A DNA stretch of 64,000 bases, taken from contig OZ252299.1 in the NCBI GenBank assembly GCA_965250285.1, positions 2,336,001-2,400,000 on the forward strand, in the 5' to 3' direction. Shown piece by piece: positions 1 to 64,000 of the stretch. A program made the position numbers and the translations under genes. The DNA comes from Myxococcota bacterium (GTDB lineage: Bacteria; Myxococcota_A; UBA9160; UBA4427). The notes beneath the pieces are model-generated. The model made no database searches, was not told where the DNA came from, and saw only the letters and a list, made by a program, of their open reading frames with translations. Numbering within the stretch: position 1 is the first letter of the stretch; every line of letters begins with the position of its first letter.

Positions 1-2
1 AG

Positions 3-1214
<1,212 letters not shown>

Positions 1215-1538
1215 CCTCGACGCTGCGCAGTCGCCTCGGCGCGACTCGGCCGGCGCACGAGGCGGTGCGCCGGGCCGCCGGCGCCCGGCGCAGCACGCGG
1301 CCGACGCCCTGGCGGCCCGCGGCGACTCGGTCCACGCGCCCAACGGTCTCGACGCACGTCCGCGCCCGTGCGCCCGGGCGGGCCCAATCGCCCCCGGCGC
1401 TCGCCCTCTGTCCAGATCCGCACGCGGGCGCACCCCGGGGCCGTTCGTTCCGGCCGCGTCGCGCATCCACCCGAACACGCGGCGAGCCACCGAGGTATTC
1501 TTGGGGCGAACCAGCGCGCACCAGGTGGAGGACCCGTC

Positions 1539-3359
1539 ATGCAGCTCAAGCGATTCGGTGAAGCGATTGCCCACGTCGATCTCACGACCGGGAACATCGA
1601 GACCCGATCCGCCCCGCCCGAGTGGGTCCGCAAGTACGTCGGCGCCCGCGGCCTCGGCGTGCGGTACGTGCTCGAGGCCGGCGCCGAGATCGATCCCTTC
1701 TCTCCCGAGAACCGTCTGTGTTTCATGAACGGTCCGCTGACGGGCAGCGAAGCGAACATGAGCGGACGCTGGGCGTGCATCACGAAGTCGCCCCTCACCG
1801 GCACCGTGACCGACAGCCACCAGGGCGGCTGGACCGGCGCGCGCCTGCGCTGGGCCGGCTTCGATGGCCTGGTCTTCGAAGGCCGTGCCGAGCAGCCGGT
1901 CTACGCCTTCATCGAAGACGGCTCGATCGAGCTGCACGACGCGACCGACCTGTGGGGCAAGGGCATTCACGAGACCTGCGACATGCTGAAGGAACGCCAT
2001 GGCGCGAAGGATCTCGCGGTCTGCGCGATCGGACCTTCCGGCGAGAACAAGGGGCGCTTCGCCGCCTGGGTAAACGACGACGACCGCGCGTTCGGCCGAG
2101 GCGGCACCGGCGCCATCGGCGGCGACAAGAACCTCAAGGCCATCGTGATCCGCGCGGCGCGCGCCAAGAGCGAAGACGTCGACGACGCAGCATGGCGGCA
2201 GACCCGCAAGGAAGCCCTCGATCTGATCCGCGACGAGAAGAACATCACGAGCCCCAAGAAGGGTGGGCTCTCGGTGTACGGCACCAACGTCCTCATGAAC
2301 GTGACCAATTCGATTGGCGCGCTCGGCGTACGAAACAGCCAGAAGACGAGCTTTGGGGACCGCGCAGAGAAGATCAGCGGCGAGACCGTCGAGCAGACGA
2401 TCCTCTGCGGCGATCCGACCTGTCACGCCTGCCCGGTCGCATGCAAGAAGGAGGTCCAGATCGAAGAAGGCCCCTTCTCGGGCCTCAAGATGGAGAGTGT
2501 CGAGTACGAGCCCGCGTGGGCGCTCGGGGCCAACTGCGACAACGACGACATCGCGTCGGTCGCGAAGATGATCGACCAGTGTAACGACCACGGCATGGAT
2601 CCGATCGAGCTCGGCAACGTGCTCTCGATGTACATGGAGGCCACCGACCGCGGCTACGTGAACGGCGGCGACGGACTCGCGTGGGGTGACATTCCGGCGA
2701 TGGTGGCGATGACCGACCGCATCGGTCTGCGCGATGGGCCCGAAGGCGACCTGCTCGCCGAAGGCACGGCGCGTGCCGCCGAGAAGCTCGGCCATCCCGA
2801 GCTCGCCATGGTGTGCAAGGGCCAGGCGGTGCCGGCCTACGACCCGCGCGGCCTCAAGGGCATGGGGCTCGGCTACGCGACGAGCAACCGCGGCGCGTGT
2901 CACCTGCGGGCCTACGTCGCCGCGGCCGAGCTTGGTGTCGTCGGCATCGACAGCGACCCCCTCGCCTGGAAGGGCAAGGGTGAGCTGGTGAAGACCTTCC
3001 AGGATCTGCACGCTTTCGGCGACAGCATGGATCTGTGCAAGTTCAGCGCGTTCGCGATGGGCGCCGACGAGTACGCGGCCCAGCTCGCCGTGGCCCGGGG
3101 CGAGGACTACACCGCCGAAGACGTGATGAAGGCGGGCGAGCGCATCTACAACCTCGAGCGCCACTACAACAACCTCGCCGGCTTCGGCACCGGCTCGGAC
3201 ACCCTGCCCCGTCGGTTCCTCGACGAGCCGTCCACCGAGGCAGGCTCGAAGGGGCACGTGTCGGAGCTGGACGACATGCTCGCCGAGTACTACGCGGCCC
3301 GCGGCTGGGACGACGCCGTCGTGCCCGACGCGAAGCTCGCCGAGCTCGAGATTCCGTAG
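1539..3359 (+). CDS. aor: Aldehyde ferredoxin oxidoreductase family (tungsten-pterin AOR)
   Basis: KSPLTG, GFDGLVFEG, GRGGTGA..KNLKAI, CHACPVAC Fe-S motif, EYE, DPRGLKGMGLGYATSNRGACH; ATG 1539 follows GGAGGA. Confidence 0.93.
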   Translation: MQLKRFGEAIAHVDLTTGNIETRSAPPEWVRKYVGARGLGVRYVLEAGAEIDPFSPENRLCFMNGPLTGSEANMSGRWACITKSPLTGTVTDSHQGGWTGARLRWAGFDGLVFEGRAEQPVYAFIEDGSIELHDATDLWGKGIHETCDMLKERHGAKDLAVCAIGPSGENKGRFAAWVNDDDRAFGRGGTGAIGGDKNLKAIVIRAARAKSEDVDDAAWRQTRKEALDLIRDEKNITSPKKGGLSVYGTNVLMNVTNSIGALGVRNSQKTSFGDRAEKISGETVEQTILCGDPTCHACPVACKKEVQIEEGPFSGLKMESVEYEPAWALGANCDNDDIASVAKMIDQCNDHGMDPIELGNVLSMYMEATDRGYVNGGDGLAWGDIPAMVAMTDRIGLRDGPEGDLLAEGTARAAEKLGHPELAMVCKGQAVPAYDPRGLKGMGLGYATSNRGACHLRAYVAAAELGVVGIDSDPLAWKGKGELVKTFQDLHAFGDSMDLCKFSAFAMGADEYAAQLAVARGEDYTAEDVMKAGERIYNLERHYNNLAGFGTGSDTLPRRFLDEPSTEAGSKGHVSELDDMLAEYYAARGWDDAVVPDAKLAELEIP

Positions 3360-3369
3360 GCCTGCGGCC

Positions 3370-3645
3370 GTGCAGGTACGCTTCTACGCGACGCTGCGCG
3401 CGATCGTCGGCGCAAAGACGATCGAGGTCGCCCTCGAGCCCGGCGCGACGGTGCGCGATCTGGCCGAGCGGCTCGTCGAGACCTATCCCGATCTCGACGA
3501 GTACGTCTTCGACGAGCAGCGCGCCATCGCCCGCACCGTGCACTTCATGGTCGACGGACGCAACGCGCGCTGGCTCGACGGCGAAGCCACCGTGCTCGAG
3601 GCGCACCACGAGATCGACGTGTTCCCGCCGGTCGCGGGGGGCTGA
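3370..3645 (+). CDS. MoaD/ThiS family ubiquitin-like sulfur carrier
   Basis: 91 aa, starts VRFYATLR, ends FPPVAGG (C-terminal GG), directly after AOR. Confidence 0.93.
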   Translation: MQVRFYATLRAIVGAKTIEVALEPGATVRDLAERLVETYPDLDEYVFDEQRAIARTVHFMVDGRNARWLDGEATVLEAHHEIDVFPPVAGG

Positions 3646-3651
3646 CCCGCC

Positions 3652-4605
3652 TCAGCGCTTCGCCAGCGCGCGCTCGAGGGCGCCCATCATGTCGGTCTGA
3701 GCCCTTTGCGACACCGCCGCGCCGGCGACGAGCGCCGAGCCGTGGAACGTGCCGGGATACTGGTGCAGCTCGGTCGCGACCCCCGCCTGGAGCAGACGCA
3801 GCGCATACTCGATGCCCTCGTCGCGCAGCGGGTCGAACTCCATCGTCGAGACGAAGGCCGGCGGCAGACCCGAAAGATCATCTGCGATCGAGGGCGAGGC
3901 GTAGGGCGACACCTCACCCGGATCTTCACCCAGGTAGCAGCGCCAGCTCTGGATCGCGTTCGGCCGATTCCAGAGCGGCGTGTCGACGAAGTCGCGCATC
4001 GAGGGGGTCTCGAGGCGATGGTCGAGCTCGGGGATGCCGAGCACCTGGAAGCAGAGCTTCGGCCCGCCCCGGTCGCGGGCCATCAGCGCGACCCCCGCCG
4101 ACAGACCGCCGCCCGCGCTCTGCCCCATGACCGCGACGCGGTCGCGATCGACCCCGAGTGCGTCCGCCTCGCGGTCGAGCCACTCGAGCGCCGCATAACA
4201 GTCTTCGACGCCAGCGGGAAACGGATGCTCGGGGGCGAGCCGATACTCGACCGAGACGACGACCGCGCCGACGCTGCGCGTGGTTGCGACGGCGCCGAGA
4301 TGCTCGAACTCGATCGAACCGAAGCAGAAGCCGCCCCCGTGGATGTAGAGCACCGCCGGCAGGGTGTCTTCGGAACGTGTGCCTTCCGGGCGGTAGACCC
4401 GAACGGGAACATCGGGCTCGCCCGCTGGCCCCGGCACCACACGATCTTCGTGGACGACGCCGGCTTCGGCATCGGGCGACGCCGGCGCGAGGTTCACCAT
4501 CTCGAGCATCTGCGCGCGCGCGGCGTCGAGATCGGACCAGTCGGTTTCGGTCGGGAGCATGGGGACGATGGGCGCGATCTCGGGGTCGTAGACGCGTTCG
4601 GGCAA
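3652..4605 (-). CDS. Alpha/beta hydrolase, hormone-sensitive-lipase family esterase
   Basis: HGGGF oxyanion motif, YRLAPEHPFP, GQSAGG nucleophile, DPLRDE, FHG; TTG start after AAGGAG. Confidence 0.92.
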   Translation of the reverse strand: MPERVYDPEIAPIVPMLPTETDWSDLDAARAQMLEMVNLAPASPDAEAGVVHEDRVVPGPAGEPDVPVRVYRPEGTRSEDTLPAVLYIHGGGFCFGSIEFEHLGAVATTRSVGAVVVSVEYRLAPEHPFPAGVEDCYAALEWLDREADALGVDRDRVAVMGQSAGGGLSAGVALMARDRGGPKLCFQVLGIPELDHRLETPSMRDFVDTPLWNRPNAIQSWRCYLGEDPGEVSPYASPSIADDLSGLPPAFVSTMEFDPLRDEGIEYALRLLQAGVATELHQYPGTFHGSALVAGAAVSQRAQTDMMGALERALAKR

Positions 4606-4738
4606 GACGCTCTCCTTTTCGATGGGCGCCAGATGGGCGCCATCGATCGTAGGGGGCTCACCCGAGCGGGTCGATCCCTGCACCAGGAAGCCGATTCGAG
4701 TGGTCGTCTGCTCGGCGCCTTCGTGCGAACATGCGCGC

Positions 4739-6856
4739 ATGACGTCCCCCACTCGGCGACGAAGCCTCGAAGGTGGGCTCGCGCTCTCGATCGTGATCGT
4801 CGGCGTCGCGCTGCTCGTCCACGCAACCACGCCCCCGGCCGCTCGCGACAGCGAAGCATCGGGAGAGAACGCGAGCCCCGTCGCCGACGCGGCCGCGCCC
4901 TTCGAACGCACCGAGGAGCGGGCCCCTTGCGCCCACGCCACGCCGATACGGCAGCCGATGTTCGGCGATCTGCACGTGCACTCGAGCTTCTCGTTCGACT
5001 CGTACACGTCGGGCCAGCGGGAGGATCCGTGGGCCGCCTATGGCTTCGGGCGAGGCGAATCGATCATCTTGCCCAATGCCGACGGCGACCTCGTCGTCGA
5101 GGCGAAGCTGAGACGCCCCCTCGACTTCGTATCGGTGACCGATCATGCCGAGTTCTTCGGCGACATCCGCGTCTGCACGGGTGATCCGTGGACGCTCGGC
5201 TACTGGACCCCCCTCTGCCTGCTCACGCGCACGAGCTACTTCTACCCGAGCCTCTTCGCAGCGGGCGAATGGGCCGAGCTCATCATGCAGGACCGCCCCG
5301 ATAAGGAGCGCCCGCTCGCGTGCGCCCTCACCGATTGCCCGGCGCGATCGAGCGAGGTGTGGGCCGAGATCCAGCGGGCCACCGAAGAGCACTACGACCG
5401 GAGCTCCGACTGCGAGTACACGACGTTCGTGGGCTACGAGTACACCGACACGCCCGGCGGCTACAACATGCACCGCAACGTCGTCTTCCGGAACGATCGC
5501 GTGACCGAAGACGCGATCGACTCGTTCGACATGGGCGCGCGCAACTTCCCGGGCTTGTGGAAGCGCCTACGCGCGGAGTGCACCGAGCGCGGCGACGGCT
5601 GCGACGTCATCACGATCCCGCACAACCCGAACCTCGCTGGCGGGCTGATGTTTCGTGACCCCGAGACGCCCGAAGAGGCGCGTGATCGCCTCGCGTTCGA
5701 GCCGGTCGTCGAGCTGATCCAGCACAAGGCGTCGTCGGAGTGTCGCTACGACCGACTCGAAGGACGCGGGCTCGAGACCAACGACGAACAGTGCACGTTC
5801 GAGCAGAACCTCACCGACAATCTCGCGTCGCTGGCCATCCTCTTCGGCGAGCTGCAATCCGACCAGGGCGCACCAGTCGCGCTCGACGACTTCTCGCCTC
5901 GCAACCTGGTGCGCAACGTGCTGAAGGACGGCCTCGCGCTCGGCGCGGACGGCGGCGTGAATCCGTTCCAGATGGGGTTCATCGGCAGCACCGACACTCA
6001 CAGCGCAGCGCCCGGCGCCACCGAAGAAGACAACTACCCCGGACACCTGGGCAAGCGCGACGCGGGCTACCGCAATGTGCAGGATCACTACCAGGACAAC
6101 CCGGGCGGCCTCGCCGTCGTCTGGGCCGAGGAGAACTCGCGCGACGCCATCTTCGCCGGGCTCGAGCGCCGGGAGACCTACGCGACGAGCGGCACGCGGC
6201 CGACGCTGCGCTTCTTCGCCGGCGCCGATCTCTCCGAAGACCTGTGCGCCCGGGTCGACGCGATCGAGACGGCCTACGCATCGGGCGTGCCGATGGGCGG
6301 CGAGCTCGAGGCCGAGGCCGGCGCGCCGCGGTTCTTCGTCTCGGCGATGCAGGACGCGGGCAGCCCCGGGCATCCCGGCACCGCCCTGCAGCGTCTCCAG
6401 ATCGTGAAGGGCTGGGTCGACGCCGGCGGGATCACGCACGAGCAGGTCTTCGACGTCGCGGGCGGACCGAACGACGCCACGGTCGACACCGACACGTGCG
6501 CGCCGATCGGCGAAGGACACGCGAGCCTCTGCTCGGTCTGGACCGACCCGGGGTTCGACCCGACCGTCGACGCGTTCTACTACGTGCGCCTGCTCGAGAA
6601 CCCGAGCTGCAGGTGGAGCACCCTGCAGTGCATGGACGTGGGCGTGAACCCGTTCGCTGACGACTGTGAGGCCCAGGCCTCGGCGGCAGACGAGCGGTTC
6701 CACGCACAGGGGGCCATGGGCAACGTGTGGGGCAACTGCTGCCTCAGCGCCGACGACCAGCCCTTCCTGTCGCCGACGATCCAGGAACGCGCCTGGTCTT
6801 CCCCGGTGTGGATCCACCGGGTGAAGACCGAGATCGCGTCGACCGGTCGCCCCTGA
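4739..6856 (+). CDS. DUF3604 family PHP-like secreted/membrane-anchored metallohydrolase
   Basis: N-terminal hydrophobic segment; FGDLHVHSSFSFD, LDFVSVTDHAEF, MHRNVVFR, IPHNPN, STDTH, TIQERAWSSPVW. Confidence 0.88.
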   Translation: MTSPTRRRSLEGGLALSIVIVGVALLVHATTPPAARDSEASGENASPVADAAAPFERTEERAPCAHATPIRQPMFGDLHVHSSFSFDSYTSGQREDPWAAYGFGRGESIILPNADGDLVVEAKLRRPLDFVSVTDHAEFFGDIRVCTGDPWTLGYWTPLCLLTRTSYFYPSLFAAGEWAELIMQDRPDKERPLACALTDCPARSSEVWAEIQRATEEHYDRSSDCEYTTFVGYEYTDTPGGYNMHRNVVFRNDRVTEDAIDSFDMGARNFPGLWKRLRAECTERGDGCDVITIPHNPNLAGGLMFRDPETPEEARDRLAFEPVVELIQHKASSECRYDRLEGRGLETNDEQCTFEQNLTDNLASLAILFGELQSDQGAPVALDDFSPRNLVRNVLKDGLALGADGGVNPFQMGFIGSTDTHSAAPGATEEDNYPGHLGKRDAGYRNVQDHYQDNPGGLAVVWAEENSRDAIFAGLERRETYATSGTRPTLRFFAGADLSEDLCARVDAIETAYASGVPMGGELEAEAGAPRFFVSAMQDAGSPGHPGTALQRLQIVKGWVDAGGITHEQVFDVAGGPNDATVDTDTCAPIGEGHASLCSVWTDPGFDPTVDAFYYVRLLENPSCRWSTLQCMDVGVNPFADDCEAQASAADERFHAQGAMGNVWGNCCLSADDQPFLSPTIQERAWSSPVWIHRVKTEIASTGRP

Positions 6857-6919
6857 ATCGAGCGCGTCGCGGATCGACCGCAGCGCCGAGCGGGACGCTC
6901 GACGCCGCGTTCGGCCATC

Positions 6920-8278
6920 TCAGCGCTGGGCGGCGGAACCACTCGCGGCGTGTCGGCCCGCGCCTCGGCGCCCGCGGTTGCGAGAACGTCGGCCGGACTC
7001 GCGCCCGCCCTCCTTCGCATCGCCATCCCGCCGCTTGCGGTTTCGACCGCCCGGCCGACCGCGGCGCTGTGCCGCCGCCGGTCGACGCCCTGCGTTGCGA
7101 CGACCACCCGCGTCTCCATCGAGATCGACGCCCTCGAAGCCCGGCACCGGCCGACGCTCGATGCGATCGCCGAGCATGCGCTCGGTGTCGCGCACCCAGT
7201 TTCGATCGGCGCTCGTGACGAAGGTGCAGGCCTTGCCCGACGCCTCAGAGCGACCGGTTCGGCCGATCCGATGCGTATAGGTCTCGGGCGTCGACGGCGG
7301 ATCGAAGTTGATCACGTAGTCGATGCCCGCCACGTCGAGGCCGCGCGCCGCGATGTCGGTCGCGACCAGGATGTCGTAGCGCCCCTGCCGAAAGCCCCGC
7401 ATCGCGCGGTCACGCTGCGACTGGCTCATGTTCCCCTGCAAGGCCACTGCACGGTGCCCCGCCTTGTCGAGCTGCTGGGCCATGCGCTTCGCGCGGTGCT
7501 TGGTGCGTGTGAAGACGATCGCGCTCTCGCAATCGTCCTCGGCGAGCACACGGTCGAGCAGCGCCCGCTTGCGGCCCTCGTCGATCGGCACCAGGAAGTG
7601 CTCGATACGCTCGGCCGGCGCGGTGTGGGCGAGCTCGACGACGTGGGGTTCGTCGAGCATCTCGTCCGCGAGCTTGCGGATCTCGCGAGGCATCGTCGCC
7701 GAGAAGCACAGGTTCTGCCGCTCCTCGGGCAGCCGCGCGATGATGCGTCGGATGTCGGGCAGGAAGCCGAGGTCGAACATGTGGTCGGCCTCGTCGAGGA
7801 CGAGGGTCTCGATGCCCGAGAGGTCGAGCAGACCACGCTGTGCGAGGTCGAGCACGCGGCCCGGGCAGCCGACGACGATCTCGGGCTTGCGCCGCAGCGC
7901 CTTCGCCTGGCTCGGAATCGGGACGCCGCCGAACACGGTGCAGGTCTGGATGCGCGTGAACTTCGCGAGGGTGCGCAGCTCGGCCTCGATCTGGCGGGCG
8001 AGCTCGCGGGTGGGCGCAAGGATCAGCACGAGCGGGCCCTCGCCCGGCTCTTCGAGCAGATACTGCAGGATCGGCAGGCCGAACGCGGCCGTCTTGCCGG
8101 TGCCCGTCTGGGCGAGCCCGAGGACGTCCTGCCCTTCGAGGCAGGCGGGGATGGCATCGGCCTGGATCGGCCGAGGGGTTTCGAAGCCCGCGGCCTTCAG
8201 GCCGCGCAGGAGCTTGCGATCGAGGTGAAAGTGGTCGAAGCCACACTCCACCGCGTCGTGCGTGGATGCACTGGACAA
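6920..8278 (-). CDS. DEAD-box ATP-dependent RNA helicase (RhlE-like)
   Basis: Q motif, AQTGTGKT, PTRELA, DEAD, SAT, ARGLD, HRIGRTGR, basic RG-rich tail; TTG start uncertain. Confidence 0.95.
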   Translation of the reverse strand: MSSASTHDAVECGFDHFHLDRKLLRGLKAAGFETPRPIQADAIPACLEGQDVLGLAQTGTGKTAAFGLPILQYLLEEPGEGPLVLILAPTRELARQIEAELRTLAKFTRIQTCTVFGGVPIPSQAKALRRKPEIVVGCPGRVLDLAQRGLLDLSGIETLVLDEADHMFDLGFLPDIRRIIARLPEERQNLCFSATMPREIRKLADEMLDEPHVVELAHTAPAERIEHFLVPIDEGRKRALLDRVLAEDDCESAIVFTRTKHRAKRMAQQLDKAGHRAVALQGNMSQSQRDRAMRGFRQGRYDILVATDIAARGLDVAGIDYVINFDPPSTPETYTHRIGRTGRSEASGKACTFVTSADRNWVRDTERMLGDRIERRPVPGFEGVDLDGDAGGRRNAGRRPAAAQRRGRPGGRNRKRRDGDAKEGGRESGRRSRNRGRRGAGRHAASGSAAQR

Positions 8279-8574
8279 ATGGGTTCTCCGCCGCGCGGGC
8301 GCACTTCGGGCGCGGCGCGCGGCCGTGTCTCCAACCCTGACAACAGAAAAGGGAAAGATCTCAGTTTGGGCGGCGCGACCTCGATCGGGGGGACGAGAGG
8401 TCCTGCTGTTCGCCGCTGCGGTGTCTGCCGTGCGAGCTGCACGATCGGTGCGTCACCGCGATGGCCGGTGGTATAGCCGGTTCCCCAGCGGGTCGCCAGC
8501 GCGGGGCCAAGCCCCGCCCGGTGGGGTGCTCATCGGCCGAAAACGGTCCGACTTGAACCCGCTGGCGCCGGGCC

Positions 8575-9429
8575 TCAGAGCTCGCCGGTCTTGAGCAGCT
8601 CCATCGGGTCGCGCGTATCGACGACGCCGAGATAGCCCCCGCCCTGCATGAGCGCATCGTGCGCGGCATAGCCGAGCAGCGCCTGCGCCTTCTCGGGCAA
8701 CGTGCGCGCGATCTCGGGCGGCACCGACAGGTAGTTGTTCTCCTCGGTGCGCAGCCAGCCGAGGTTGAAGCTCATGTGCATGCCACGACGGCGCGTCGAC
8801 TCGGTCGAGTTGGGCCCGCCGCCGTGGATCGTCGACCCGAGATACACGATGGCCGAGCCGGCCGGCATCTCGGCGACGGCGATCTCGTCTTCCTGCGCCT
8901 CGCGATCGCGGGGCCAGCGGTGGCTGCCCGGAACGATGCGTGTCGCGCCGTTCTCGGCGGTGAAGTCTTCGAGCGCGATGATCGAAGCCACCTGCAGCTC
9001 GGGGTGCGGCTGCGGCATGTGGATCCAGACGAGCTCATCACGATGCAGCAGCTGTGGCTCACTGCCCGGCCCACGATCGAGCACGTGCGCGACGTTCAGC
9101 TGGTAGTTTGCGCAGCTCGGCAGCAGGATCTCATCGCACACTGCCAGCAGCGCCGGATGCACGAGTACTTCTTCGGCGAACACCCGCGACTTGGCTGCGA
9201 CCCCGGTGATGTGCCGCGTCTGCGCACCCATGAACCACTCGACGGCCGGCGAGAGGACCGCCTTGCCCTCTTCGGTCTTCTCGAGATGCGCGTCGATCTC
9301 GGCGTTGAACCGCACGAGCACGTCGGCCGCGAGAAAATCGTCGAGGATGACGACCCCCTCGGCCTCGAGCTGCGACACGATCTCGGACGTCGGCGCGCTG
9401 GCCTTCAGATGTTCGACGTGGGCTGCCAT
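8575..9429 (-). CDS. Phytanoyl-CoA dioxygenase (PhyH) family Fe(II)/2OG dioxygenase
   Basis: QLLHRD (HxD), DFTAENGATRIVPGSH, HGGG, GWLRTEEN. Confidence 0.92.
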   Translation of the reverse strand: MAAHVEHLKASAPTSEIVSQLEAEGVVILDDFLAADVLVRFNAEIDAHLEKTEEGKAVLSPAVEWFMGAQTRHITGVAAKSRVFAEEVLVHPALLAVCDEILLPSCANYQLNVAHVLDRGPGSEPQLLHRDELVWIHMPQPHPELQVASIIALEDFTAENGATRIVPGSHRWPRDREAQEDEIAVAEMPAGSAIVYLGSTIHGGGPNSTESTRRRGMHMSFNLGWLRTEENNYLSVPPEIARTLPEKAQALLGYAAHDALMQGGGYLGVVDTRDPMELLKTGEL

Positions 9430-9467
9430 GACACATCTCCTCGGCTTCTCGATCGGGCCCGCTCAGT

Positions 9468-10751
9468 CTACTCCGAAACGCGGCGGCCCCGTCGTCCATC
9501 CTCGCGCCGATTGCGTCGCGCGGCCGGACCGAGACGCATATCGGCGGTCGACGCACGCAGATACCGCAGCCCCTTGATCGGGCTGCGCAACAGGCCCCGG
9601 GCCACCTTGCGCAGCATCAACCTGCGCGAGTCCATGGTCGTCGGCATCGCACCCCGCATCTCGCCCGCGAGGCCATGACCCACGAATGGGGTGACGGGCA
9701 CGGTGAGCGAGAGCGTCTCTCGACGCGGGATGTGGCACGCTTGATCGTCACAGGCCTGATAGTCGACGTGCACGGCGATCGAGATCTCTTCGACCTCGAT
9801 GTCGTCCATCAACCCGGCGATGCGATCGTCGGCGACGACCGGGACCACGAAGTCGACGCGTCCATCCCACACGGCCAGCTCGAGACCGAGCGCCGGCAGC
9901 GTGAGGGGATGCGTCGGCGGCTTGCGCACCTCACCCACCTGAAGCCCTTCGGGCCCTGCGACCCGAATGCGCGTCGCCACCATGCCCTCGGGCACCGGCT
10001 CGTCGTAGATGTGCAGGCCCGCGGCGAGCTCGAAACGAACGACGATCTCACGGTGCACGGCGCCCTTCAGCGTGCCTCCGCCGCCGTGATACGTCGCCGA
10101 GACGCAAATCTGGTCGTCGCCCCCAGCGTCGGTGGGCTCGCCTTCGCCCAGCAGGATCTCGCCCAGCGCGCTGTCGATCATGCTCTCGGGCGATGATCGC
10201 TCGGCGAGGTTGCGATGGAAGAGCTTCTCGACGACTGCACCCGACTCGTCGAGCACGTAGGTGCCCGGGAACGGAATGCCGTGGAACGGAACCTGGTCGG
10301 GGGTGACGTTGTGGTTCAGCAGGCCGAGCTCACGGATCCACTTCGAGCCCTTGTCGCTCAAGAGCGGGTACGTGATGCCGTGGTGCCGCGCAAACTCGGC
10401 CAGCTCACCGGGACGGTCGTACGAGATCGCGTAGAGCTTGACTCCGGCGGCTTCGAATCTCGACTGCGCGTCTTGCAGCTCGACCAGCTGCGTCATGCAA
10501 GGCGGTCACCAGACCGCCGAGCGATAGAACACGACGGCCGCCCGGGCGTTGCCCCGGTCGGCGTGCAGGTCGAGCGGCACCCCCTGCGACGACTTCAGCA
10601 CGATGTCGGGAAAGCGCTCGCCGACGGCGGGTCTGGGGTCGAAGTCGTGCGACGGCGGGATGCGCTGACCGTCGGTCGCGCGCCGCGGGCCCACGAAACC
10701 GAACTCGTCTCGAAACTCGGGGTAGTCGTCGTAGCTGCGGCCGCTGCCCAT
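9468..10751 (-). CDS. Probable selenoprotein: AhpC/TSA redoxin domain (UxxC) fused to DsbD-N-like domain, 427 aa with Sec at residue 82
   Basis: ORFs 10506-10751 and 9468-10496 are in frame: TTC TAT CGC TCG GCG GTC TGG TGA CCG CCT TGC ATG = FYRSAVW-U-PPC-M; redoxin motifs lie on both sides of the TGA; C-terminal YQACDDQACHIP. Confidence 0.85.
10475..10491 (-). promoter_or_regulatory. Candidate bacterial SECIS hairpin
   Basis: At +15..+31 after the TGA: GCAGCT-GGTCG-AGCTGC, a perfect 6-bp stem with a G-led GGUC loop, resembling the fdhF SECIS apical loop. Confidence 0.7.
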
Positions 10752-10879
10752 CGTGTCTGCCTCGCATGAACCCGCGTGATCGTAGGCGATCGAGCGTTCA
10801 CCGGGCGAGTCGTTTCGGCCGGCACGAATCGCCTCTACGCTTCGAAGACGCGCGCCATGCGCACTGGAGACGTCCCCTC

Positions 10880-12127
10880 GTGACTGCCGCAGCCCCCTCG
10901 CCTCTCGGCGCCGCCCTGATCGATCGCGCCGCCATCGATGCTCCGCATCCGTTGTTCAGCCGGCTGCGCGCGGTCGGCCCACTCGTTCGCGTGGGCGAGA
11001 CCGGGGTGCATGCCGTCACGACTTGGGCGGCGATCGAAGAAGCCCTGCATCGCGAAGACGACTTCTCGGCCAACCTGACCGGGGCGCTGATGCGCGGCCC
11101 CGACGGCGCGCCGACGGTGTTCGAGTTTCCCGAAGGCGCCGTGTCGGCCAACGTGATCGCGACGGCCGACGAGCCGGCCCACGGCGTACACCGAGGCCTC
11201 GTCCAGCCGCGGCTGTCGACGGGGCGCATCGCGGCCTTCGAGGCGCGGCTCCGTGCGTGGACACGGAGCGAGACGCTCGGCTGGCTCGACGCGGGCGACA
11301 GCGACTTCGTCCCCGTCGCCGAACGCGTCCCGGCCTTCGCGCTCGCCGAGATGCTGGGCCTGCCCGAGCAGGACATCGATGACTTTCGCAAATGGAGCAT
11401 GATCGGCGGCGACATCCTCGCCGGCGACCTGCAGATGCAGCGGCTGGTCGCCGTCGCCGAAGAAGCGTCGCGCATGGCCGACTATCTCGAGCATCACCTC
11501 GAGGTCGCCAAGCGCGCACCGATCGACGGCGCCGATGCGCCACTCTTGCACGCGCTCGCGCGCGGCGTCACGAGCGGCGCGATCGGGCAGGAGGAGGCGG
11601 TCGGCATCAGCGGCGTGCTCTTCGGCGCGGCCGGCGAATCGACCGCGGCGCTGATCGGTTCGACGGTCCGGATCCTCGCGGAGCGCCCCGACCTCGCCGA
11701 AGCGCTACGCGCCGACCCGGGCTTGATCTCGCGCTTCGTCGAAGAGGTGGTGCGCCTCGAGCCGCCATTCAAGTTTCACTACCGCGTCGTCCAGCGGGCG
11801 TGCGAGCTGGCGGGTACGAAGCTCGCCGCCGGTGACCGGCTGATGCTGATGTGGGCGTCGGCCAATCGCGACCCCGACGTCTTCGACGATCCCGATGCGC
11901 TGCGCCTCGACCGCCGACATCCGAAGGCGCACATGAGCTTCGGTCGCGGTCCGCACTTCTGCGTCGGCGCCACGCTCGCGCGACTCGAAGCCCGCGTCGT
12001 GATCGAGGAGCTCCTCGCAGCCACCCGATCGGTCACGCTCGATGGCGCCGATGCGCCCGTCTACGCCGGGAGCATCTTCGTGCGACGCCTCGAACGCCTG
12101 CCGCTGCGGACCGAACGCGCGACCTGA
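10880..12127 (+). CDS. Cytochrome P450
   Basis: AAGEST I-helix, EEVVR (ExxR), FGRGPHFCVG heme motif; GTG after GGAG. Confidence 0.93.
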   Translation: MTAAAPSPLGAALIDRAAIDAPHPLFSRLRAVGPLVRVGETGVHAVTTWAAIEEALHREDDFSANLTGALMRGPDGAPTVFEFPEGAVSANVIATADEPAHGVHRGLVQPRLSTGRIAAFEARLRAWTRSETLGWLDAGDSDFVPVAERVPAFALAEMLGLPEQDIDDFRKWSMIGGDILAGDLQMQRLVAVAEEASRMADYLEHHLEVAKRAPIDGADAPLLHALARGVTSGAIGQEEAVGISGVLFGAAGESTAALIGSTVRILAERPDLAEALRADPGLISRFVEEVVRLEPPFKFHYRVVQRACELAGTKLAAGDRLMLMWASANRDPDVFDDPDALRLDRRHPKAHMSFGRGPHFCVGATLARLEARVVIEELLAATRSVTLDGADAPVYAGSIFVRRLERLPLRTERAT

Positions 12128-12133
12128 GGCGCC

Positions 12134-12574
12134 CTATTCGGGGCGGGGCTCGGGCCCGAGCAGCGACGGATCGCCGTGCTGCATCTGCACGCGCGACACG
12201 CGCTGGACGCTGCGCCAACCGGCATCGGTCCGCCGCCACGCGTCTGCGTACTCGATGTAGACCTCGTACTGTTTGCCTTCATGCGCGCCGCGACCGTGGT
12301 GCATGACGCGGCAATAGCAGCGCGACGTCGCGCGGTCGCCGTCGAGCTCGATGCGGTAGTTGCCGAGCAGGTGCTGGCTCGGACCGCAGCCGCCGAGAAA
12401 CGACCGCACGTGCTCGCGGACGGCGTCGAGCGAAGTCGCCTGCCAGATCTCGAAGTCCATCTCGACGTCCTCCGTGAAGACGTCCGCGAGCCCCGGCCAG
12501 TCACGCGTGTCCAGGCACTCGGCGTAGCGATCGAGGGCGGCGATGATCTCGAATCGATCGTCTGCGGCGGTCAT
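12134..12574 (-). CDS. SnoaL-like / NTF2 family protein
   Basis: DRFEI..LDRYAECLDTRDW..L..VFTED, SQHLLGN, Y.D...RT..GW. Confidence 0.88.
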   Translation of the reverse strand: MTAADDRFEIIAALDRYAECLDTRDWPGLADVFTEDVEMDFEIWQATSLDAVREHVRSFLGGCGPSQHLLGNYRIELDGDRATSRCYCRVMHHGRGAHEGKQYEVYIEYADAWRRTDAGWRSVQRVSRVQMQHGDPSLLGPEPRPE

Positions 12575-12675
12575 CAGGCGGACCTCCCCGGGCGAAAAGG
12601 CCCGTTCGGTCGACTCTAGCGGCCCTGAGCGCTGTTTCGCGCGATCGCCTCCGATCGGATTGTGTCCGCGGTCAG

Positions 12676-12696
12676 TGAGTCCTATGTTCGAACTCA
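12676..12696. promoter_or_regulatory. Inverted repeat, candidate operator upstream of the molybdopterin oxidoreductase
   Basis: TGAGT-N11-ACTCA in an AT-richer divergent intergenic region. Confidence 0.5.
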
Positions 12697-12795
12697 GTGG
12701 GTTCGTCTTTCGAACCCCACTCGGGCGCCGAGGCCCGGGTCGAGCGCGCCCTCTCCGGGCTCTCCCGCGAGCCCAGCGAACACGAAGGAGCCGTC

Positions 12796-15057
<2,262 letters not shown>

Positions 15058-15174
15058 GGACGCGGCGCGCTGCGTCGTCGGAAGACCCCGGCGACGTGTG
15101 TGTGCCGCGGGCGAGAGGCGACCGGCCGGCGACCCGACGGGGCGCAGGCCGGCAGGAGAAGGTGGCGAGCCCCG

Positions 15175-15627
15175 ATGAGACGCACGCGCTTCGACGACGC
15201 GATCTGTCCGATCGCCCGCACCACCGACCTGCTCGGTGACTGGTGGACGCCGCTCGTGATGCGCGAGGCCTTCATCGGCCGGCGTCGCTTCGACGAGTTT
15301 CAGCAGGCTCTGCAGCTGAGCCGGGGCGTGCTGGCGCAGCGCCTCGGCCGACTCGTCGACGAGGGACTGCTCGAGAAACGGCTCTACGAGGAGCGGCCTC
15401 CCCGCCACGAGTACGTACTGACCGAGAAGGGGCGCGCGTTCTACCCGGTGCTGGCCGCGATGTGGCGATTCGGCGACGACTGGCTGTGGGCCGACGGCGA
15501 CGAGACGCCCCTCGAGCTGCGCGATCGCGAAACCGGCGAAGTGATTCGGCCCCTCGTGATCGACGAGCACTCGGGTCGACCGATCGACGTGCGGCGCATC
15601 CGGCTCGGCAAACGTTCGAGCGAATAG
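15175..15627 (+). CDS. HxlR family winged-helix transcriptional regulator
   Basis: CPIARTTDLLGDWWTPLVMRE..GRRRFDEFQ, RHEYVLTEKG. Confidence 0.92.
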   Translation: MRRTRFDDAICPIARTTDLLGDWWTPLVMREAFIGRRRFDEFQQALQLSRGVLAQRLGRLVDEGLLEKRLYEERPPRHEYVLTEKGRAFYPVLAAMWRFGDDWLWADGDETPLELRDRETGEVIRPLVIDEHSGRPIDVRRIRLGKRSSE

Positions 15628-15687
15628 GCCGACCCCGCGACGCGCGCGGCGCCGCGCACGCTCCCGACTCGCGCCCGCGGCCGCACG

Positions 15688-15867
15688 TCAGTCGCGGGTG
15701 CGGTCGGCCATCGGTGTCGCGCGTCAGTCGCGGGTGCGGTCGGCCATCGGTGTCGCGCGTCAGTCGCGGGTGCGGTCGGCCATCGGTGTCGCACGTCAGT
15801 CGCGGGTGCGGTCGGCCATCGGTGTCGCGCGTCAGTCGCGGGTGCGGTCGGCCATCGGTGTCGCGCG
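15688..15867. repeat. Tandem repeat, 5 x 36 bp, equal to the last 11 codons plus TGA of the sulfatase
   Basis: Unit tcagtcgcgggtgcggtcggccatcggtgtcgcgcg at 15688, 15724, 15760, 15796, 15832; one g>a variant at 15793. Confidence 0.97.
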
Positions 15868-17334
15868 TTCCTCGCCGCCGAACTCGTCGGGGTCGAAGAC
15901 GATGCGCCAGATCGGCAGGCTCACGTCTTCGCCCCGCGGCACGTCCGCGAGCGCGGTGCCGAGCGCATCGACGATCTCGGCGTGGCTCGCCGCCACGTCG
16001 CGTGTCTCCGTCGGATCCTTCACGACGTCGTACAGCTCGGTCTCACCCGACGTGCGCTGGACGAGCTTCCAGTCGCCCCGATAGAACGCCTCGCCGTCCT
16101 GTGAAATGGTCGCGTAGTCGGGCGCCGGCGCCGGCGACTCTCGCCCAGACAGCACATCGAGCCGGGCCTGCCCGTCGACGGCCTGGCCCTCGGGCAGGGG
16201 CACACCCGCGGCCTCGAGCACCGTGGGCATCACGTCGGTGATCGTGACCCGGGCGTCGACGCGACCGGCCGGAATGTGCCCGGGCCAGGCCACGACGGCG
16301 GGGACGCGGACACCGCCCTCGTAGACCGACTGCTTGCCGGCCCGAAACGGGCGGTTGTCGGCGGCGCCCTCTTCGATGTTCATCTTGAGAAAGCGCAGGA
16401 TCCGGGTGGGCGGTGGATCGCCGAGCCAGCGCTGGGCAAGTGACAGGATGTCCTTGTAGGGCTCGGGCGCGACGTCGGGGTTCAACCCACCGTTGTCGCT
16501 CGTGAACCAGACGAGGGTGTCATCGGTCATGCCAGCGGCCTCGAGGGCCGCGACGACGCGCGCAATGCCCGCATCCATCTCGCTCACCATCGCGGCGTGC
16601 GCGCGCCGATGGGGATTCTCGATGTGGGCGTAGCGGTCGAGCGCCTCGCTCGGGGCCTCGTTCGGCAGATGGGGCGCGTTGAAGGCGACATACAGGAAGA
16701 GCGGTCGCGTCGGGTCACGCTCGGCGATCACGCGCTCGGCTTCAGCGGCGATCAGGTGTGTCGTGTAACCGTCTTCTCTCACCGTGACGCCGTCACGCTG
16801 CCAGTCGTAGCCGCCGCCGTGCACGTGATCCCAATACCCGACGCCGCCGCTGACGTGTCCGTAGAAGCTGTCGAAGCCGCGTGCGTTCGGGTGATGCGGG
16901 CGCTTCAGGTAGCCGAGGTGCCACTTGCCAGCGAGCGCCGTCTGGTAGCCGGCATCGCGCAGCAGCTCGGGCAGCAGTCGGCGATCGAGTGGCAGGCCCG
17001 TCGGATTGTTCTTCGACAGCGGACGCAGCACCCCGAGCCGCATGGCGAACTGCCCTGTCAACAGAGAAGCGCGGGTCGGGCTGCAGCTGGGGTTCACATA
17101 GAAGCGGTCGAGCTCGGCCCCGCGAGCGACGAGCGCATCGAGCGCGGGCGTCTCGATCTCGCTGCCGTGGTGCGCGACGTCGTTCCAGCCGAGATCGTCG
17201 GCAACGATCACGACGACATGGGGCGGTCGACCGACTGCCTCGTCACCGAAGGCGGGCGAGGCCAGGATCGATGCCGTGAGGATCGCGTGCGAGACGAGGA
17301 TCAACGCCGAAGGGAACGCGAGTCGCAGGAGCAT
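15832..17334 (-). CDS. Arylsulfatase (formylglycine-dependent, secreted)
   Basis: Signal peptide; ADDLGWND, CSPTRASLLTG (CxPxR), GKWHLG, SDNGG, YEGGVRVP. Confidence 0.95.
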   Translation of the reverse strand: MLLRLAFPSALILVSHAILTASILASPAFGDEAVGRPPHVVVIVADDLGWNDVAHHGSEIETPALDALVARGAELDRFYVNPSCSPTRASLLTGQFAMRLGVLRPLSKNNPTGLPLDRRLLPELLRDAGYQTALAGKWHLGYLKRPHHPNARGFDSFYGHVSGGVGYWDHVHGGGYDWQRDGVTVREDGYTTHLIAAEAERVIAERDPTRPLFLYVAFNAPHLPNEAPSEALDRYAHIENPHRRAHAAMVSEMDAGIARVVAALEAAGMTDDTLVWFTSDNGGLNPDVAPEPYKDILSLAQRWLGDPPPTRILRFLKMNIEEGAADNRPFRAGKQSVYEGGVRVPAVVAWPGHIPAGRVDARVTITDVMPTVLEAAGVPLPEGQAVDGQARLDVLSGRESPAPAPDYATISQDGEAFYRGDWKLVQRTSGETELYDVVKDPTETRDVAASHAEIVDALGTALADVPRGEDVSLPIWRIVFDPDEFGGEERATPMADRTRD

Positions 17335-17501
17335 GTTCGAGCGGGCCGCCGAGGATCCGAGCCGCGCGCAGGAGGCGAGCGGCCACGGGCACCGTAGCCC
17401 ACGCCGGAGCGCGATGGGCGCCGGCGGCGCGACACCGGGCGCTGCCCCAGGCGAGACCGACTATGCTCCCGCCGTCGTCTCATCCACCGGAGGAACACCG
17501 C

Positions 17502-17924
17502 TTGTCCACGACGCCCGAAGCCGCGATCCGCTCGATCATCTCGACCTATGCCCAGGCTGTGACCGCCCGAGACGACACGATGTGGGCTTCGACCTGGTCC
17601 GAGAGCGGGGTGTGGGAGCTGATGGGGACCGTTTCGGAGGGCCGCGATGCGGCCGTCGCGTTCTTGAATGGCGTGATGGGTGGGATCGCCTTCGTCTACC
17701 AGCTGCCGGGTGAAGCTTCGATCGAGGTCGATGCATCGGGCGAGCGCGCCACCGGCCGCGTCCCGACCGTCGAGTTCGCCAAGTTTCCCGACGGATCGGG
17801 CACGCTCCTGCTCGGCACCTATCACGACGTCTACGTGCACGAGAACGGTCACTGGCTCTTCGGTGAGCGCCGCATGAAGATCCAGTACATGGGCCCGCCC
17901 GACCTGAGCGGAACACCGAGCTGA
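17502..17924 (+). CDS. SnoaL-like / NTF2 family protein
   Basis: AIRSII..YAQAV, GTYHDVY...GHWLF..R; TTG after GGAGGA. Confidence 0.8.
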   Translation: MSTTPEAAIRSIISTYAQAVTARDDTMWASTWSESGVWELMGTVSEGRDAAVAFLNGVMGGIAFVYQLPGEASIEVDASGERATGRVPTVEFAKFPDGSGTLLLGTYHDVYVHENGHWLFGERRMKIQYMGPPDLSGTPS

Positions 17925-18094
17925 GCACAGCGCCATCGGACGAAGTGGCCGTGCGCGTCTGATTCGGGTCGCGACACGGCCCTGCGGCGCTCTGGGCGGG
18001 CCGCGCGCAGCGCGAGGGCGCGCGTGCTACACCCCTTGGACTCGATCCGACCCCATCGCGGCCCCGCGCCCGCCGCCTGGATACGGGAGCCTCC

Positions 18095-19555
18095 ATGCAG
18101 CACTTCGACGTCATCATCGTGGGCGCCGGCCTGTCGGGCATCGGCGCAGCGGTTCACCTGCAGCAGCTCTGCCCCGGCAAGACCTTCGCGCTCATCGAGA
18201 GCCGATCGTCGGTGGGCGGAACGTGGGATCTCTACCGCTACCCGGGCATTCGATCCGACAGCGACATGCACACGCTCGGCTACGACTTCAAGCCGTGGGT
18301 GGCCGAGAAGTCGATCGCGGACGGGCCCTCGATCCTCGACTACGTGAACGAGACGGCCGACGAGTACGACGTCCGCGACCACATCCTCTTCAATCGCAAG
18401 CTTGCGCACGCCGCCTGGTCGAGCGAAGACGACCGCTGGACGCTCGAGCTCGACCGCACCGATGATGAAGGCGGCTCCGAACGGGTGAGCGCGAACTTCC
18501 TGCTCATGTGCAGCGGCTACTACAGCTACGACGAGCCGTACCGACCCACCTTCGAAGGCGAAGAAGACTTCGAGGGCCCGATGTTCCACCCCCAGAGCTG
18601 GCCGCAGGATCTCGACTACGCGGGCAAGCGGGTCGTGGTGATCGGCAGTGGAGCAACCGCGGTCACCGTCGTGCCCGCCATGGCGAAGACAGCCGAGCAC
18701 GTCACGATGCTCCAGCGCTCACCGACCTATGTCGCCTCGGGCCCGGACGTCGACGTCATCGCGAACTTCTTGCGAAAGATCCTGCCCGACAAGGTCGCCT
18801 ACGCGATCACGCGCTGGAAGAACGTGCAGTTCCAGAAGCGCATCTACGAGCGAACGCGCACCCAGCCCGAGAAGGTGCGCGAGTTCCTCCTCAAGCGTGT
18901 ACGCAAGGCGGTCGGTGAGGACGTCACCCGCGATCACTTCACGCCCCGCTACGACCCCTGGGATCAGCGCCTCTGCCTGATCCCGAACGGCGACCTCTTC
19001 GACTCGATCAATGCCGGCGAGGCGTCGGTCGTGACCGATCAGATCGACCGCATCACGAAGCGCGGGATCCGGCTCCAGTCGGGTCAGGAGCTCGATGCCG
19101 ACGTGATCGTCGTCGCCACCGGACTGAACCTCGAGCTGCTCGGCGGCGCGACGTTCGAGGTCGATGGCAAGGCGATCGACTTCCCAGAGACCTGGTCCTA
19201 CAAGGGGATGATGTACTCCGACATCCCGAACCTGGTTCAGACCTTCGGGTACATCAACGCGTCGTGGACTCTGCGCGCCGATCTCACCGCCGAGTACACC
19301 TGCCGAGTGCTCAACCGCATGGACGAGCTCGGCGTGCATCGCGTGGCGCCTCGACTTCGGCCCGAAGACCAGAACATGACCGCGCGGCCCTGGATCGACG
19401 ACTTCACGGCCGGCTACATGCAGCGCAAGATGCACCTGTTCCCGAAGCAGGGGGATCACGAGCCCTGGCTCAACACCCAGAGCTATGCGGCGGACAAGAA
19501 GATGGTGCGTGAGGCTCCGATCGAAGACGGCGTGCTCCAGTTCGAGCGCGCCTAG
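18095..19555 (+). CDS. Flavin-containing Baeyer-Villiger monooxygenase (EthA-like)
   Basis: GAGLSG, GGTWDLYRYPGIRSDSD, FEGPMFHPQSWP fingerprint, GSGATA, GYINASWTL. Confidence 0.94.
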   Translation: MQHFDVIIVGAGLSGIGAAVHLQQLCPGKTFALIESRSSVGGTWDLYRYPGIRSDSDMHTLGYDFKPWVAEKSIADGPSILDYVNETADEYDVRDHILFNRKLAHAAWSSEDDRWTLELDRTDDEGGSERVSANFLLMCSGYYSYDEPYRPTFEGEEDFEGPMFHPQSWPQDLDYAGKRVVVIGSGATAVTVVPAMAKTAEHVTMLQRSPTYVASGPDVDVIANFLRKILPDKVAYAITRWKNVQFQKRIYERTRTQPEKVREFLLKRVRKAVGEDVTRDHFTPRYDPWDQRLCLIPNGDLFDSINAGEASVVTDQIDRITKRGIRLQSGQELDADVIVVATGLNLELLGGATFEVDGKAIDFPETWSYKGMMYSDIPNLVQTFGYINASWTLRADLTAEYTCRVLNRMDELGVHRVAPRLRPEDQNMTARPWIDDFTAGYMQRKMHLFPKQGDHEPWLNTQSYAADKKMVREAPIEDGVLQFERA

Positions 19556-19870
19556 GGAACCTCTGCCCAGTCCGCCGTGCCAGGGACGGGGCAGGCCGGG
19601 GCACCGTGCTCAGACATTCTCGGCGCGACCCGCCTGTAGAGCTCGGATGTTGCGCACGTCGCGCCTGCGAACTGCGCGCGGTACCCCCGCCTGCCGCGAC
19701 CTCGGGACGCTTCCGTCACAGCGCAGGACGCGCTGCCAGGAAGCGCTCACGACGCGTCGCCTTGCCCTTCAGCTTCCAAGCCGCGCCTGCGAACGTCTGC
19801 TGATCAGCCATCGAGTTCACCCCCCAGAGCTGCTCTGACAAGCGTGGGGCGAGTTCTGCGGGGCATCCCC
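19556..19870 (-). mobile_element. Internally deleted IS5-family (IS5 subgroup) remnant; left boundary approximate
   Basis: CTAG at 19552-19555 followed by GGAACCTCTG, an IS5-like terminal sequence; minus strand carries an IS5 transposase N-terminus. Confidence 0.62.
19716..19811 (-). pseudogene. Truncated IS5-family transposase fragment
   Basis: MADQQTFAGAAWKLKGKATRRERFLA matches the IS5-subgroup N-terminal pattern QxTFA...K.K.TRRE.FL; stops after 31 aa. Confidence 0.72.
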
Positions 19871-20104
19871 AACCCCGGCATCGATCGATCGCAGCGCCTC
19901 GGCCGGCGCCGTGGCGCTCGCCCCGCACGCGCATCCCATGCGCAGCGGCGGTGCAAGCCATGCGCATGCCCACCCCATCGCGTTCAAGTTGCGGCGCCGG
20001 TCGTTCGTTCATGAAGGACCGGCGCCAGAGCCCCTCCCCTCGGTGTGCCCCGATTGGGTCGCCGAGCGTCGAGGAGGGGCGCGGCGCCCGATCGGGAGCT
20101 CCGC

Positions 20105-21757
20105 ATGGGCAACGCCGCCCTCGAAGAACGCCTTCGCCGGTTCACCGGCCTGACCGCCGCGCAGCGCGCCCTGTCGCGCTCGATCCACCCCGCTGAGCTC
20201 GCGCCGCTCCACGAGCAGAGCCGCGCTCTGCTGATCGAGCTGCGCGACCTCGCGGGCCGTTCGCAGAGCGGAGCCGCGCCGGCCAGCGTCGTCGAGCACA
20301 TCGATCAGGCACTGGTCGAACAGAGTGAGCGCACGCGGGCCTTCGTCGATCAGATCGACATGCGTCAGCTCCGAGCAACGATTCCGATGATCGCGCACCA
20401 GCATCCCGACGAGGTCGGCGGCCTCGTCGATCTGCTGCTCGGCGGTGACCTCGAATCGGACAAGAACCTCCGCATGCTCGAGTACCTGATCACGTTGCTG
20501 TGCGCCGAAGAGGTGTCCGGGCGGCGGCACGTTCGCCAGAATCCCGCCGAGGTCACCGCTCAGCTGAAGACGGTCTGTGACGCGCAGCGCAGCGCTGCCG
20601 GCTCCGATTGGATCCTGGCCGAGCGCATGCTCGAGCAGTCCACGGCCAAGGTGATGCAGGGCGCCGACGTGGGCCAGATCCGCGACCGGGCTCGGCAGTG
20701 CAAGGAGGAGTTCGGCGGGCAGCTTCTCCACCCGAGCGTGCTGATGGCGTCGGTCAAGTACAACGTCGCGATGTGGAACCAGCTCGCGGCCGAGATCGAC
20801 AGCAGCCGCTCGATCGAAGAGCTCGCGTCGGACCTGCTCTTGAACGACGTCGGCGAGATGCCGGTGCCGCTCCCGGGCAGCACGGGCGCGTCGCTCCTCG
20901 ACTCGCGGGATTTCGGCCAGCTGCTGGAGACGTTCAGCGCACGCATGCGCGGCGAGCCGGCGGGCACGGGTCGGTTCGACCGCCTCGTCGATCGACTCGC
21001 CCTCGACCGGATCCCGCCGCGCTACGCCGAAGACTTCGCCGAGACCGAGCCCGACACCGTGACACTCCACGTGCGGGCCGCGATCCTGATGGGCCGCGTC
21101 CTCGATGGGTTGCCTTCGACGAGCGACGCGTTGACCGTCGCCGGCTTCGATGCCGAAGAGTTCACGACCACGACCTATGACGAGCTGGTCGCGCGAATGA
21201 CCGAGCTCGGTCGCAAGCTCTTCGCGTCGAGTGACGATGCGCAGGCATTCCGTCTGTCGGACGTCAAGACCCATCACCTGACCCAGCATCGAGCCGCGCG
21301 CGACGAGGCCGCGGGCCAGACCGATGAACGGGCACACAGACGACGTCGAACCGACGAATCATCGACCGGCCTCGCTGGCTGGTTCGCTCCACTCACTCAA
21401 CTGATGCCGAGCGGTTCGGGCTGGGTCGCCCTGCTCGCCCTCGTCCCGCTGTCGCTGTTGATCTTCTCGCCCGGCCTCATCGATCACGGCAAGATCGAGA
21501 CGGCCTCGCTCCAACGCATCTCACCCTTCCTGACGTCGGTGCACGTACAGGGCGACGACCAGCGTCCACACTTCGTGGCCCGGGTGGCCGAGACCTGGGC
21601 TTACCTCGGCGACGAAGCACGCAGCTCGGCTTCGACCGAGATCGCGACCGGGCTCGAAGGCCTCGGCGCCGTGCAGGTCACGCTGGTCGACCCGCGCGGC
21701 GTGATCGTCATGCGCTGGGACGACGGGACGATCCAGATGCTGGCGCCGCGCATCTAG
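20105..21757 (+). CDS. Hypothetical protein, helical, single C-proximal TM segment
   Basis: Long ORF with natural composition; ATG after GGGAG; TM WVALLALVPLSLLIF; no family recognised. Confidence 0.8.
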   Translation: MGNAALEERLRRFTGLTAAQRALSRSIHPAELAPLHEQSRALLIELRDLAGRSQSGAAPASVVEHIDQALVEQSERTRAFVDQIDMRQLRATIPMIAHQHPDEVGGLVDLLLGGDLESDKNLRMLEYLITLLCAEEVSGRRHVRQNPAEVTAQLKTVCDAQRSAAGSDWILAERMLEQSTAKVMQGADVGQIRDRARQCKEEFGGQLLHPSVLMASVKYNVAMWNQLAAEIDSSRSIEELASDLLLNDVGEMPVPLPGSTGASLLDSRDFGQLLETFSARMRGEPAGTGRFDRLVDRLALDRIPPRYAEDFAETEPDTVTLHVRAAILMGRVLDGLPSTSDALTVAGFDAEEFTTTTYDELVARMTELGRKLFASSDDAQAFRLSDVKTHHLTQHRAARDEAAGQTDERAHRRRRTDESSTGLAGWFAPLTQLMPSGSGWVALLALVPLSLLIFSPGLIDHGKIETASLQRISPFLTSVHVQGDDQRPHFVARVAETWAYLGDEARSSASTEIATGLEGLGAVQVTLVDPRGVIVMRWDDGTIQMLAPRI

Positions 21758-21787
21758 GCCCTCGGCGACGCGCGCCGCGCGGCCTCA

Positions 21788-22417
21788 TCACGCGCTGCGT
21801 CCGCGTACCGACGACGCCACTCGATCCCGGGCGAGTGGGTCCGCTGCAGAGGGCGCCCCGCCCTGTCGATCGAGCGCGATCGCGCAGAGCCCATCCGACT
21901 CGATGCGAAGCGGCCCACCGAAGAGGTTGTAGAAGTTCTCGGCGGCGTTGACGAATGTGATCTCGACGATCTCGCGCTCACCAAAGTGCTTCTGCAGTCG
22001 AGCAAAGGTCTCGTCGGTGACCTGGCAGCGGCGCGTCGCCTCCGACACGAAGTCGAGTGCTGCGCGCTCGCGCTCGTCGAAGAGCGGGTGCGTCGAGTAC
22101 TCGGGCAGCGCGTGCAGCTTCTCGAGTCCGACACCCGAGTCGATGGCCATCGCTTCGGCCATGTCGAGACAGAAGCCACAGCCGTTGAGGGCCGATGCCT
22201 GCGCCGTCAGCAGGAGCCGCAGCTCGGGGTCAATGCTCAGATCTCTCTCCATGATGCGCGACATCGAATACGACAGACGCGTGAGCGCCGGCACGCGCGC
22301 GTACGCGACCTTCATCGGGGTCATCACCTTGCCGAGCATTCGCCTCGACATCGCATAGGCGATCTTCATCATCAGGCCCTTCGGTACCTCGATCGGATCG
22401 AGTCGGGGCTCGGTCAT
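21788..22417 (-). CDS. Carboxymuconolactone decarboxylase / AhpD-like protein
   Basis: ASALNGCGFCLDM (CxxC), FDERERAAL, F.EREIVEI; ATGA overlap with upstream gene. Confidence 0.9.
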   Translation of the reverse strand: MTEPRLDPIEVPKGLMMKIAYAMSRRMLGKVMTPMKVAYARVPALTRLSYSMSRIMERDLSIDPELRLLLTAQASALNGCGFCLDMAEAMAIDSGVGLEKLHALPEYSTHPLFDERERAALDFVSEATRRCQVTDETFARLQKHFGEREIVEITFVNAAENFYNLFGGPLRIESDGLCAIALDRQGGAPSAADPLARDRVASSVRGRSA

Positions 22418-22839
22418 CGTGCGTCTCCTTCGTGGTCGGGCGCGTCGGTGGCTCTCAGCTGCGAGAACGCCGCAGCCGAAATGAGCAGCGCGGGCAGATA
22501 GACGCCCCACGCATCGAGCAGCAGGTGGTCCGATTCGAGCAGACCCCGTGCGACATCGTGGATGTGCAGCGCGGCGTGGGCGATATAGAAGCCCGCCGTC
22601 GTGACCACGAGCGGCTTGCGCCAACAGGGCTCGCGCCACGCCCAGAACAGGGCAGCCGAAAACGTCAGGAATGCGCAGCCGATGTCGCGGACGAAGTGGG
22701 CGTTGAGGGGCCCCGTATCGGGCACGCCGGCGGGCAGGTGGTGATACCAGTGCGCTGGGTCGACGAGCATCCAGACGCCGTTCAGCGCACCCCCCAGCGC
22801 GAGGAACAGCAGAACCCAGCCCCACAGATCGCGTGTCAT
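22414..22839 (-). CDS. Small four-TM membrane protein, His-rich
   Basis: Hydrophobic helices; NAHFVRDIG and HAALH motifs; GGAG RBS. Confidence 0.82.
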   Translation of the reverse strand: MTRDLWGWVLLFLALGGALNGVWMLVDPAHWYHHLPAGVPDTGPLNAHFVRDIGCAFLTFSAALFWAWREPCWRKPLVVTTAGFYIAHAALHIHDVARGLLESDHLLLDAWGVYLPALLISAAAFSQLRATDAPDHEGDAR

Positions 22840-22861
22840 CGTTCTGCTCCCGCTCGACGCA

Positions 22862-24367
22862 TCAGGCCGAGCTCCGTGCGCGCCGCAGGCCCGACACCAG
22901 ACCGGCGAGCTCGCCGATGCCGGCGTCGATGGCGTCCGTCGACTCGTTGACGAACGAGAGGATCAGACTGCGGCGCCCGACATCGTCGACCGTGCACATC
23001 TCACCGCGGCCGTACGCGATGCCCGCCGCGGCGGCCTCGCCCGCCAGCGCGTCGGGATCGACGTCGCGCGGCAACGTGAGCCAGACGAGTCGCCCGCCCG
23101 ACGGACGGGTCCACGCGACGTCGTTGGGCATGTGTCGATCGAGGGCCTCGAGCAGCGCAGCCCGCCGCGCGGCATGCAGGCGGCGCACGCGCCGCACGTG
23201 CTTCTCGAGCGCACCCGAGGCCAGCAGGTCGGCGACCACGGCTTGCGAGACGATGTCGCCCCCCATGTCGGCGAAGAAGCGGGTGGCGGTCAGGTGAACC
23301 AGCAGCGCGCGTGCGGCGACGACGTACCCCACCCGCAGCCCCGGAAAGAGGGCCTTCGAGAAGGTGCCGACGTAGATCACGCGCCCGGCCGGGTCGCGCG
23401 TCTTGAGCGCGGGCAACGGCGGTCCGGCGAACCTGAGCTCGCTGTCGTAGTCGTCCTCGACGATCGGCACGTGATGACGATCGGAGAGGTCGAGCAGCGC
23501 TTCGCGCCGCGCCGCATCGAGCGTCACACCGGTCGGCACCTGCGCCGATGGCGTCGTATAGACGAGCTTGGCTCGGGTACCGCGCAGTGCGCGTGCGAGG
23601 GCCTCGGTGACCAGGCCGCGATCGTCGACCGGGATCGGCAGCAGCTCGGCGCCGGCGCGTCGAAACGCGCGCGCCGCGCCGAAGTAGCCGGGCTCCTCCA
23701 TCGCCACGATGTCGCCCGAATCGATGAGCGTGCGCGCCACGAGATCGAGCCCCTGCTGCGCCCCGCTCACGACCAGAACGTCCTCGGGTTCGCAGGCGAT
23801 CCCTCGCGACACCAACGAGAGCGAGATCTCTTCGCGCAGCGGCCCGTAGCCGCGGGGATCGTCGGCGTTGGCCAGCTGCGAGAGGCGATCGCCGACCGCG
23901 CGGCCCCAAGCGCGCTTCAGCTCGGCCGCGGGCAGCGCCTCGGCGTCGACGCGCCCTCCGCGAAAGTCGAAACGGATCGGGACGTCCGGGCGCACCGTCG
24001 CGGGACGAGGCGGCGGCCACGCTCGGCGCTCGGCGCGGCTCAGCAGGGCATCCCATGCAAAGCCCGCCCGTTCGGGCGGCGCCGCATCGGCGGTCGTGCC
24101 ACGGAACGCCCGCAGGTTCGGTCGCGGCGCGACGAAGGTCCCGCGCCCGACGCGCGCGCGGGCGACGCCATCGTCGATCAGCGCCTGGTAGGCCTGGCTG
24201 ACCGAGTTGCGTCCGATGCCGAGCTGGCCCGCGAGCTCGCGCGAGGGCGGGAGCCGCTCGCCCGGCAGGATTCGCCCCGCGGCGATCCACTCGCGCAGGT
24301 GGCGCTCGAGCTGACGCCAGACGGGCTCATCGCGGTCGGGATCGGGCTGAAAGACGAAGTCGAGCAC
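22862..24367 (-). CDS. MocR/GabR-type GntR regulator with PLP aminotransferase domain
   Basis: PGERLPPSRELA..LG..RN.V..AY..L HTH; EEPGY, EDDYD, GTFSKALFPGLRVGY; start approximate. Confidence 0.93.
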   Translation of the reverse strand: MLDFVFQPDPDRDEPVWRQLERHLREWIAAGRILPGERLPPSRELAGQLGIGRNSVSQAYQALIDDGVARARVGRGTFVAPRPNLRAFRGTTADAAPPERAGFAWDALLSRAERRAWPPPRPATVRPDVPIRFDFRGGRVDAEALPAAELKRAWGRAVGDRLSQLANADDPRGYGPLREEISLSLVSRGIACEPEDVLVVSGAQQGLDLVARTLIDSGDIVAMEEPGYFGAARAFRRAGAELLPIPVDDRGLVTEALARALRGTRAKLVYTTPSAQVPTGVTLDAARREALLDLSDRHHVPIVEDDYDSELRFAGPPLPALKTRDPAGRVIYVGTFSKALFPGLRVGYVVAARALLVHLTATRFFADMGGDIVSQAVVADLLASGALEKHVRRVRRLHAARRAALLEALDRHMPNDVAWTRPSGGRLVWLTLPRDVDPDALAGEAAAAGIAYGRGEMCTVDDVGRRSLILSFVNESTDAIDAGIGELAGLVSGLRRARSSA

Positions 24368-24384
24368 ATGCCGAGAGTACGGGA

Positions 24385-24432
24385 CCAATTTGGACCCGAA
24401 AGAGCCAATCTGAACCCCGACTCGCATCCAAT
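24385..24432. promoter_or_regulatory. Direct-repeat candidate MocR operator
   Basis: CCAATTTGGACCC at 24385, CCAATCTGAACCC at 24405, third CCAAT at 24428. Confidence 0.5.
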
Positions 24433-24796
24433 CAAACTGTCGGCGACGTCAAGCGCCCGAGAGCCCGTCGCGCTCGGTGCCGGCGCCCACGCGACGCTCT
24501 GCGCGCTGACCCCCGCCACCGGCCGCTCGCAGCCACGGGACTGCGCCCGCGCCGGACGCCCCCGAGCCGATCCGGTCGGCGAGCGACCCGTCGCTGCCCG
24601 GCACCGCCCGGCACTGCAGCAGCCGGTTGCTCCCGCACTGAAACCGCTTGCTCGACGCCGACGCGTGACCACGCTTCGAACACGAGGGACAGCGTGCGTG
24701 GTTCGGCCCATGCAGGCTCGCGGAGTGTGCCCATCTACACTGGGCCTCGACGAATCATGGGCGTGCGATGCGCCCCCCACCGCCGAAGGAGAATCG

Positions 24797-25069
24797 ATGG
24801 GCATCCGAGACCGAATCGACCAGGAACTCGACCGCATTCAAGCGCTCCGCGAAGAGCTCGACGTGCAGGCGCACCTCGCTCGCATCGAAGCGCAAGACGA
24901 GCTGAACGAGATCTGGAAGAAGGCCGAGCACGCTCGAGCAAAGCTCGAAGCCGAGGTGACCCGCATCAAGGAAGGCGCCGAGGAGCCGCTCGAGAGCGTC
25001 GGCGACGCCGCCGAGATGCTCATCGACGAGATCAAGAGCAGCTACACCAAGCTCAAGGACCTCATCTGA
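24797..25069 (+). CDS. Small acidic coiled-coil hypothetical protein (90 aa)
   Basis: MGIRDRIDQELDRIQALREELDVQAHLARIEAQDE...; ATG after AAGGAG. Confidence 0.85.
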   Translation: MGIRDRIDQELDRIQALREELDVQAHLARIEAQDELNEIWKKAEHARAKLEAEVTRIKEGAEEPLESVGDAAEMLIDEIKSSYTKLKDLI

Positions 25070-25071
25070 CC

Positions 25072-26286
25072 TTGGCCGACTCACGAGCGCGCGGGCACGA
25101 TCGGGTCGAGTGGGTTTCGAAGCGCGCCGCGCTGGCGGCCTGCTTCATCTTCCTCTTCGCATCGTCATCCCCGGTCGCCGCCGGTGACGACGCATCGGGG
25201 GCAGCGCTGAAACCGCGGATGCACGAGGTGTATGCCGCGATCGAGGTGCTGCTCCCGCTGACGCGAGACACCCAGGTGTGGGCCGATCCGGCTCGACGGG
25301 ACGAGATTCAGGCGAATCTCGACCTGCTCGCGCAAGCCGCGACGGGCGTCGAGGCGCACGGCCAGTCGCGCGACCCGAGCTTCATGCTCCTGTCGCGCTC
25401 GCTCGCCGCGGATCTCACCGACGTGCAGCATCGCTTCGAGCTCGGTCGGCTCGAAGAGTCGCGCTTCCTGCTCATGCAGGCGACGTCGAACTGCGTCGCC
25501 TGCCATGAGCGCCTTCCCGCACAGGGCGACTCGCCGCTCGGCAAGTCGCTGCTCGAAGCCATGGACGTGGGTGACCTGCCGGTCTACGACCGCATCCACT
25601 CGCAGCTCATCACGCGCCAGTTCGACACGGCGATGAACGATCTCGAGGCTGCGCTGGTCGACCCGCGCGTGCGACCTCAGGATCTCGACTTCTCGGGCAG
25701 CCTCGTCGACTACCTGACCGTCGGTGTGCGCGTGAAGCGCGATCCCGACCGCGTGATCCGTCACCTGAAGCGCTTCGCGAAGCGGGCCGACCTGCCGAAG
25801 TATCTCTCGGTGCACGTCGACGATTGGATCGAAGACCTCGAGGACACGAAGCAGGCGCTGAAGTCGAAGAAGCCGCTCAAGGATGCGCGCAAGCTCGTGC
25901 GTCACGGCGACGGCGACGAGCCGCGTCCGCTGTCCCGCGACAGCACGGTCACCGACATCGTCGCGTCGAGCCTGCTGCTGCGATTCATCGACTCGCAAGA
26001 GGGCACGCCCGAAGAGCGGGCCGAGGCGTTCTACCTGCTCGGCACGGCGGAGAGCCGCGGGATCGACTCGCCGTGGATCCCGCAGGCGGGCACGCACCTC
26101 GAAATGGCGATTCGACTCGCACCCGGCGCCCCGTTCGCAGAGAACGCCTACCTCGCGCTCGAGGAGAGCTTCTACCTCGACTACGGCGGCGTCTCGGGCG
26201 AGACGCCGCTGCCCCTCGACGTCTCGACGAAGCTCGAAGAGCTGATGGGTCTGATCGCGGCTGCGCAGCGCTCCGACGACGACTGA
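25072..26286 (+). CDS. Secreted protein with single CxxCH heme-binding motif and TPR-like C-terminus
   Basis: Signal-like RAALAACFIFLFASSSPVAA; NCVACH; AEAFYLLG..HLEMAIRLAP; start uncertain. Confidence 0.78.
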   Translation: MADSRARGHDRVEWVSKRAALAACFIFLFASSSPVAAGDDASGAALKPRMHEVYAAIEVLLPLTRDTQVWADPARRDEIQANLDLLAQAATGVEAHGQSRDPSFMLLSRSLAADLTDVQHRFELGRLEESRFLLMQATSNCVACHERLPAQGDSPLGKSLLEAMDVGDLPVYDRIHSQLITRQFDTAMNDLEAALVDPRVRPQDLDFSGSLVDYLTVGVRVKRDPDRVIRHLKRFAKRADLPKYLSVHVDDWIEDLEDTKQALKSKKPLKDARKLVRHGDGDEPRPLSRDSTVTDIVASSLLLRFIDSQEGTPEERAEAFYLLGTAESRGIDSPWIPQAGTHLEMAIRLAPGAPFAENAYLALEESFYLDYGGVSGETPLPLDVSTKLEELMGLIAAAQRSDDD

Positions 26287-26309
26287 CCGCGGGAGATGCG
26301 CGCGCTCAC

Positions 26310-27260
26310 TCAGGCGTCGTAGTCGATCAACACCGCGAGCCAGTCGTCGGGCTCGCGCAGCAGCCCTTCGTATGCGCGCTGTGCGTCGAGGCCGAACGGG
26401 ATGCGCTCGCTCACGAGGGGGTCGACGAGGACGCGCTCGCTCGTGAGCAGCGCTTCGAGGAACGCGTCGTAGCGCTGTCGCTCTGCGCGGCTCTTGCGCC
26501 ACTCGTGTGCGCCCACCAGCTGAACGCCGCGATGATGAATGTCGAAGTAGGGATCGATCTCGACGCGCTCGCGCGGACTCGACAGCACGATGACCCGGCC
26601 GTCCGGCTCGACCGCATCGAGGGCCGCACGCACCGAGGCCGCACTGCCCGCAGCCTCGACGACGTATGCAGCGCGGGCGTCCGGGGCCCCGGGATCGAGC
26701 CCGCATCGCCGGGCGGTCTGCATGCGCTCCTCGCTCCGCTCCCACACCTGAACGGGGTGGGCACCCGCCACGCGGCAGAGCTGCGCCGCCAGATTGCCGA
26801 CGAGACCGCACCCGATCACGAGCACCGACTCACCGAAGCGAACCGGTGAGAGCAGCTGGGGCGTCGAGGCGATCTGTAGCAGCTTGTGGAACACCGCCCG
26901 CTCGTCGTCGAGGTCGTCGCCCAGCGCGATGAGCGAATCGACCGGCTGCACGGACACGGTCGCGTGGGGTGCCGTACCGAGGACGCGGTCGCCCGGCGCG
27001 AACCCGTCCACGCCCTCGCCGACCGACTCGACGACGGCGACCGTCGCGTAGCCCGGGTGAAACGGATAGCCGGCCCAGTGGTCGGGGACGTCGAAGCCGC
27101 GGTGGGTCTTCGCGAAGATCGCAAGCTCGGTGCCCGGCGAAATCAGCCCCAGCCGACTGCGCAGGCGGACCTCACCGAGGCCCGGCTCGCCCACCACGGC
27201 GCGCTCGACTTCACAGGTCAACGGTGCGGTGAATACCAGGCGCTCGGACTCGACCGGCAC
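26310..27260 (-). CDS. MDR-superfamily (zinc-binding alcohol dehydrogenase-like) oxidoreductase
   Basis: ISPGTE, PGY..V..V..VG.GV..F.PGDRV, GCGLVG Rossmann; GTG after GAGGAG. Confidence 0.88.
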   Translation of the reverse strand: MPVESERLVFTAPLTCEVERAVVGEPGLGEVRLRSRLGLISPGTELAIFAKTHRGFDVPDHWAGYPFHPGYATVAVVESVGEGVDGFAPGDRVLGTAPHATVSVQPVDSLIALGDDLDDERAVFHKLLQIASTPQLLSPVRFGESVLVIGCGLVGNLAAQLCRVAGAHPVQVWERSEERMQTARRCGLDPGAPDARAAYVVEAAGSAASVRAALDAVEPDGRVIVLSSPRERVEIDPYFDIHHRGVQLVGAHEWRKSRAERQRYDAFLEALLTSERVLVDPLVSERIPFGLDAQRAYEGLLREPDDWLAVLIDYDA

Positions 27261-27415
27261 GGCCCCCTCCTCGCCCGAGGATCGGTCCTCGTCGCGCCCT
27301 GCGCGAGGCCGCTCGATCATCGTCACCGATTCGTCGTCGTGTGCTTCCGATCCCCGGCAGGCCGCGCGCGGGCGCGCGCTGATCCCCGCGCGTCCCTGCG
27401 TGATAGGGTGACCGC

Positions 27416-27874
27416 ATGCTCGCCCTGCCCCAGCCCGGTGGTTGCCTCTGCGGCGACGTGCGCTTCTCGCTGCGTGAATCGCCGCTGACCGTCTACGCCT
27501 GCCACTGCACCGATTGCCAGACCGAAACGGGCTCGAGCTGCGTGGTCTCGGTGGTCGCGAAGCAGAGCGCGATCGACTGGTCCGGGGCGCGGCCCGAGCC
27601 CTTCGGTGTCGAACTGCCCGATGGCCGCAGCAAGATCCTGCGACGCTGCCCGCGGTGCATGGGACCGATCGGCAGCGTCGAGCGGCCCGACGGGCTCGTC
27701 TCGATCGATGCAGGCGTCTTCGACGACACATCGTGGATCCAGCCCGCCGGCCATATCTTCACGCGCAGCGCGCAGCCCTGGGTGCGCTTCGCCGACGACG
27801 TCCTCCAGCACGCCGGGCCACCGAGCCAGGCCGACTTCGTCGAGCTCGTCCGAATCTGGCGAAATCGCGAGTGA
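27416..27874 (+). CDS. GFA (glutathione-dependent formaldehyde-activating) family Zn protein
   Basis: GGCLCG, CHCTDCQ, CPRC, HIFTRSAQPW. Confidence 0.92.
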   Translation: MLALPQPGGCLCGDVRFSLRESPLTVYACHCTDCQTETGSSCVVSVVAKQSAIDWSGARPEPFGVELPDGRSKILRRCPRCMGPIGSVERPDGLVSIDAGVFDDTSWIQPAGHIFTRSAQPWVRFADDVLQHAGPPSQADFVELVRIWRNRE

Positions 27875-28015
27875 GTCGGGTGATGTCGAGCCGAGCGCTG
27901 CGCATCGGCGTCGCCTCCTCCCGCCCCGATCGACCTCGATTCAGCCCGAATGCGGCCCGCTCGGCGGGTGGCTCGCGTAGAATGGTCACGCCCTAATGGC
28001 ATTAGGAGATCGGCC

Positions 28016-30301
28016 ATGTTCCCTCGCTCTGCGCTTCAGCGCCGCGCCACTGCGCGTGCGGCGACCCTGCTGGCCCTGGTCGCGCCGCTGATGGCCTGTG
28101 ACGACGGCTTCGTCGATCGCGTCGAGTTCGCCGAGCGGCAGGGCGACTACCTGGCCTTCGCGACGTCGACCCCGCTCAACCCGGGCAGCACGCTCAACGT
28201 GCTCAACCACCTCGAGCGCGCTGATCGCGACGCGGGCTACGACGTGCCAGACGGTGCCGTACCGGCCGGTGCCTGGCAGCCCATCTTCGACAAGCTCTTT
28301 CAGCTGAGGGACACGAGCGACTTCGACCTGCTCTACCTGAACAACCTGATCGAGGCGCACGGCGGTCATCCCGCCGTCGACGCGCAGAACTGGGCCGATG
28401 CGAAGACGGCGATCCTCGACTTCAAGTACTGGTACAGCGATCCCACGCCCGAACGCACCTTCGACGGCGCCCCCGTGGTCGATCAGATGTGGTACTGGAC
28501 CGAGAATCACGTCCTCCTCTTCAGGGTGAACGAGTACCTCGCCGGGCAGCGCTGGCCGGCCGAGACCTTCAGCGTCACAGGACAAACCGGCGCCTGGCAT
28601 CGCGCACGCGCCGCCGCCGAGATCCGCCGCTGGCTCGACGAACGCGCGCGCTTCGGCTTCGCCGAGTGGCACTCGGACGTGTACTACCAGAAGGATCTCA
28701 CGCCCCTGCTCTCGCTGGTCGAGTGGGCCGAAGACCGCGACATCGCCGAGCGCGCCGAGATGGTGCTCGACGTGCTGCTGCTCGACATGGCGCACCAGAC
28801 GCATCGCGGCAACTTCGGCGCCACCCACGGTCGTTCGTACGTCAAAGACAAGGCGACAGCCGCGACCCAGGATGTCTTCCACGGCCTCAAGCTGCTCTTC
28901 GACGACACCGAGCTCCCGTACCGCAGCGCGGGCGCCGCCGATGCGTCGCTGCTCTCAGCCGCCTCCGACTACCGCATGCCCCGCGTGATCCTCGACATCG
29001 CGCGCTACGACGAACCCATGACGACGCGGCAGCGCATGAATCTGCCGATCGTCGAAGAGCCCGACCCCGATCCGAACGTCGGGCCGCCGCCGGCTCCGTA
29101 CGGCTTCGACTTCGACGACGAGGACAACCTGCCCCTCTGGTGGTCGTACAATGCGATGACGACGTGGAACCTCGTTCGCCTGACCCTCGAGGTCGGCGAG
29201 CGCGAGAACCTCTGGGCCGCGCAGTTCGCCGAGTTTCAGCTGCTGCGCGACATCGTCTGGGTCGACGGCGACCTCGACGCCAGCGTCGCCAACGCACGCC
29301 CCTGGCTCGTCGCGCTGTGGCGCGCGATCAACTTCGCGCTGCTCAGCGAGGTCAACACGAAGACGTATCGCACCGCCGACTACATGCTCTCGACGGCACT
29401 CGACTACCGCAAGGGCGCGCGCGGCTCGCAGACCCACATCTCTCAGGCCACCCTCGACGAGAACGCGGTCGTCTTCGTACAGCACCCGACGTACGTGCCC
29501 GTCGCACCCGGTGAACCGGTGCCCACCGACTGGAACTGGCAGCGCGAGGATGAGCCCGGGCCTGGCTACTGGACCGGCAGCGCCGCCGAACCGAGGGCCG
29601 CGCAGGTCGGCAACGTATCGATCCAGATCTTTGCGCCGCAGTACGCTCCGAACCCGGCGCTCGGCTTCGACTACATCGAGGAAACCCACGCGTACTTTCC
29701 GCACGCGCACTTCGACGAGGTCGTGCAGGAGGGCCCGTGGACGTTCGGGCGCAAAGGCGACGCCTACATCGGGCTCTGGTCGCACCGGCCAACCCAGTGG
29801 CGAGACGGCCAGCCCGAGGTCTGGGACAATCGGGACCTGCCCTTCGACCTCGTCGCACCGGGCAGCGCGTCCAACGTGTGGATCATGGAGCTCGGCAGCG
29901 CCCGCGAGCACGGCGACTTCGCATCCTTCCGCGGCGCCCTCGGTTCAGCGGCGATCTCCGCCAGCGAAGTGGCCGACCAGGGCGGCGACGGCTTCGCCGA
30001 CGGCTACGCGGTGGTCTACGCGTCGCCCAGCCAGGGCGAGATCCGCTTCGACTGGCACGGCCCCCTGCTCGTGAACGGGGCCGAGGTACCGCTCGCCGAT
30101 TCGCCTCGCTTCTCGTCGCCCTTCCTCCACGTCGAGTTCGATACGCCCCGCTACGTGGTGACGACCGAAGACCACGAGCTGGTGATCGACTTCGAGACGG
30201 GCGAGCGCAGCGCATCGGCGCTGCGGGACGAAGGCGTGGGGGGCTTCTTCGAGCGGCTCTTCGACAAGCTGAAGCGCCGCGGCTTCGGCGCCTCGACCTG
30301 A
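28016..30301 (+). CDS. Large lipoprotein, probable heparinase II/III-like or alginate-lyase-like fold
   Basis: Lipobox LMAC; YWTENH, GFAEWHSDVYY, HGRSY; helical N-half and beta-rich C-half; ATG after AGGAG. Confidence 0.65.
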   Translation: MFPRSALQRRATARAATLLALVAPLMACDDGFVDRVEFAERQGDYLAFATSTPLNPGSTLNVLNHLERADRDAGYDVPDGAVPAGAWQPIFDKLFQLRDTSDFDLLYLNNLIEAHGGHPAVDAQNWADAKTAILDFKYWYSDPTPERTFDGAPVVDQMWYWTENHVLLFRVNEYLAGQRWPAETFSVTGQTGAWHRARAAAEIRRWLDERARFGFAEWHSDVYYQKDLTPLLSLVEWAEDRDIAERAEMVLDVLLLDMAHQTHRGNFGATHGRSYVKDKATAATQDVFHGLKLLFDDTELPYRSAGAADASLLSAASDYRMPRVILDIARYDEPMTTRQRMNLPIVEEPDPDPNVGPPPAPYGFDFDDEDNLPLWWSYNAMTTWNLVRLTLEVGERENLWAAQFAEFQLLRDIVWVDGDLDASVANARPWLVALWRAINFALLSEVNTKTYRTADYMLSTALDYRKGARGSQTHISQATLDENAVVFVQHPTYVPVAPGEPVPTDWNWQREDEPGPGYWTGSAAEPRAAQVGNVSIQIFAPQYAPNPALGFDYIEETHAYFPHAHFDEVVQEGPWTFGRKGDAYIGLWSHRPTQWRDGQPEVWDNRDLPFDLVAPGSASNVWIMELGSAREHGDFASFRGALGSAAISASEVADQGGDGFADGYAVVYASPSQGEIRFDWHGPLLVNGAEVPLADSPRFSSPFLHVEFDTPRYVVTTEDHELVIDFETGERSASALRDEGVGGFFERLFDKLKRRGFGAST

Positions 30302-30450
30302 AGCGGGGGCGCCGTCTTCGCTTCGAGCGTTCGTCCCCGAATCGTCACAACGATCTCCACACGGGCCCCTCCGTGTGATTCGCGCGGCGGCCGTCTTTGG
30401 CATGATCCCGGCGACGCGGCCGAACCGGCTGCGATGGGAGCGCCCTCTGC

Positions 30451-31389
30451 ATGACCGCCCCGCACGAGCGCATTCGGCCGAAGCGCGCGATCACCGGCAT
30501 GTCCGCGATCCTGCTGCCGTTCACAAACGATGGCGAGCCCGACCTCGCGGGCCTCGAAGCGCACATCGCGCGGACGCTCGATGAGGGCCTCGTGCCCGCC
30601 GTCAACATGGATACGGGCTACGTCCAGGCCATCGACACGAAGACCCGAACCCAGGTGCTCGACCTCTGCGCGGCGCAGACCAGCGACTTCGTGGCCGGCG
30701 CGTTCGTGAAGGACGCGCCCGGCGACCAGCTGAACGAGGCGGCCTATCAGCAGGCCGCCCAAGAGATCACCCAGCGCGGCGGCACGCCCGTCGTCTTCCC
30801 GTCGCACGGGCTGAACGCCCTCGACGGCCCCGACTGGGTCGCGGCCCAGGCGAGGATGGCGACGTCGTGGGATCACTACATCGGCTTCGAGCTCGGGCCG
30901 ATGTTCGTGCCCTACGGCCGCATCTACGACCTCGACGCCTATCGAATGTTGCTCGACGTGCCCCAGTGCCTGGGCGCAAAGCACTCGAGCCTCGACCGTG
31001 GCCTCGAGTGGCAGCGGCTCGAGCTGCGCGACGCGGTGCGCCCCGATTTCAAAGTCCTCACCGGCAACGACCTCGCCATCGACATGGTGATCTACGGCAG
31101 CGACTACCTGCTCGGCCTTTCGACCTGCGCCCCCGACGCCTTCGCCCTACGTGATCGGCTCTGGGCAGAAGGCGACGACCGCTTCTATGCGCTCAACGAC
31201 CTCTTGCAGTACCTCGGCGAGCTGATCTTCCGGCCGCCGGTGCCCTCGTACCGGCACAGCGCGGCCCAGCTGCTGAAGCTGCGCGGCTTCATCGAGAGCG
31301 ACGCCGCCCCCCCGGTCGTCGAGCCGCGACCGACCGGCGACATCGAGCTCTTGCGCGACATCGTCGAACGATTGGCGGACTGGCTCTGA
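30451..31389 (+). CDS. Dihydrodipicolinate synthase (DapA/NAL) family aldolase-like protein
   Basis: SAILLPF..DG..D, GAKHSS (Schiff-base Lys position), VLTGND. Confidence 0.8.
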   Translation: MTAPHERIRPKRAITGMSAILLPFTNDGEPDLAGLEAHIARTLDEGLVPAVNMDTGYVQAIDTKTRTQVLDLCAAQTSDFVAGAFVKDAPGDQLNEAAYQQAAQEITQRGGTPVVFPSHGLNALDGPDWVAAQARMATSWDHYIGFELGPMFVPYGRIYDLDAYRMLLDVPQCLGAKHSSLDRGLEWQRLELRDAVRPDFKVLTGNDLAIDMVIYGSDYLLGLSTCAPDAFALRDRLWAEGDDRFYALNDLLQYLGELIFRPPVPSYRHSAAQLLKLRGFIESDAAPPVVEPRPTGDIELLRDIVERLADWL

Positions 31390-32837
31390 TGGCGCCGCGG
31401 TTCGCCAAGATGTCCTCGTTCAAGGACGAGGCCGGCCTGCGCGCGACCCTCGACGCCCTCGACATCGATCTGCCCTTCCCGACCCGAGCGATCGACGAGA
31501 CGTTCGGCGGGTCGATCGAGCTGCGCGACGGCACCGCGGGCACCCGGCGTGTCGGCAACCGCTTCGCGATCCTCCCGATGGAGGGCTGGGACGGCACCCG
31601 CGCCGGCCGACCCACCGACCTCGTGCGCAGACGCTGGCGCCGCTTCGGCGCGGGCGGCGCCAAGATCGTGTGGTGCGAAGCCACGGCGGTGCGTCCGGAT
31701 GGTCGCGCGAACCCCAACCAGCTCGTGCTCGGCCCCGATGCAGTCGATGACTTTCGCGCCCTTCGCGAAGAGCTCGTCTCGGCGCACGCGGCGCGCTTCG
31801 AGACCACCGAGGATCTCGTGGTCGGTTTGCAACTCACGCACTCGGGGCGCTGGGCGCGGCCCGACGGTACGCCCCGCCCACGCACGGCGTTCGCGCACCC
31901 GCTCCTCGACGCGCGTGTGGACGCGGGCGCAGACGCGATTCTCTCCGACGAAGAGCTGGCCGGGCTCGTCGACGACTTCGTGGCCGCCGCCGAGCGCGCC
32001 GCTCAAGCGGGCTTCGACTTCGTCGACGTGAAGCACTGCCACGGCTACCTGCTCCACGAGCTGCTGGCACCGAGCGAACGATCGGGGCGCTACGGCGGCC
32101 CCCTCGAGCACCGAACCCGGGTGCTGCGCGACGTCGTCGAAGGCATTCGGCGCCGGGTGCCGGAGCTCGCGATCGCGGTGCGGCTGTCGGCCTTCGACTT
32201 CGTCCCCTACCACCCGGGCGACGACGGCGTCGGCGTGCCAGATGCCGACGCGCCCTACTCGCTCGCGTTCGGTGGCGATGGCACCGGCCGAGGCATCGAC
32301 CTCACCGAGCCCCATGCTTTTCTCGACCTGCTGCACGCACTCGGGATCGGCCTCGTGTGCGTCACCGCGGGGAGCCCGTACTACAACCCCCACGTGCAGC
32401 GCCCCGCCGCGCATCCTCCTTCCGACGGCTACCGCCCACCCGAGGATCCGCTCGTAGGCGTTGCGCGCCAGCTCGCGGTCACGGCCGAGCTCGCGCGACG
32501 ACACCCCGATCTGGTGACGATCGGATCGGGCTACAGCTATCTGCAGGAGTGGCTGCCGCCCATCGGTGCCGGCGCCATCGAGGGCGGCCGCGTCGACGTC
32601 GTCGGGCTCGGACGCATGGCGCTCTCGTATCCCGACCTGCCCGCGACGGTCCTGGCTCGACGCGCCCTCGAGCCCGGGCACATCTGCCGCACGTTCAGCG
32701 ACTGCACGACGGCGCCGCGCAACGGCATGGTCTCGGGCTGCTTTCCGCTCGACGACTTCTACAAGCAGATGGACGACGCAGGCCGGGTCGCGGCGCTGCG
32801 CAGGGCCGCGGCAGCGGGCAACCGAAGCGCACGCTGA
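31389..32837 (+). CDS. NADH:flavin oxidoreductase (old yellow enzyme family)
   Basis: NRFAILPMEG, LQLTHSGR, AGFDFVDVKHCHGYLL, GRYGG.LE.R, LGRMAL.YPDL; TGATG coupling to upstream gene. Confidence 0.9.
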   Translation: MAPRFAKMSSFKDEAGLRATLDALDIDLPFPTRAIDETFGGSIELRDGTAGTRRVGNRFAILPMEGWDGTRAGRPTDLVRRRWRRFGAGGAKIVWCEATAVRPDGRANPNQLVLGPDAVDDFRALREELVSAHAARFETTEDLVVGLQLTHSGRWARPDGTPRPRTAFAHPLLDARVDAGADAILSDEELAGLVDDFVAAAERAAQAGFDFVDVKHCHGYLLHELLAPSERSGRYGGPLEHRTRVLRDVVEGIRRRVPELAIAVRLSAFDFVPYHPGDDGVGVPDADAPYSLAFGGDGTGRGIDLTEPHAFLDLLHALGIGLVCVTAGSPYYNPHVQRPAAHPPSDGYRPPEDPLVGVARQLAVTAELARRHPDLVTIGSGYSYLQEWLPPIGAGAIEGGRVDVVGLGRMALSYPDLPATVLARRALEPGHICRTFSDCTTAPRNGMVSGCFPLDDFYKQMDDAGRVAALRRAAAAGNRSAR

Positions 32838-32867
32838 TCGGTCGGGGGCGTCGTCGAAGACGCGGAG

Positions 32868-35654
32868 TCAGCCGACGACGAGACTGGTGAGCACGGCGCG
32901 GATCTGAACCGGCGCCGCCGGCTTGCGCAGCATCGGGAGGCCGCGCGCACGCACCCTGGCCACGACGTCGGGGCTGCTCTCACCGGTCAGTACGGCCGCA
33001 GCCAGCTCGCCCCAGGTCTGCTCGAGCTCATCGAGCGCGTCGAGGCCCGTCCCGAGCTCGAGCGTGTAGTCGAGGAGTGCGACGTCAGGGTCGAAGTCGG
33101 GGGTGTCCTCGATGACGGCCTTCGCGGTGGCGGCGGCGGCGACCTCCGCGCCCCAACCACGCACGAGTCGCGCCACGGCTTCGCGCGTCTCCGGGTCGTC
33201 GTCGATCACGACGACGCGCGCTCCGGCCAGCCGATCGTGCGCGCCGCTCGGCGAGACCGCGCGCGTCGCGACCCGCTCGGCCGCCTCCGCCCGCACCGAG
33301 ATCGTCGAGCCCTCGCCCGGCGTCGAGCGCACACCGATTGTGTGGCCGAGCAGATCACACAGCCGGCTCACGATCGAAAGCCCGAGTCCGGCCCCCTGAC
33401 GCTCGCCCGCCGCGCTGCGTCCCCGACGCCCCGCTTCGAAGAGGCCCTGCAGCTCGGCTTCTTCCATGCCTCGACCGGTGTCGATCACTTCGAGGACGAC
33501 GTCATCCCTGCTCGCAACCGCATCGACGCGCACGCTTCCGACCTCGGTGTACCGGATCGCGTTGCCGACCAGGTTCTGTACGACCGAGCGCAGCATCGAG
33601 GGGTCGCTCTTCACCGCGAGACCGTGACCGGTCGCACGCAGGTCGAGCCCCTTCTCCTGAGCGAGCGGCTCGAGAAAGATCCGCACCTCGGTGAAGAGCT
33701 CGTCGAGCGGTACCGTCTGGAGCTGCGCGCGCACGGTCCCGGCGTCGAGGCGCGAGTCGTCGAGCAGGGTCTCGAACTGCTGCTGCATGGCGATCGCCGA
33801 GAGCTGCGCCTTCTCGACGAGACCCCGGTCTTCGTCCGCCTCGACCCGCTCACCCAGCGTCGCGAGGAAGAGCCGCAGGGCCTGAACGGGTTGGCGCAGA
33901 TCGTGGCTCGCGCTGGCCAGCAGCGCCGTCTTGTCGGCGCTCTCCTGCTCGGCGCGCCGCTTGCCCTCGGAAAGCTCCTCATTGAGCGCACGCGCATGCC
34001 CCAGCAGCTCTTGGTGCTCGAGCGCTGCGAGGCGGGCCGCGACGCGCTCGGCGACGACCGCGAGCAGGGCTCGGTCGCGCTCGTCATAGGGGTCTCCGCT
34101 TCGGCTCGGCGCGACGACGATCACCCCCTCGACCGCGCTGGCCGGCAGCTGCGCCACCAGCGGCCACTGCACGTCCAGCAAGATGCCGTCCTCTTCGCGA
34201 ATCGCCGACGGGGGCGCAGGCGAATCGGGCTCGATCGAAGCCAGATCGAGCTCGGCCGGTAGATCGCCGGTGCGCGAGACGGGGCGGAGCCCGTCCTCCA
34301 TGCGAACGAAGAGCGCCGCACCACGGGCGTTCCACGCATCGCGGGCCTGACCGGTCACGAGCGCCGCGATCTCGCGCAGCTTGTCGGCATGGCCAAGCGC
34401 ATCGAGCAGGCGTTCCACCGCGGCGGCTCGGGCGCGACGCTGCTCGAGGGTCCATCGATCGAGCGCGACGCGCGCGCCGTAGGCCGCGGGCCCGATGACT
34501 GCGACGGCGCCGAACAGCAGCAGCAGCGACGCGGTCCCCTCGGCGACGCCCGCCTGCTGCACGAGTGCTTCGCGCGCGCCGGGACCGGCCCCGACGGCCA
34601 CGCCGCCGAAGACGAGGATCGCGCCGAACACGACGGCCGCGACGTTCAGGACGCGGTCGATGTCGAAGAGCCCGTGTCGCGCGATCGCGATCCAGAGACA
34701 GATGGGGATGGCGAGCTGCGCGAGCTGCCCCGGGAAGAACCAGTACCCGAGGTCGGGTCGCACCGACGAGATGAAACCGATGACCGGCCCAGGCACGCTC
34801 GCGATCAACATGCCCAGCAGCAGCCACTTGAAGCGACGGCGGTTCGTGCGGTTCGAGACGCGGTAGCGATCGATGCCGACGGCGAGGGTCACGATCGGTG
34901 CCGCGATCGTGATCAGCTTGTTGCCATAGTCGACGATGCCCGCGCCGCCTGAATCGAAGAACATCGCGTCGACGAGGATCGGACCGTTCAGACCGAGCAA
35001 CCACGGCCAGCCCCGCGCCCACTTCGCCCCCTCGCGGCCATCGGGGAAGTGACGCACGAGCCGCACGTTGAGCGGCTGCAGGAACACGAGCGATCCGGCC
35101 TGGAGCCAGAACGCGGCGAGCAGCTCGGTCGGCGTCGTGCCGAAGCGCGCGCCGTAGTAGATCGCGCTGGCCATGAGCGCCGGAAAGGCGACCCGACTGA
35201 CCCGCAGCTCGGGAAAGCGCCACAGCCCGAAGATCGCCAGCCCGCCGAACACGAGCGAGAGGACGAGCGGCGGCCACTTGGGCACGGGCTGCGGGATCCG
35301 CCCTTCGACTTCGATACGGCGGCCCTCGCGTTCGACGAGCAGCGGCAGCGCGTTCGTCCCGGCCATGCCGTCCCAGACGAGCGAGATGGCGCGCGGCCCG
35401 CTCGCCCCGCGCGCGTCGACGCCCGCGATCTCGATCAGACGGTCGCCTGGCTGAACGCTCGTGAACGCAGGCTCAGTCGTGACCGCCCAGGGCTGCATGC
35501 TCGAAACGACGGGGTAGCCGTCGGCGCTCGGTGCGCCATGGACGCGCAGCGGCGACTCGACGATGTCGCGATCGATCGACGCGAACGAGAGCACGAGCAC
35601 GAGCGCCCACAGAGGCGCGAGCACCCCGAATGCGATGCGATCGATGCTTCTCAC
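32868..35654 (-). CDS. Hybrid sensor histidine kinase (PDZ-like, multi-TM, HisKA, HATPase, REC)
   Basis: QPGDRLIEIAG PDZ-like; ASHDLRQP, NLVGNAIRYT, DTGRG, GLGL; receiver VIDDD..LDY..KP. Confidence 0.92.
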   Translation of the reverse strand: MRSIDRIAFGVLAPLWALVLVLSFASIDRDIVESPLRVHGAPSADGYPVVSSMQPWAVTTEPAFTSVQPGDRLIEIAGVDARGASGPRAISLVWDGMAGTNALPLLVEREGRRIEVEGRIPQPVPKWPPLVLSLVFGGLAIFGLWRFPELRVSRVAFPALMASAIYYGARFGTTPTELLAAFWLQAGSLVFLQPLNVRLVRHFPDGREGAKWARGWPWLLGLNGPILVDAMFFDSGGAGIVDYGNKLITIAAPIVTLAVGIDRYRVSNRTNRRRFKWLLLGMLIASVPGPVIGFISSVRPDLGYWFFPGQLAQLAIPICLWIAIARHGLFDIDRVLNVAAVVFGAILVFGGVAVGAGPGAREALVQQAGVAEGTASLLLLFGAVAVIGPAAYGARVALDRWTLEQRRARAAAVERLLDALGHADKLREIAALVTGQARDAWNARGAALFVRMEDGLRPVSRTGDLPAELDLASIEPDSPAPPSAIREEDGILLDVQWPLVAQLPASAVEGVIVVAPSRSGDPYDERDRALLAVVAERVAARLAALEHQELLGHARALNEELSEGKRRAEQESADKTALLASASHDLRQPVQALRLFLATLGERVEADEDRGLVEKAQLSAIAMQQQFETLLDDSRLDAGTVRAQLQTVPLDELFTEVRIFLEPLAQEKGLDLRATGHGLAVKSDPSMLRSVVQNLVGNAIRYTEVGSVRVDAVASRDDVVLEVIDTGRGMEEAELQGLFEAGRRGRSAAGERQGAGLGLSIVSRLCDLLGHTIGVRSTPGEGSTISVRAEAAERVATRAVSPSGAHDRLAGARVVVIDDDPETREAVARLVRGWGAEVAAAATAKAVIEDTPDFDPDVALLDYTLELGTGLDALDELEQTWGELAAAVLTGESSPDVVARVRARGLPMLRKPAAPVQIRAVLTSLVVG

Positions 35655-35760
35655 GATCGGCCCCGATCGCGCTTCGCGAGCGAGATCGTCGTCGGATGGG
35701 ATGCACGATGGGGGCAGCGCATCATCCGACGGCGTCGCGCACCGGCGTGCGGGCCGGGCA

Positions 35761-36387
35761 TCAGGACCCGTCGCGTTGAGGGACGACGAGCCCGCGCTCG
35801 ACGAGCGCGAGCACGGCCTCCGTGCGATTGCTCACCTCGAGCATGCCGAGGATCGCCTCGACGTAGTTCTTGACCGTGCCCATGCGAATGCCGAGCACAT
35901 CGCCGATCTCGCGATTCGTGAGCCCCTTCACGAGCAGCTCGGCGACTTCGCGCTGCCGGGGCGTCAGATGGGTCGAAGCGATCGACTGCGCAGCCTCGAG
36001 GAGTGCAGGCGGCACGAACTCGTCGCCGGCCAGCACCTTGCGCAGCGCGTCGAGCAGCTCCTCGCGGCTCGCCGACTTCGGGATGTAACCCTGTGCCCCG
36101 CGATCGAGCGCCGCGCGCACGTCGCTCGCCCGGGTCGAGCCCGAAAAGACCGCAACCCCGGTCGCCGGCCAGCGCTCGCGCAGCTGCATCAGCAGGTCGA
36201 GCCCATCGACATCGGGCAGCCCCAGATCGAGGAGCACCAGCGCGACGTCGCCTTCGCGCTCGAGGACCTCGAGGGCCTCGGCCGCCGTCCGCGCCTCGAG
36301 CAGGCTGGGGCTCTCGGGCAACGCTTGCAGGACCTGGTGCAGCCCCTCGCGCAGCAGGTCGTGGTCTTCGCAGGACAGGATCTTCAC
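35761..36387 (-). CDS. NarL/LuxR family response regulator
   Basis: EDHDLLREG, LLDLGLPD, LTPRQREV..GLTNREIG..TVKNY; GTG start. Confidence 0.94.
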   Translation of the reverse strand: MKILSCEDHDLLREGLHQVLQALPESPSLLEARTAAEALEVLEREGDVALVLLDLGLPDVDGLDLLMQLRERWPATGVAVFSGSTRASDVRAALDRGAQGYIPKSASREELLDALRKVLAGDEFVPPALLEAAQSIASTHLTPRQREVAELLVKGLTNREIGDVLGIRMGTVKNYVEAILGMLEVSNRTEAVLALVERGLVVPQRDGS

Positions 36388-36607
36388 TCGGGCTCCGGAC
36401 ACCCCAGAGGGTCGTCGATCCGGCCCGCCGCCGCCACGCGTTCGCCACGGTTGAATCCGTCTGATCGAGCACCTGCCCACCTCCCCACCATCGCGCTGGA
36501 GCGCTCGGCTCCGGCGACTTCGGGCAGGTTAGGTGCGCCCCAAGCGGCACGACATGGGCCGATCGGCCCCTGTCCAGATCGGCTGCTCGAACGGCCTCGG
36601 TGCCGCG

Positions 36608-38329
36608 CTAGGCCCCCGACTCGAGCGATCGCAGCAGCGCGATGGTCTCGTTCGTCTGCGGATACAGCACTTGCTGATCGCTGCAGCGACCGAGGGCGTC
36701 GGGTTGGAGGCTGCCGAAGAGCAGCCGCCAGAGTCGACCCCAGCCGCGTCCCCACGCCGAATCGGGCTGGCCATTGGCCGCGCAGCCGTCGATGCGAGGG
36801 ACGACGGCGAAGTCGATCACCATCGCAGCGAAGCGATAGAGGCCGCGATCGGACATCCACGAGGCCAGGTCGAGGCCGCGGTGCACGCGCGTGCGCAGGA
36901 ACGGCGTGGTCCATGCATCGTCGTCGAGTGCACCGAACGCGGCGAAGAGGTCGTCGAGCGCGAAGCCGGCCTGCTGAGCCGCGCTGGGTGTGAAGTAGGC
37001 GTCGAAGTCGACCTCGAGCTCGTACGAGGGTGACCGGACATGGGCGCTGAAGTCGAGGGGATCGTTCGGGTTCGCCGCGAAGCCGATCATCCAGAGCCCC
37101 TCCCAGTCGAGGATGCTCTCGAAGCCCGGGGGCGGGTTCCCGAGGAAGAGCTCGTCGAGGTAGGTCTCGTAGTAGGCCCGCTCTTCTTCGGTGTCGAAGT
37201 CGGGGTGCGCGAGCAGCCAGCCGTCCGGGACCGTGTCGAGGCGCTTGAAGCCGAGCGTCAGCAGCCCGAGGTACTGCGCCTCGTCGATGTCGAGCACGTC
37301 CATGATCTGCCCGCGCTGATCCCATGCGAGGAAGATCGTCTCGACGAAGTGATCGATCGTCGTGCGGTTGCGCCCGATCGTCGGCGAGTACGTGTCGAAG
37401 CGGAACACGTTCGACTCGAAGTCGAGCTCGTAGATGCGCAGCCAGCCATCCCCCCCGTTTCGAGTGCTCTGGTAGTCGGTGAGGATCTGGATGATCAGCT
37501 TCTGTTCGACGTCGAGGCCGTCGAGACGCAACCACTCGGAGTGAAAGTGGCCCGCGTGGATCATGACGATGTTCGGGTGCTGTTTCACGAAGATGTGGAA
37601 GAAGTCCTCGGCGTTGACCGGGTTGATCACGCCGTCGACCGGGCCGCCGGTCAGGTTGATCGGACCGAAGATCGTCTCGACGTCTTCCGAGTAGCGCCCG
37701 CCCGAGATCTTGAAGTCGTAGAGGTAGCGGTGCGTTCCGATCACGAAGATCGTGTCGGGATTCGATGAGACGATATCGTTGGCCCACTCGATCTCGTCGA
37801 GCGGCTGATCGACGCTGAAGTTGAGGAAACCGATCTTGTAGCGATCGTGCTCGAGGATCTGCAGGTTCGCTCCGCCGCCGGGCGACGAGGCCGTGTACCA
37901 GTCGCGTCCTTCGAAGACCTGGGGCCCGAAGTAGTCGAGGTAGTTGCGCGCGTAGTCCGGTGGGTGCGTGTCGTCGTGGTTGCCCATCACCGTGCCGTGC
38001 GGGAGATCGGCGTCGAGCAGGACGTTCATCGCATCCTTCGCGATCTCCCACTCTTCGATCTTGTCGCCGCTCTGCACGATGTCGCCCAGGTGGCCGACGT
38101 AGCGGATGCTGCGCGCCTCGGCGTTGTCGACGATCCATTGCGTCTGGTCGAAGAAGATCGCGGCGGTCCCGCGTGGATCGGTCACGGCTGGCGTGCGCTC
38201 GAGGTCGGGAAAGCGATTCTCGCTGTACACCTGGGTATCCGGGAGGGAGACGAAGACGAACGGGCCCGCGTGCGCAGCGAGCGGCCAGAGGCAGGCGACG
38301 GCGAAGGTCAGCCGCGCAAGGGCAGTCAT
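36608..38329 (-). CDS. Secreted calcineurin-like metallophosphoesterase
   Basis: Signal peptide ending AHA; PDTQ, HLGD, GNHD, GHFH motifs. Confidence 0.87.
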   Translation of the reverse strand: MTALARLTFAVACLWPLAAHAGPFVFVSLPDTQVYSENRFPDLERTPAVTDPRGTAAIFFDQTQWIVDNAEARSIRYVGHLGDIVQSGDKIEEWEIAKDAMNVLLDADLPHGTVMGNHDDTHPPDYARNYLDYFGPQVFEGRDWYTASSPGGGANLQILEHDRYKIGFLNFSVDQPLDEIEWANDIVSSNPDTIFVIGTHRYLYDFKISGGRYSEDVETIFGPINLTGGPVDGVINPVNAEDFFHIFVKQHPNIVMIHAGHFHSEWLRLDGLDVEQKLIIQILTDYQSTRNGGDGWLRIYELDFESNVFRFDTYSPTIGRNRTTIDHFVETIFLAWDQRGQIMDVLDIDEAQYLGLLTLGFKRLDTVPDGWLLAHPDFDTEEERAYYETYLDELFLGNPPPGFESILDWEGLWMIGFAANPNDPLDFSAHVRSPSYELEVDFDAYFTPSAAQQAGFALDDLFAAFGALDDDAWTTPFLRTRVHRGLDLASWMSDRGLYRFAAMVIDFAVVPRIDGCAANGQPDSAWGRGWGRLWRLLFGSLQPDALGRCSDQQVLYPQTNETIALLRSLESGA

Positions 38330-38508
38330 GCATCGGAGCATCGGTCCGGTCCTCCACTGCGCACGATGTCGCCCGGGGCACGGGGGCGGGACGAAGTCGG
38401 ACGGCATGCGCTGGCCCCGATCCTACGCGGCGCAGGCGACTGACCGGTGAGAAGGGTGTGACAATCGAGCGAGGGCGCCGACAGCCGCTCGACCTCCCAA
38501 TGTAGGCG

Positions 38509-38549
38509 TTGACAACTTCGAGCCGCTTCGCCAAACTTGTCACTGACAA
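38509..38549 (+). promoter_or_regulatory. Sigma70-type promoter with overlapping palindromic TetR operator
   Basis: TTGACA (38509-14), 17 bp, CAAACT (38532-37); palindrome TTGTCA-C-TGACAA at 38537-38549. Confidence 0.65.
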
Positions 38550-38581
38550 CATCGGAAGCAACCCGCTCTGGAGGCCCCCAA

Positions 38582-39256
38582 TTGGCCTACCACCACGGCA
38601 ATCTGCGCGAAGCCCTGCTCATCCGGGCCGCTGAAGTCATCGCCGAGCGCGGCGTCGAGGGGCTCAGCCTGCGCGGACTCGCGCGCGATCTGGGAGTCTC
38701 GCACGCCGCCCCCCGCCGCCACTTCAGCGACCGCAACGCGCTGCTCGCCGAGCTGGCGAAGGAGGGCTTTCGGCGCGCGGTCGAAGCGATGGATGCGGGC
38801 GCCGCCGCGGCCGGCCCCGACCCGGTCGCCCGCTACCGCGCGCTCGGCCGATCCTACGTTGCGTTCGCGCGGTCGCAGCCCGCCCTCTTCCACACGCTGA
38901 ATCATCCCGAAGTGCGCACCATGACCGACGCAGCCTTGAGCGCGGCAAAGGGCCGATGGCTCGCCACACTGCGCGCGGGGGCCGAAGCCGCCCAGGCCGC
39001 CGGCTGGCACCCCGAGGTCGACACCGAGGTGCTCGTCGCCTTCAGCATCGCGGGTGCATCGGGCGCGGCCGCGCTCTTCTCAGATCCCGACTGGCTCGCG
39101 GACCTCGACGTCGACGATGTCGACGCGATGGCCGACGCCGTGCTCGATCTCGTCGTGCATCGCAGTCGGACCACCGCGCTGCCCGACCTCGAATCAGACG
39201 ACACACCCGAGTCGTTCGACCCGAACGACGACGCTCAGCGAAGGAGGGCTTCATGA
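38582..39256 (+). CDS. TetR/AcrR family regulator (WHG-type C-terminus)
   Basis: YHHGNLREAL..LSLR.LAR.LGVSHAAP..HF; TTG 38582 after GGAGG. Confidence 0.92.
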   Translation: MAYHHGNLREALLIRAAEVIAERGVEGLSLRGLARDLGVSHAAPRRHFSDRNALLAELAKEGFRRAVEAMDAGAAAAGPDPVARYRALGRSYVAFARSQPALFHTLNHPEVRTMTDAALSAAKGRWLATLRAGAEAAQAAGWHPEVDTEVLVAFSIAGASGAAALFSDPDWLADLDVDDVDAMADAVLDLVVHRSRTTALPDLESDDTPESFDPNDDAQRRRAS

Positions 39257-39453
39257 CGGCCCGAGACGTGCTCGGCAAGCTCGGAGAGTGGGGACCGGTG
39301 TTCTTCGGCATCGGCTTCATCGCGCCGCTCGTGGCACAGACGATGGACGCCGCCGGCGTCGCAGCGCCCTTCGGCCTCGCGACGATCCAGGTCGGCCTGG
39401 TCGTCGGCACGACCATGGGCCTGGTGGCCAAGCAAAGGGGGAGCTGGCTGTGA
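39253..39453 (+). CDS. Small two-TM membrane protein (66 aa)
   Basis: AAGGAGG RBS; ATGA and GTGA overlaps with both neighbours; PVFFGIGFIAPLVAQ. Confidence 0.8.
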   Translation: MTARDVLGKLGEWGPVFFGIGFIAPLVAQTMDAAGVAAPFGLATIQVGLVVGTTMGLVAKQRGSWL

Positions 39454-40346
39454 GCGCCGCAACGACCCCCGAGAAGATGACCGCCCCCGAGGCCCCGCCG
39501 AGCGATCGCCAGCGGATGCGCGAGGAGTACGCGATCGCCCGCAAGTACATGGGCCGCGTGCCGTGGGAGATGGTGGCGTGGGGTCTGGGCAACGTCGCTC
39601 TCTGGCTGTCACTCTGGCCACTGGTGCTCACGGGCACCCTGCCGCTCTGGGCGGGATTCGTGATCTCGTGCCTCTGCATGGCGATGGCCTATCTGCCTTC
39701 GCACGAGGCCCAGCACTCGATCATCGGCGCCGAGGGCACGAAGTGGCGCTGGCTGAACGAGCTCGTCGGCCACGTATCGACGATCCCGCTCGTGTTCCCC
39801 TACCGGATCGCGTGGATCACCCACAAGCAGCACCACGCCCACGCAAACGATCCCGAGAAGGATCCCGACTACGCGGTGACCGCGCCGACGTGGTGGCAGT
39901 CGGTGCTCGTCACGCTCAAGACGCGCCAGCCGGGCGCCAACGACGGCTATGCCCGATGCCTGCGCGAGAGCGACGACCCGATGGTCGGGCGCGCGGTCGC
40001 CGAGGGCGCGATCATGAACCTGTCGTTCTACGCGATCCTGACCGCGCTCGCCTGGTCGGGCCACGCGATCGAAGCATTCTTTCTCTGGTGGCTGCCGAGA
40101 CACATCGGGTACAGCTACCTGCTGCTCTTCCTCAGCTGGGCGCCGCACCACCCGGGTGACGAGACCGGACGCTACGGCGATACCCGCGCCTGGAGGTCGC
40201 CGGTCGGCACGATCCTCTCGATGGGGATGGAGTACCACGTGGTGCACCACCTCTTTCCGAAGATCCCGCTCTTCCAGACGGGGCCAGCGTACTGGGAGAT
40301 GCGCGAGCTACTGATCGAGCGCGGTGTCCGCAACGACGGACTCTGA
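39450..40346 (+). CDS. Membrane di-iron fatty acid desaturase / CrtR-like hydroxylase
   Basis: Three His boxes: HEAQH, HKQHH, HVVHH. Confidence 0.9.
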   Translation: MSAATTPEKMTAPEAPPSDRQRMREEYAIARKYMGRVPWEMVAWGLGNVALWLSLWPLVLTGTLPLWAGFVISCLCMAMAYLPSHEAQHSIIGAEGTKWRWLNELVGHVSTIPLVFPYRIAWITHKQHHAHANDPEKDPDYAVTAPTWWQSVLVTLKTRQPGANDGYARCLRESDDPMVGRAVAEGAIMNLSFYAILTALAWSGHAIEAFFLWWLPRHIGYSYLLLFLSWAPHHPGDETGRYGDTRAWRSPVGTILSMGMEYHVVHHLFPKIPLFQTGPAYWEMRELLIERGVRNDGL

Positions 40347-40438
40347 CGCGCGCACGACCCGCGCACCACGCGCGTCCCCTATGCTTGTGCGGCCCCCCGC
40401 AGCCGACGCGCCCCGCGCGTCGCGCATCGAGGTCACAC

Positions 40439-41191
40439 ATGCAGTACGGACGCACCGCCAACCCGGCGCTCAACGCCGACACCTTCACGAGCATGCCCGC
40501 CGCCGCGAGCGACGAGGTCATGACGATCGGGGGGACGGTCGGCAAGAGCACGATCCTGCTGCTGATCCTGCTGATCGCTGCGTCGTACACCTGGGATCTC
40601 TACTTCAGCGGAGCGCCCCCCGAGTCGCTCGTGCCCTGGATCTGGGGCGGCGCAGGCGGCGGGTTCGTGCTGGCATTGGTCACGATCTTCAAGAAGACCT
40701 GGTCGCCGATCACCGCACCACTCTACGCGGGCGCGCAGGGACTCTTCCTCGGGGCGATCTCGGGCTTCATGGAGGGATCGTTCCCCGGCATCGTGATTCA
40801 GGCCGTCGGCCTCACGATCGGCACGTTCTTCGCCCTGCTCATGGCCTATGCGTCGGGTCTGATCAAGGCGACCGAGAACTTCAAGCTCGGCGTCGTCGCG
40901 GCGACGGGCGGCATCGCCCTGGTCTACCTGGTCAGCATCGTGATGAGCTTCTTCGGCACCACCGTGCCGTTCATTCACGACTCGGGGCCCATCGGCATCG
41001 GCTTCTCGCTGGTCGTCGTCGTGATCGCAGCGCTCAACCTCGTGCTCGACTTCGACTTCATCGAGCAAGGGGCCGAGCACGGCGCACCCAAGTACATGGA
41101 GTGGTACGCGTCGTTCGGCCTGCTCGTCACCCTCGTTTGGCTCTACCTCGAGATGCTGCGCCTGCTCGCCAAGGTGCGCGGGCGCAATTGA
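40439..41191 (+). CDS. Bax inhibitor-1/YccA family membrane protein
   Basis: MTIGGTVGK, about 7 TM helices, NLVLDFDFIE, APKYMEWY..FGLLVTLVWLYLE.LRLL. Confidence 0.92.
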   Translation: MQYGRTANPALNADTFTSMPAAASDEVMTIGGTVGKSTILLLILLIAASYTWDLYFSGAPPESLVPWIWGGAGGGFVLALVTIFKKTWSPITAPLYAGAQGLFLGAISGFMEGSFPGIVIQAVGLTIGTFFALLMAYASGLIKATENFKLGVVAATGGIALVYLVSIVMSFFGTTVPFIHDSGPIGIGFSLVVVVIAALNLVLDFDFIEQGAEHGAPKYMEWYASFGLLVTLVWLYLEMLRLLAKVRGRN

Positions 41192-41754
41192 ACGCGCGGG
41201 GCTCCAGCGAAGTGCTCGGGCGGTTCGCACTCACCCTGATGCTCCTCTCGGCGACGGCGTGTACCGGCGTACCCGACGGCTTGAAACCCGTCGACGGCTT
41301 CGACCTCGATCGCTACCTGGGCACGTGGTACGAGATCGCTCGCCTCGATCACCGCTTCGAACGCGGGCTCGAAGACGTGTCGGCGCAGTACCGCCTGCGC
41401 GACGACGGCCAGATCGAGGTCATCAATCGCGGCTACGACCCCGAGAAGGGGGAGTGGAAGGAGGCGGTCGGGCGGGCGCGACCGATCGATGGGCCGACCG
41501 TCGGCAGCCTCAAGGTCAGCTTCTTCGGCCCGTTCTGGGGCGGCTACCACATCATCGCGCTCGACGAAGTCGGCTATCGCTACGCGCTCGTGAGCGGGCC
41601 AGATCGCGGCTATCTCTGGCTGCTGGCCCGCGATCGCCAGATCGACCCCGCGCGACGCGACGCGCTCGTCGAGCAGGCCCGCGCCGACGGGTTCGACGTC
41701 GACGCCCTCATCTGGGTCCCCCAAACGCGTCAGGATCCCGCGCTCGCACCGTAG
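41188..41754 (+). CDS. blc: Bacterial lipocalin lipoprotein
   Basis: Lipobox ATAC; DRYLGTWYEIARLDHRFERG, LKVSFFGPF, YLWLLAR. Confidence 0.92.
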   Translation: MNARGSSEVLGRFALTLMLLSATACTGVPDGLKPVDGFDLDRYLGTWYEIARLDHRFERGLEDVSAQYRLRDDGQIEVINRGYDPEKGEWKEAVGRARPIDGPTVGSLKVSFFGPFWGGYHIIALDEVGYRYALVSGPDRGYLWLLARDRQIDPARRDALVEQARADGFDVDALIWVPQTRQDPALAP

Positions 41755-41823
41755 AGGCCCTGCCCTCGAAGCCGCAGACGCACGGACATCGCTCCGCAGA
41801 CGCCCCGCCTTCGCTCCGTGCGT

Positions 41824-43077
41824 TCAGCGCACGCGAAAGCGCACCGGCACCCGGCCCGGCACGCGGAAGAGCGACCGGCCCCACTGCGTCTTCTCGTCGA
41901 GCAGCTCGAAGTCACCGAAGCGCTGCACGATGCGACCGATCGCGATCTGCGACTCGAGGCGCGCGAGGTGGGCGCCGAGGCAGACGTGGTTCCCACCGCC
42001 GAACGAGAGCTGCGCCGGCGGCGCGGGCTTGGCCGCGAAGCGCGCGACGTCGAAGCGCTCGGGGTCGGCGTAGGCGGCCGGGTCGCGGTTGCCGGCTGCG
42101 AGACCGATCGCAACCTCTTCGTCGACCTCCATGCGATAGCCGCCGATCTCGAAGGGCTCGTGCAGAATCCGCACGGTCCAGGTGATCGGCCCCGAGTAGC
42201 GCAGACACTCTTCGGTGGCGCTCTCGATCAGGTCGGGTTCGCGGTGCAGGCGCTCGAGCTCGCGCGGGTTCTGGATCAGGGTCGTCAGCCCGTTGGCGAT
42301 GAGCCCGATCGTCGTCTCGAAGCCCGCGATCAGCAGGCCGATCGACTGCACGAGCAGCTCGGGGCCGCTCAGGCGATCGCCCTCTTCCTCGGCGCGGATC
42401 AGGCCCGTCAGCAGATCGTCGCGCTCATCTCCGCGGCGCCGCTCGATCAGCGCGTTGAAGTAGCCAGCGAGCGCCGTGACCGCCGCTTCCACCCGCTCGA
42501 CGAGCTCGGGAGGTGCGTTGCCACGTCGAAGCGCGAGCCCGTGCGTGGCATCGGCCGTCCACTCGGTGAACGTGTCGCGGTCTTCGACGGGCACGCCGAG
42601 CATCTCGCAGATCAGCGTGGCCGGGACCGGCAACGCCAGATCCTTGACCAGATCCATCTCGCCGCGGTCGGCGACCGCATCGAGCAGCTCGTCCGTGACG
42701 GCCTCGATGCGGGGACGCCAGGCGGCGATCGAACGCGGCGTGAAGGCCTTGCTGACGAGCTTGCGCAGGCGCGTGTGCTTGGGCGGATCGGTCAGCAGCA
42801 TGAACTGGCTGCCGCCCTCGGCCTCGGCGTGCTCGACCGTCTCGCCCGGCAAGGTGCCGTTGGTCTGTCGCATGCCGGCACCCTGAAAGCGCAGCATGCG
42901 CAGGCAGTCGTCGTAGCGCGTCACGCGCCAGACACCCTCGGGCGTGAGGCTCACCGGCTGCGTCTCGCGCAGGTTCCGGTGGAAGGGGTACGGGTTCTCG
43001 TTGTACGCGGGGTCGAACGGATCCGCGCCGTGCCAGCCGGGCTCGGGGCGCTGTGCAGTCGAGATCGCTTCACTCAT
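41824..43077 (-). CDS. Cytochrome P450
   Basis: DPPKHTRLR, AGFETT, EECLR, FGGGNHVCLG. Confidence 0.95.
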   Translation of the reverse strand: MSEAISTAQRPEPGWHGADPFDPAYNENPYPFHRNLRETQPVSLTPEGVWRVTRYDDCLRMLRFQGAGMRQTNGTLPGETVEHAEAEGGSQFMLLTDPPKHTRLRKLVSKAFTPRSIAAWRPRIEAVTDELLDAVADRGEMDLVKDLALPVPATLICEMLGVPVEDRDTFTEWTADATHGLALRRGNAPPELVERVEAAVTALAGYFNALIERRRGDERDDLLTGLIRAEEEGDRLSGPELLVQSIGLLIAGFETTIGLIANGLTTLIQNPRELERLHREPDLIESATEECLRYSGPITWTVRILHEPFEIGGYRMEVDEEVAIGLAAGNRDPAAYADPERFDVARFAAKPAPPAQLSFGGGNHVCLGAHLARLESQIAIGRIVQRFGDFELLDEKTQWGRSLFRVPGRVPVRFRVR

Positions 43078-43183
43078 GCCGGCGAGAATAGCCCTTCACG
43101 CGACGGCGAGACCGACCGGGCCGCGCGACGGCTCCGGCGGGGGCGAGCGGAGTCACAGCCGACCGCATCGCGCAGGGTCGCCG

Positions 43184-43621
43184 TCAGGGCTCGCGGTAGA
43201 ACGGCGCGCGGCGACGCACGCGGTCGAGGATCGACAGGTCGGTCGGCGGCACGTCGTAGCCTTCAGGAAACGGCGGACGTCCACCGAGCCCGAGCGCAAC
43301 GAGCACCTCGCGGTGCTGGTAGTAGGCGACGAACGTCTGCGAGAGCACCGCCGAGAAGAAGGCCGGCTCGGCGGCGGGCATCTCGGAGAACGCGGCGCGG
43401 CGCTCCTCGCCCCCTAGCGCCGCGAACGACGCCGCGCCCGCTGCGCGCGCCCGTTCGTCGAGTGCATCGAGCCCGGCCTCGATGAGCGGCGCGAGATCGG
43501 GGCGCGCGATCAGGGCCTGGGCCAGGCCGAGCTGCCCAGCCCCGGGCATCGACCCGTCGGCGGCCGGCGGGATCACCTCGTCGAGCACGAGCCCAAGCGC
43601 GTGCAGCCGATCATCGGTCAT
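43184..43621 (-). CDS. Gluconate 2-dehydrogenase subunit 3-like small partner protein
   Basis: LDEVIP...MPGA, YY.H..V...LG; directly downstream of the GMC gene. Confidence 0.75.
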   Translation of the reverse strand: MTDDRLHALGLVLDEVIPPAADGSMPGAGQLGLAQALIARPDLAPLIEAGLDALDERARAAGAASFAALGGEERRAAFSEMPAAEPAFFSAVLSQTFVAYYQHREVLVALGLGGRPPFPEGYDVPPTDLSILDRVRRRAPFYREP

Positions 43622-43652
43622 CGGTCGGTTCCCCTGAGCCTGCGCGGCTCGT

Positions 43653-45257
43653 TCAGTCGAAGAGCGTCGAGAGGTTCTGCTTGATCTGATCGGCGACGTA
43701 GAGCGCGATCGCCTGGATGCTGTTGCATGGATTCACGCCGCCCGACGTCACGAAGACGCTGCCATCGATCACGAAGAGGTTGGGCACGTCGTGCGAGCGC
43801 CCCATCGCGTCGACCACCGAGCGTTCGGGATCGGTGCCCATGCGCGCCGTGCCCATCAGGTGCCATCCCGCCATCGCGAGCGGCGAATCGGATACGACCT
43901 GCTTGGCGCCAGCGGCGTCGAGCGCCTCGGTCGCGCGCGCGATGCCGAAGTCGAGCATACGCCGGCTGTTCTCGCTGAGGCGGTAGCTGATCTTCGGCGC
44001 CGGGATCCCGTTTCCGTCGACCCGATCGGGATCGAGAGTCACGCAGTTGTGCTCTTCGGGCAGGTCCTCGCAGATCGCCATCATGCCGCCCATCCGATCG
44101 AAGACGCTTCGGTACGACGCGTGATGTCGCTCGCCCCACTCGACCAGGCCATGCCCCATCCCGAGCAGCGACGTCGTGATCGGGCCGAGCCCACGCACCA
44201 TCTCGAACGAGAAGCCGCGCACGAAGTCTCGATCGGGGTCGGTCTCGTAGAACTCGTGGCTCCAGAGCGCACACCCGGTCGGCCCCTGGTGCGCGAGCAG
44301 CGGCTCGTCGAACACACCGAGCACCATCGCGTATGGATGAAACATCAGGTTCTTGCCGACGAGCCCGCTGCGGTTGGCCAGACCATCGGGGAACGCCTTC
44401 GATGTCGAGTTGAGCAGCAGCCGCGGCGTCCCCACCCCGCTGCAAGCCAGCACGACGATCTCGGCGAGGAGGCGCTGCTCGACACCCTGTTCGTCGTAGT
44501 AGACGACCCCGTCGGCCATGCCGTCTTCGCGGATCAGGATCTCACGCACGCGGCAATGGGTTCGCAGCTCCACGCCCCTGCGCTCGGCTTCGGGCCAGTA
44601 CGTGAGATCGGTGCTGGCCTTGGCGCCCTGGGCGCAGCCCGAGATGCATGGCCCCAGGTTCTTGCACGGCGCGCGCCCGCGATACTCCTCGGTGGCGATC
44701 GCGCTGTCCGATGGCCACCAGTGCCAGCCGAGGGCGTCGAACCCGCTCGCAATCTTCTCACCGAGCGCGCCGAGCGGCACCGGCGGCATCGGCACCGCCT
44801 TCGGCGGATACGCCGGATCGCCGGGCACCCCCGCCACGCCCATCATGAGCGCGTTCTCGTCGAAGTACGGCTCGAGGGTCGCGTAGTCGATCGGCCAGTC
44901 GTCGGCGACGCCATCCAGGCTCTTCACTCGGAAGTCCGACGGCTTGAGCCTTGGAAAGTGCGCCGCGTAGAGGATCGTGCTGCCGCCGACCGCGTTGAAG
45001 TTGGCGATCTTGATCGGCGAGTCGTCGTCGTTGATCGGGTAGTCGTCCGGACGACCCCGGGTGTTCGGACTCGTCGCGAAGGGCCCCGAGCCGCGCACCT
45101 CCCAATCCTCGAAGTTCGTGGGGTACTCGGTGGGTTTGATCCAGCCCCCCTGCTCGAGGCAGACGATGCGCATGCGGGTGTCGGCCATGCTCCAGGCGAA
45201 AGCCGCGCCCGCTGCGCCGGCACCGATCACCAGCACGTCTACCCGTTCTTCACGCAT
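43653..45257 (-). CDS. GMC family oxidoreductase
   Basis: GAGAAG, GGSTILY, CKNLGPCISGC, HLMGTARMG, NLFVIDGS..GGVNP; real start 45257, not 47381. Confidence 0.94.
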   Translation of the reverse strand: MREERVDVLVIGAGAAGAAFAWSMADTRMRIVCLEQGGWIKPTEYPTNFEDWEVRGSGPFATSPNTRGRPDDYPINDDDSPIKIANFNAVGGSTILYAAHFPRLKPSDFRVKSLDGVADDWPIDYATLEPYFDENALMMGVAGVPGDPAYPPKAVPMPPVPLGALGEKIASGFDALGWHWWPSDSAIATEEYRGRAPCKNLGPCISGCAQGAKASTDLTYWPEAERRGVELRTHCRVREILIREDGMADGVVYYDEQGVEQRLLAEIVVLACSGVGTPRLLLNSTSKAFPDGLANRSGLVGKNLMFHPYAMVLGVFDEPLLAHQGPTGCALWSHEFYETDPDRDFVRGFSFEMVRGLGPITTSLLGMGHGLVEWGERHHASYRSVFDRMGGMMAICEDLPEEHNCVTLDPDRVDGNGIPAPKISYRLSENSRRMLDFGIARATEALDAAGAKQVVSDSPLAMAGWHLMGTARMGTDPERSVVDAMGRSHDVPNLFVIDGSVFVTSGGVNPCNSIQAIALYVADQIKQNLSTLFD

Positions 45258-45626
45258 CGAAGCCGACCTCCCGAGCCCACCCGCTCGTCGCGCGCCCCGC
45301 GCGCGCTTCGAGACCGACCTGGAACCCGGCCCAGAATCTAGCGGGCGCGCTCCGGGGCGGCCGAGCCCGTGACGCCCCTCCGAACCCCGTCCAGCATGCG
45401 ATCCGGATCGGATCCCGATGGAGACCGCGCCCCAGTGGCTCCCAGCGCGATCGCCGATCGGACACGATGCGAATCGGTACAGAATTGCGTCGTCTGCGTT
45501 GAAGACGGCCGCAGACGATTCGATCATGTACGTTTTGCCGACCGAGGCCTTCGCGGCCTTGCACGTTCTTCGTCTACCCCCCGCAGCCGATCCCCGTCGC
45601 GCGCGCAACCGCGCGCAGGAGCCGGT

Positions 45627-47516
45627 ATGTCGACCCCGGGCGCACGGTCCCACAACGCGGTGTTTCGCTGCCTCGCGTGGTGCGTCGTCGTGGCCGGGTT
45701 CGGGGTGGCGCACGTCGACGTCGCCCTCGCGCAGCCGCTCTCCCCCTCGGCACGGGCGCAGATCGAGGCGCTGCTCGAGGCAAAGTCTCGCCGCACGCCC
45801 GACGAAGCCAAACTCGACACGCCGCTCTGGATCGAGCTGATGCGCCGCCGCGGCGATCCCGCGCTCGACGCCCTGCCCCACCTGCGCGGCACCCCGCGAT
45901 TCGACGCCAACGGTCGGGTCCGCGTCGAGATCCGCAGTCGGCCCGAGCTGCGCTCGCGCGATCGCGTCGACCGGATCGAGGCGCGCGTTCGACAGCTCGG
46001 CGGTGCCGTCACACGTCGCAACGCGCGGCGTGGACGCGTCGATGGTCGTCTGACGATCGCCGGCATTCGCAGCCTGATGCGGTCGCCCGACGTCGACGCC
46101 ATTCGGCTGCCCGACCCGGCGGTCACCCAGTCCATCGTCAGCCAGGGCGACGTGGCGCACCGAACCGACCTCGCTCGCATCGCCTTCGCGGCGGACGGCA
46201 GCGGGGTGATGATCTGCGCCCTCTCGGATGGCGTCGGCGAGCTCGCGACGGTCCAGGCCGCCGGCGAGCTGCCCGGGGTCACGGTGCTGCCTGGCGAAGC
46301 GGGTGACGCAGGCGACACCGAGGGCACGGCCATGCTCGAGATCATCCACGATCTCGCACCCGGGGCCGACCTCGGGTTCGCGACGGCGTTCGGTGGCCAG
46401 GCGCGATTCGCGACGAACATCGACGGTCTCGTCGCCCAGGGCTGCGACGTGATCGTCGACGACGTGATCTACCTGACCGAGCCGGTCTTCCAGGACGGCA
46501 TGATCGCGCAGGCCGTCGAAGACGCGGTCGCCACCGGCGTCGTCTACGTCGCCTCGGCCGGGAACTTCGGCAACCTCGACAACGGTTCGTCCGGCGTCGT
46601 CGAAAGCGACTTCGTCGCGGGTTCGAGCGCACACACCGGCGTGGCCCATGATTTCGGCGCCGGCCAGGAGTACGCCCGGATCACCGTCGACCCACAGAAT
46701 GCGATCACGCTCCAGTGGGCCGACTCGATGGGCGCAGCGGCCAACGACTACGACCTCTTCCTCCTCGACTCGACCGGCGCGAACGTGATCGACGCATCGA
46801 CGCTCACCCAAAACGGCAACGACGACCCGATCGAGCTGATCCTCGCCGATGATCGAAACGAGTGGAATCATCGGCTCGTCGTCGTGCTCGCCGCCGGCAG
46901 CCCGCGTTTCTTTCATCTGAATACGCATGGCGGCCGCCTCGACGTCGGCACCGACGGCCAGATCTACGGCCACGCCGCAGCCATGGGCGCCATCGCCACC
47001 GCGGCTGTCCGCACATCGCTCGCGAACGGCGGCGCGTTCGCCGACGACCCGGGCGCGCTCTTCATCGAGACGTTCAGCTCGGACGGCCCGCGCCAGGTGT
47101 TCTTCGAGGCGGACGGCACGCCCATCACCCCAGGTGACTACAGCTCGACCGGCGGCCAGCTGCGCGCCAAGCCCGATGTCACCGCCGCCAACAACGTGGC
47201 CACGGCGACGCCGGGGTTCGCCAAGTTCATCGGCACCTCGGCCAGCGCGCCCCACGTTGCGGGCATCGTCGGGTTGATGCTCGATATCCGCCCGATGGCC
47301 GAACCGGGCGAGATCCGCAGCGCGCTGCAGACCACGGCGGTCGACATCGAGACGCCCGGTTTCGACATGCTGGCCGGCCACGGCATCGTCGACGCACTCG
47401 ACGCGCTGCAGGCCGTGGCGCCCGAGCTCGTGCCGAGCCTCGGTCCGGTCGCGCTCGCGGGCCTCGCCTCGTCGGTCGGCCTGCTCGGTTGGTGGCGGGC
47501 CCGAAGGGGTCGCTGA
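45627..47516 (+). CDS. Secreted S8/S53-like serine peptidase with IPTL-CTERM-like sorting tail
   Basis: Signal peptide; SDG, EGTAM, SAGN, KPDV, GTSASAPH; tail VPSL-hydrophobic-RARRGR. Confidence 0.87.
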   Translation: MSTPGARSHNAVFRCLAWCVVVAGFGVAHVDVALAQPLSPSARAQIEALLEAKSRRTPDEAKLDTPLWIELMRRRGDPALDALPHLRGTPRFDANGRVRVEIRSRPELRSRDRVDRIEARVRQLGGAVTRRNARRGRVDGRLTIAGIRSLMRSPDVDAIRLPDPAVTQSIVSQGDVAHRTDLARIAFAADGSGVMICALSDGVGELATVQAAGELPGVTVLPGEAGDAGDTEGTAMLEIIHDLAPGADLGFATAFGGQARFATNIDGLVAQGCDVIVDDVIYLTEPVFQDGMIAQAVEDAVATGVVYVASAGNFGNLDNGSSGVVESDFVAGSSAHTGVAHDFGAGQEYARITVDPQNAITLQWADSMGAAANDYDLFLLDSTGANVIDASTLTQNGNDDPIELILADDRNEWNHRLVVVLAAGSPRFFHLNTHGGRLDVGTDGQIYGHAAAMGAIATAAVRTSLANGGAFADDPGALFIETFSSDGPRQVFFEADGTPITPGDYSSTGGQLRAKPDVTAANNVATATPGFAKFIGTSASAPHVAGIVGLMLDIRPMAEPGEIRSALQTTAVDIETPGFDMLAGHGIVDALDALQAVAPELVPSLGPVALAGLASSVGLLGWWRARRGR

Positions 47517-47598
47517 GGCGTCGACGCGCTCCTTGGCAAAGGACGCGCCGGGTGCCTACGCTCGCAGCCCCTCTCCACGGACGCACCCTGGCGAAATC

Positions 47599-48798
47599 AT
47601 GACTCGAACCCGAAGACGCATGCTGATCGCCGCGACCGCGACCCTCCTCGTCGCTCTGGTCGCCGGGAGTCTCTTCTACGCGACGACGCGTCGCGCGCTC
47701 GAGCGGGCCGAGGCATTTCGATTCAGGCGCATGCTCGTCAATCGGCAGGTCGACGACGGCGCCTATCGCTTCTTCTTCGTCACGAACCGCGCCACCGATC
47801 CGGCGACCGACGACCCCATCGAGCGGTTCGGCCAGACGCGCGGCGACGCGCTCGCCTACGGCCGCTTCGACACCGAGATCGCTCCTTCGCTCGGCGTCGG
47901 CATGCTGATCGATCCGTCGGACTGGTTTCAGAACGAAGAGATCCAGCTGCAGGACGTGCGCGCGCTCTCGCGCGACGCCTTCGTCGAAGAGCTGCGCCAG
48001 CAGGTCGAACGATCCCCCCACCGCTCACTGCTCGTCAACGTGAACGGCTTTCGCGAGCGCTTCGCTTCGGCCCTGCGCAAGACCGCCTTCGTCGGCCATG
48101 TGCTCGACATCGACTCGCCCGTGCTCGTTTTCGACTGGCCGGGGGACCAGGGAAGCTCCCCACGCGGCTACCAGCGTGCCCAGGGGCAGGCCCAGGCGTC
48201 GGGGCAGGATCTCGCCGAGCTCCTCGAGCTCGTCGTAAGCGACGTGCGACCCGAGCGTTTGTGGCTGCTGGCCAATAGCATGGGCGCCGAGGTCGTCGTG
48301 AATGCCTTCGACTCGCTCGCCGACGACCCGGTCTTCGCCGACGCGGGGACCGAGCTCGAGGCCGTGATCCTCACGGCCCCCGACGTCGATCGCGCCAAGT
48401 TCGGCGCGCGCTTCGAAGCGCAGTTGAAGGCGCTCAGCGATGCGCTCATCGTGTACGTGTCGTCGAACGACCGTGCGCTGCTGATGAGTCGCATCCTGAA
48501 TCGTGGCGCTCGACTGGGGGAGAGCACCGTCGAGATCGACCCGAGCAACCCCGATCAGACCGAGGCCGCGGCGGGCGCGTTCTCACTCGTCGAGCCGGGC
48601 AGCGAGCGTGTGACGATCGTCGACGTCACGCCGGTCAATCGCACGCGCAACTTCCACAACTTCAGCCTCGAGACACCCGAGTTCTTCGACGACGTATTCC
48701 TGCGTCTCGTGAACGCCGAGGCGCCCGAGAGCCGTCTGCTCTATCGCGTCCGCACGGGGGACGGACGTGCATACTGGGTGCTGACACCGGGGCGCTGA
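47599..48798 (+). CDS. Alpha/beta hydrolase, DUF900-like
   Basis: FFVTNR, FDWPG, LANSMG nucleophile elbow, APDVD, VSSNDRAL..S. Confidence 0.82.
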   Translation: MTRTRRRMLIAATATLLVALVAGSLFYATTRRALERAEAFRFRRMLVNRQVDDGAYRFFFVTNRATDPATDDPIERFGQTRGDALAYGRFDTEIAPSLGVGMLIDPSDWFQNEEIQLQDVRALSRDAFVEELRQQVERSPHRSLLVNVNGFRERFASALRKTAFVGHVLDIDSPVLVFDWPGDQGSSPRGYQRAQGQAQASGQDLAELLELVVSDVRPERLWLLANSMGAEVVVNAFDSLADDPVFADAGTELEAVILTAPDVDRAKFGARFEAQLKALSDALIVYVSSNDRALLMSRILNRGARLGESTVEIDPSNPDQTEAAAGAFSLVEPGSERVTIVDVTPVNRTRNFHNFSLETPEFFDDVFLRLVNAEAPESRLLYRVRTGDGRAYWVLTPGR

Positions 48799-48834
48799 CA
48801 CAGCCGGGGCGCCGGTCGCGCGGGCGCCGCCCCC

Positions 48835-49425
48835 TCAGTCTGCAGTGCGCTCCGGGAAGCGGCGGACGATCTGCCCGACGATTTCGTCGATGCGCCGGGT
48901 GAGCGCATCGCCCTGCAGATCGGAGGGGACGCGTTGCGTGCCCGAACCGCGCCACACGAGCTCGCGGCTCTTCGAATCGAGCAGATCGATGAGGATCGTC
49001 CCCTCCTCGATCTCGCGCACGCGCGTCTCGGACCAGCCCACGCCGCCCCAGCCCCGCGTGCCCCAGCTGCGCCCCATCGGCGCGTGGTGATAGCTGCGGT
49101 TGATGACGCGCACGTCGAGCCGAGAGTCTCGAATGAAGAGGTGGTTCACGAAGAAGTCGGGCGTCTGGTCTGGCCCGACCTGCACGTAGCCGCGCGCCGC
49201 GAGATCACGCTCGATCGCCTTGATGATGCGCTGCGCGAGCAACGGGTCGTCGTCGCGGGGATCGCCGGTGATCTGCGAGACGCGGTCGTACCACGACCAC
49301 GTCTTCCACTGCGAGAAGTCGATGTCCGGGTCGTAGTCGATCCGCGTCCGCACCGACGAGCACGCGCTCGCGGCGAGCAACAGGATGAGCAGACAGGTCG
49401 AGGCGATTGCGCGGTTCTTCATCAT
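48835..49425 (-). CDS. DUF4136 family lipoprotein
   Basis: Lipobox ASAC; DYDPDIDFS..KT, EGTILIDL.D...LVWRG. Confidence 0.87.
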   Translation of the reverse strand: MMKNRAIASTCLLILLLAASACSSVRTRIDYDPDIDFSQWKTWSWYDRVSQITGDPRDDDPLLAQRIIKAIERDLAARGYVQVGPDQTPDFFVNHLFIRDSRLDVRVINRSYHHAPMGRSWGTRGWGGVGWSETRVREIEEGTILIDLLDSKSRELVWRGSGTQRVPSDLQGDALTRRIDEIVGQIVRRFPERTAD

Positions 49426-49595
49426 GCCCGCACGCTATCACGCGCGCGGCCCCGCTGACCACGCCCCACCCCGCGGTCGACATCGAAGCCACCCGCCCTC
49501 GGCGCAGACCGGCTCCGGGTTCGGTTCGACGTGATCCCGTGGCGCCCCACAGCGCGGCGCCACACCGGATTCGACGGACGGCACGGACGCACCCG

Positions 49596-50246
49596 TCAGA
49601 TCACGAGCCAGATCGCGGCGAACACGACAGCCCCGACCGCCCACGACCAGCGGTCGGCCGACTGCAGGCCGCCGCTCGCGAGCTCGCGGCCGAGCTCGGC
49701 CTTGGGATCGCCGCCCTGCCGAGCGCGCGTCACAACCGGCACCTCGAAGAGGCTCGCCTTGGCCGCGCGCATGGCGAGCACCGTGAGCAGGGTCAAGCGG
49801 CCGAGCGAGTCGATCGGCACGAGCATCAGCACCAGCACCACCAGCGCCCACGGTGCGAGGATGCCGCCCCAGCTCATCCACTGAAACTGTCGCCCGTCGG
49901 TCGATTCGAACGGGAAGTTGAACATGAAGAAGTAGTTGACCGGCTTGTCGAGGACCGGGGAAGGGGCGCCCGAGAGGCGTGCGCCGCTGAAGTGGCCCCA
50001 CTCGTGTACGAGCGACGCGAGCACGGTCGCGGCGATGAAAGCGTTGGCGACCGAGACGGCCTGCGCGAGGGCCCAGCCGCTGCTGACGGCCCAGGCATCA
50101 CTGGCGCCCCACAGCGTGATCGCGGCCATGGCGGCCGTGAAGTGCAGCGCGCCCATCTTCTTGAGGCGCGCCGTGTCGGCCTTCTTCTCGGCTTCGATCG
50201 CAGCCGCCTCGGCGGCGGGGTCGTGCTCGACGGTGGCTTCACTCAT
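49596..50246 (-). CDS. Hypothetical membrane protein with HExxH motif
   Basis: Multiple TM helices; HEWGH; ATG after GGAG. Confidence 0.75.
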   Translation of the reverse strand: MSEATVEHDPAAEAAAIEAEKKADTARLKKMGALHFTAAMAAITLWGASDAWAVSSGWALAQAVSVANAFIAATVLASLVHEWGHFSGARLSGAPSPVLDKPVNYFFMFNFPFESTDGRQFQWMSWGGILAPWALVVLVLMLVPIDSLGRLTLLTVLAMRAAKASLFEVPVVTRARQGGDPKAELGRELASGGLQSADRWSWAVGAVVFAAIWLVI

Positions 50247-50334
50247 CGTAAGGCTCTCCAGTGCGTGAGGGGGGTCGGGCGCGGCGGCCCGGCCAGTGGG
50301 TGACGCTTTGATGTCGCGAGCGGCGCGTCGGTGA

Positions 50335-50769
50335 TCAAAGTCGCTTGAGGAGCGTGAAAAGTTGTTCGAGCTCGGCGCCCTCGAGCCCGATCGACAGATC
50401 GGCGAGGTGGGCATCGGCCCGCTCGTGCGCGCCCTCGCCCGCCTCGGTGATCGTGACGAACACGCTGCGCTGGTCGTCGACGCTGCGGCTCTTCGTGACG
50501 AGCCCCATTTCGGCCAGCTTCGAGACGGTGCGCGAGACGTTGGGGCTCTCGTCGACCATCACGCCCTTCAGCTGCGAGACGGTGAGCGTGCCTTCGGGTG
50601 CGCTCGCGAGCGCGTGCAGCAGGTTGAGCTGCAGCAGCGACTGCACCTCGCCCCCGATGCGGCTCTCGATGTCGACCTTGATCTCCTGTGCGAGGCACAT
50701 CAGCAGCGCCATGCACTTCTGCTCGAGGTTCATTTCGGAGGACTCGATCACCAGATCCTTGTTCGCCAA
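50335..50769 (-). CDS. MarR family transcriptional regulator
   Basis: LTVSQL..PNVSRTV.KL...GLV...RS..DQRSV.V.IT..G; TTG after GAGGAGG. Confidence 0.9.
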   Translation of the reverse strand: MANKDLVIESSEMNLEQKCMALLMCLAQEIKVDIESRIGGEVQSLLQLNLLHALASAPEGTLTVSQLKGVMVDESPNVSRTVSKLAEMGLVTKSRSVDDQRSVFVTITEAGEGAHERADAHLADLSIGLEGAELEQLFTLLKRL

Positions 50770-50796
50770 GCGCGCCTCCTCGGGGGTCGAGGACTA

Positions 50797-50824
50797 GATT
50801 CCATGATATTTGATTCCATGTCAA
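50797..50824 (-). promoter_or_regulatory. Candidate MarR promoter/operator
   Basis: AT-rich; GATTCCATG at 50797 and 50812; minus-strand TTGACA at 50819-50824. Confidence 0.55.
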
Positions 50825-50890
50825 CAATGATCGGCCGTACGCGGGCTCGCCGTGCTGGGGCCGGCGCATCGGTGCGCGGCGCGCACCCCC

Positions 50891-51667
50891 TCAGCGACAG
50901 TGGATCGAGAGCGGCGCGAGCCCCTCGATCACCACCTCGAAGTGGTCGCCAGGCGCCGGATCGATCATCGGGCCGAGCGCGCCCGACAGCACGACGTCGC
51001 CGGCTTCGAGCGGGCGCCCGAATCGGACCATCGTTCGCGCCAGCCAGACCAGCGCGTTGACCGGGTCGTCGAGACAGGCAGCCCCGACGCCCGTCGACAC
51101 GCCCTCGCCGTTCTTCGAGAGCGTCATCTTCGCGCTGGGCAGATCGACATCACCGAGTGCGCGATGCACGCGCGAGAAGGCGAAGCCGCCACCGCTCGCG
51201 TTGTCGGCGATCGTGTCGGCGAGGGTGATGCGCCAGTCGGCGACGGCGCTGTCGGCGATCTCGATCGCCGCGCCGACCCCGGCGACCGCGGCCTCGACCT
51301 CGGCGCGCGTCGCCTCGGGCGACGTCACCGCACCGGCCATCTCGAAGGCGATCTCGGCTTCGACGCGCGGCTGAATGAAGCGGTCGAGCTCGAGCGTTCC
51401 GCCGTCTTCGCAGCGCGTGTCGGCCCAGAGCATGCCGAAATCGGGCTCGTCCACGCCGAGCTGTCGCTGCACGGCGACGGACGTGAGCCCGATCTTGCGC
51501 CCCGCGAGCCGACGCCCCTCGCTGAGCCACCGGCGCGTATTGAAAGCCTGCACCGCATACGCGTCGGCCACGTCGGCGAGCCCGAAAGCCTCGCTGACGG
51601 GCTCGGTCGGCTCCCCGGTTCGCCGCGCCCGATCGAGTGCGTCTGCGATCGCTTGGGTCGAGTTCAT
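50891..51667 (-). CDS. mhpD: 2-keto-4-pentenoate hydratase (FAH superfamily)
   Basis: GRKIGLTS..VQ.QLGVDEPDFG.L, PRVEAEIAF, ADNAS, GDVVLSGALGPM. Confidence 0.88.
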   Translation of the reverse strand: MNSTQAIADALDRARRTGEPTEPVSEAFGLADVADAYAVQAFNTRRWLSEGRRLAGRKIGLTSVAVQRQLGVDEPDFGMLWADTRCEDGGTLELDRFIQPRVEAEIAFEMAGAVTSPEATRAEVEAAVAGVGAAIEIADSAVADWRITLADTIADNASGGGFAFSRVHRALGDVDLPSAKMTLSKNGEGVSTGVGAACLDDPVNALVWLARTMVRFGRPLEAGDVVLSGALGPMIDPAPGDHFEVVIEGLAPLSIHCR

Positions 51668-51692
51668 TCGATGCGTCGCTTCCCGTCGCCCA

Positions 51693-53027
51693 TCAAGCCG
51701 ACCCGAGCCTGCGCACCTGCTGATCGGTGCGCCGGTCGATCCAGCGCAGCGCATGCTGCAGGCCCTGGGCCGCCGCCCAGCGGATCGGTTCGGGCGGCCA
51801 GTCGAAGGTGCGCCGTTCGAGCGCCGACGTCCACGCATGGGTCCGCCCGTCGACGTGGGCCGCCAGCATGTCCCCTACGAGCGTCGCCTGGGCGATGCCG
51901 TGGCCTGCGAAGCCGATGCCGTAGTGCACGTTTCGATGAGCCCCCTCGACACCCACGCGCGGCAGGAAATCGGGCGTGAGGCCGATCCAACCGCCCCAAT
52001 AGCGGGCCACCGGCTGCGCCACGAGCGCGGGGAACCGATCGCGAAACGCCGCGGTGATCTCGGCGAACACCTCTGGATCGCGGCCTTCGGCCAGGCCGCT
52101 GTCCCAGGCGTAGCGAACGCGCTTCGACCCGCCGATGATCGTCCCGCGCGGCGTCAAGCGATAGCTCTCGAGCACCTCGTGCGCGGTGTAGATGCCCTCA
52201 CGACCGCGCCATCCGAGCGCCTCGAGCTGGTCGGCTTCGATCGGTTCGGTCTCGAAGAGTGAGACGCGCAGCGGCACCACAGTGCGCGCCCGGCGCCCCG
52301 CGCGCTTCGTGTATGCGTTCGTCGCAAAGACCGCGGCCCCGGCCCGCACCTCACCGCCCGGGGTGCGCGCCACGACGCGCCGGCCCGCGTCGAACCCGAC
52401 CAGCGGCGTATCTTCGAAGAGGCGGACACCGGCCTCGAGCGCGGCTCGGCGCAGGCCCATGACGTAGCGACCCGGATGCAGCGTACCGCCGCACGCTTCG
52501 AAGACACCGAACCGAAACGCAGGCGGCACGCCGCGCTCGCGCATCTCGCCCGCTTCGACGAACTGGACGTGCGCGCCGAGTTCGCCCGCCACCTCGGCTG
52601 CACGCTTCAGCGTGGCGCTCTGCTTCGGGTGGACGCCCGCCATGAAGTTGCCGCAGGCGTCGTATTCGCACGCGATGCCGAGCTTGCGAATCGTCTCCGC
52701 CGTGTACTCGACCGCCGCGTCGGCGAAACGCACGAGCTGCGTCGCCCGCTCGCGGCCGAAGAAGCGGAGCAGTGTCGCGAGATCCTTGCCGATCGTCGGC
52801 GTCAGATGTCCGGCATTTCGACCGCTCGCTCCAGAGCCGGCGAACGCGCGCTCGATCAGCACGACGTCGGCGCCCTGCGCGCGCAGCGAGATCGCGGTGG
52901 ACAGGCCGGTGTAGCCGCCCCCGACGATCACGACGTCGGTGTCCACAGCGCGATCCAGGGGGCGCTGCAGATCGTCGGGCGAGGCGACCCACGGGCTGAT
53001 CTCGCAGTACACAGGCGGTGTGCTCAT
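51693..53027 (-). CDS. FAD-dependent oxidoreductase (DAO/PuuB-like amine oxidase)
   Basis: GGGYTGLS, GASGRNAG, ATNAY, GFAGHG; ATG after GGAGG. Confidence 0.9.
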   Translation of the reverse strand: MSTPPVYCEISPWVASPDDLQRPLDRAVDTDVVIVGGGYTGLSTAISLRAQGADVVLIERAFAGSGASGRNAGHLTPTIGKDLATLLRFFGRERATQLVRFADAAVEYTAETIRKLGIACEYDACGNFMAGVHPKQSATLKRAAEVAGELGAHVQFVEAGEMRERGVPPAFRFGVFEACGGTLHPGRYVMGLRRAALEAGVRLFEDTPLVGFDAGRRVVARTPGGEVRAGAAVFATNAYTKRAGRRARTVVPLRVSLFETEPIEADQLEALGWRGREGIYTAHEVLESYRLTPRGTIIGGSKRVRYAWDSGLAEGRDPEVFAEITAAFRDRFPALVAQPVARYWGGWIGLTPDFLPRVGVEGAHRNVHYGIGFAGHGIAQATLVGDMLAAHVDGRTHAWTSALERRTFDWPPEPIRWAAAQGLQHALRWIDRRTDQQVRRLGSA

Positions 53028-53265
53028 CGACGGCCTCCTCGGGCGGCGCTCTCGCGCCCCGCAGCGCGGCGCCCGAGAAGATATCGCCGCCTCGAAGCGC
53101 CGAAATCCTCGGCCGCGCTCGAGCCCGCGCGACGCCCGCCCGGCGCCACGAGGCTCCTGTCCTCCCGCCACCGATGGGCTTCGCCCCTCGTGTCCACGCC
53201 CGAATCGACCGATGAAGAGAGCGGCCCGGCGCCCACCGGGCCTCCACCGGGTTCTGGGAGACACC

Positions 53266-55341
53266 TTGGCCGAATCGGCGAAGAAAGAGACCACCCGCGG
53301 CGCCGGCGAGGCTGCGCTGCCCGACGGCGCGATGGTGGGCAGCGACGACGCGCTGCGCGCGCTTCGGGGCATCTTGTGGACGGCGGTGATCGGCTCGGGC
53401 GCCGCTCTCTTTTTCGGGCTGATCTTCGACGATCGCCCGGCGATCACGGTCGGTGCGCTTGCGCTGCTCTGCCTGCCGGCGGTCTGGTGGATGATCCAGC
53501 GCGGCCATGCCATGGCCGCGAGCGTCGGCATCCTCGGCCTCTTCAACGCGCTGACGGTCTACGCCCTGCTCTTCGGCGGCGGCGTGCAAGATCCGACCGC
53601 CCTGCTCTTTCCCGTGATGATCATCGCGAGCGGCATCCTGCTCGATCGACGGCTCGCCATCGGGGCTTCGGTCGTGCTGGTCGGCAGCTGCATCTCGGTC
53701 GGCCTGGCCGAGCTCGGCGGGCTGGTCGAGACCCGGCTGAGCCATCTGCTTTCGGTCAGCGACGTCGTCTTTCTCTCGGTCCTGCTGATCGCGGCGGCTC
53801 GGCTCGTCTACGTGACCTCGCGCGCCCTTCGCGACAGCATCCATCGCGCGTCGCTGACGCATCACAGCTACGAAGAGATCTTCAACGGCACGGGCGAGGG
53901 GATCATCGTGCACGACCCCGACTCGGGCGAGATCCTCGATGCCAATGCGTCGGCGCTCGCGCTCTTCGGCTACTCGCGCGATCAGCGAAGCGCGTTCACG
54001 CTCGATGCGTTCATCGCGGCGGGCCCGCCCTTCGACCGCGAGATCATGCTTCGGCAGATCGCAAACGCTCGCGACCATGCGATCAGCTTCGAGTGGCACG
54101 CCGCGTTTAGAGGTCGCGAGGCCCACTGGCTCGAGGTGAATCTCCGCCCGGCCGTGATCGAAGGCCACAAGCGAATCGTCTGCGTGTTCCGCGACGTGTC
54201 CGAGCAGCGCGCGCTGCGCGATCAGGTGCAGCAGGCCGAGAAGATGAACGCCGTCGGCCAGCTGGCCCGTGGTGTCGCCCACGACTTCAACAATCAGCTG
54301 ACCGTGATCCTCGCGAACGCCAGCTTGATCGAGGCCGGCGTCGAGGGCGACCCTCAGCTCGCCGAGTACACGCGCGCGATCATCGAGAGCAGTCGGCGTT
54401 CGGCCGACCTCACCCAGCAGCTGCTCGCGTTCGCGCGCAAGGGCCAACGCGACCCCGAGCCCCTCGATGTCGATGCTCTCGTCGCCGACGTGAAGGCGCT
54501 GCTCGAGCGCAGCATCGACAAGCGCATCGAGCTGGTGCACGAGCGATCGACCACGCGGGCGATCATCGAGGGCGACGCGACGTTCTTGCAGAACGCGTTG
54601 CTCAACCTCGGCCTCAACGCGCGCGACGCGATGCCGAACGGCGGCACCCTGCGCTTCGCTGTGTCCACCGATTCGACCGACGAGACGCAGGGTGAAAGTC
54701 AGCGGGTGAAGATCGAGATCGAGGACACCGGTGCGGGCATGAACGAAGACGTCGTCAGCCACATCTTCGAGCCGTTCTTCACGACGAAGGATCACGGCAA
54801 CGGGATGGGCCTGGCTGCGGTCTACGGCACCGTCACGGCCCACGACGGCTCGATCGCGGTCGACAGCGAGCCGGGCCGCGGCACACGCTTCACGATCATG
54901 CTGCCCGGCGCACCCGAAGTCGCCGGCGAAACGCCTCGCATGACCGAGCGAGGCACCCCAGGCCGCCACGCGGGGGTGCGCGTGCTTCTGGCCGAAGACG
55001 AGGCGCCCGTCGCGAAGGTCGCGATCGAGGCCCTCACCCGGCTCGGCTGCGAAGTGACGCACGTGCCCGACGGCGAGCGGGCACTCGAGGCCCTCTGTCG
55101 CCCGACCGAGCACTTCGACGTCGCCGTGCTCGATCACTCGATGCCCGAGCTGACCGGGTTCGAGGTGCTCCAGGAGTTGCGCGCGCACGGGCTCGACCTG
55201 CCGGTCATCGCGACGTCGGGCTACTCGGAAGCGAGCGGCTCGCCCGATGCGCGACGGCCCGACGCGTTTCTGCCCAAGCCGTTCAACCTGGCGACGCTGT
55301 CGAGCGCGCTCGATCGCGTGCTGCGCCCCAGCGCTGGCTGA
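53266..55341 (+). CDS. Membrane PAS hybrid histidine kinase/response regulator
   Basis: TM region, PAS, GVAHDFNN, NARDAM, FEPFFTTK, GMGLA, C-terminal receiver; TTG after GGGAG. Confidence 0.92.
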   Translation: MAESAKKETTRGAGEAALPDGAMVGSDDALRALRGILWTAVIGSGAALFFGLIFDDRPAITVGALALLCLPAVWWMIQRGHAMAASVGILGLFNALTVYALLFGGGVQDPTALLFPVMIIASGILLDRRLAIGASVVLVGSCISVGLAELGGLVETRLSHLLSVSDVVFLSVLLIAAARLVYVTSRALRDSIHRASLTHHSYEEIFNGTGEGIIVHDPDSGEILDANASALALFGYSRDQRSAFTLDAFIAAGPPFDREIMLRQIANARDHAISFEWHAAFRGREAHWLEVNLRPAVIEGHKRIVCVFRDVSEQRALRDQVQQAEKMNAVGQLARGVAHDFNNQLTVILANASLIEAGVEGDPQLAEYTRAIIESSRRSADLTQQLLAFARKGQRDPEPLDVDALVADVKALLERSIDKRIELVHERSTTRAIIEGDATFLQNALLNLGLNARDAMPNGGTLRFAVSTDSTDETQGESQRVKIEIEDTGAGMNEDVVSHIFEPFFTTKDHGNGMGLAAVYGTVTAHDGSIAVDSEPGRGTRFTIMLPGAPEVAGETPRMTERGTPGRHAGVRVLLAEDEAPVAKVAIEALTRLGCEVTHVPDGERALEALCRPTEHFDVAVLDHSMPELTGFEVLQELRAHGLDLPVIATSGYSEASGSPDARRPDAFLPKPFNLATLSSALDRVLRPSAG

Positions 55342-55414
55342 GCGCGCCGCGACCGTGTGACCGAACGGACCGGGCTGGCGACCTGCGCCCGGAGCCGCGA
55401 AGCTCGCAGTCATC

Positions 55415-56812
55415 ATGGCTTCGACCGACGGCACCGCGCCCGCCCCGCCCGACTGGATCAAGCTGCGAGGCGAGCATCCCCTCGTGGTCTACATCGACCT
55501 CAAGAGCCCCTATGCGTACCTCGCCATCGCACCGACGCGGGCGATGGCGCAGGCGCGCGGTGTCCCCATCGAATGGCGTCCGTTCACGCTCGACATTCCG
55601 AGCTATCTCGGCTCGGCCAAGCTCGACAAGAAGGGCAAGGTCGACACCGCGAAACGCACGAAGCAGCAGTGGTCGGGCGTCAAGTACTCGTACATGGACG
55701 CGCGTCGCTATGCGAACCTGACCGGCAAGACGGTGCGCGGCACGGTCAAGATCTGGGATTCGAGCCTCGCAGGCATCTCGATGCTCTGGGCCAAACGCGC
55801 CGGCCGGATCGACGCGTACATCGACACGGTGTACCCGCCCTTCTGGCGCCGCGACCTCGACATCGACGACGTCGCCGTCCTCGAGTCGTCCCTCGAAGAA
55901 GCGGGCATCGACGTCGCCGGCTTTCGCGCCTTCGCGGACGGGCCCGGTCGCGCCGAACACGACGCGCTGAACGAAGCCGCCTTCGCCGCCGGCATCTTCG
56001 GGGTCCCCACCTACCTCGTCGGCGACGAGATGTGGTTCGGACGCGAGCACCTGCCTCGCGTCGACTGGCTACTCGGGGGATCGGTGGGCGCCGCGCCCGA
56101 CGTCGGCAACGTGTCGTTCGGCCTCACGCCCGGCGCCGCCGAGGCGGCGAGGACCGAACCTCGGCCCCCGGCGCGGACGGGCCTCGCCGCATCGGCCGAT
56201 CTCACCGTGCTGCTCGACCTGCGCCACCCCGCTTCGGCCCTGGCGCTCGAACCCGCGGCCGAGCTCGGCGAAGCGTTGAAGATCGAGATCGACTGGCTCC
56301 CTCACCGCGTGCCACCGCTCAAGGCCCCCTCGCAGCCCGCGCCCGGGGACGATCGAAGCGTGCTGCACCGGCGCCACCGCGCACGTCACATCGCCCGCGA
56401 GATCGACGTATACGGCCACGCCCAGGGCCTCGCGCTCGAGGGGATCTATCGCGACGACGATGCTGCGGCCTTCGAGGAGGGCTGGCTCTGGCTGCGCGAG
56501 CACGCCCCGTCGAAGCTGCTCGACTATCTCCGGGCCGGCCTGCGCGCCTGGTGGGCCGGCACGCTCGACCCGGGCAACGTCGATGCCGTGGCCGAGTTGG
56601 TCTCTGCCCGCGGCTGTGATGCGCAGGCGTTTCGAGCATGGGCCCGCGAGGCGGGCCGGGCCGAACGCGAACGCATCGCCGACGCGCTCAGCGAGCGGGG
56701 CGTGGGCGGCGTGCCCGGCTATCTGATCGACGGCGAGTTCTTCCAGGGCCGGCAGCACCTGCCGATGCTGCGCTGGATCCTCGGCGGGCGCGTGGGGCCC
56801 GGCCCGATCTGA
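55415..56812 (+). CDS. Tandem DsbA-like / HCCA-isomerase (GST kappa) double-domain protein
   Basis: DLKSPYAYLA...GIFGVPTY...FGREHLP; second domain ends GVGGVPGY...FQGRQHLP. Confidence 0.87.
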   Translation: MASTDGTAPAPPDWIKLRGEHPLVVYIDLKSPYAYLAIAPTRAMAQARGVPIEWRPFTLDIPSYLGSAKLDKKGKVDTAKRTKQQWSGVKYSYMDARRYANLTGKTVRGTVKIWDSSLAGISMLWAKRAGRIDAYIDTVYPPFWRRDLDIDDVAVLESSLEEAGIDVAGFRAFADGPGRAEHDALNEAAFAAGIFGVPTYLVGDEMWFGREHLPRVDWLLGGSVGAAPDVGNVSFGLTPGAAEAARTEPRPPARTGLAASADLTVLLDLRHPASALALEPAAELGEALKIEIDWLPHRVPPLKAPSQPAPGDDRSVLHRRHRARHIAREIDVYGHAQGLALEGIYRDDDAAAFEEGWLWLREHAPSKLLDYLRAGLRAWWAGTLDPGNVDAVAELVSARGCDAQAFRAWAREAGRAERERIADALSERGVGGVPGYLIDGEFFQGRQHLPMLRWILGGRVGPGPI

Positions 56813-57028
56813 GCACGCCCGGCCGAGCTCGCACAAGCTCGAGTTTCGCCTCGGCGATTCACCCGAACCCCTTGGATTTGATGGTCTCTTCCGACCGTCG
56901 ACGCCCCCGGCCCCCGACGCCACAGGGCCGCGGCCCCGGGCGTATGTTCTGCCGCGAGCGCCGATCCATCGCGGGTCCGTGACCGACCCGCCGAAGCTGC
57001 TTCCGAACCCTGCTTTGCCGATCGGGCC

Positions 57029-58150
57029 CTAGCCGGCATCGGTCGCAACCGACTCGGCGGCCGACGCCCCCTCGCCTGCCGATCCCGTGCCCAACCACAC
57101 CCGAAAGATGCTGTACCCGACCGCCATGACGACGGCGCCGACGAAGAGGCCGATGATGCCCGAACGCAGCATCCCGCCGATCGCGCCGATCAGGATCACC
57201 GGCATCGGGATGTCCATGCCACGACCGAGGAACATCGGCTTCAAGACCGAATCGCTCGCGCTGACGACGAGCGACCACACGGTGAAGAGCACCTGGGTGA
57301 CCGTGCTGTCCGAGGTGGCGAGGACCCACGCGATCGCGGGGCCGAGCACGATGAGCGGCGGCAGCTGCGCGACGGCGAGCACCAGGACGAGCACCGCCCA
57401 GAGCCCCGCAGCGGGTACACCCGCGAGCACGAGGCCCAGCGCTGCGAGCACCGACTGCACCACCGCCACGCCCAGTACGCCCGTCGCCACGCTCCGAATC
57501 GACTGCGTCGCGAGCGTGACTGCATGCGCGCCCTGCTCTCCCGCCAGCCGGCGGCCAATCGCATCCGCCGCGGCCGCCCCGCTCTGACCATGCAGCAGCA
57601 TCACCCCGGCGACGATGATGGCCGCGACGGTGACGAGGATCGCGACCCCGAGGCTCGACATCGTCGAGAGCAGCCACGTGGCGAAGCTCGCGGGCTCGAA
57701 GCCCGCCTGGGTGAGCGCGGCCGTCAGATCACGCGAAGCGGTCGACCACACTTCGTTGATCCGCACGCCAACGAACGGCCAGTCGGCCACGCCGGGCGGC
57801 GGCGGCGGCAGGTGGAGCTCGCCCGCGTCGACGCGGTTCGTGAGCCACTGGAGACCCTCGTAGAATGACTCCGAGAGCAACCAGGTGGGGATGGCGATCA
57901 GCGCAACGCCGACAGCGATGAAGAGACCGGCCGCCACACCGGTTCGACCGCCGAGCATCGCGGTCAGTCGCTCGTGCGCAGGGCCCAGCGCGACGGCGAT
58001 GACGATCCCCCAGATGACGAGCTCGAGGAACGGAAGAAACAGCGTGAGGCACCAGAGCGCGAGCAGGCCGACGATGACGAGACGAATCGCCACCTCGATC
58101 GCACGGCGCATGAGCTTCTGGTCTTCGGTCTCGACGACGGCGTCGGGCAT
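57029..58150 (-). CDS. AI-2E family transporter
   Basis: Multi-TM; DSVLKP..LGR...PM.VILIGAIGG...GIIGLFVG; ATG after AGGAGG. Confidence 0.92.
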   Translation of the reverse strand: MPDAVVETEDQKLMRRAIEVAIRLVIVGLLALWCLTLFLPFLELVIWGIVIAVALGPAHERLTAMLGGRTGVAAGLFIAVGVALIAIPTWLLSESFYEGLQWLTNRVDAGELHLPPPPPGVADWPFVGVRINEVWSTASRDLTAALTQAGFEPASFATWLLSTMSSLGVAILVTVAAIIVAGVMLLHGQSGAAAADAIGRRLAGEQGAHAVTLATQSIRSVATGVLGVAVVQSVLAALGLVLAGVPAAGLWAVLVLVLAVAQLPPLIVLGPAIAWVLATSDSTVTQVLFTVWSLVVSASDSVLKPMFLGRGMDIPMPVILIGAIGGMLRSGIIGLFVGAVVMAVGYSIFRVWLGTGSAGEGASAAESVATDAG

Positions 58151-58329
58151 CGTGGCCCTCCTTGTGCACGGGGGTCTCTCAAGCCTAGCGATGGCAGAGG
58201 AGCGGCCGCGCGTGAGGCGATCCCAACGGGTCGCCCCGCTCGGGTCGGCGCGCGCAGCACGGCCGGCCAGACGCTCGGCGCACGCTCGGCCTTTGCTCCC
58301 GCGAGGGCCCGCTGCGGACGTCGATGCGT

Positions 58330-60018
58330 CTAGCGCAGCACCTGGCCCGGCAATGCGCCCGTGTGCTTGCCGCCTTCGAGCAGCACTTCGCCGTTCACGA
58401 TCGTCGCGACGTAGCCCTCGGCCTCGGTCACGTAGCGCTCCGTCTCGCCCGGGAAGTCGCGCACGAGATGGGCGCGGTGCGCAGCCAATCGATCCGGATC
58501 GATCACGAGCACGTCTGCGAAGGCACCTTCTCGCAGCACGCCTCGCCCCTCGATGCCGTGCACGGTCGCAGGCATGAGCGTGTTCCGCCAGACCGCCTGC
58601 TCGAGACTCAGCGGGTCGGGCACCCACTCGGTCAGCAGGCGCGTCGTGTAGTCGGCACCGGTGAACGACGCGAGATGGGCCCCGCCATCCGACGATCCCG
58701 GCATCACGATCGGACTCTCGACGCTCGTGCGCACGACGTGCGCGATGAACTGCGACGCCACATCGTCGCGGCGCGTCTGCCAGCTCGTCTCGAGGTCGTC
58801 GGCGAGGCACACGTCGAGGAACACGTCGAGCAGATCGCCGCCGCCGCGTTGCTCGGCGATCTCGGCCACGCTCATGCCGACCAGTGCCCGGTTCTCCGCA
58901 CACTGGGCCGCCTCGACCTCGAGCCCGCTCCACGCGAATGTCACCGCCCGGCTCTCGGGATCGTCGAACTCGGCGCGAAGCTGCTGGCGCACCGTGGGGT
59001 CGAGCAGAGCGCGGGTGCGCGCTTCACCACTGCGCGTGAGGACGTCGCGCCAGGTCGGCATCTCGTCGAAGACGAACGTGTCCGACAGCTTGAGGTGAAG
59101 CTCGAGGTAGTTCGTGGTGAACATCGGGTGCAGCCGTGCGCCGTGCGTCGTGAAGGCCTCTTCGCAGAAGTCGAGCGTGTCCTTCCAGCCCATCGGGTGA
59201 TCTGCGTTCGGTACGAGAATGTTCAGCTCGATCGGGCGACCCGACACGCGGTACAGGTCGAGCAGCAGCTGGCGATCCTTCTCGTCGTAGCCCTGACCGA
59301 AACTCCGCGGGATGATCTCGACCGCTCCACGGTCGAACTCGGCGAGCACCGACGCGAGCTCGAGAATCTCGTGCGCCGACGCGTGGTTCGACGGCACCTC
59401 TCGACCGTGCTGATCGCAGTGCACGTCGATCTGCGAAGTCGAGAAGCCCGCAGCGCCCTCGCGCATCGCCTCGCGCACCAGCCCCTTCATCGCCTCGATC
59501 TCTTCGGGGGTCGCTTCTCGTTCGGACGCGGCCTCACCCATCACCCAGCGGCGCACGGCGCAGTGACCGACGAAGCTGCCCACGTTGATGCCGATGCGGC
59601 CTTCGAAGCGCTTCCAGTAGTCGCCGAAGCCACCGCCCTCGAACCTCAACCCCTCGGCCAACGCCTTGCGCGACATGCCCTCGACGCGGGAGAGCATGCC
59701 TGCCAGCCAGTCGACGTCATCGGGCTTCGCCGGCGCGAGGGTAAAGCCACAGTTGCCCGCCAGCGCGGTCGTGACGCCGTGCCACGAGGAAGGCGTCGCC
59801 AGCGGATCCCAATCGAGCTGCACGTCGTAGTGGGTGTGCACGTCGATGAAGCCGGGCGTGACCCAACCGCCATCGGCGTCGATCTCGCGCAGGCCCCGTT
59901 CGTCGACGCGACCGACCCGCGCGATGCGTCCGTCCCGAATCGCGACGTCGGCGCTGAACGAGGCCATCCCCGTGCCGTCGACGACGCGGCCACCCCGGAT
60001 CACCAGATCGAAAGCCAT
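58330..60018 (-). CDS. N-acyl-D-amino acid deacylase family amidohydrolase
   Basis: IRGGRVVDGTG, PGFIDVHTHYD, GNCG, SDGGAH. Confidence 0.93.
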   Translation of the reverse strand: MAFDLVIRGGRVVDGTGMASFSADVAIRDGRIARVGRVDERGLREIDADGGWVTPGFIDVHTHYDVQLDWDPLATPSSWHGVTTALAGNCGFTLAPAKPDDVDWLAGMLSRVEGMSRKALAEGLRFEGGGFGDYWKRFEGRIGINVGSFVGHCAVRRWVMGEAASEREATPEEIEAMKGLVREAMREGAAGFSTSQIDVHCDQHGREVPSNHASAHEILELASVLAEFDRGAVEIIPRSFGQGYDEKDRQLLLDLYRVSGRPIELNILVPNADHPMGWKDTLDFCEEAFTTHGARLHPMFTTNYLELHLKLSDTFVFDEMPTWRDVLTRSGEARTRALLDPTVRQQLRAEFDDPESRAVTFAWSGLEVEAAQCAENRALVGMSVAEIAEQRGGGDLLDVFLDVCLADDLETSWQTRRDDVASQFIAHVVRTSVESPIVMPGSSDGGAHLASFTGADYTTRLLTEWVPDPLSLEQAVWRNTLMPATVHGIEGRGVLREGAFADVLVIDPDRLAAHRAHLVRDFPGETERYVTEAEGYVATIVNGEVLLEGGKHTGALPGQVLR

Positions 60019-60055
60019 GATGTCATTCTCCTGCTGTGCGCTGAGGGTCGCTGCG

Positions 60056-61294
60056 TCAGGCGTCGCCCGCCAGTACGACCGGCATTCGGACGATGCCATT
60101 GAAATGCGTCGAGCGCTGACGCTCGGGCTCACCCGCGAGGACGAAGCGCGGGTAGCGCGCGAGCAGCTCCTCGAGCACCACCCGGGTCTCGAGGCGGGCG
60201 AGGCTGGCGCCGAGACAGAAATGCTCACCGTGCCCGAATGCAAGGTGCGGGTTCGCGGCCGGCGGGCGGCTCACATCGAATCGATCGCCGTCGTTCCACA
60301 CCGACTCGTCGCGGTTCGCCGAGCGGTACATCATCGCGACCGGCTCCCCTGCCCCGACCCGTACGCCGCCGATCTCGGTGTCTTCGGCGGCCGTCCGCGC
60401 ATGGCCGTGCACGGGCGTGACCCAGCGCAAGCATTCCTCGACCGCGTTCGGCATCAAGCTCGGCTCGCCGACCAGCTTCTCGCGTTCGGCCGGATGCTCG
60501 ACCAACGCGCGGCACGCCCCCGAGATCAGCGAGCGGGTCGTCTCGTTGCCCGCGACCAGCAGCGTGACGGCCAGCGTCACGACCTCGTCGACACTCAGCC
60601 GAGCACCGCCCGCTTCGGCGTGGACGAGCGCCGAGAGCAGATCGTCGCCGGGCTTCGTGCGGCGGTCTTCGACCCAGCCGCGGATCTGCGCGAAGAACGC
60701 GCCGGCGCACGCCATGGCCTCGGCGACGTCATCGCCGCCGACCTCGCCCGCGTCGAGCAGGATCAGGGCGTCGGCGGCGGCCTGGAAGCTGCGCCAATCG
60801 TCCTCTGGCACACCGAGCACCCGCGCGATGGCGACCGCGGGGATCGGCGCCGCGAGCTCCGAGACGAGATCGATCGGCGCAGTGGCCGACACGCGATCGA
60901 GCGCGTTGCAGATGCGCACCCGCATCCACGACTCGAGCTCGGCCACGCGCCGCGGCGTGAAGACCTGACCGAGCAGCGCTCGCACCCGACCGTGCCGAGG
61001 CGGATCCATGTGGACGATCGTTTCGAAGCCGCTCCCGAGCGCGCTCTGCTCGCCCCGCGCCTTCCGGACCATGTCGATCAGCCGAATGCCCTGACCGCTG
61101 CGGAACAACCGCGGCCGCTTCGATACGGCGCGTACGTCTTCCCAGCGCGTCACGATCCAGACGGGCGAGCCCGGCGCCGGCTCCCAGCGATACAGCGGGG
61201 TCTCGCGACGCATCGTACGGAAGACGGCGTCGACGTCGCCGAGGTAGAACCCCGAGTCTGCAAAGTCGATCGACGCGATCTGGGCCCCGCTCAC
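60056..61294 (-). CDS. Cytochrome P450
   Basis: MDPPRH, AGNETT, EECLR, FGHGEHFCLG. Confidence 0.95.
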   Translation of the reverse strand: MSGAQIASIDFADSGFYLGDVDAVFRTMRRETPLYRWEPAPGSPVWIVTRWEDVRAVSKRPRLFRSGQGIRLIDMVRKARGEQSALGSGFETIVHMDPPRHGRVRALLGQVFTPRRVAELESWMRVRICNALDRVSATAPIDLVSELAAPIPAVAIARVLGVPEDDWRSFQAAADALILLDAGEVGGDDVAEAMACAGAFFAQIRGWVEDRRTKPGDDLLSALVHAEAGGARLSVDEVVTLAVTLLVAGNETTRSLISGACRALVEHPAEREKLVGEPSLMPNAVEECLRWVTPVHGHARTAAEDTEIGGVRVGAGEPVAMMYRSANRDESVWNDGDRFDVSRPPAANPHLAFGHGEHFCLGASLARLETRVVLEELLARYPRFVLAGEPERQRSTHFNGIVRMPVVLAGDA

Positions 61295-61372
61295 GCCGCC
61301 CTCCCCGAGCGCTGCCCGGTCGTCACCCCGAATGCGCGACCTGGCCAGGCCGCCAAGTCGCGGCGTGGCCCG

Positions 61373-62089
61373 CTACCAGGTCTCGACCGAGGTCCGGACG
61401 TCGAGCTCGAAGGTCCATGCTCGCTTGGGCTGGTGATAGAGGTACGCGAAGCCGTCGACGATGCCCTCGATGCTGACCATGCCTGCTTCGCCGAGCTTCT
61501 CGGCGTACTCGGGATAGGCGCCCATCACCTTGTCGCCGCCAATCGCACCGTCGACCACCACGTGGCCCACATGGATGCCGTCGGGCCCGTACTCCTTGGC
61601 CAACGCCTGAGCGAACTGACGCAGGCCCGCCTTCGCAGAGTTGAACGCGCCGAAGAACGCGCGTCCGCGCAGCGAGGCGCTCGCGCCGGTGTAGAGAATC
61701 GTGCCCGCTCCGCGTGGCTGCATGCGCCGCACCGCCTCGCGGCCGAAGAGGAAGCCGCCGAAGCAGCAGACCCGCCAGGCGTTCTCGAAGTAGTCGGCCT
61801 CCATGTCGATGATGCGGCCGGGGGTGTTGTTGCCGGCGTTGTAGACCGCGAGGTCGAGCTCGTCGCCGGCCTTTTCGAAGAGCTGCTTCACGGCGGCCTC
61901 ACTCGTCGCGTCGGTCACGACCGGCTCGGCACTTCCACCCGCACCGCGGATCGCCTCGGTCACCGCCTCGAGGTTCTCGGCCGTGCGGCCGGCGACGAGT
62001 ACGTGCAGTCCATCGCTCGCGAAACGGTGGCAAAGCTGGGCGCCGAGCCCCCGATCGGGGCCCACGCCGATGATCACAGCGGTCTTCAT
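61373..62089 (-). CDS. Short-chain dehydrogenase/reductase
   Basis: GVGPDRGLG, YNAG, TGASASLRG, FNSAK, WTFELDVR. Confidence 0.9.
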   Translation of the reverse strand: MKTAVIIGVGPDRGLGAQLCHRFASDGLHVLVAGRTAENLEAVTEAIRGAGGSAEPVVTDATSEAAVKQLFEKAGDELDLAVYNAGNNTPGRIIDMEADYFENAWRVCCFGGFLFGREAVRRMQPRGAGTILYTGASASLRGRAFFGAFNSAKAGLRQFAQALAKEYGPDGIHVGHVVVDGAIGGDKVMGAYPEYAEKLGEAGMVSIEGIVDGFAYLYHQPKRAWTFELDVRTSVETW

Positions 62090-62136
62090 GGTCGATCCTC
62101 CTCGCCCCTTCGGATGCCGAGGGCGCAGCCAGGGCC

Positions 62137-62823
62137 TCAGTCGGCCAGCATGGGTACGGGTGCGCGATCGGCCACGAAGGCGGCGAAGCGCTCCAGCCAT
62201 CCCGATCGTTGAACCGAAGGTCGCGCACGACACGCCTCGATGTAGTCGGCGAGGGCCGGCGTGCGCGCCGCCCACGGAAAGCCGAGGGCGTCGAAGTGCA
62301 TGAGCAGGGGAAAGACCGCGATGTCGGCGAGGGTGAAGGCGTCGCCCGCGAGGAAGCGGCGACCCTCGACGTATTCGTTCCATCGTTCGAGCTCGCTCAC
62401 GAGCGCGTCGATGCGCGGCTGCAGCTCATCGCGCCCCTTCTTGGCGAACGCCACCGAGCCGAAGATGTTCGACGGATCGAGCTTGGCCTGGAACTCTTCG
62501 ATCCGCATGATCGCCTCGGCCCGGCGGCGGGGCTCGGAGACCGGCGGCATGAGCGGGGGTTCTGGATGCATGTCATCGAGAAAGCGGATCGTCGCAATGC
62601 TCTCGTAGACGACGATCGGCCCCTCGGCCTCGCCGAGGTCGTAGACGAGTGTCGGAACCTGCCCGCGCGGCGTGACGTCGGAGAGCGGCGGCTGCTTGTG
62701 CTCGCCCTTGAAGAGGTCGACGGGCACCTTCTCGAACTCGAGCCCCTTCTCGAGCAGCGCCAGCTCGGTGCGGACGGCATTCTGGGAGGGCGGAAAGACG
62801 TAGATCGTGATCTTCGGATCCAT
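62137..62823 (-). CDS. Glutathione S-transferase family protein
   Basis: PRGQVPTL, YESIA..R.LD, FLAGDAFTLAD. Confidence 0.92.
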   Translation of the reverse strand: MDPKITIYVFPPSQNAVRTELALLEKGLEFEKVPVDLFKGEHKQPPLSDVTPRGQVPTLVYDLGEAEGPIVVYESIATIRFLDDMHPEPPLMPPVSEPRRRAEAIMRIEEFQAKLDPSNIFGSVAFAKKGRDELQPRIDALVSELERWNEYVEGRRFLAGDAFTLADIAVFPLLMHFDALGFPWAARTPALADYIEACRARPSVQRSGWLERFAAFVADRAPVPMLAD

Positions 62824-62921
62824 CCCCCGAGTGTATCCGAACCGTGTGCGTCGCTCTCGGTTCGGGCCGACCTGATGTAGGGTCGAATCGGTCCCGAAAC
62901 CGAACGCCCCGGAGAATCCCG

Positions 62922-63674
62922 ATGCCTCGTGCCTTCGTTCACGGCAATCCCGAGACGCCCGCCATCTGGCAGGCGCTCTTCGACGCGCTGAGCGCGCGCG
63001 GCGAGACCGAGCTGGTCGCCCTCGCCCCGCCCGGCTTCGGCGCCCCGCTCCCCGCCGGCTTCGCGCCGACCCAGACCGGCTACCGAGACTGGCTGATCGA
63101 ACAGCTCGAGGGGCTGGGCGGCGACGTCGACCTCGTCGGTCACGACTGGGGCGCCGGACACGTCTATGGCGTGGCCGCCGAACGCCCCGACCTGTTGCGC
63201 TCGTGGGCGGCCGACTGCGCCGGTCTCGCGCACCCTGAATACGTCTGGCACGACGCTGCCCAGGCTTGGCAGACCCCCGAGGTCGGCGAGCAGACGATCG
63301 CCGCCATGTTCGGCCTGAGCGCCGAGGAGCGTGCGGCGACCTGGGTCTCGATGGGCATTCGCGATGACGTCGCCGCCGCCCTCGCCGAAGCGCAGGACGA
63401 GACGATGGGGCGCTGCATCCTCGCTCTCTACCGTTCGGCGGCCCAACCCGCGATGGCCGATCTCGGCCGTCGACTGATCGCCGCCGAGCGACGCCCGGGT
63501 CTCGTGTTGATCGCGACCGACGATCACTACGCCGGCACCATCGAGATGGCCGAACACATGGCGGGTGAGCTCGGCGCCGCGACGGCGACGCTCGAAGGCC
63601 TGGGCCACTGGTGGATGTTCGATGGCGCCGATGCGGCGGCGGACGCGCTCGTGGCGCACTGGGCCGCCGCCTGA
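62922..63674 (+). CDS. Alpha/beta hydrolase (epoxide hydrolase/dehalogenase-like)
   Basis: FVHGNPE, GHDWG Asp nucleophile, GHWW; ATG after GGAG. Confidence 0.88.
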   Translation: MPRAFVHGNPETPAIWQALFDALSARGETELVALAPPGFGAPLPAGFAPTQTGYRDWLIEQLEGLGGDVDLVGHDWGAGHVYGVAAERPDLLRSWAADCAGLAHPEYVWHDAAQAWQTPEVGEQTIAAMFGLSAEERAATWVSMGIRDDVAAALAEAQDETMGRCILALYRSAAQPAMADLGRRLIAAERRPGLVLIATDDHYAGTIEMAEHMAGELGAATATLEGLGHWWMFDGADAAADALVAHWAAA

Positions 63675-63686
63675 TCGAGCGCGCGT

Positions 63687-63998
63687 TCAGCCCTCGGCCA
63701 GGACGCGCTTCAGCACCTTGCCGGTCGGATTGCGGGGCAGCTCGTCGAGGAACACGATGTCGCGCGGCACCTTGTAGCGCGCGAGGTTGTCCTTGACGTA
63801 GGTCTTGAGGCCGGCCTCGTCGACGCTCGCGCCTTCACCGAGCACGACGAAGCCCTTGAGCCGCTGACCGAACTCGTCGTCGGGCACGCCGATCACGGCC
63901 GCTTCGACGACGTCGTCGTGATCCGACAGCAGGTCTTCGACCTCGCGCGGGAAGACGTTCTCACCGCCCGAGACGATCATGTCGTCGTCGCGTCCGTC
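63687..63998 (-). CDS. AMP-binding acyl-CoA synthetase, C-terminal part (runs off window)
   Basis: DGRDDDMIVSGGENVFPREVE, LPRNPTGKVLKR. Confidence 0.93.
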   Translation of the reverse strand, partial: DGRDDDMIVSGGENVFPREVEDLLSDHDDVVEAAVIGVPDDEFGQRLKGFVVLGEGASVDEAGLKTYVKDNLARYKVPRDIVFLDELPRNPTGKVLKRVLAEG

Positions 63999-64000
63999 GA

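Follow-up and report, generated by a model that had tools for sequence, protein, structure and literature searches.

A split gene for a predicted selenoprotein joining a peroxiredoxin-like and a DsbD-alpha-like domain in a Myxococcota bacterium

Described relatives and the split gene

According to the passages of PMC3322552 that deal with these proteins, the alpha domains of DsbD and ScsB receive electrons from a plain thioredoxin domain (gamma in DsbD) and then reduce TlpA- or Prx-like proteins. ScsB is described there as feeding TlpA, PrxL and PprX, and the Caulobacter PrxL as having no peroxidase activity. In the alpha domain of DsbD (nDsbD), Tyr40 and Tyr42 stand beside the disulfide, as stated in the part of PMC3137068 devoted to that site.

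Relatives of the protein considered here have already been listed among predicted selenoproteins. In the GOS ocean-metagenome data published by Zhang and Gladyshev (2008; Dataset S1 of PMC2398784), the same signal-less subfamily stands under 'Prx-like 1', as judged from shared motifs, rather than an alignment, in the passages of the dataset that concern it. The dataset contains 13 RSAVWU strings; one read, JCVI_READ_1947008, placed between the headers for 'Prx-like 1' and 'Prx-like 2', has a signal-less N-terminus as in the relatives and continues into the Ig domain. The domain and motif of 'Prx-like 1' are those of the redoxin described below, but the entries are read fragments, and the passages of the paper on this group make no mention of a DsbD-alpha domain, of location or of a tail. 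Subsequently, Xu et al. (2021; PMC9402790, Fig. 2D) presented a U/CxxC Prx-like protein fused to 'DsbC' (Pfam11412) and bearing extra conserved Cys. This is the same two-domain architecture, to which the relevant part of that paper gives one sentence and the figure, with no mechanism. A catalogue from 2026 (PMC13188914) lists a PF00578 UxxC family, and the only mention of DsbD in its corresponding sections concerns the unrelated TsoB. The novelty implied when this DNA was first annotated was therefore too high, since both the subfamily (PMC2398784) and the fusion (PMC9402790) were in print as predictions.

The gene that we analysed occupies positions 9468..10751 on the minus strand of the window, by which we mean the whole stretch of 64,000 nucleotides under study, and it agrees with the description of Xu et al. 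in possessing a U/CxxC Prx-like domain, PF11412 and extra conserved Cys. When translated from 10751 to 9468, the frame yields 427 residues with a single internal stop, the TGA at 10508-10506 (codon 82). Its context is VVFYRSAVW-TGA-PPC-MTQLVEL, in which the TGA takes the first position of W-x-P-P-C. The earlier note on this DNA had proposed that two annotated open reading frames are one frame broken by this TGA; the translation, the full-length homologues and the two domains spanning the read-through product all bear this out. TGA, and not TGC or TGT, is also the codon in contigs of three public runs, which may be source samples of the assembly: a contig of run X1 covers the whole stretch with zero differences, and pieces of X2 and X3 across the codon are identical too.

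The ATG at 10751 is preceded, 8 nt upstream, by a GAGG ribosome-binding site (10760..10763, minus strand), as had been claimed. The accompanying claim that the internal ATG at 10496 has no such site was wrong, since an SD-like GGTGA lies 9 nt upstream of it; pairing with a generic anti-SD sequence amounts to -8.4 kcal/mol at the internal ATG and -5.9 kcal/mol at the true start. A better argument against an internal start than the absence of a ribosome-binding site is that Met86 is kept in only 6/32 loci, with W, F or L in the other 26. The start codon lies 71-81 codons upstream of the TGA in 31 of the 32 loci, the remaining one being truncated by a contig end. Neither a sigma-70-like promoter nor a terminator above chance was found at the locus.

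Decoding of the TGA codon and the adjacent hairpin

The TGA (10506..10508, minus strand) would specify Sec82, the first residue of U-P-P-C, the motif being completed by C85 (10499-10497). At the position of codon 82, TGA occurs in all 32 aligned fusion loci and in 5/5 loci from other families (37/37), never TAA or TAG, and in all 37 the frame is open on either side of it; the count of fusion loci excludes two single-domain redoxins (L021, L051), an unrelated single-domain CxxC protein from Sulfurovum (L055) and a locus in which the codon is not covered (L050). It had been claimed that the TGA sits where the first Cys of a CxxC motif belongs, and this is supported by natural Cys forms among the full-length database homologues, P0004 (W-C-P-L-C) and P0006 (W-C-P-I-C), which align here; the DNA of one of these two, locus L056, reads TGC. 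The machinery for selenocysteine insertion, the search for which had been proposed as a check, is present: selA, selB, selD and tRNA-Sec were all found in the genome, each above its curated family cut-off. Moreover, selA occurs in 67 of the 68 family genomes, including all 30 with the fusion gene.

The bacterial SECIS-type hairpin reported previously, GCAGCT-GGTCG-AGCTGC, is indeed found at 10475..10491 (minus strand; +15..+31), with a 6-bp stem and a GGUCG loop beginning 20 nt past the UGA. It fits the bacterial SECIS model as given in the pertinent passage of PMC13188914, with a spacing of 20 nt, a 5-nt loop with GG first, a 6-bp stem and a folding energy of -8.9 kcal/mol. This energy was obtained for the hairpin folded alone, and the hairpin is the sole helix retained in the centroid fold. 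In isolation it does not rise above chance: the 71-nt hairpin region is less stable than its shuffles (z +1.77), and a hairpin of similar shape accompanies 768 of 20,000 random TGAs of the same genome (3.8%). We take it as real because of its conservation in relatives, not because of its own stability. Of 256 cells, 96.9% are paired in the stem, whereas slid controls reach 15.6-48.0%, and three loci have G-C to A-U double changes in the stem that are synonymous on both sides. The observed stem covariation is matched by 2/500 shuffles, in a control inflated by kinship. Stem codons are frozen (GAG in 32/32 loci, ACG in 31/32), whereas flanking codons are variable. In L056, the single Cys locus, the TGC codon is accompanied by loss of the 3' arm of the hairpin.

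Could the TGA be a true stop, arisen by nonsense mutation or separating two translationally coupled genes, the second of which re-initiates at Met86? The SD-like GGTGA before Met86 would suit such an arrangement, as would the fact that databases hold mostly what follows the TGA, with 111 of 121 proteins beginning at M[TS]QLV. We nevertheless regard it as very improbable in view of the invariable TGA within an open frame, the replacement of Met86 in most loci, a hairpin that is kept with TGA and lost with TGC, and the completeness of the Sec machinery. A recent nonsense mutation, in particular, is at odds with the conservation of TGA and hairpin and with the Cys/TGA pairing seen among relatives. 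From these comparisons, the UGA is very likely read as selenocysteine; SelB would bind the hairpin and deliver Sec-tRNA at the UGA.

The window gene is a well-supported hidden selenoprotein from a known but uncharacterised family, and gene callers still split such genes. Since 111 of the 121 proteins begin just past the TGA, database entries for a widespread redox family come without the active site. The fusion protein falls below the cut-off of every one of the 18,950 NCBIfam models, and a curated model would mend the annotation of the split fusion genes. Knowledge of Sec decoding itself is left unchanged by this gene. Two other database proteins, P0158 and P0227, have W-W-P-F-C at the active site, which is probably a TGA read as Trp by a gene caller set to another code, and they would hence be hidden Sec forms.

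The two domains and predicted location of the protein

The structure of the read-through product was predicted with AlphaFold2 on a 66-row alignment (mean pLDDT 94.3, pTM 0.92), and the model consists of a Bcp/AhpE-like redoxin followed by a DsbD/ScsB-alpha domain. The linker is modelled with confidence as well, and the prediction is of two domains packed into a single unit. The AhpC/TSA (Prx-like) thioredoxin-fold domain comprises residues 40-198 (10158..10634, minus strand); PF00578 matches residues 43-175, across the TGA, with 89.2 bits (cut-off 26; E 2.7e-25). In front of it there is a hydrophilic extension, residues 8-39 (10635..10730, minus strand; pLDDT about 93), with invariant D15, P22 and R30 in the alignment, which is not a signal peptide.

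In fold searches with residues 40-198, the best matches were BcpB (Z 18.0, rmsd 1.9, 151 aligned) and AhpE (Z 17.8), and the likeness of the N-domain is to Bcp, AhpE and ResA, the nearest solved folds being those of Bcp/PrxQ, AhpE and TlpA/ResA/PrxL. It differs from true peroxiredoxins in lacking the PxxxTxxC/U motif (as this motif is worded in the part of PMC13188914 that defines it), in place of which it has F-Y-R-S-A-V-W-U-P-P-C. The Bcp model gives 39.8 bits against a cut-off of 140, and all NCBIfam Prx models remain below cut-off. A further difference from Bcp and AhpE is the invariant P162 within G-I-P-F-P-G, which we infer to be the thioredoxin cis-proline.

The second domain, a DsbD/ScsB-alpha-like immunoglobulin domain, extends over residues ~204-354 (9690..10142, minus strand). 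PF11412 (DsbD_N) matches residues 234-348 with 35.8 bits (cut-off 25). Queried by sequence with only the Ig domain, the PDB gave 0 matches, but the fold search with residues 204-354 did retrieve ScsB-alpha (6c29; Z 12.9, rmsd 2.6, 125 aligned) and DsbD-alpha (1jpe; Z 11.6, rmsd 2.6, 109 aligned). The profile match, the fold match and the invariance of both cysteines (66/66 rows) uphold the proposal that C334-D-D-Q-A-C339 (9735..9752, minus strand), a candidate second redox pair, is a C-X4-C of the DsbD-N type; Q[AG]C-x4-C is found in 114 of 121 proteins. Likewise invariant in 66/66 rows are Q332, P342 and H247-x-Y249 (10005..10013, minus strand), the last aligning with HIYW in the alpha domain of an ScsB-type protein from the same genome. 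The other invariant alpha residues align with that domain too, in a match that is weak alone (E 0.006). A five-residue duplication in the alpha Cys loop, resulting in three cysteines, was observed in a Planctomycetota homologue (L052:42-1301).

The fusion thus shares with DsbD-alpha (nDsbD) and ScsB-alpha the fold and the Q-x-C...C pair, along with two aromatic residues in positions like those of Tyr40/Tyr42, and H247, Y249, Q332, C334 and C339 would be the counterparts of nDsbD Tyr40, Tyr42, Gln101, Cys103 and Cys109. The spacing of the cysteines differs, being C-x4-C in the fusion and C-x3-C in the ScsB-type proteins of this genome, against C103-C109 in DsbD according to the relevant part of PMC3137068. 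Unlike DsbD and ScsB, the fusion has neither a membrane beta domain (no PF02683 match at the gene) nor an export signal, and its alpha-like domain stands C-terminal to the redoxin partner. Both centres are likely to be redox-active.

The absence of a signal peptide, noted before, was judged by hydropathy and holds in 32/32 loci, none of which has an N-terminal hydrophobic stretch: within residues 1-45, the best 11-residue value does not exceed 0.82, compared with at least 2.0 in exported relatives. Over 19 residues the best value for the fusion protein is 1.21, and the protein is predicted to be cytoplasmic. Residues 375-423 (9483..9629, minus strand) form three basic amphipathic helices in the model, a predicted in-plane membrane binder. 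The hydrophobic moment of this tail (0.74, the best in the core being 0.44) suggests that it may bind the inner face of the membrane, where it would hold the enzyme. In 30 of 31 loci, the best tail window carries a net positive charge.

Exported redoxin-DsbD-alpha fusions (RSADW-[U/C]xxC, in Acidobacteriota-rich clusters) have the same two domains and QAC-x4-C, but they possess signal peptides and have no amphipathic tail, their chain ending 19-34 residues past the Cys pair, and they fall on a separate branch of the tree from the signal-less, tailed proteins. In a quick tree of 45 hand-picked rows (SH-aLRT only, midpoint root), the 16 tailed signal-less rows make up one branch with SH-aLRT 99. 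Signal-less rows occupy several positions in it, so the tree does not establish a single loss of the signal peptide. A literature search, with most subscription papers outside its reach, returned no description of a cytoplasmic DsbD-alpha fusion or of an amphipathic tail in one.

Direction of electron transfer and genomic setting

We put at about even the chance that the protein is a cytoplasmic, membrane-associated reductase whose U-P-P-C attacks the substrate and is then recharged by the alpha Cys pair. Sec82 would reduce a disulfide or a (lipid) hydroperoxide, Cys85 would close a Se-S bond with Sec82, Cys334/Cys339 would reduce this bond, and cytoplasmic thioredoxin would in turn re-reduce Cys334/Cys339. 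The order from thioredoxin to C334/C339, then to U82/C85 and finally to the substrate is favoured, with roughly equal chances of being right or wrong. Because known alpha domains reduce TlpA- or Prx-like proteins, transfer from alpha to Sec is at least as likely as transfer from Se to S, and since the N-domain resembles the client class (TlpA, PrxL, PprX) and not gamma, the former is preferred. Two relatives, P0209 and P0214, keep CxxC and have no alpha Cys pair, a pattern to be expected if recycling by the alpha domain is an accessory function.

As a rule, Se-S bonds are reduced less readily than S-S bonds, and the lower potential of Se-S favours electron flow from Se to S. The protein would then be a soluble gamma-alpha module, in which the Sec redoxin is reduced first and C-x4-C subsequently reduces other thioredoxin-fold proteins, as cDsbD passes electrons to nDsbD. 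Relatives in which the redoxin has SxxC fit either this reverse direction or independent sites; the alpha pair is intact in P0162 and altered in P0126. The rigid model (pTM 0.92) would also suit flow from Se to S. In the passages of PMC3322552 on these pathways, electrons in DsbD go from a thioredoxin-fold domain to alpha, and a supply of free ScsB-alpha by CcdA through a Trx-like protein is proposed. On the other hand, the N-domain is Bcp/AhpE-like, unlike the W-C-I-T-C gamma domains of the genome's ScsB-type proteins, alpha-mediated reduction of Trx-fold proteins would be little needed in the cytoplasm, and relatives without alpha cysteines exist. Taken together, we consider transfer from Se to S rather unlikely.

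It is also conceivable that the two sites never meet within the chain, the alpha domain serving as a docking or structural module or exchanging with another subunit. In a noisy coevolution analysis (245 rows, Meff 162), the best inter-domain patch joined residues 180-190 with strands 234-239 and 270-274, and the top pairs (186-235 at rank 8, 184-274, 180-239, 190-235) fall outside the Cys loops. Residues 114-150 and 279-293 were joined in another, weaker patch. The high pTM implies a fixed arrangement, which might keep the sites apart, and some relatives have lost one or the other Cys pair. However, coevolution is blind at active sites, as invariant columns cannot covary, and the alignment is invariant at both Cys pairs as well as at H247, Y249 and Q332. 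Separate or in-trans sites appear improbable, slightly more so than flow from Se to S.

If the favoured order from alpha to Sec is adopted, a possible though doubtful scenario is that, in a cytoplasmic lineage, the periplasmic DsbD-alpha electron shuttle was taken into the cytoplasm as the selenoenzyme's own recycler and tethered to the inner membrane face by the amphipathic helices. Should it be true, this would be a self-contained Sec-dependent reductase of lipid hydroperoxides or disulfides, and the DsbD-alpha fold would have a cytoplasmic job. DsbD-alpha has been characterised as a periplasmic domain. The remaining interest of the family lies in an alpha domain that would work in the cytoplasm and in the predicted relay. 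Sec and Cys versions both occur naturally in the signal-less branch, a ready-made pair for assessing the contribution of selenium and the electron direction of a tethered alpha domain.

Matches to the fusion at E 1e-30 or better occur in 30 of the 68 family genomes, and in 17 of 301 genomes of a phylum sample, all inside the same class; named records with the fusion belong to Planctomycetota, Myxococcota and Actinomycetota. The wider family amounts to 370 clusters at the same threshold, with exported, tailed and other signal-less members, and AhpC/TSA plus DsbD_N clusters are listed in the ESM Atlas. In one member, P0126, the redoxin-alpha unit is tandemly duplicated, and the second unit has S-S-Y-C instead of CxxC.

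A PhyH-family dioxygenase gene lies 38 nt downstream (8575..9429, minus strand) and is possibly co-transcribed, and a cytochrome P450 gene is divergent (10766..12127, plus strand). Both were rejected as functional partners, not being conserved neighbours: none of the neighbouring families recurred in more than 5 of the 33 loci, which were mostly compared over flanks of 1.5 kb only. The surroundings thus give no pointer to the substrate. For the envelope, the genome has a separate set: two full ScsB-type proteins and one CcdA. A paralogue, G000:C1:1310794-1311990 (minus strand; L020:5789-7006), has the same W-TGA-PPC and hairpin, and is 47% identical; of the two copies, the tree places the one in the window further from the family's common form.

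Selenoproteins seem to be numerous in this genome. A genome-wide scan for UxxC/CxxU with a hairpin gave 206 candidates, mostly spurious, and the redoxin-like paralogues were picked by eye among the matches listed. A single-domain Sec redoxin with H-W-U-P-Y-C and hydrophobic N-terminal stretches (G000:C1:3873711-3874184, plus strand; L021) is encoded directly downstream of a ScsB-type dsbD gene (3870938-3873319) and may be a Sec-containing client of ScsB; another redoxin like it has its TGA at C1:2320738 (minus strand). Further likely selenoproteins, identified by eye, have TGA at C1 2490359 (plus), 4544202 (plus), 3754820 (minus), 3706377 (plus) and 305916 (plus), and comprise two F-W-U-P-P-C redoxins, an F-G-U-L-F-C redoxin, a PrdB/GrdB-like protein with V-U-P-N-C and an ArsC-like one with G-U-T-S-C. 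SelD (G000:C1:5312135-5314480, minus strand; L010) is a long fusion with C-G-G-C, like the Ndh-SelD form mentioned in a passage of PMC2398784. Elsewhere in the window, at about 15640-15800, a short tandem repeat is visible as repeated peptides in several frames. The genes flanking it we take to encode an HxlR-like regulator and a sulfatase-like protein.
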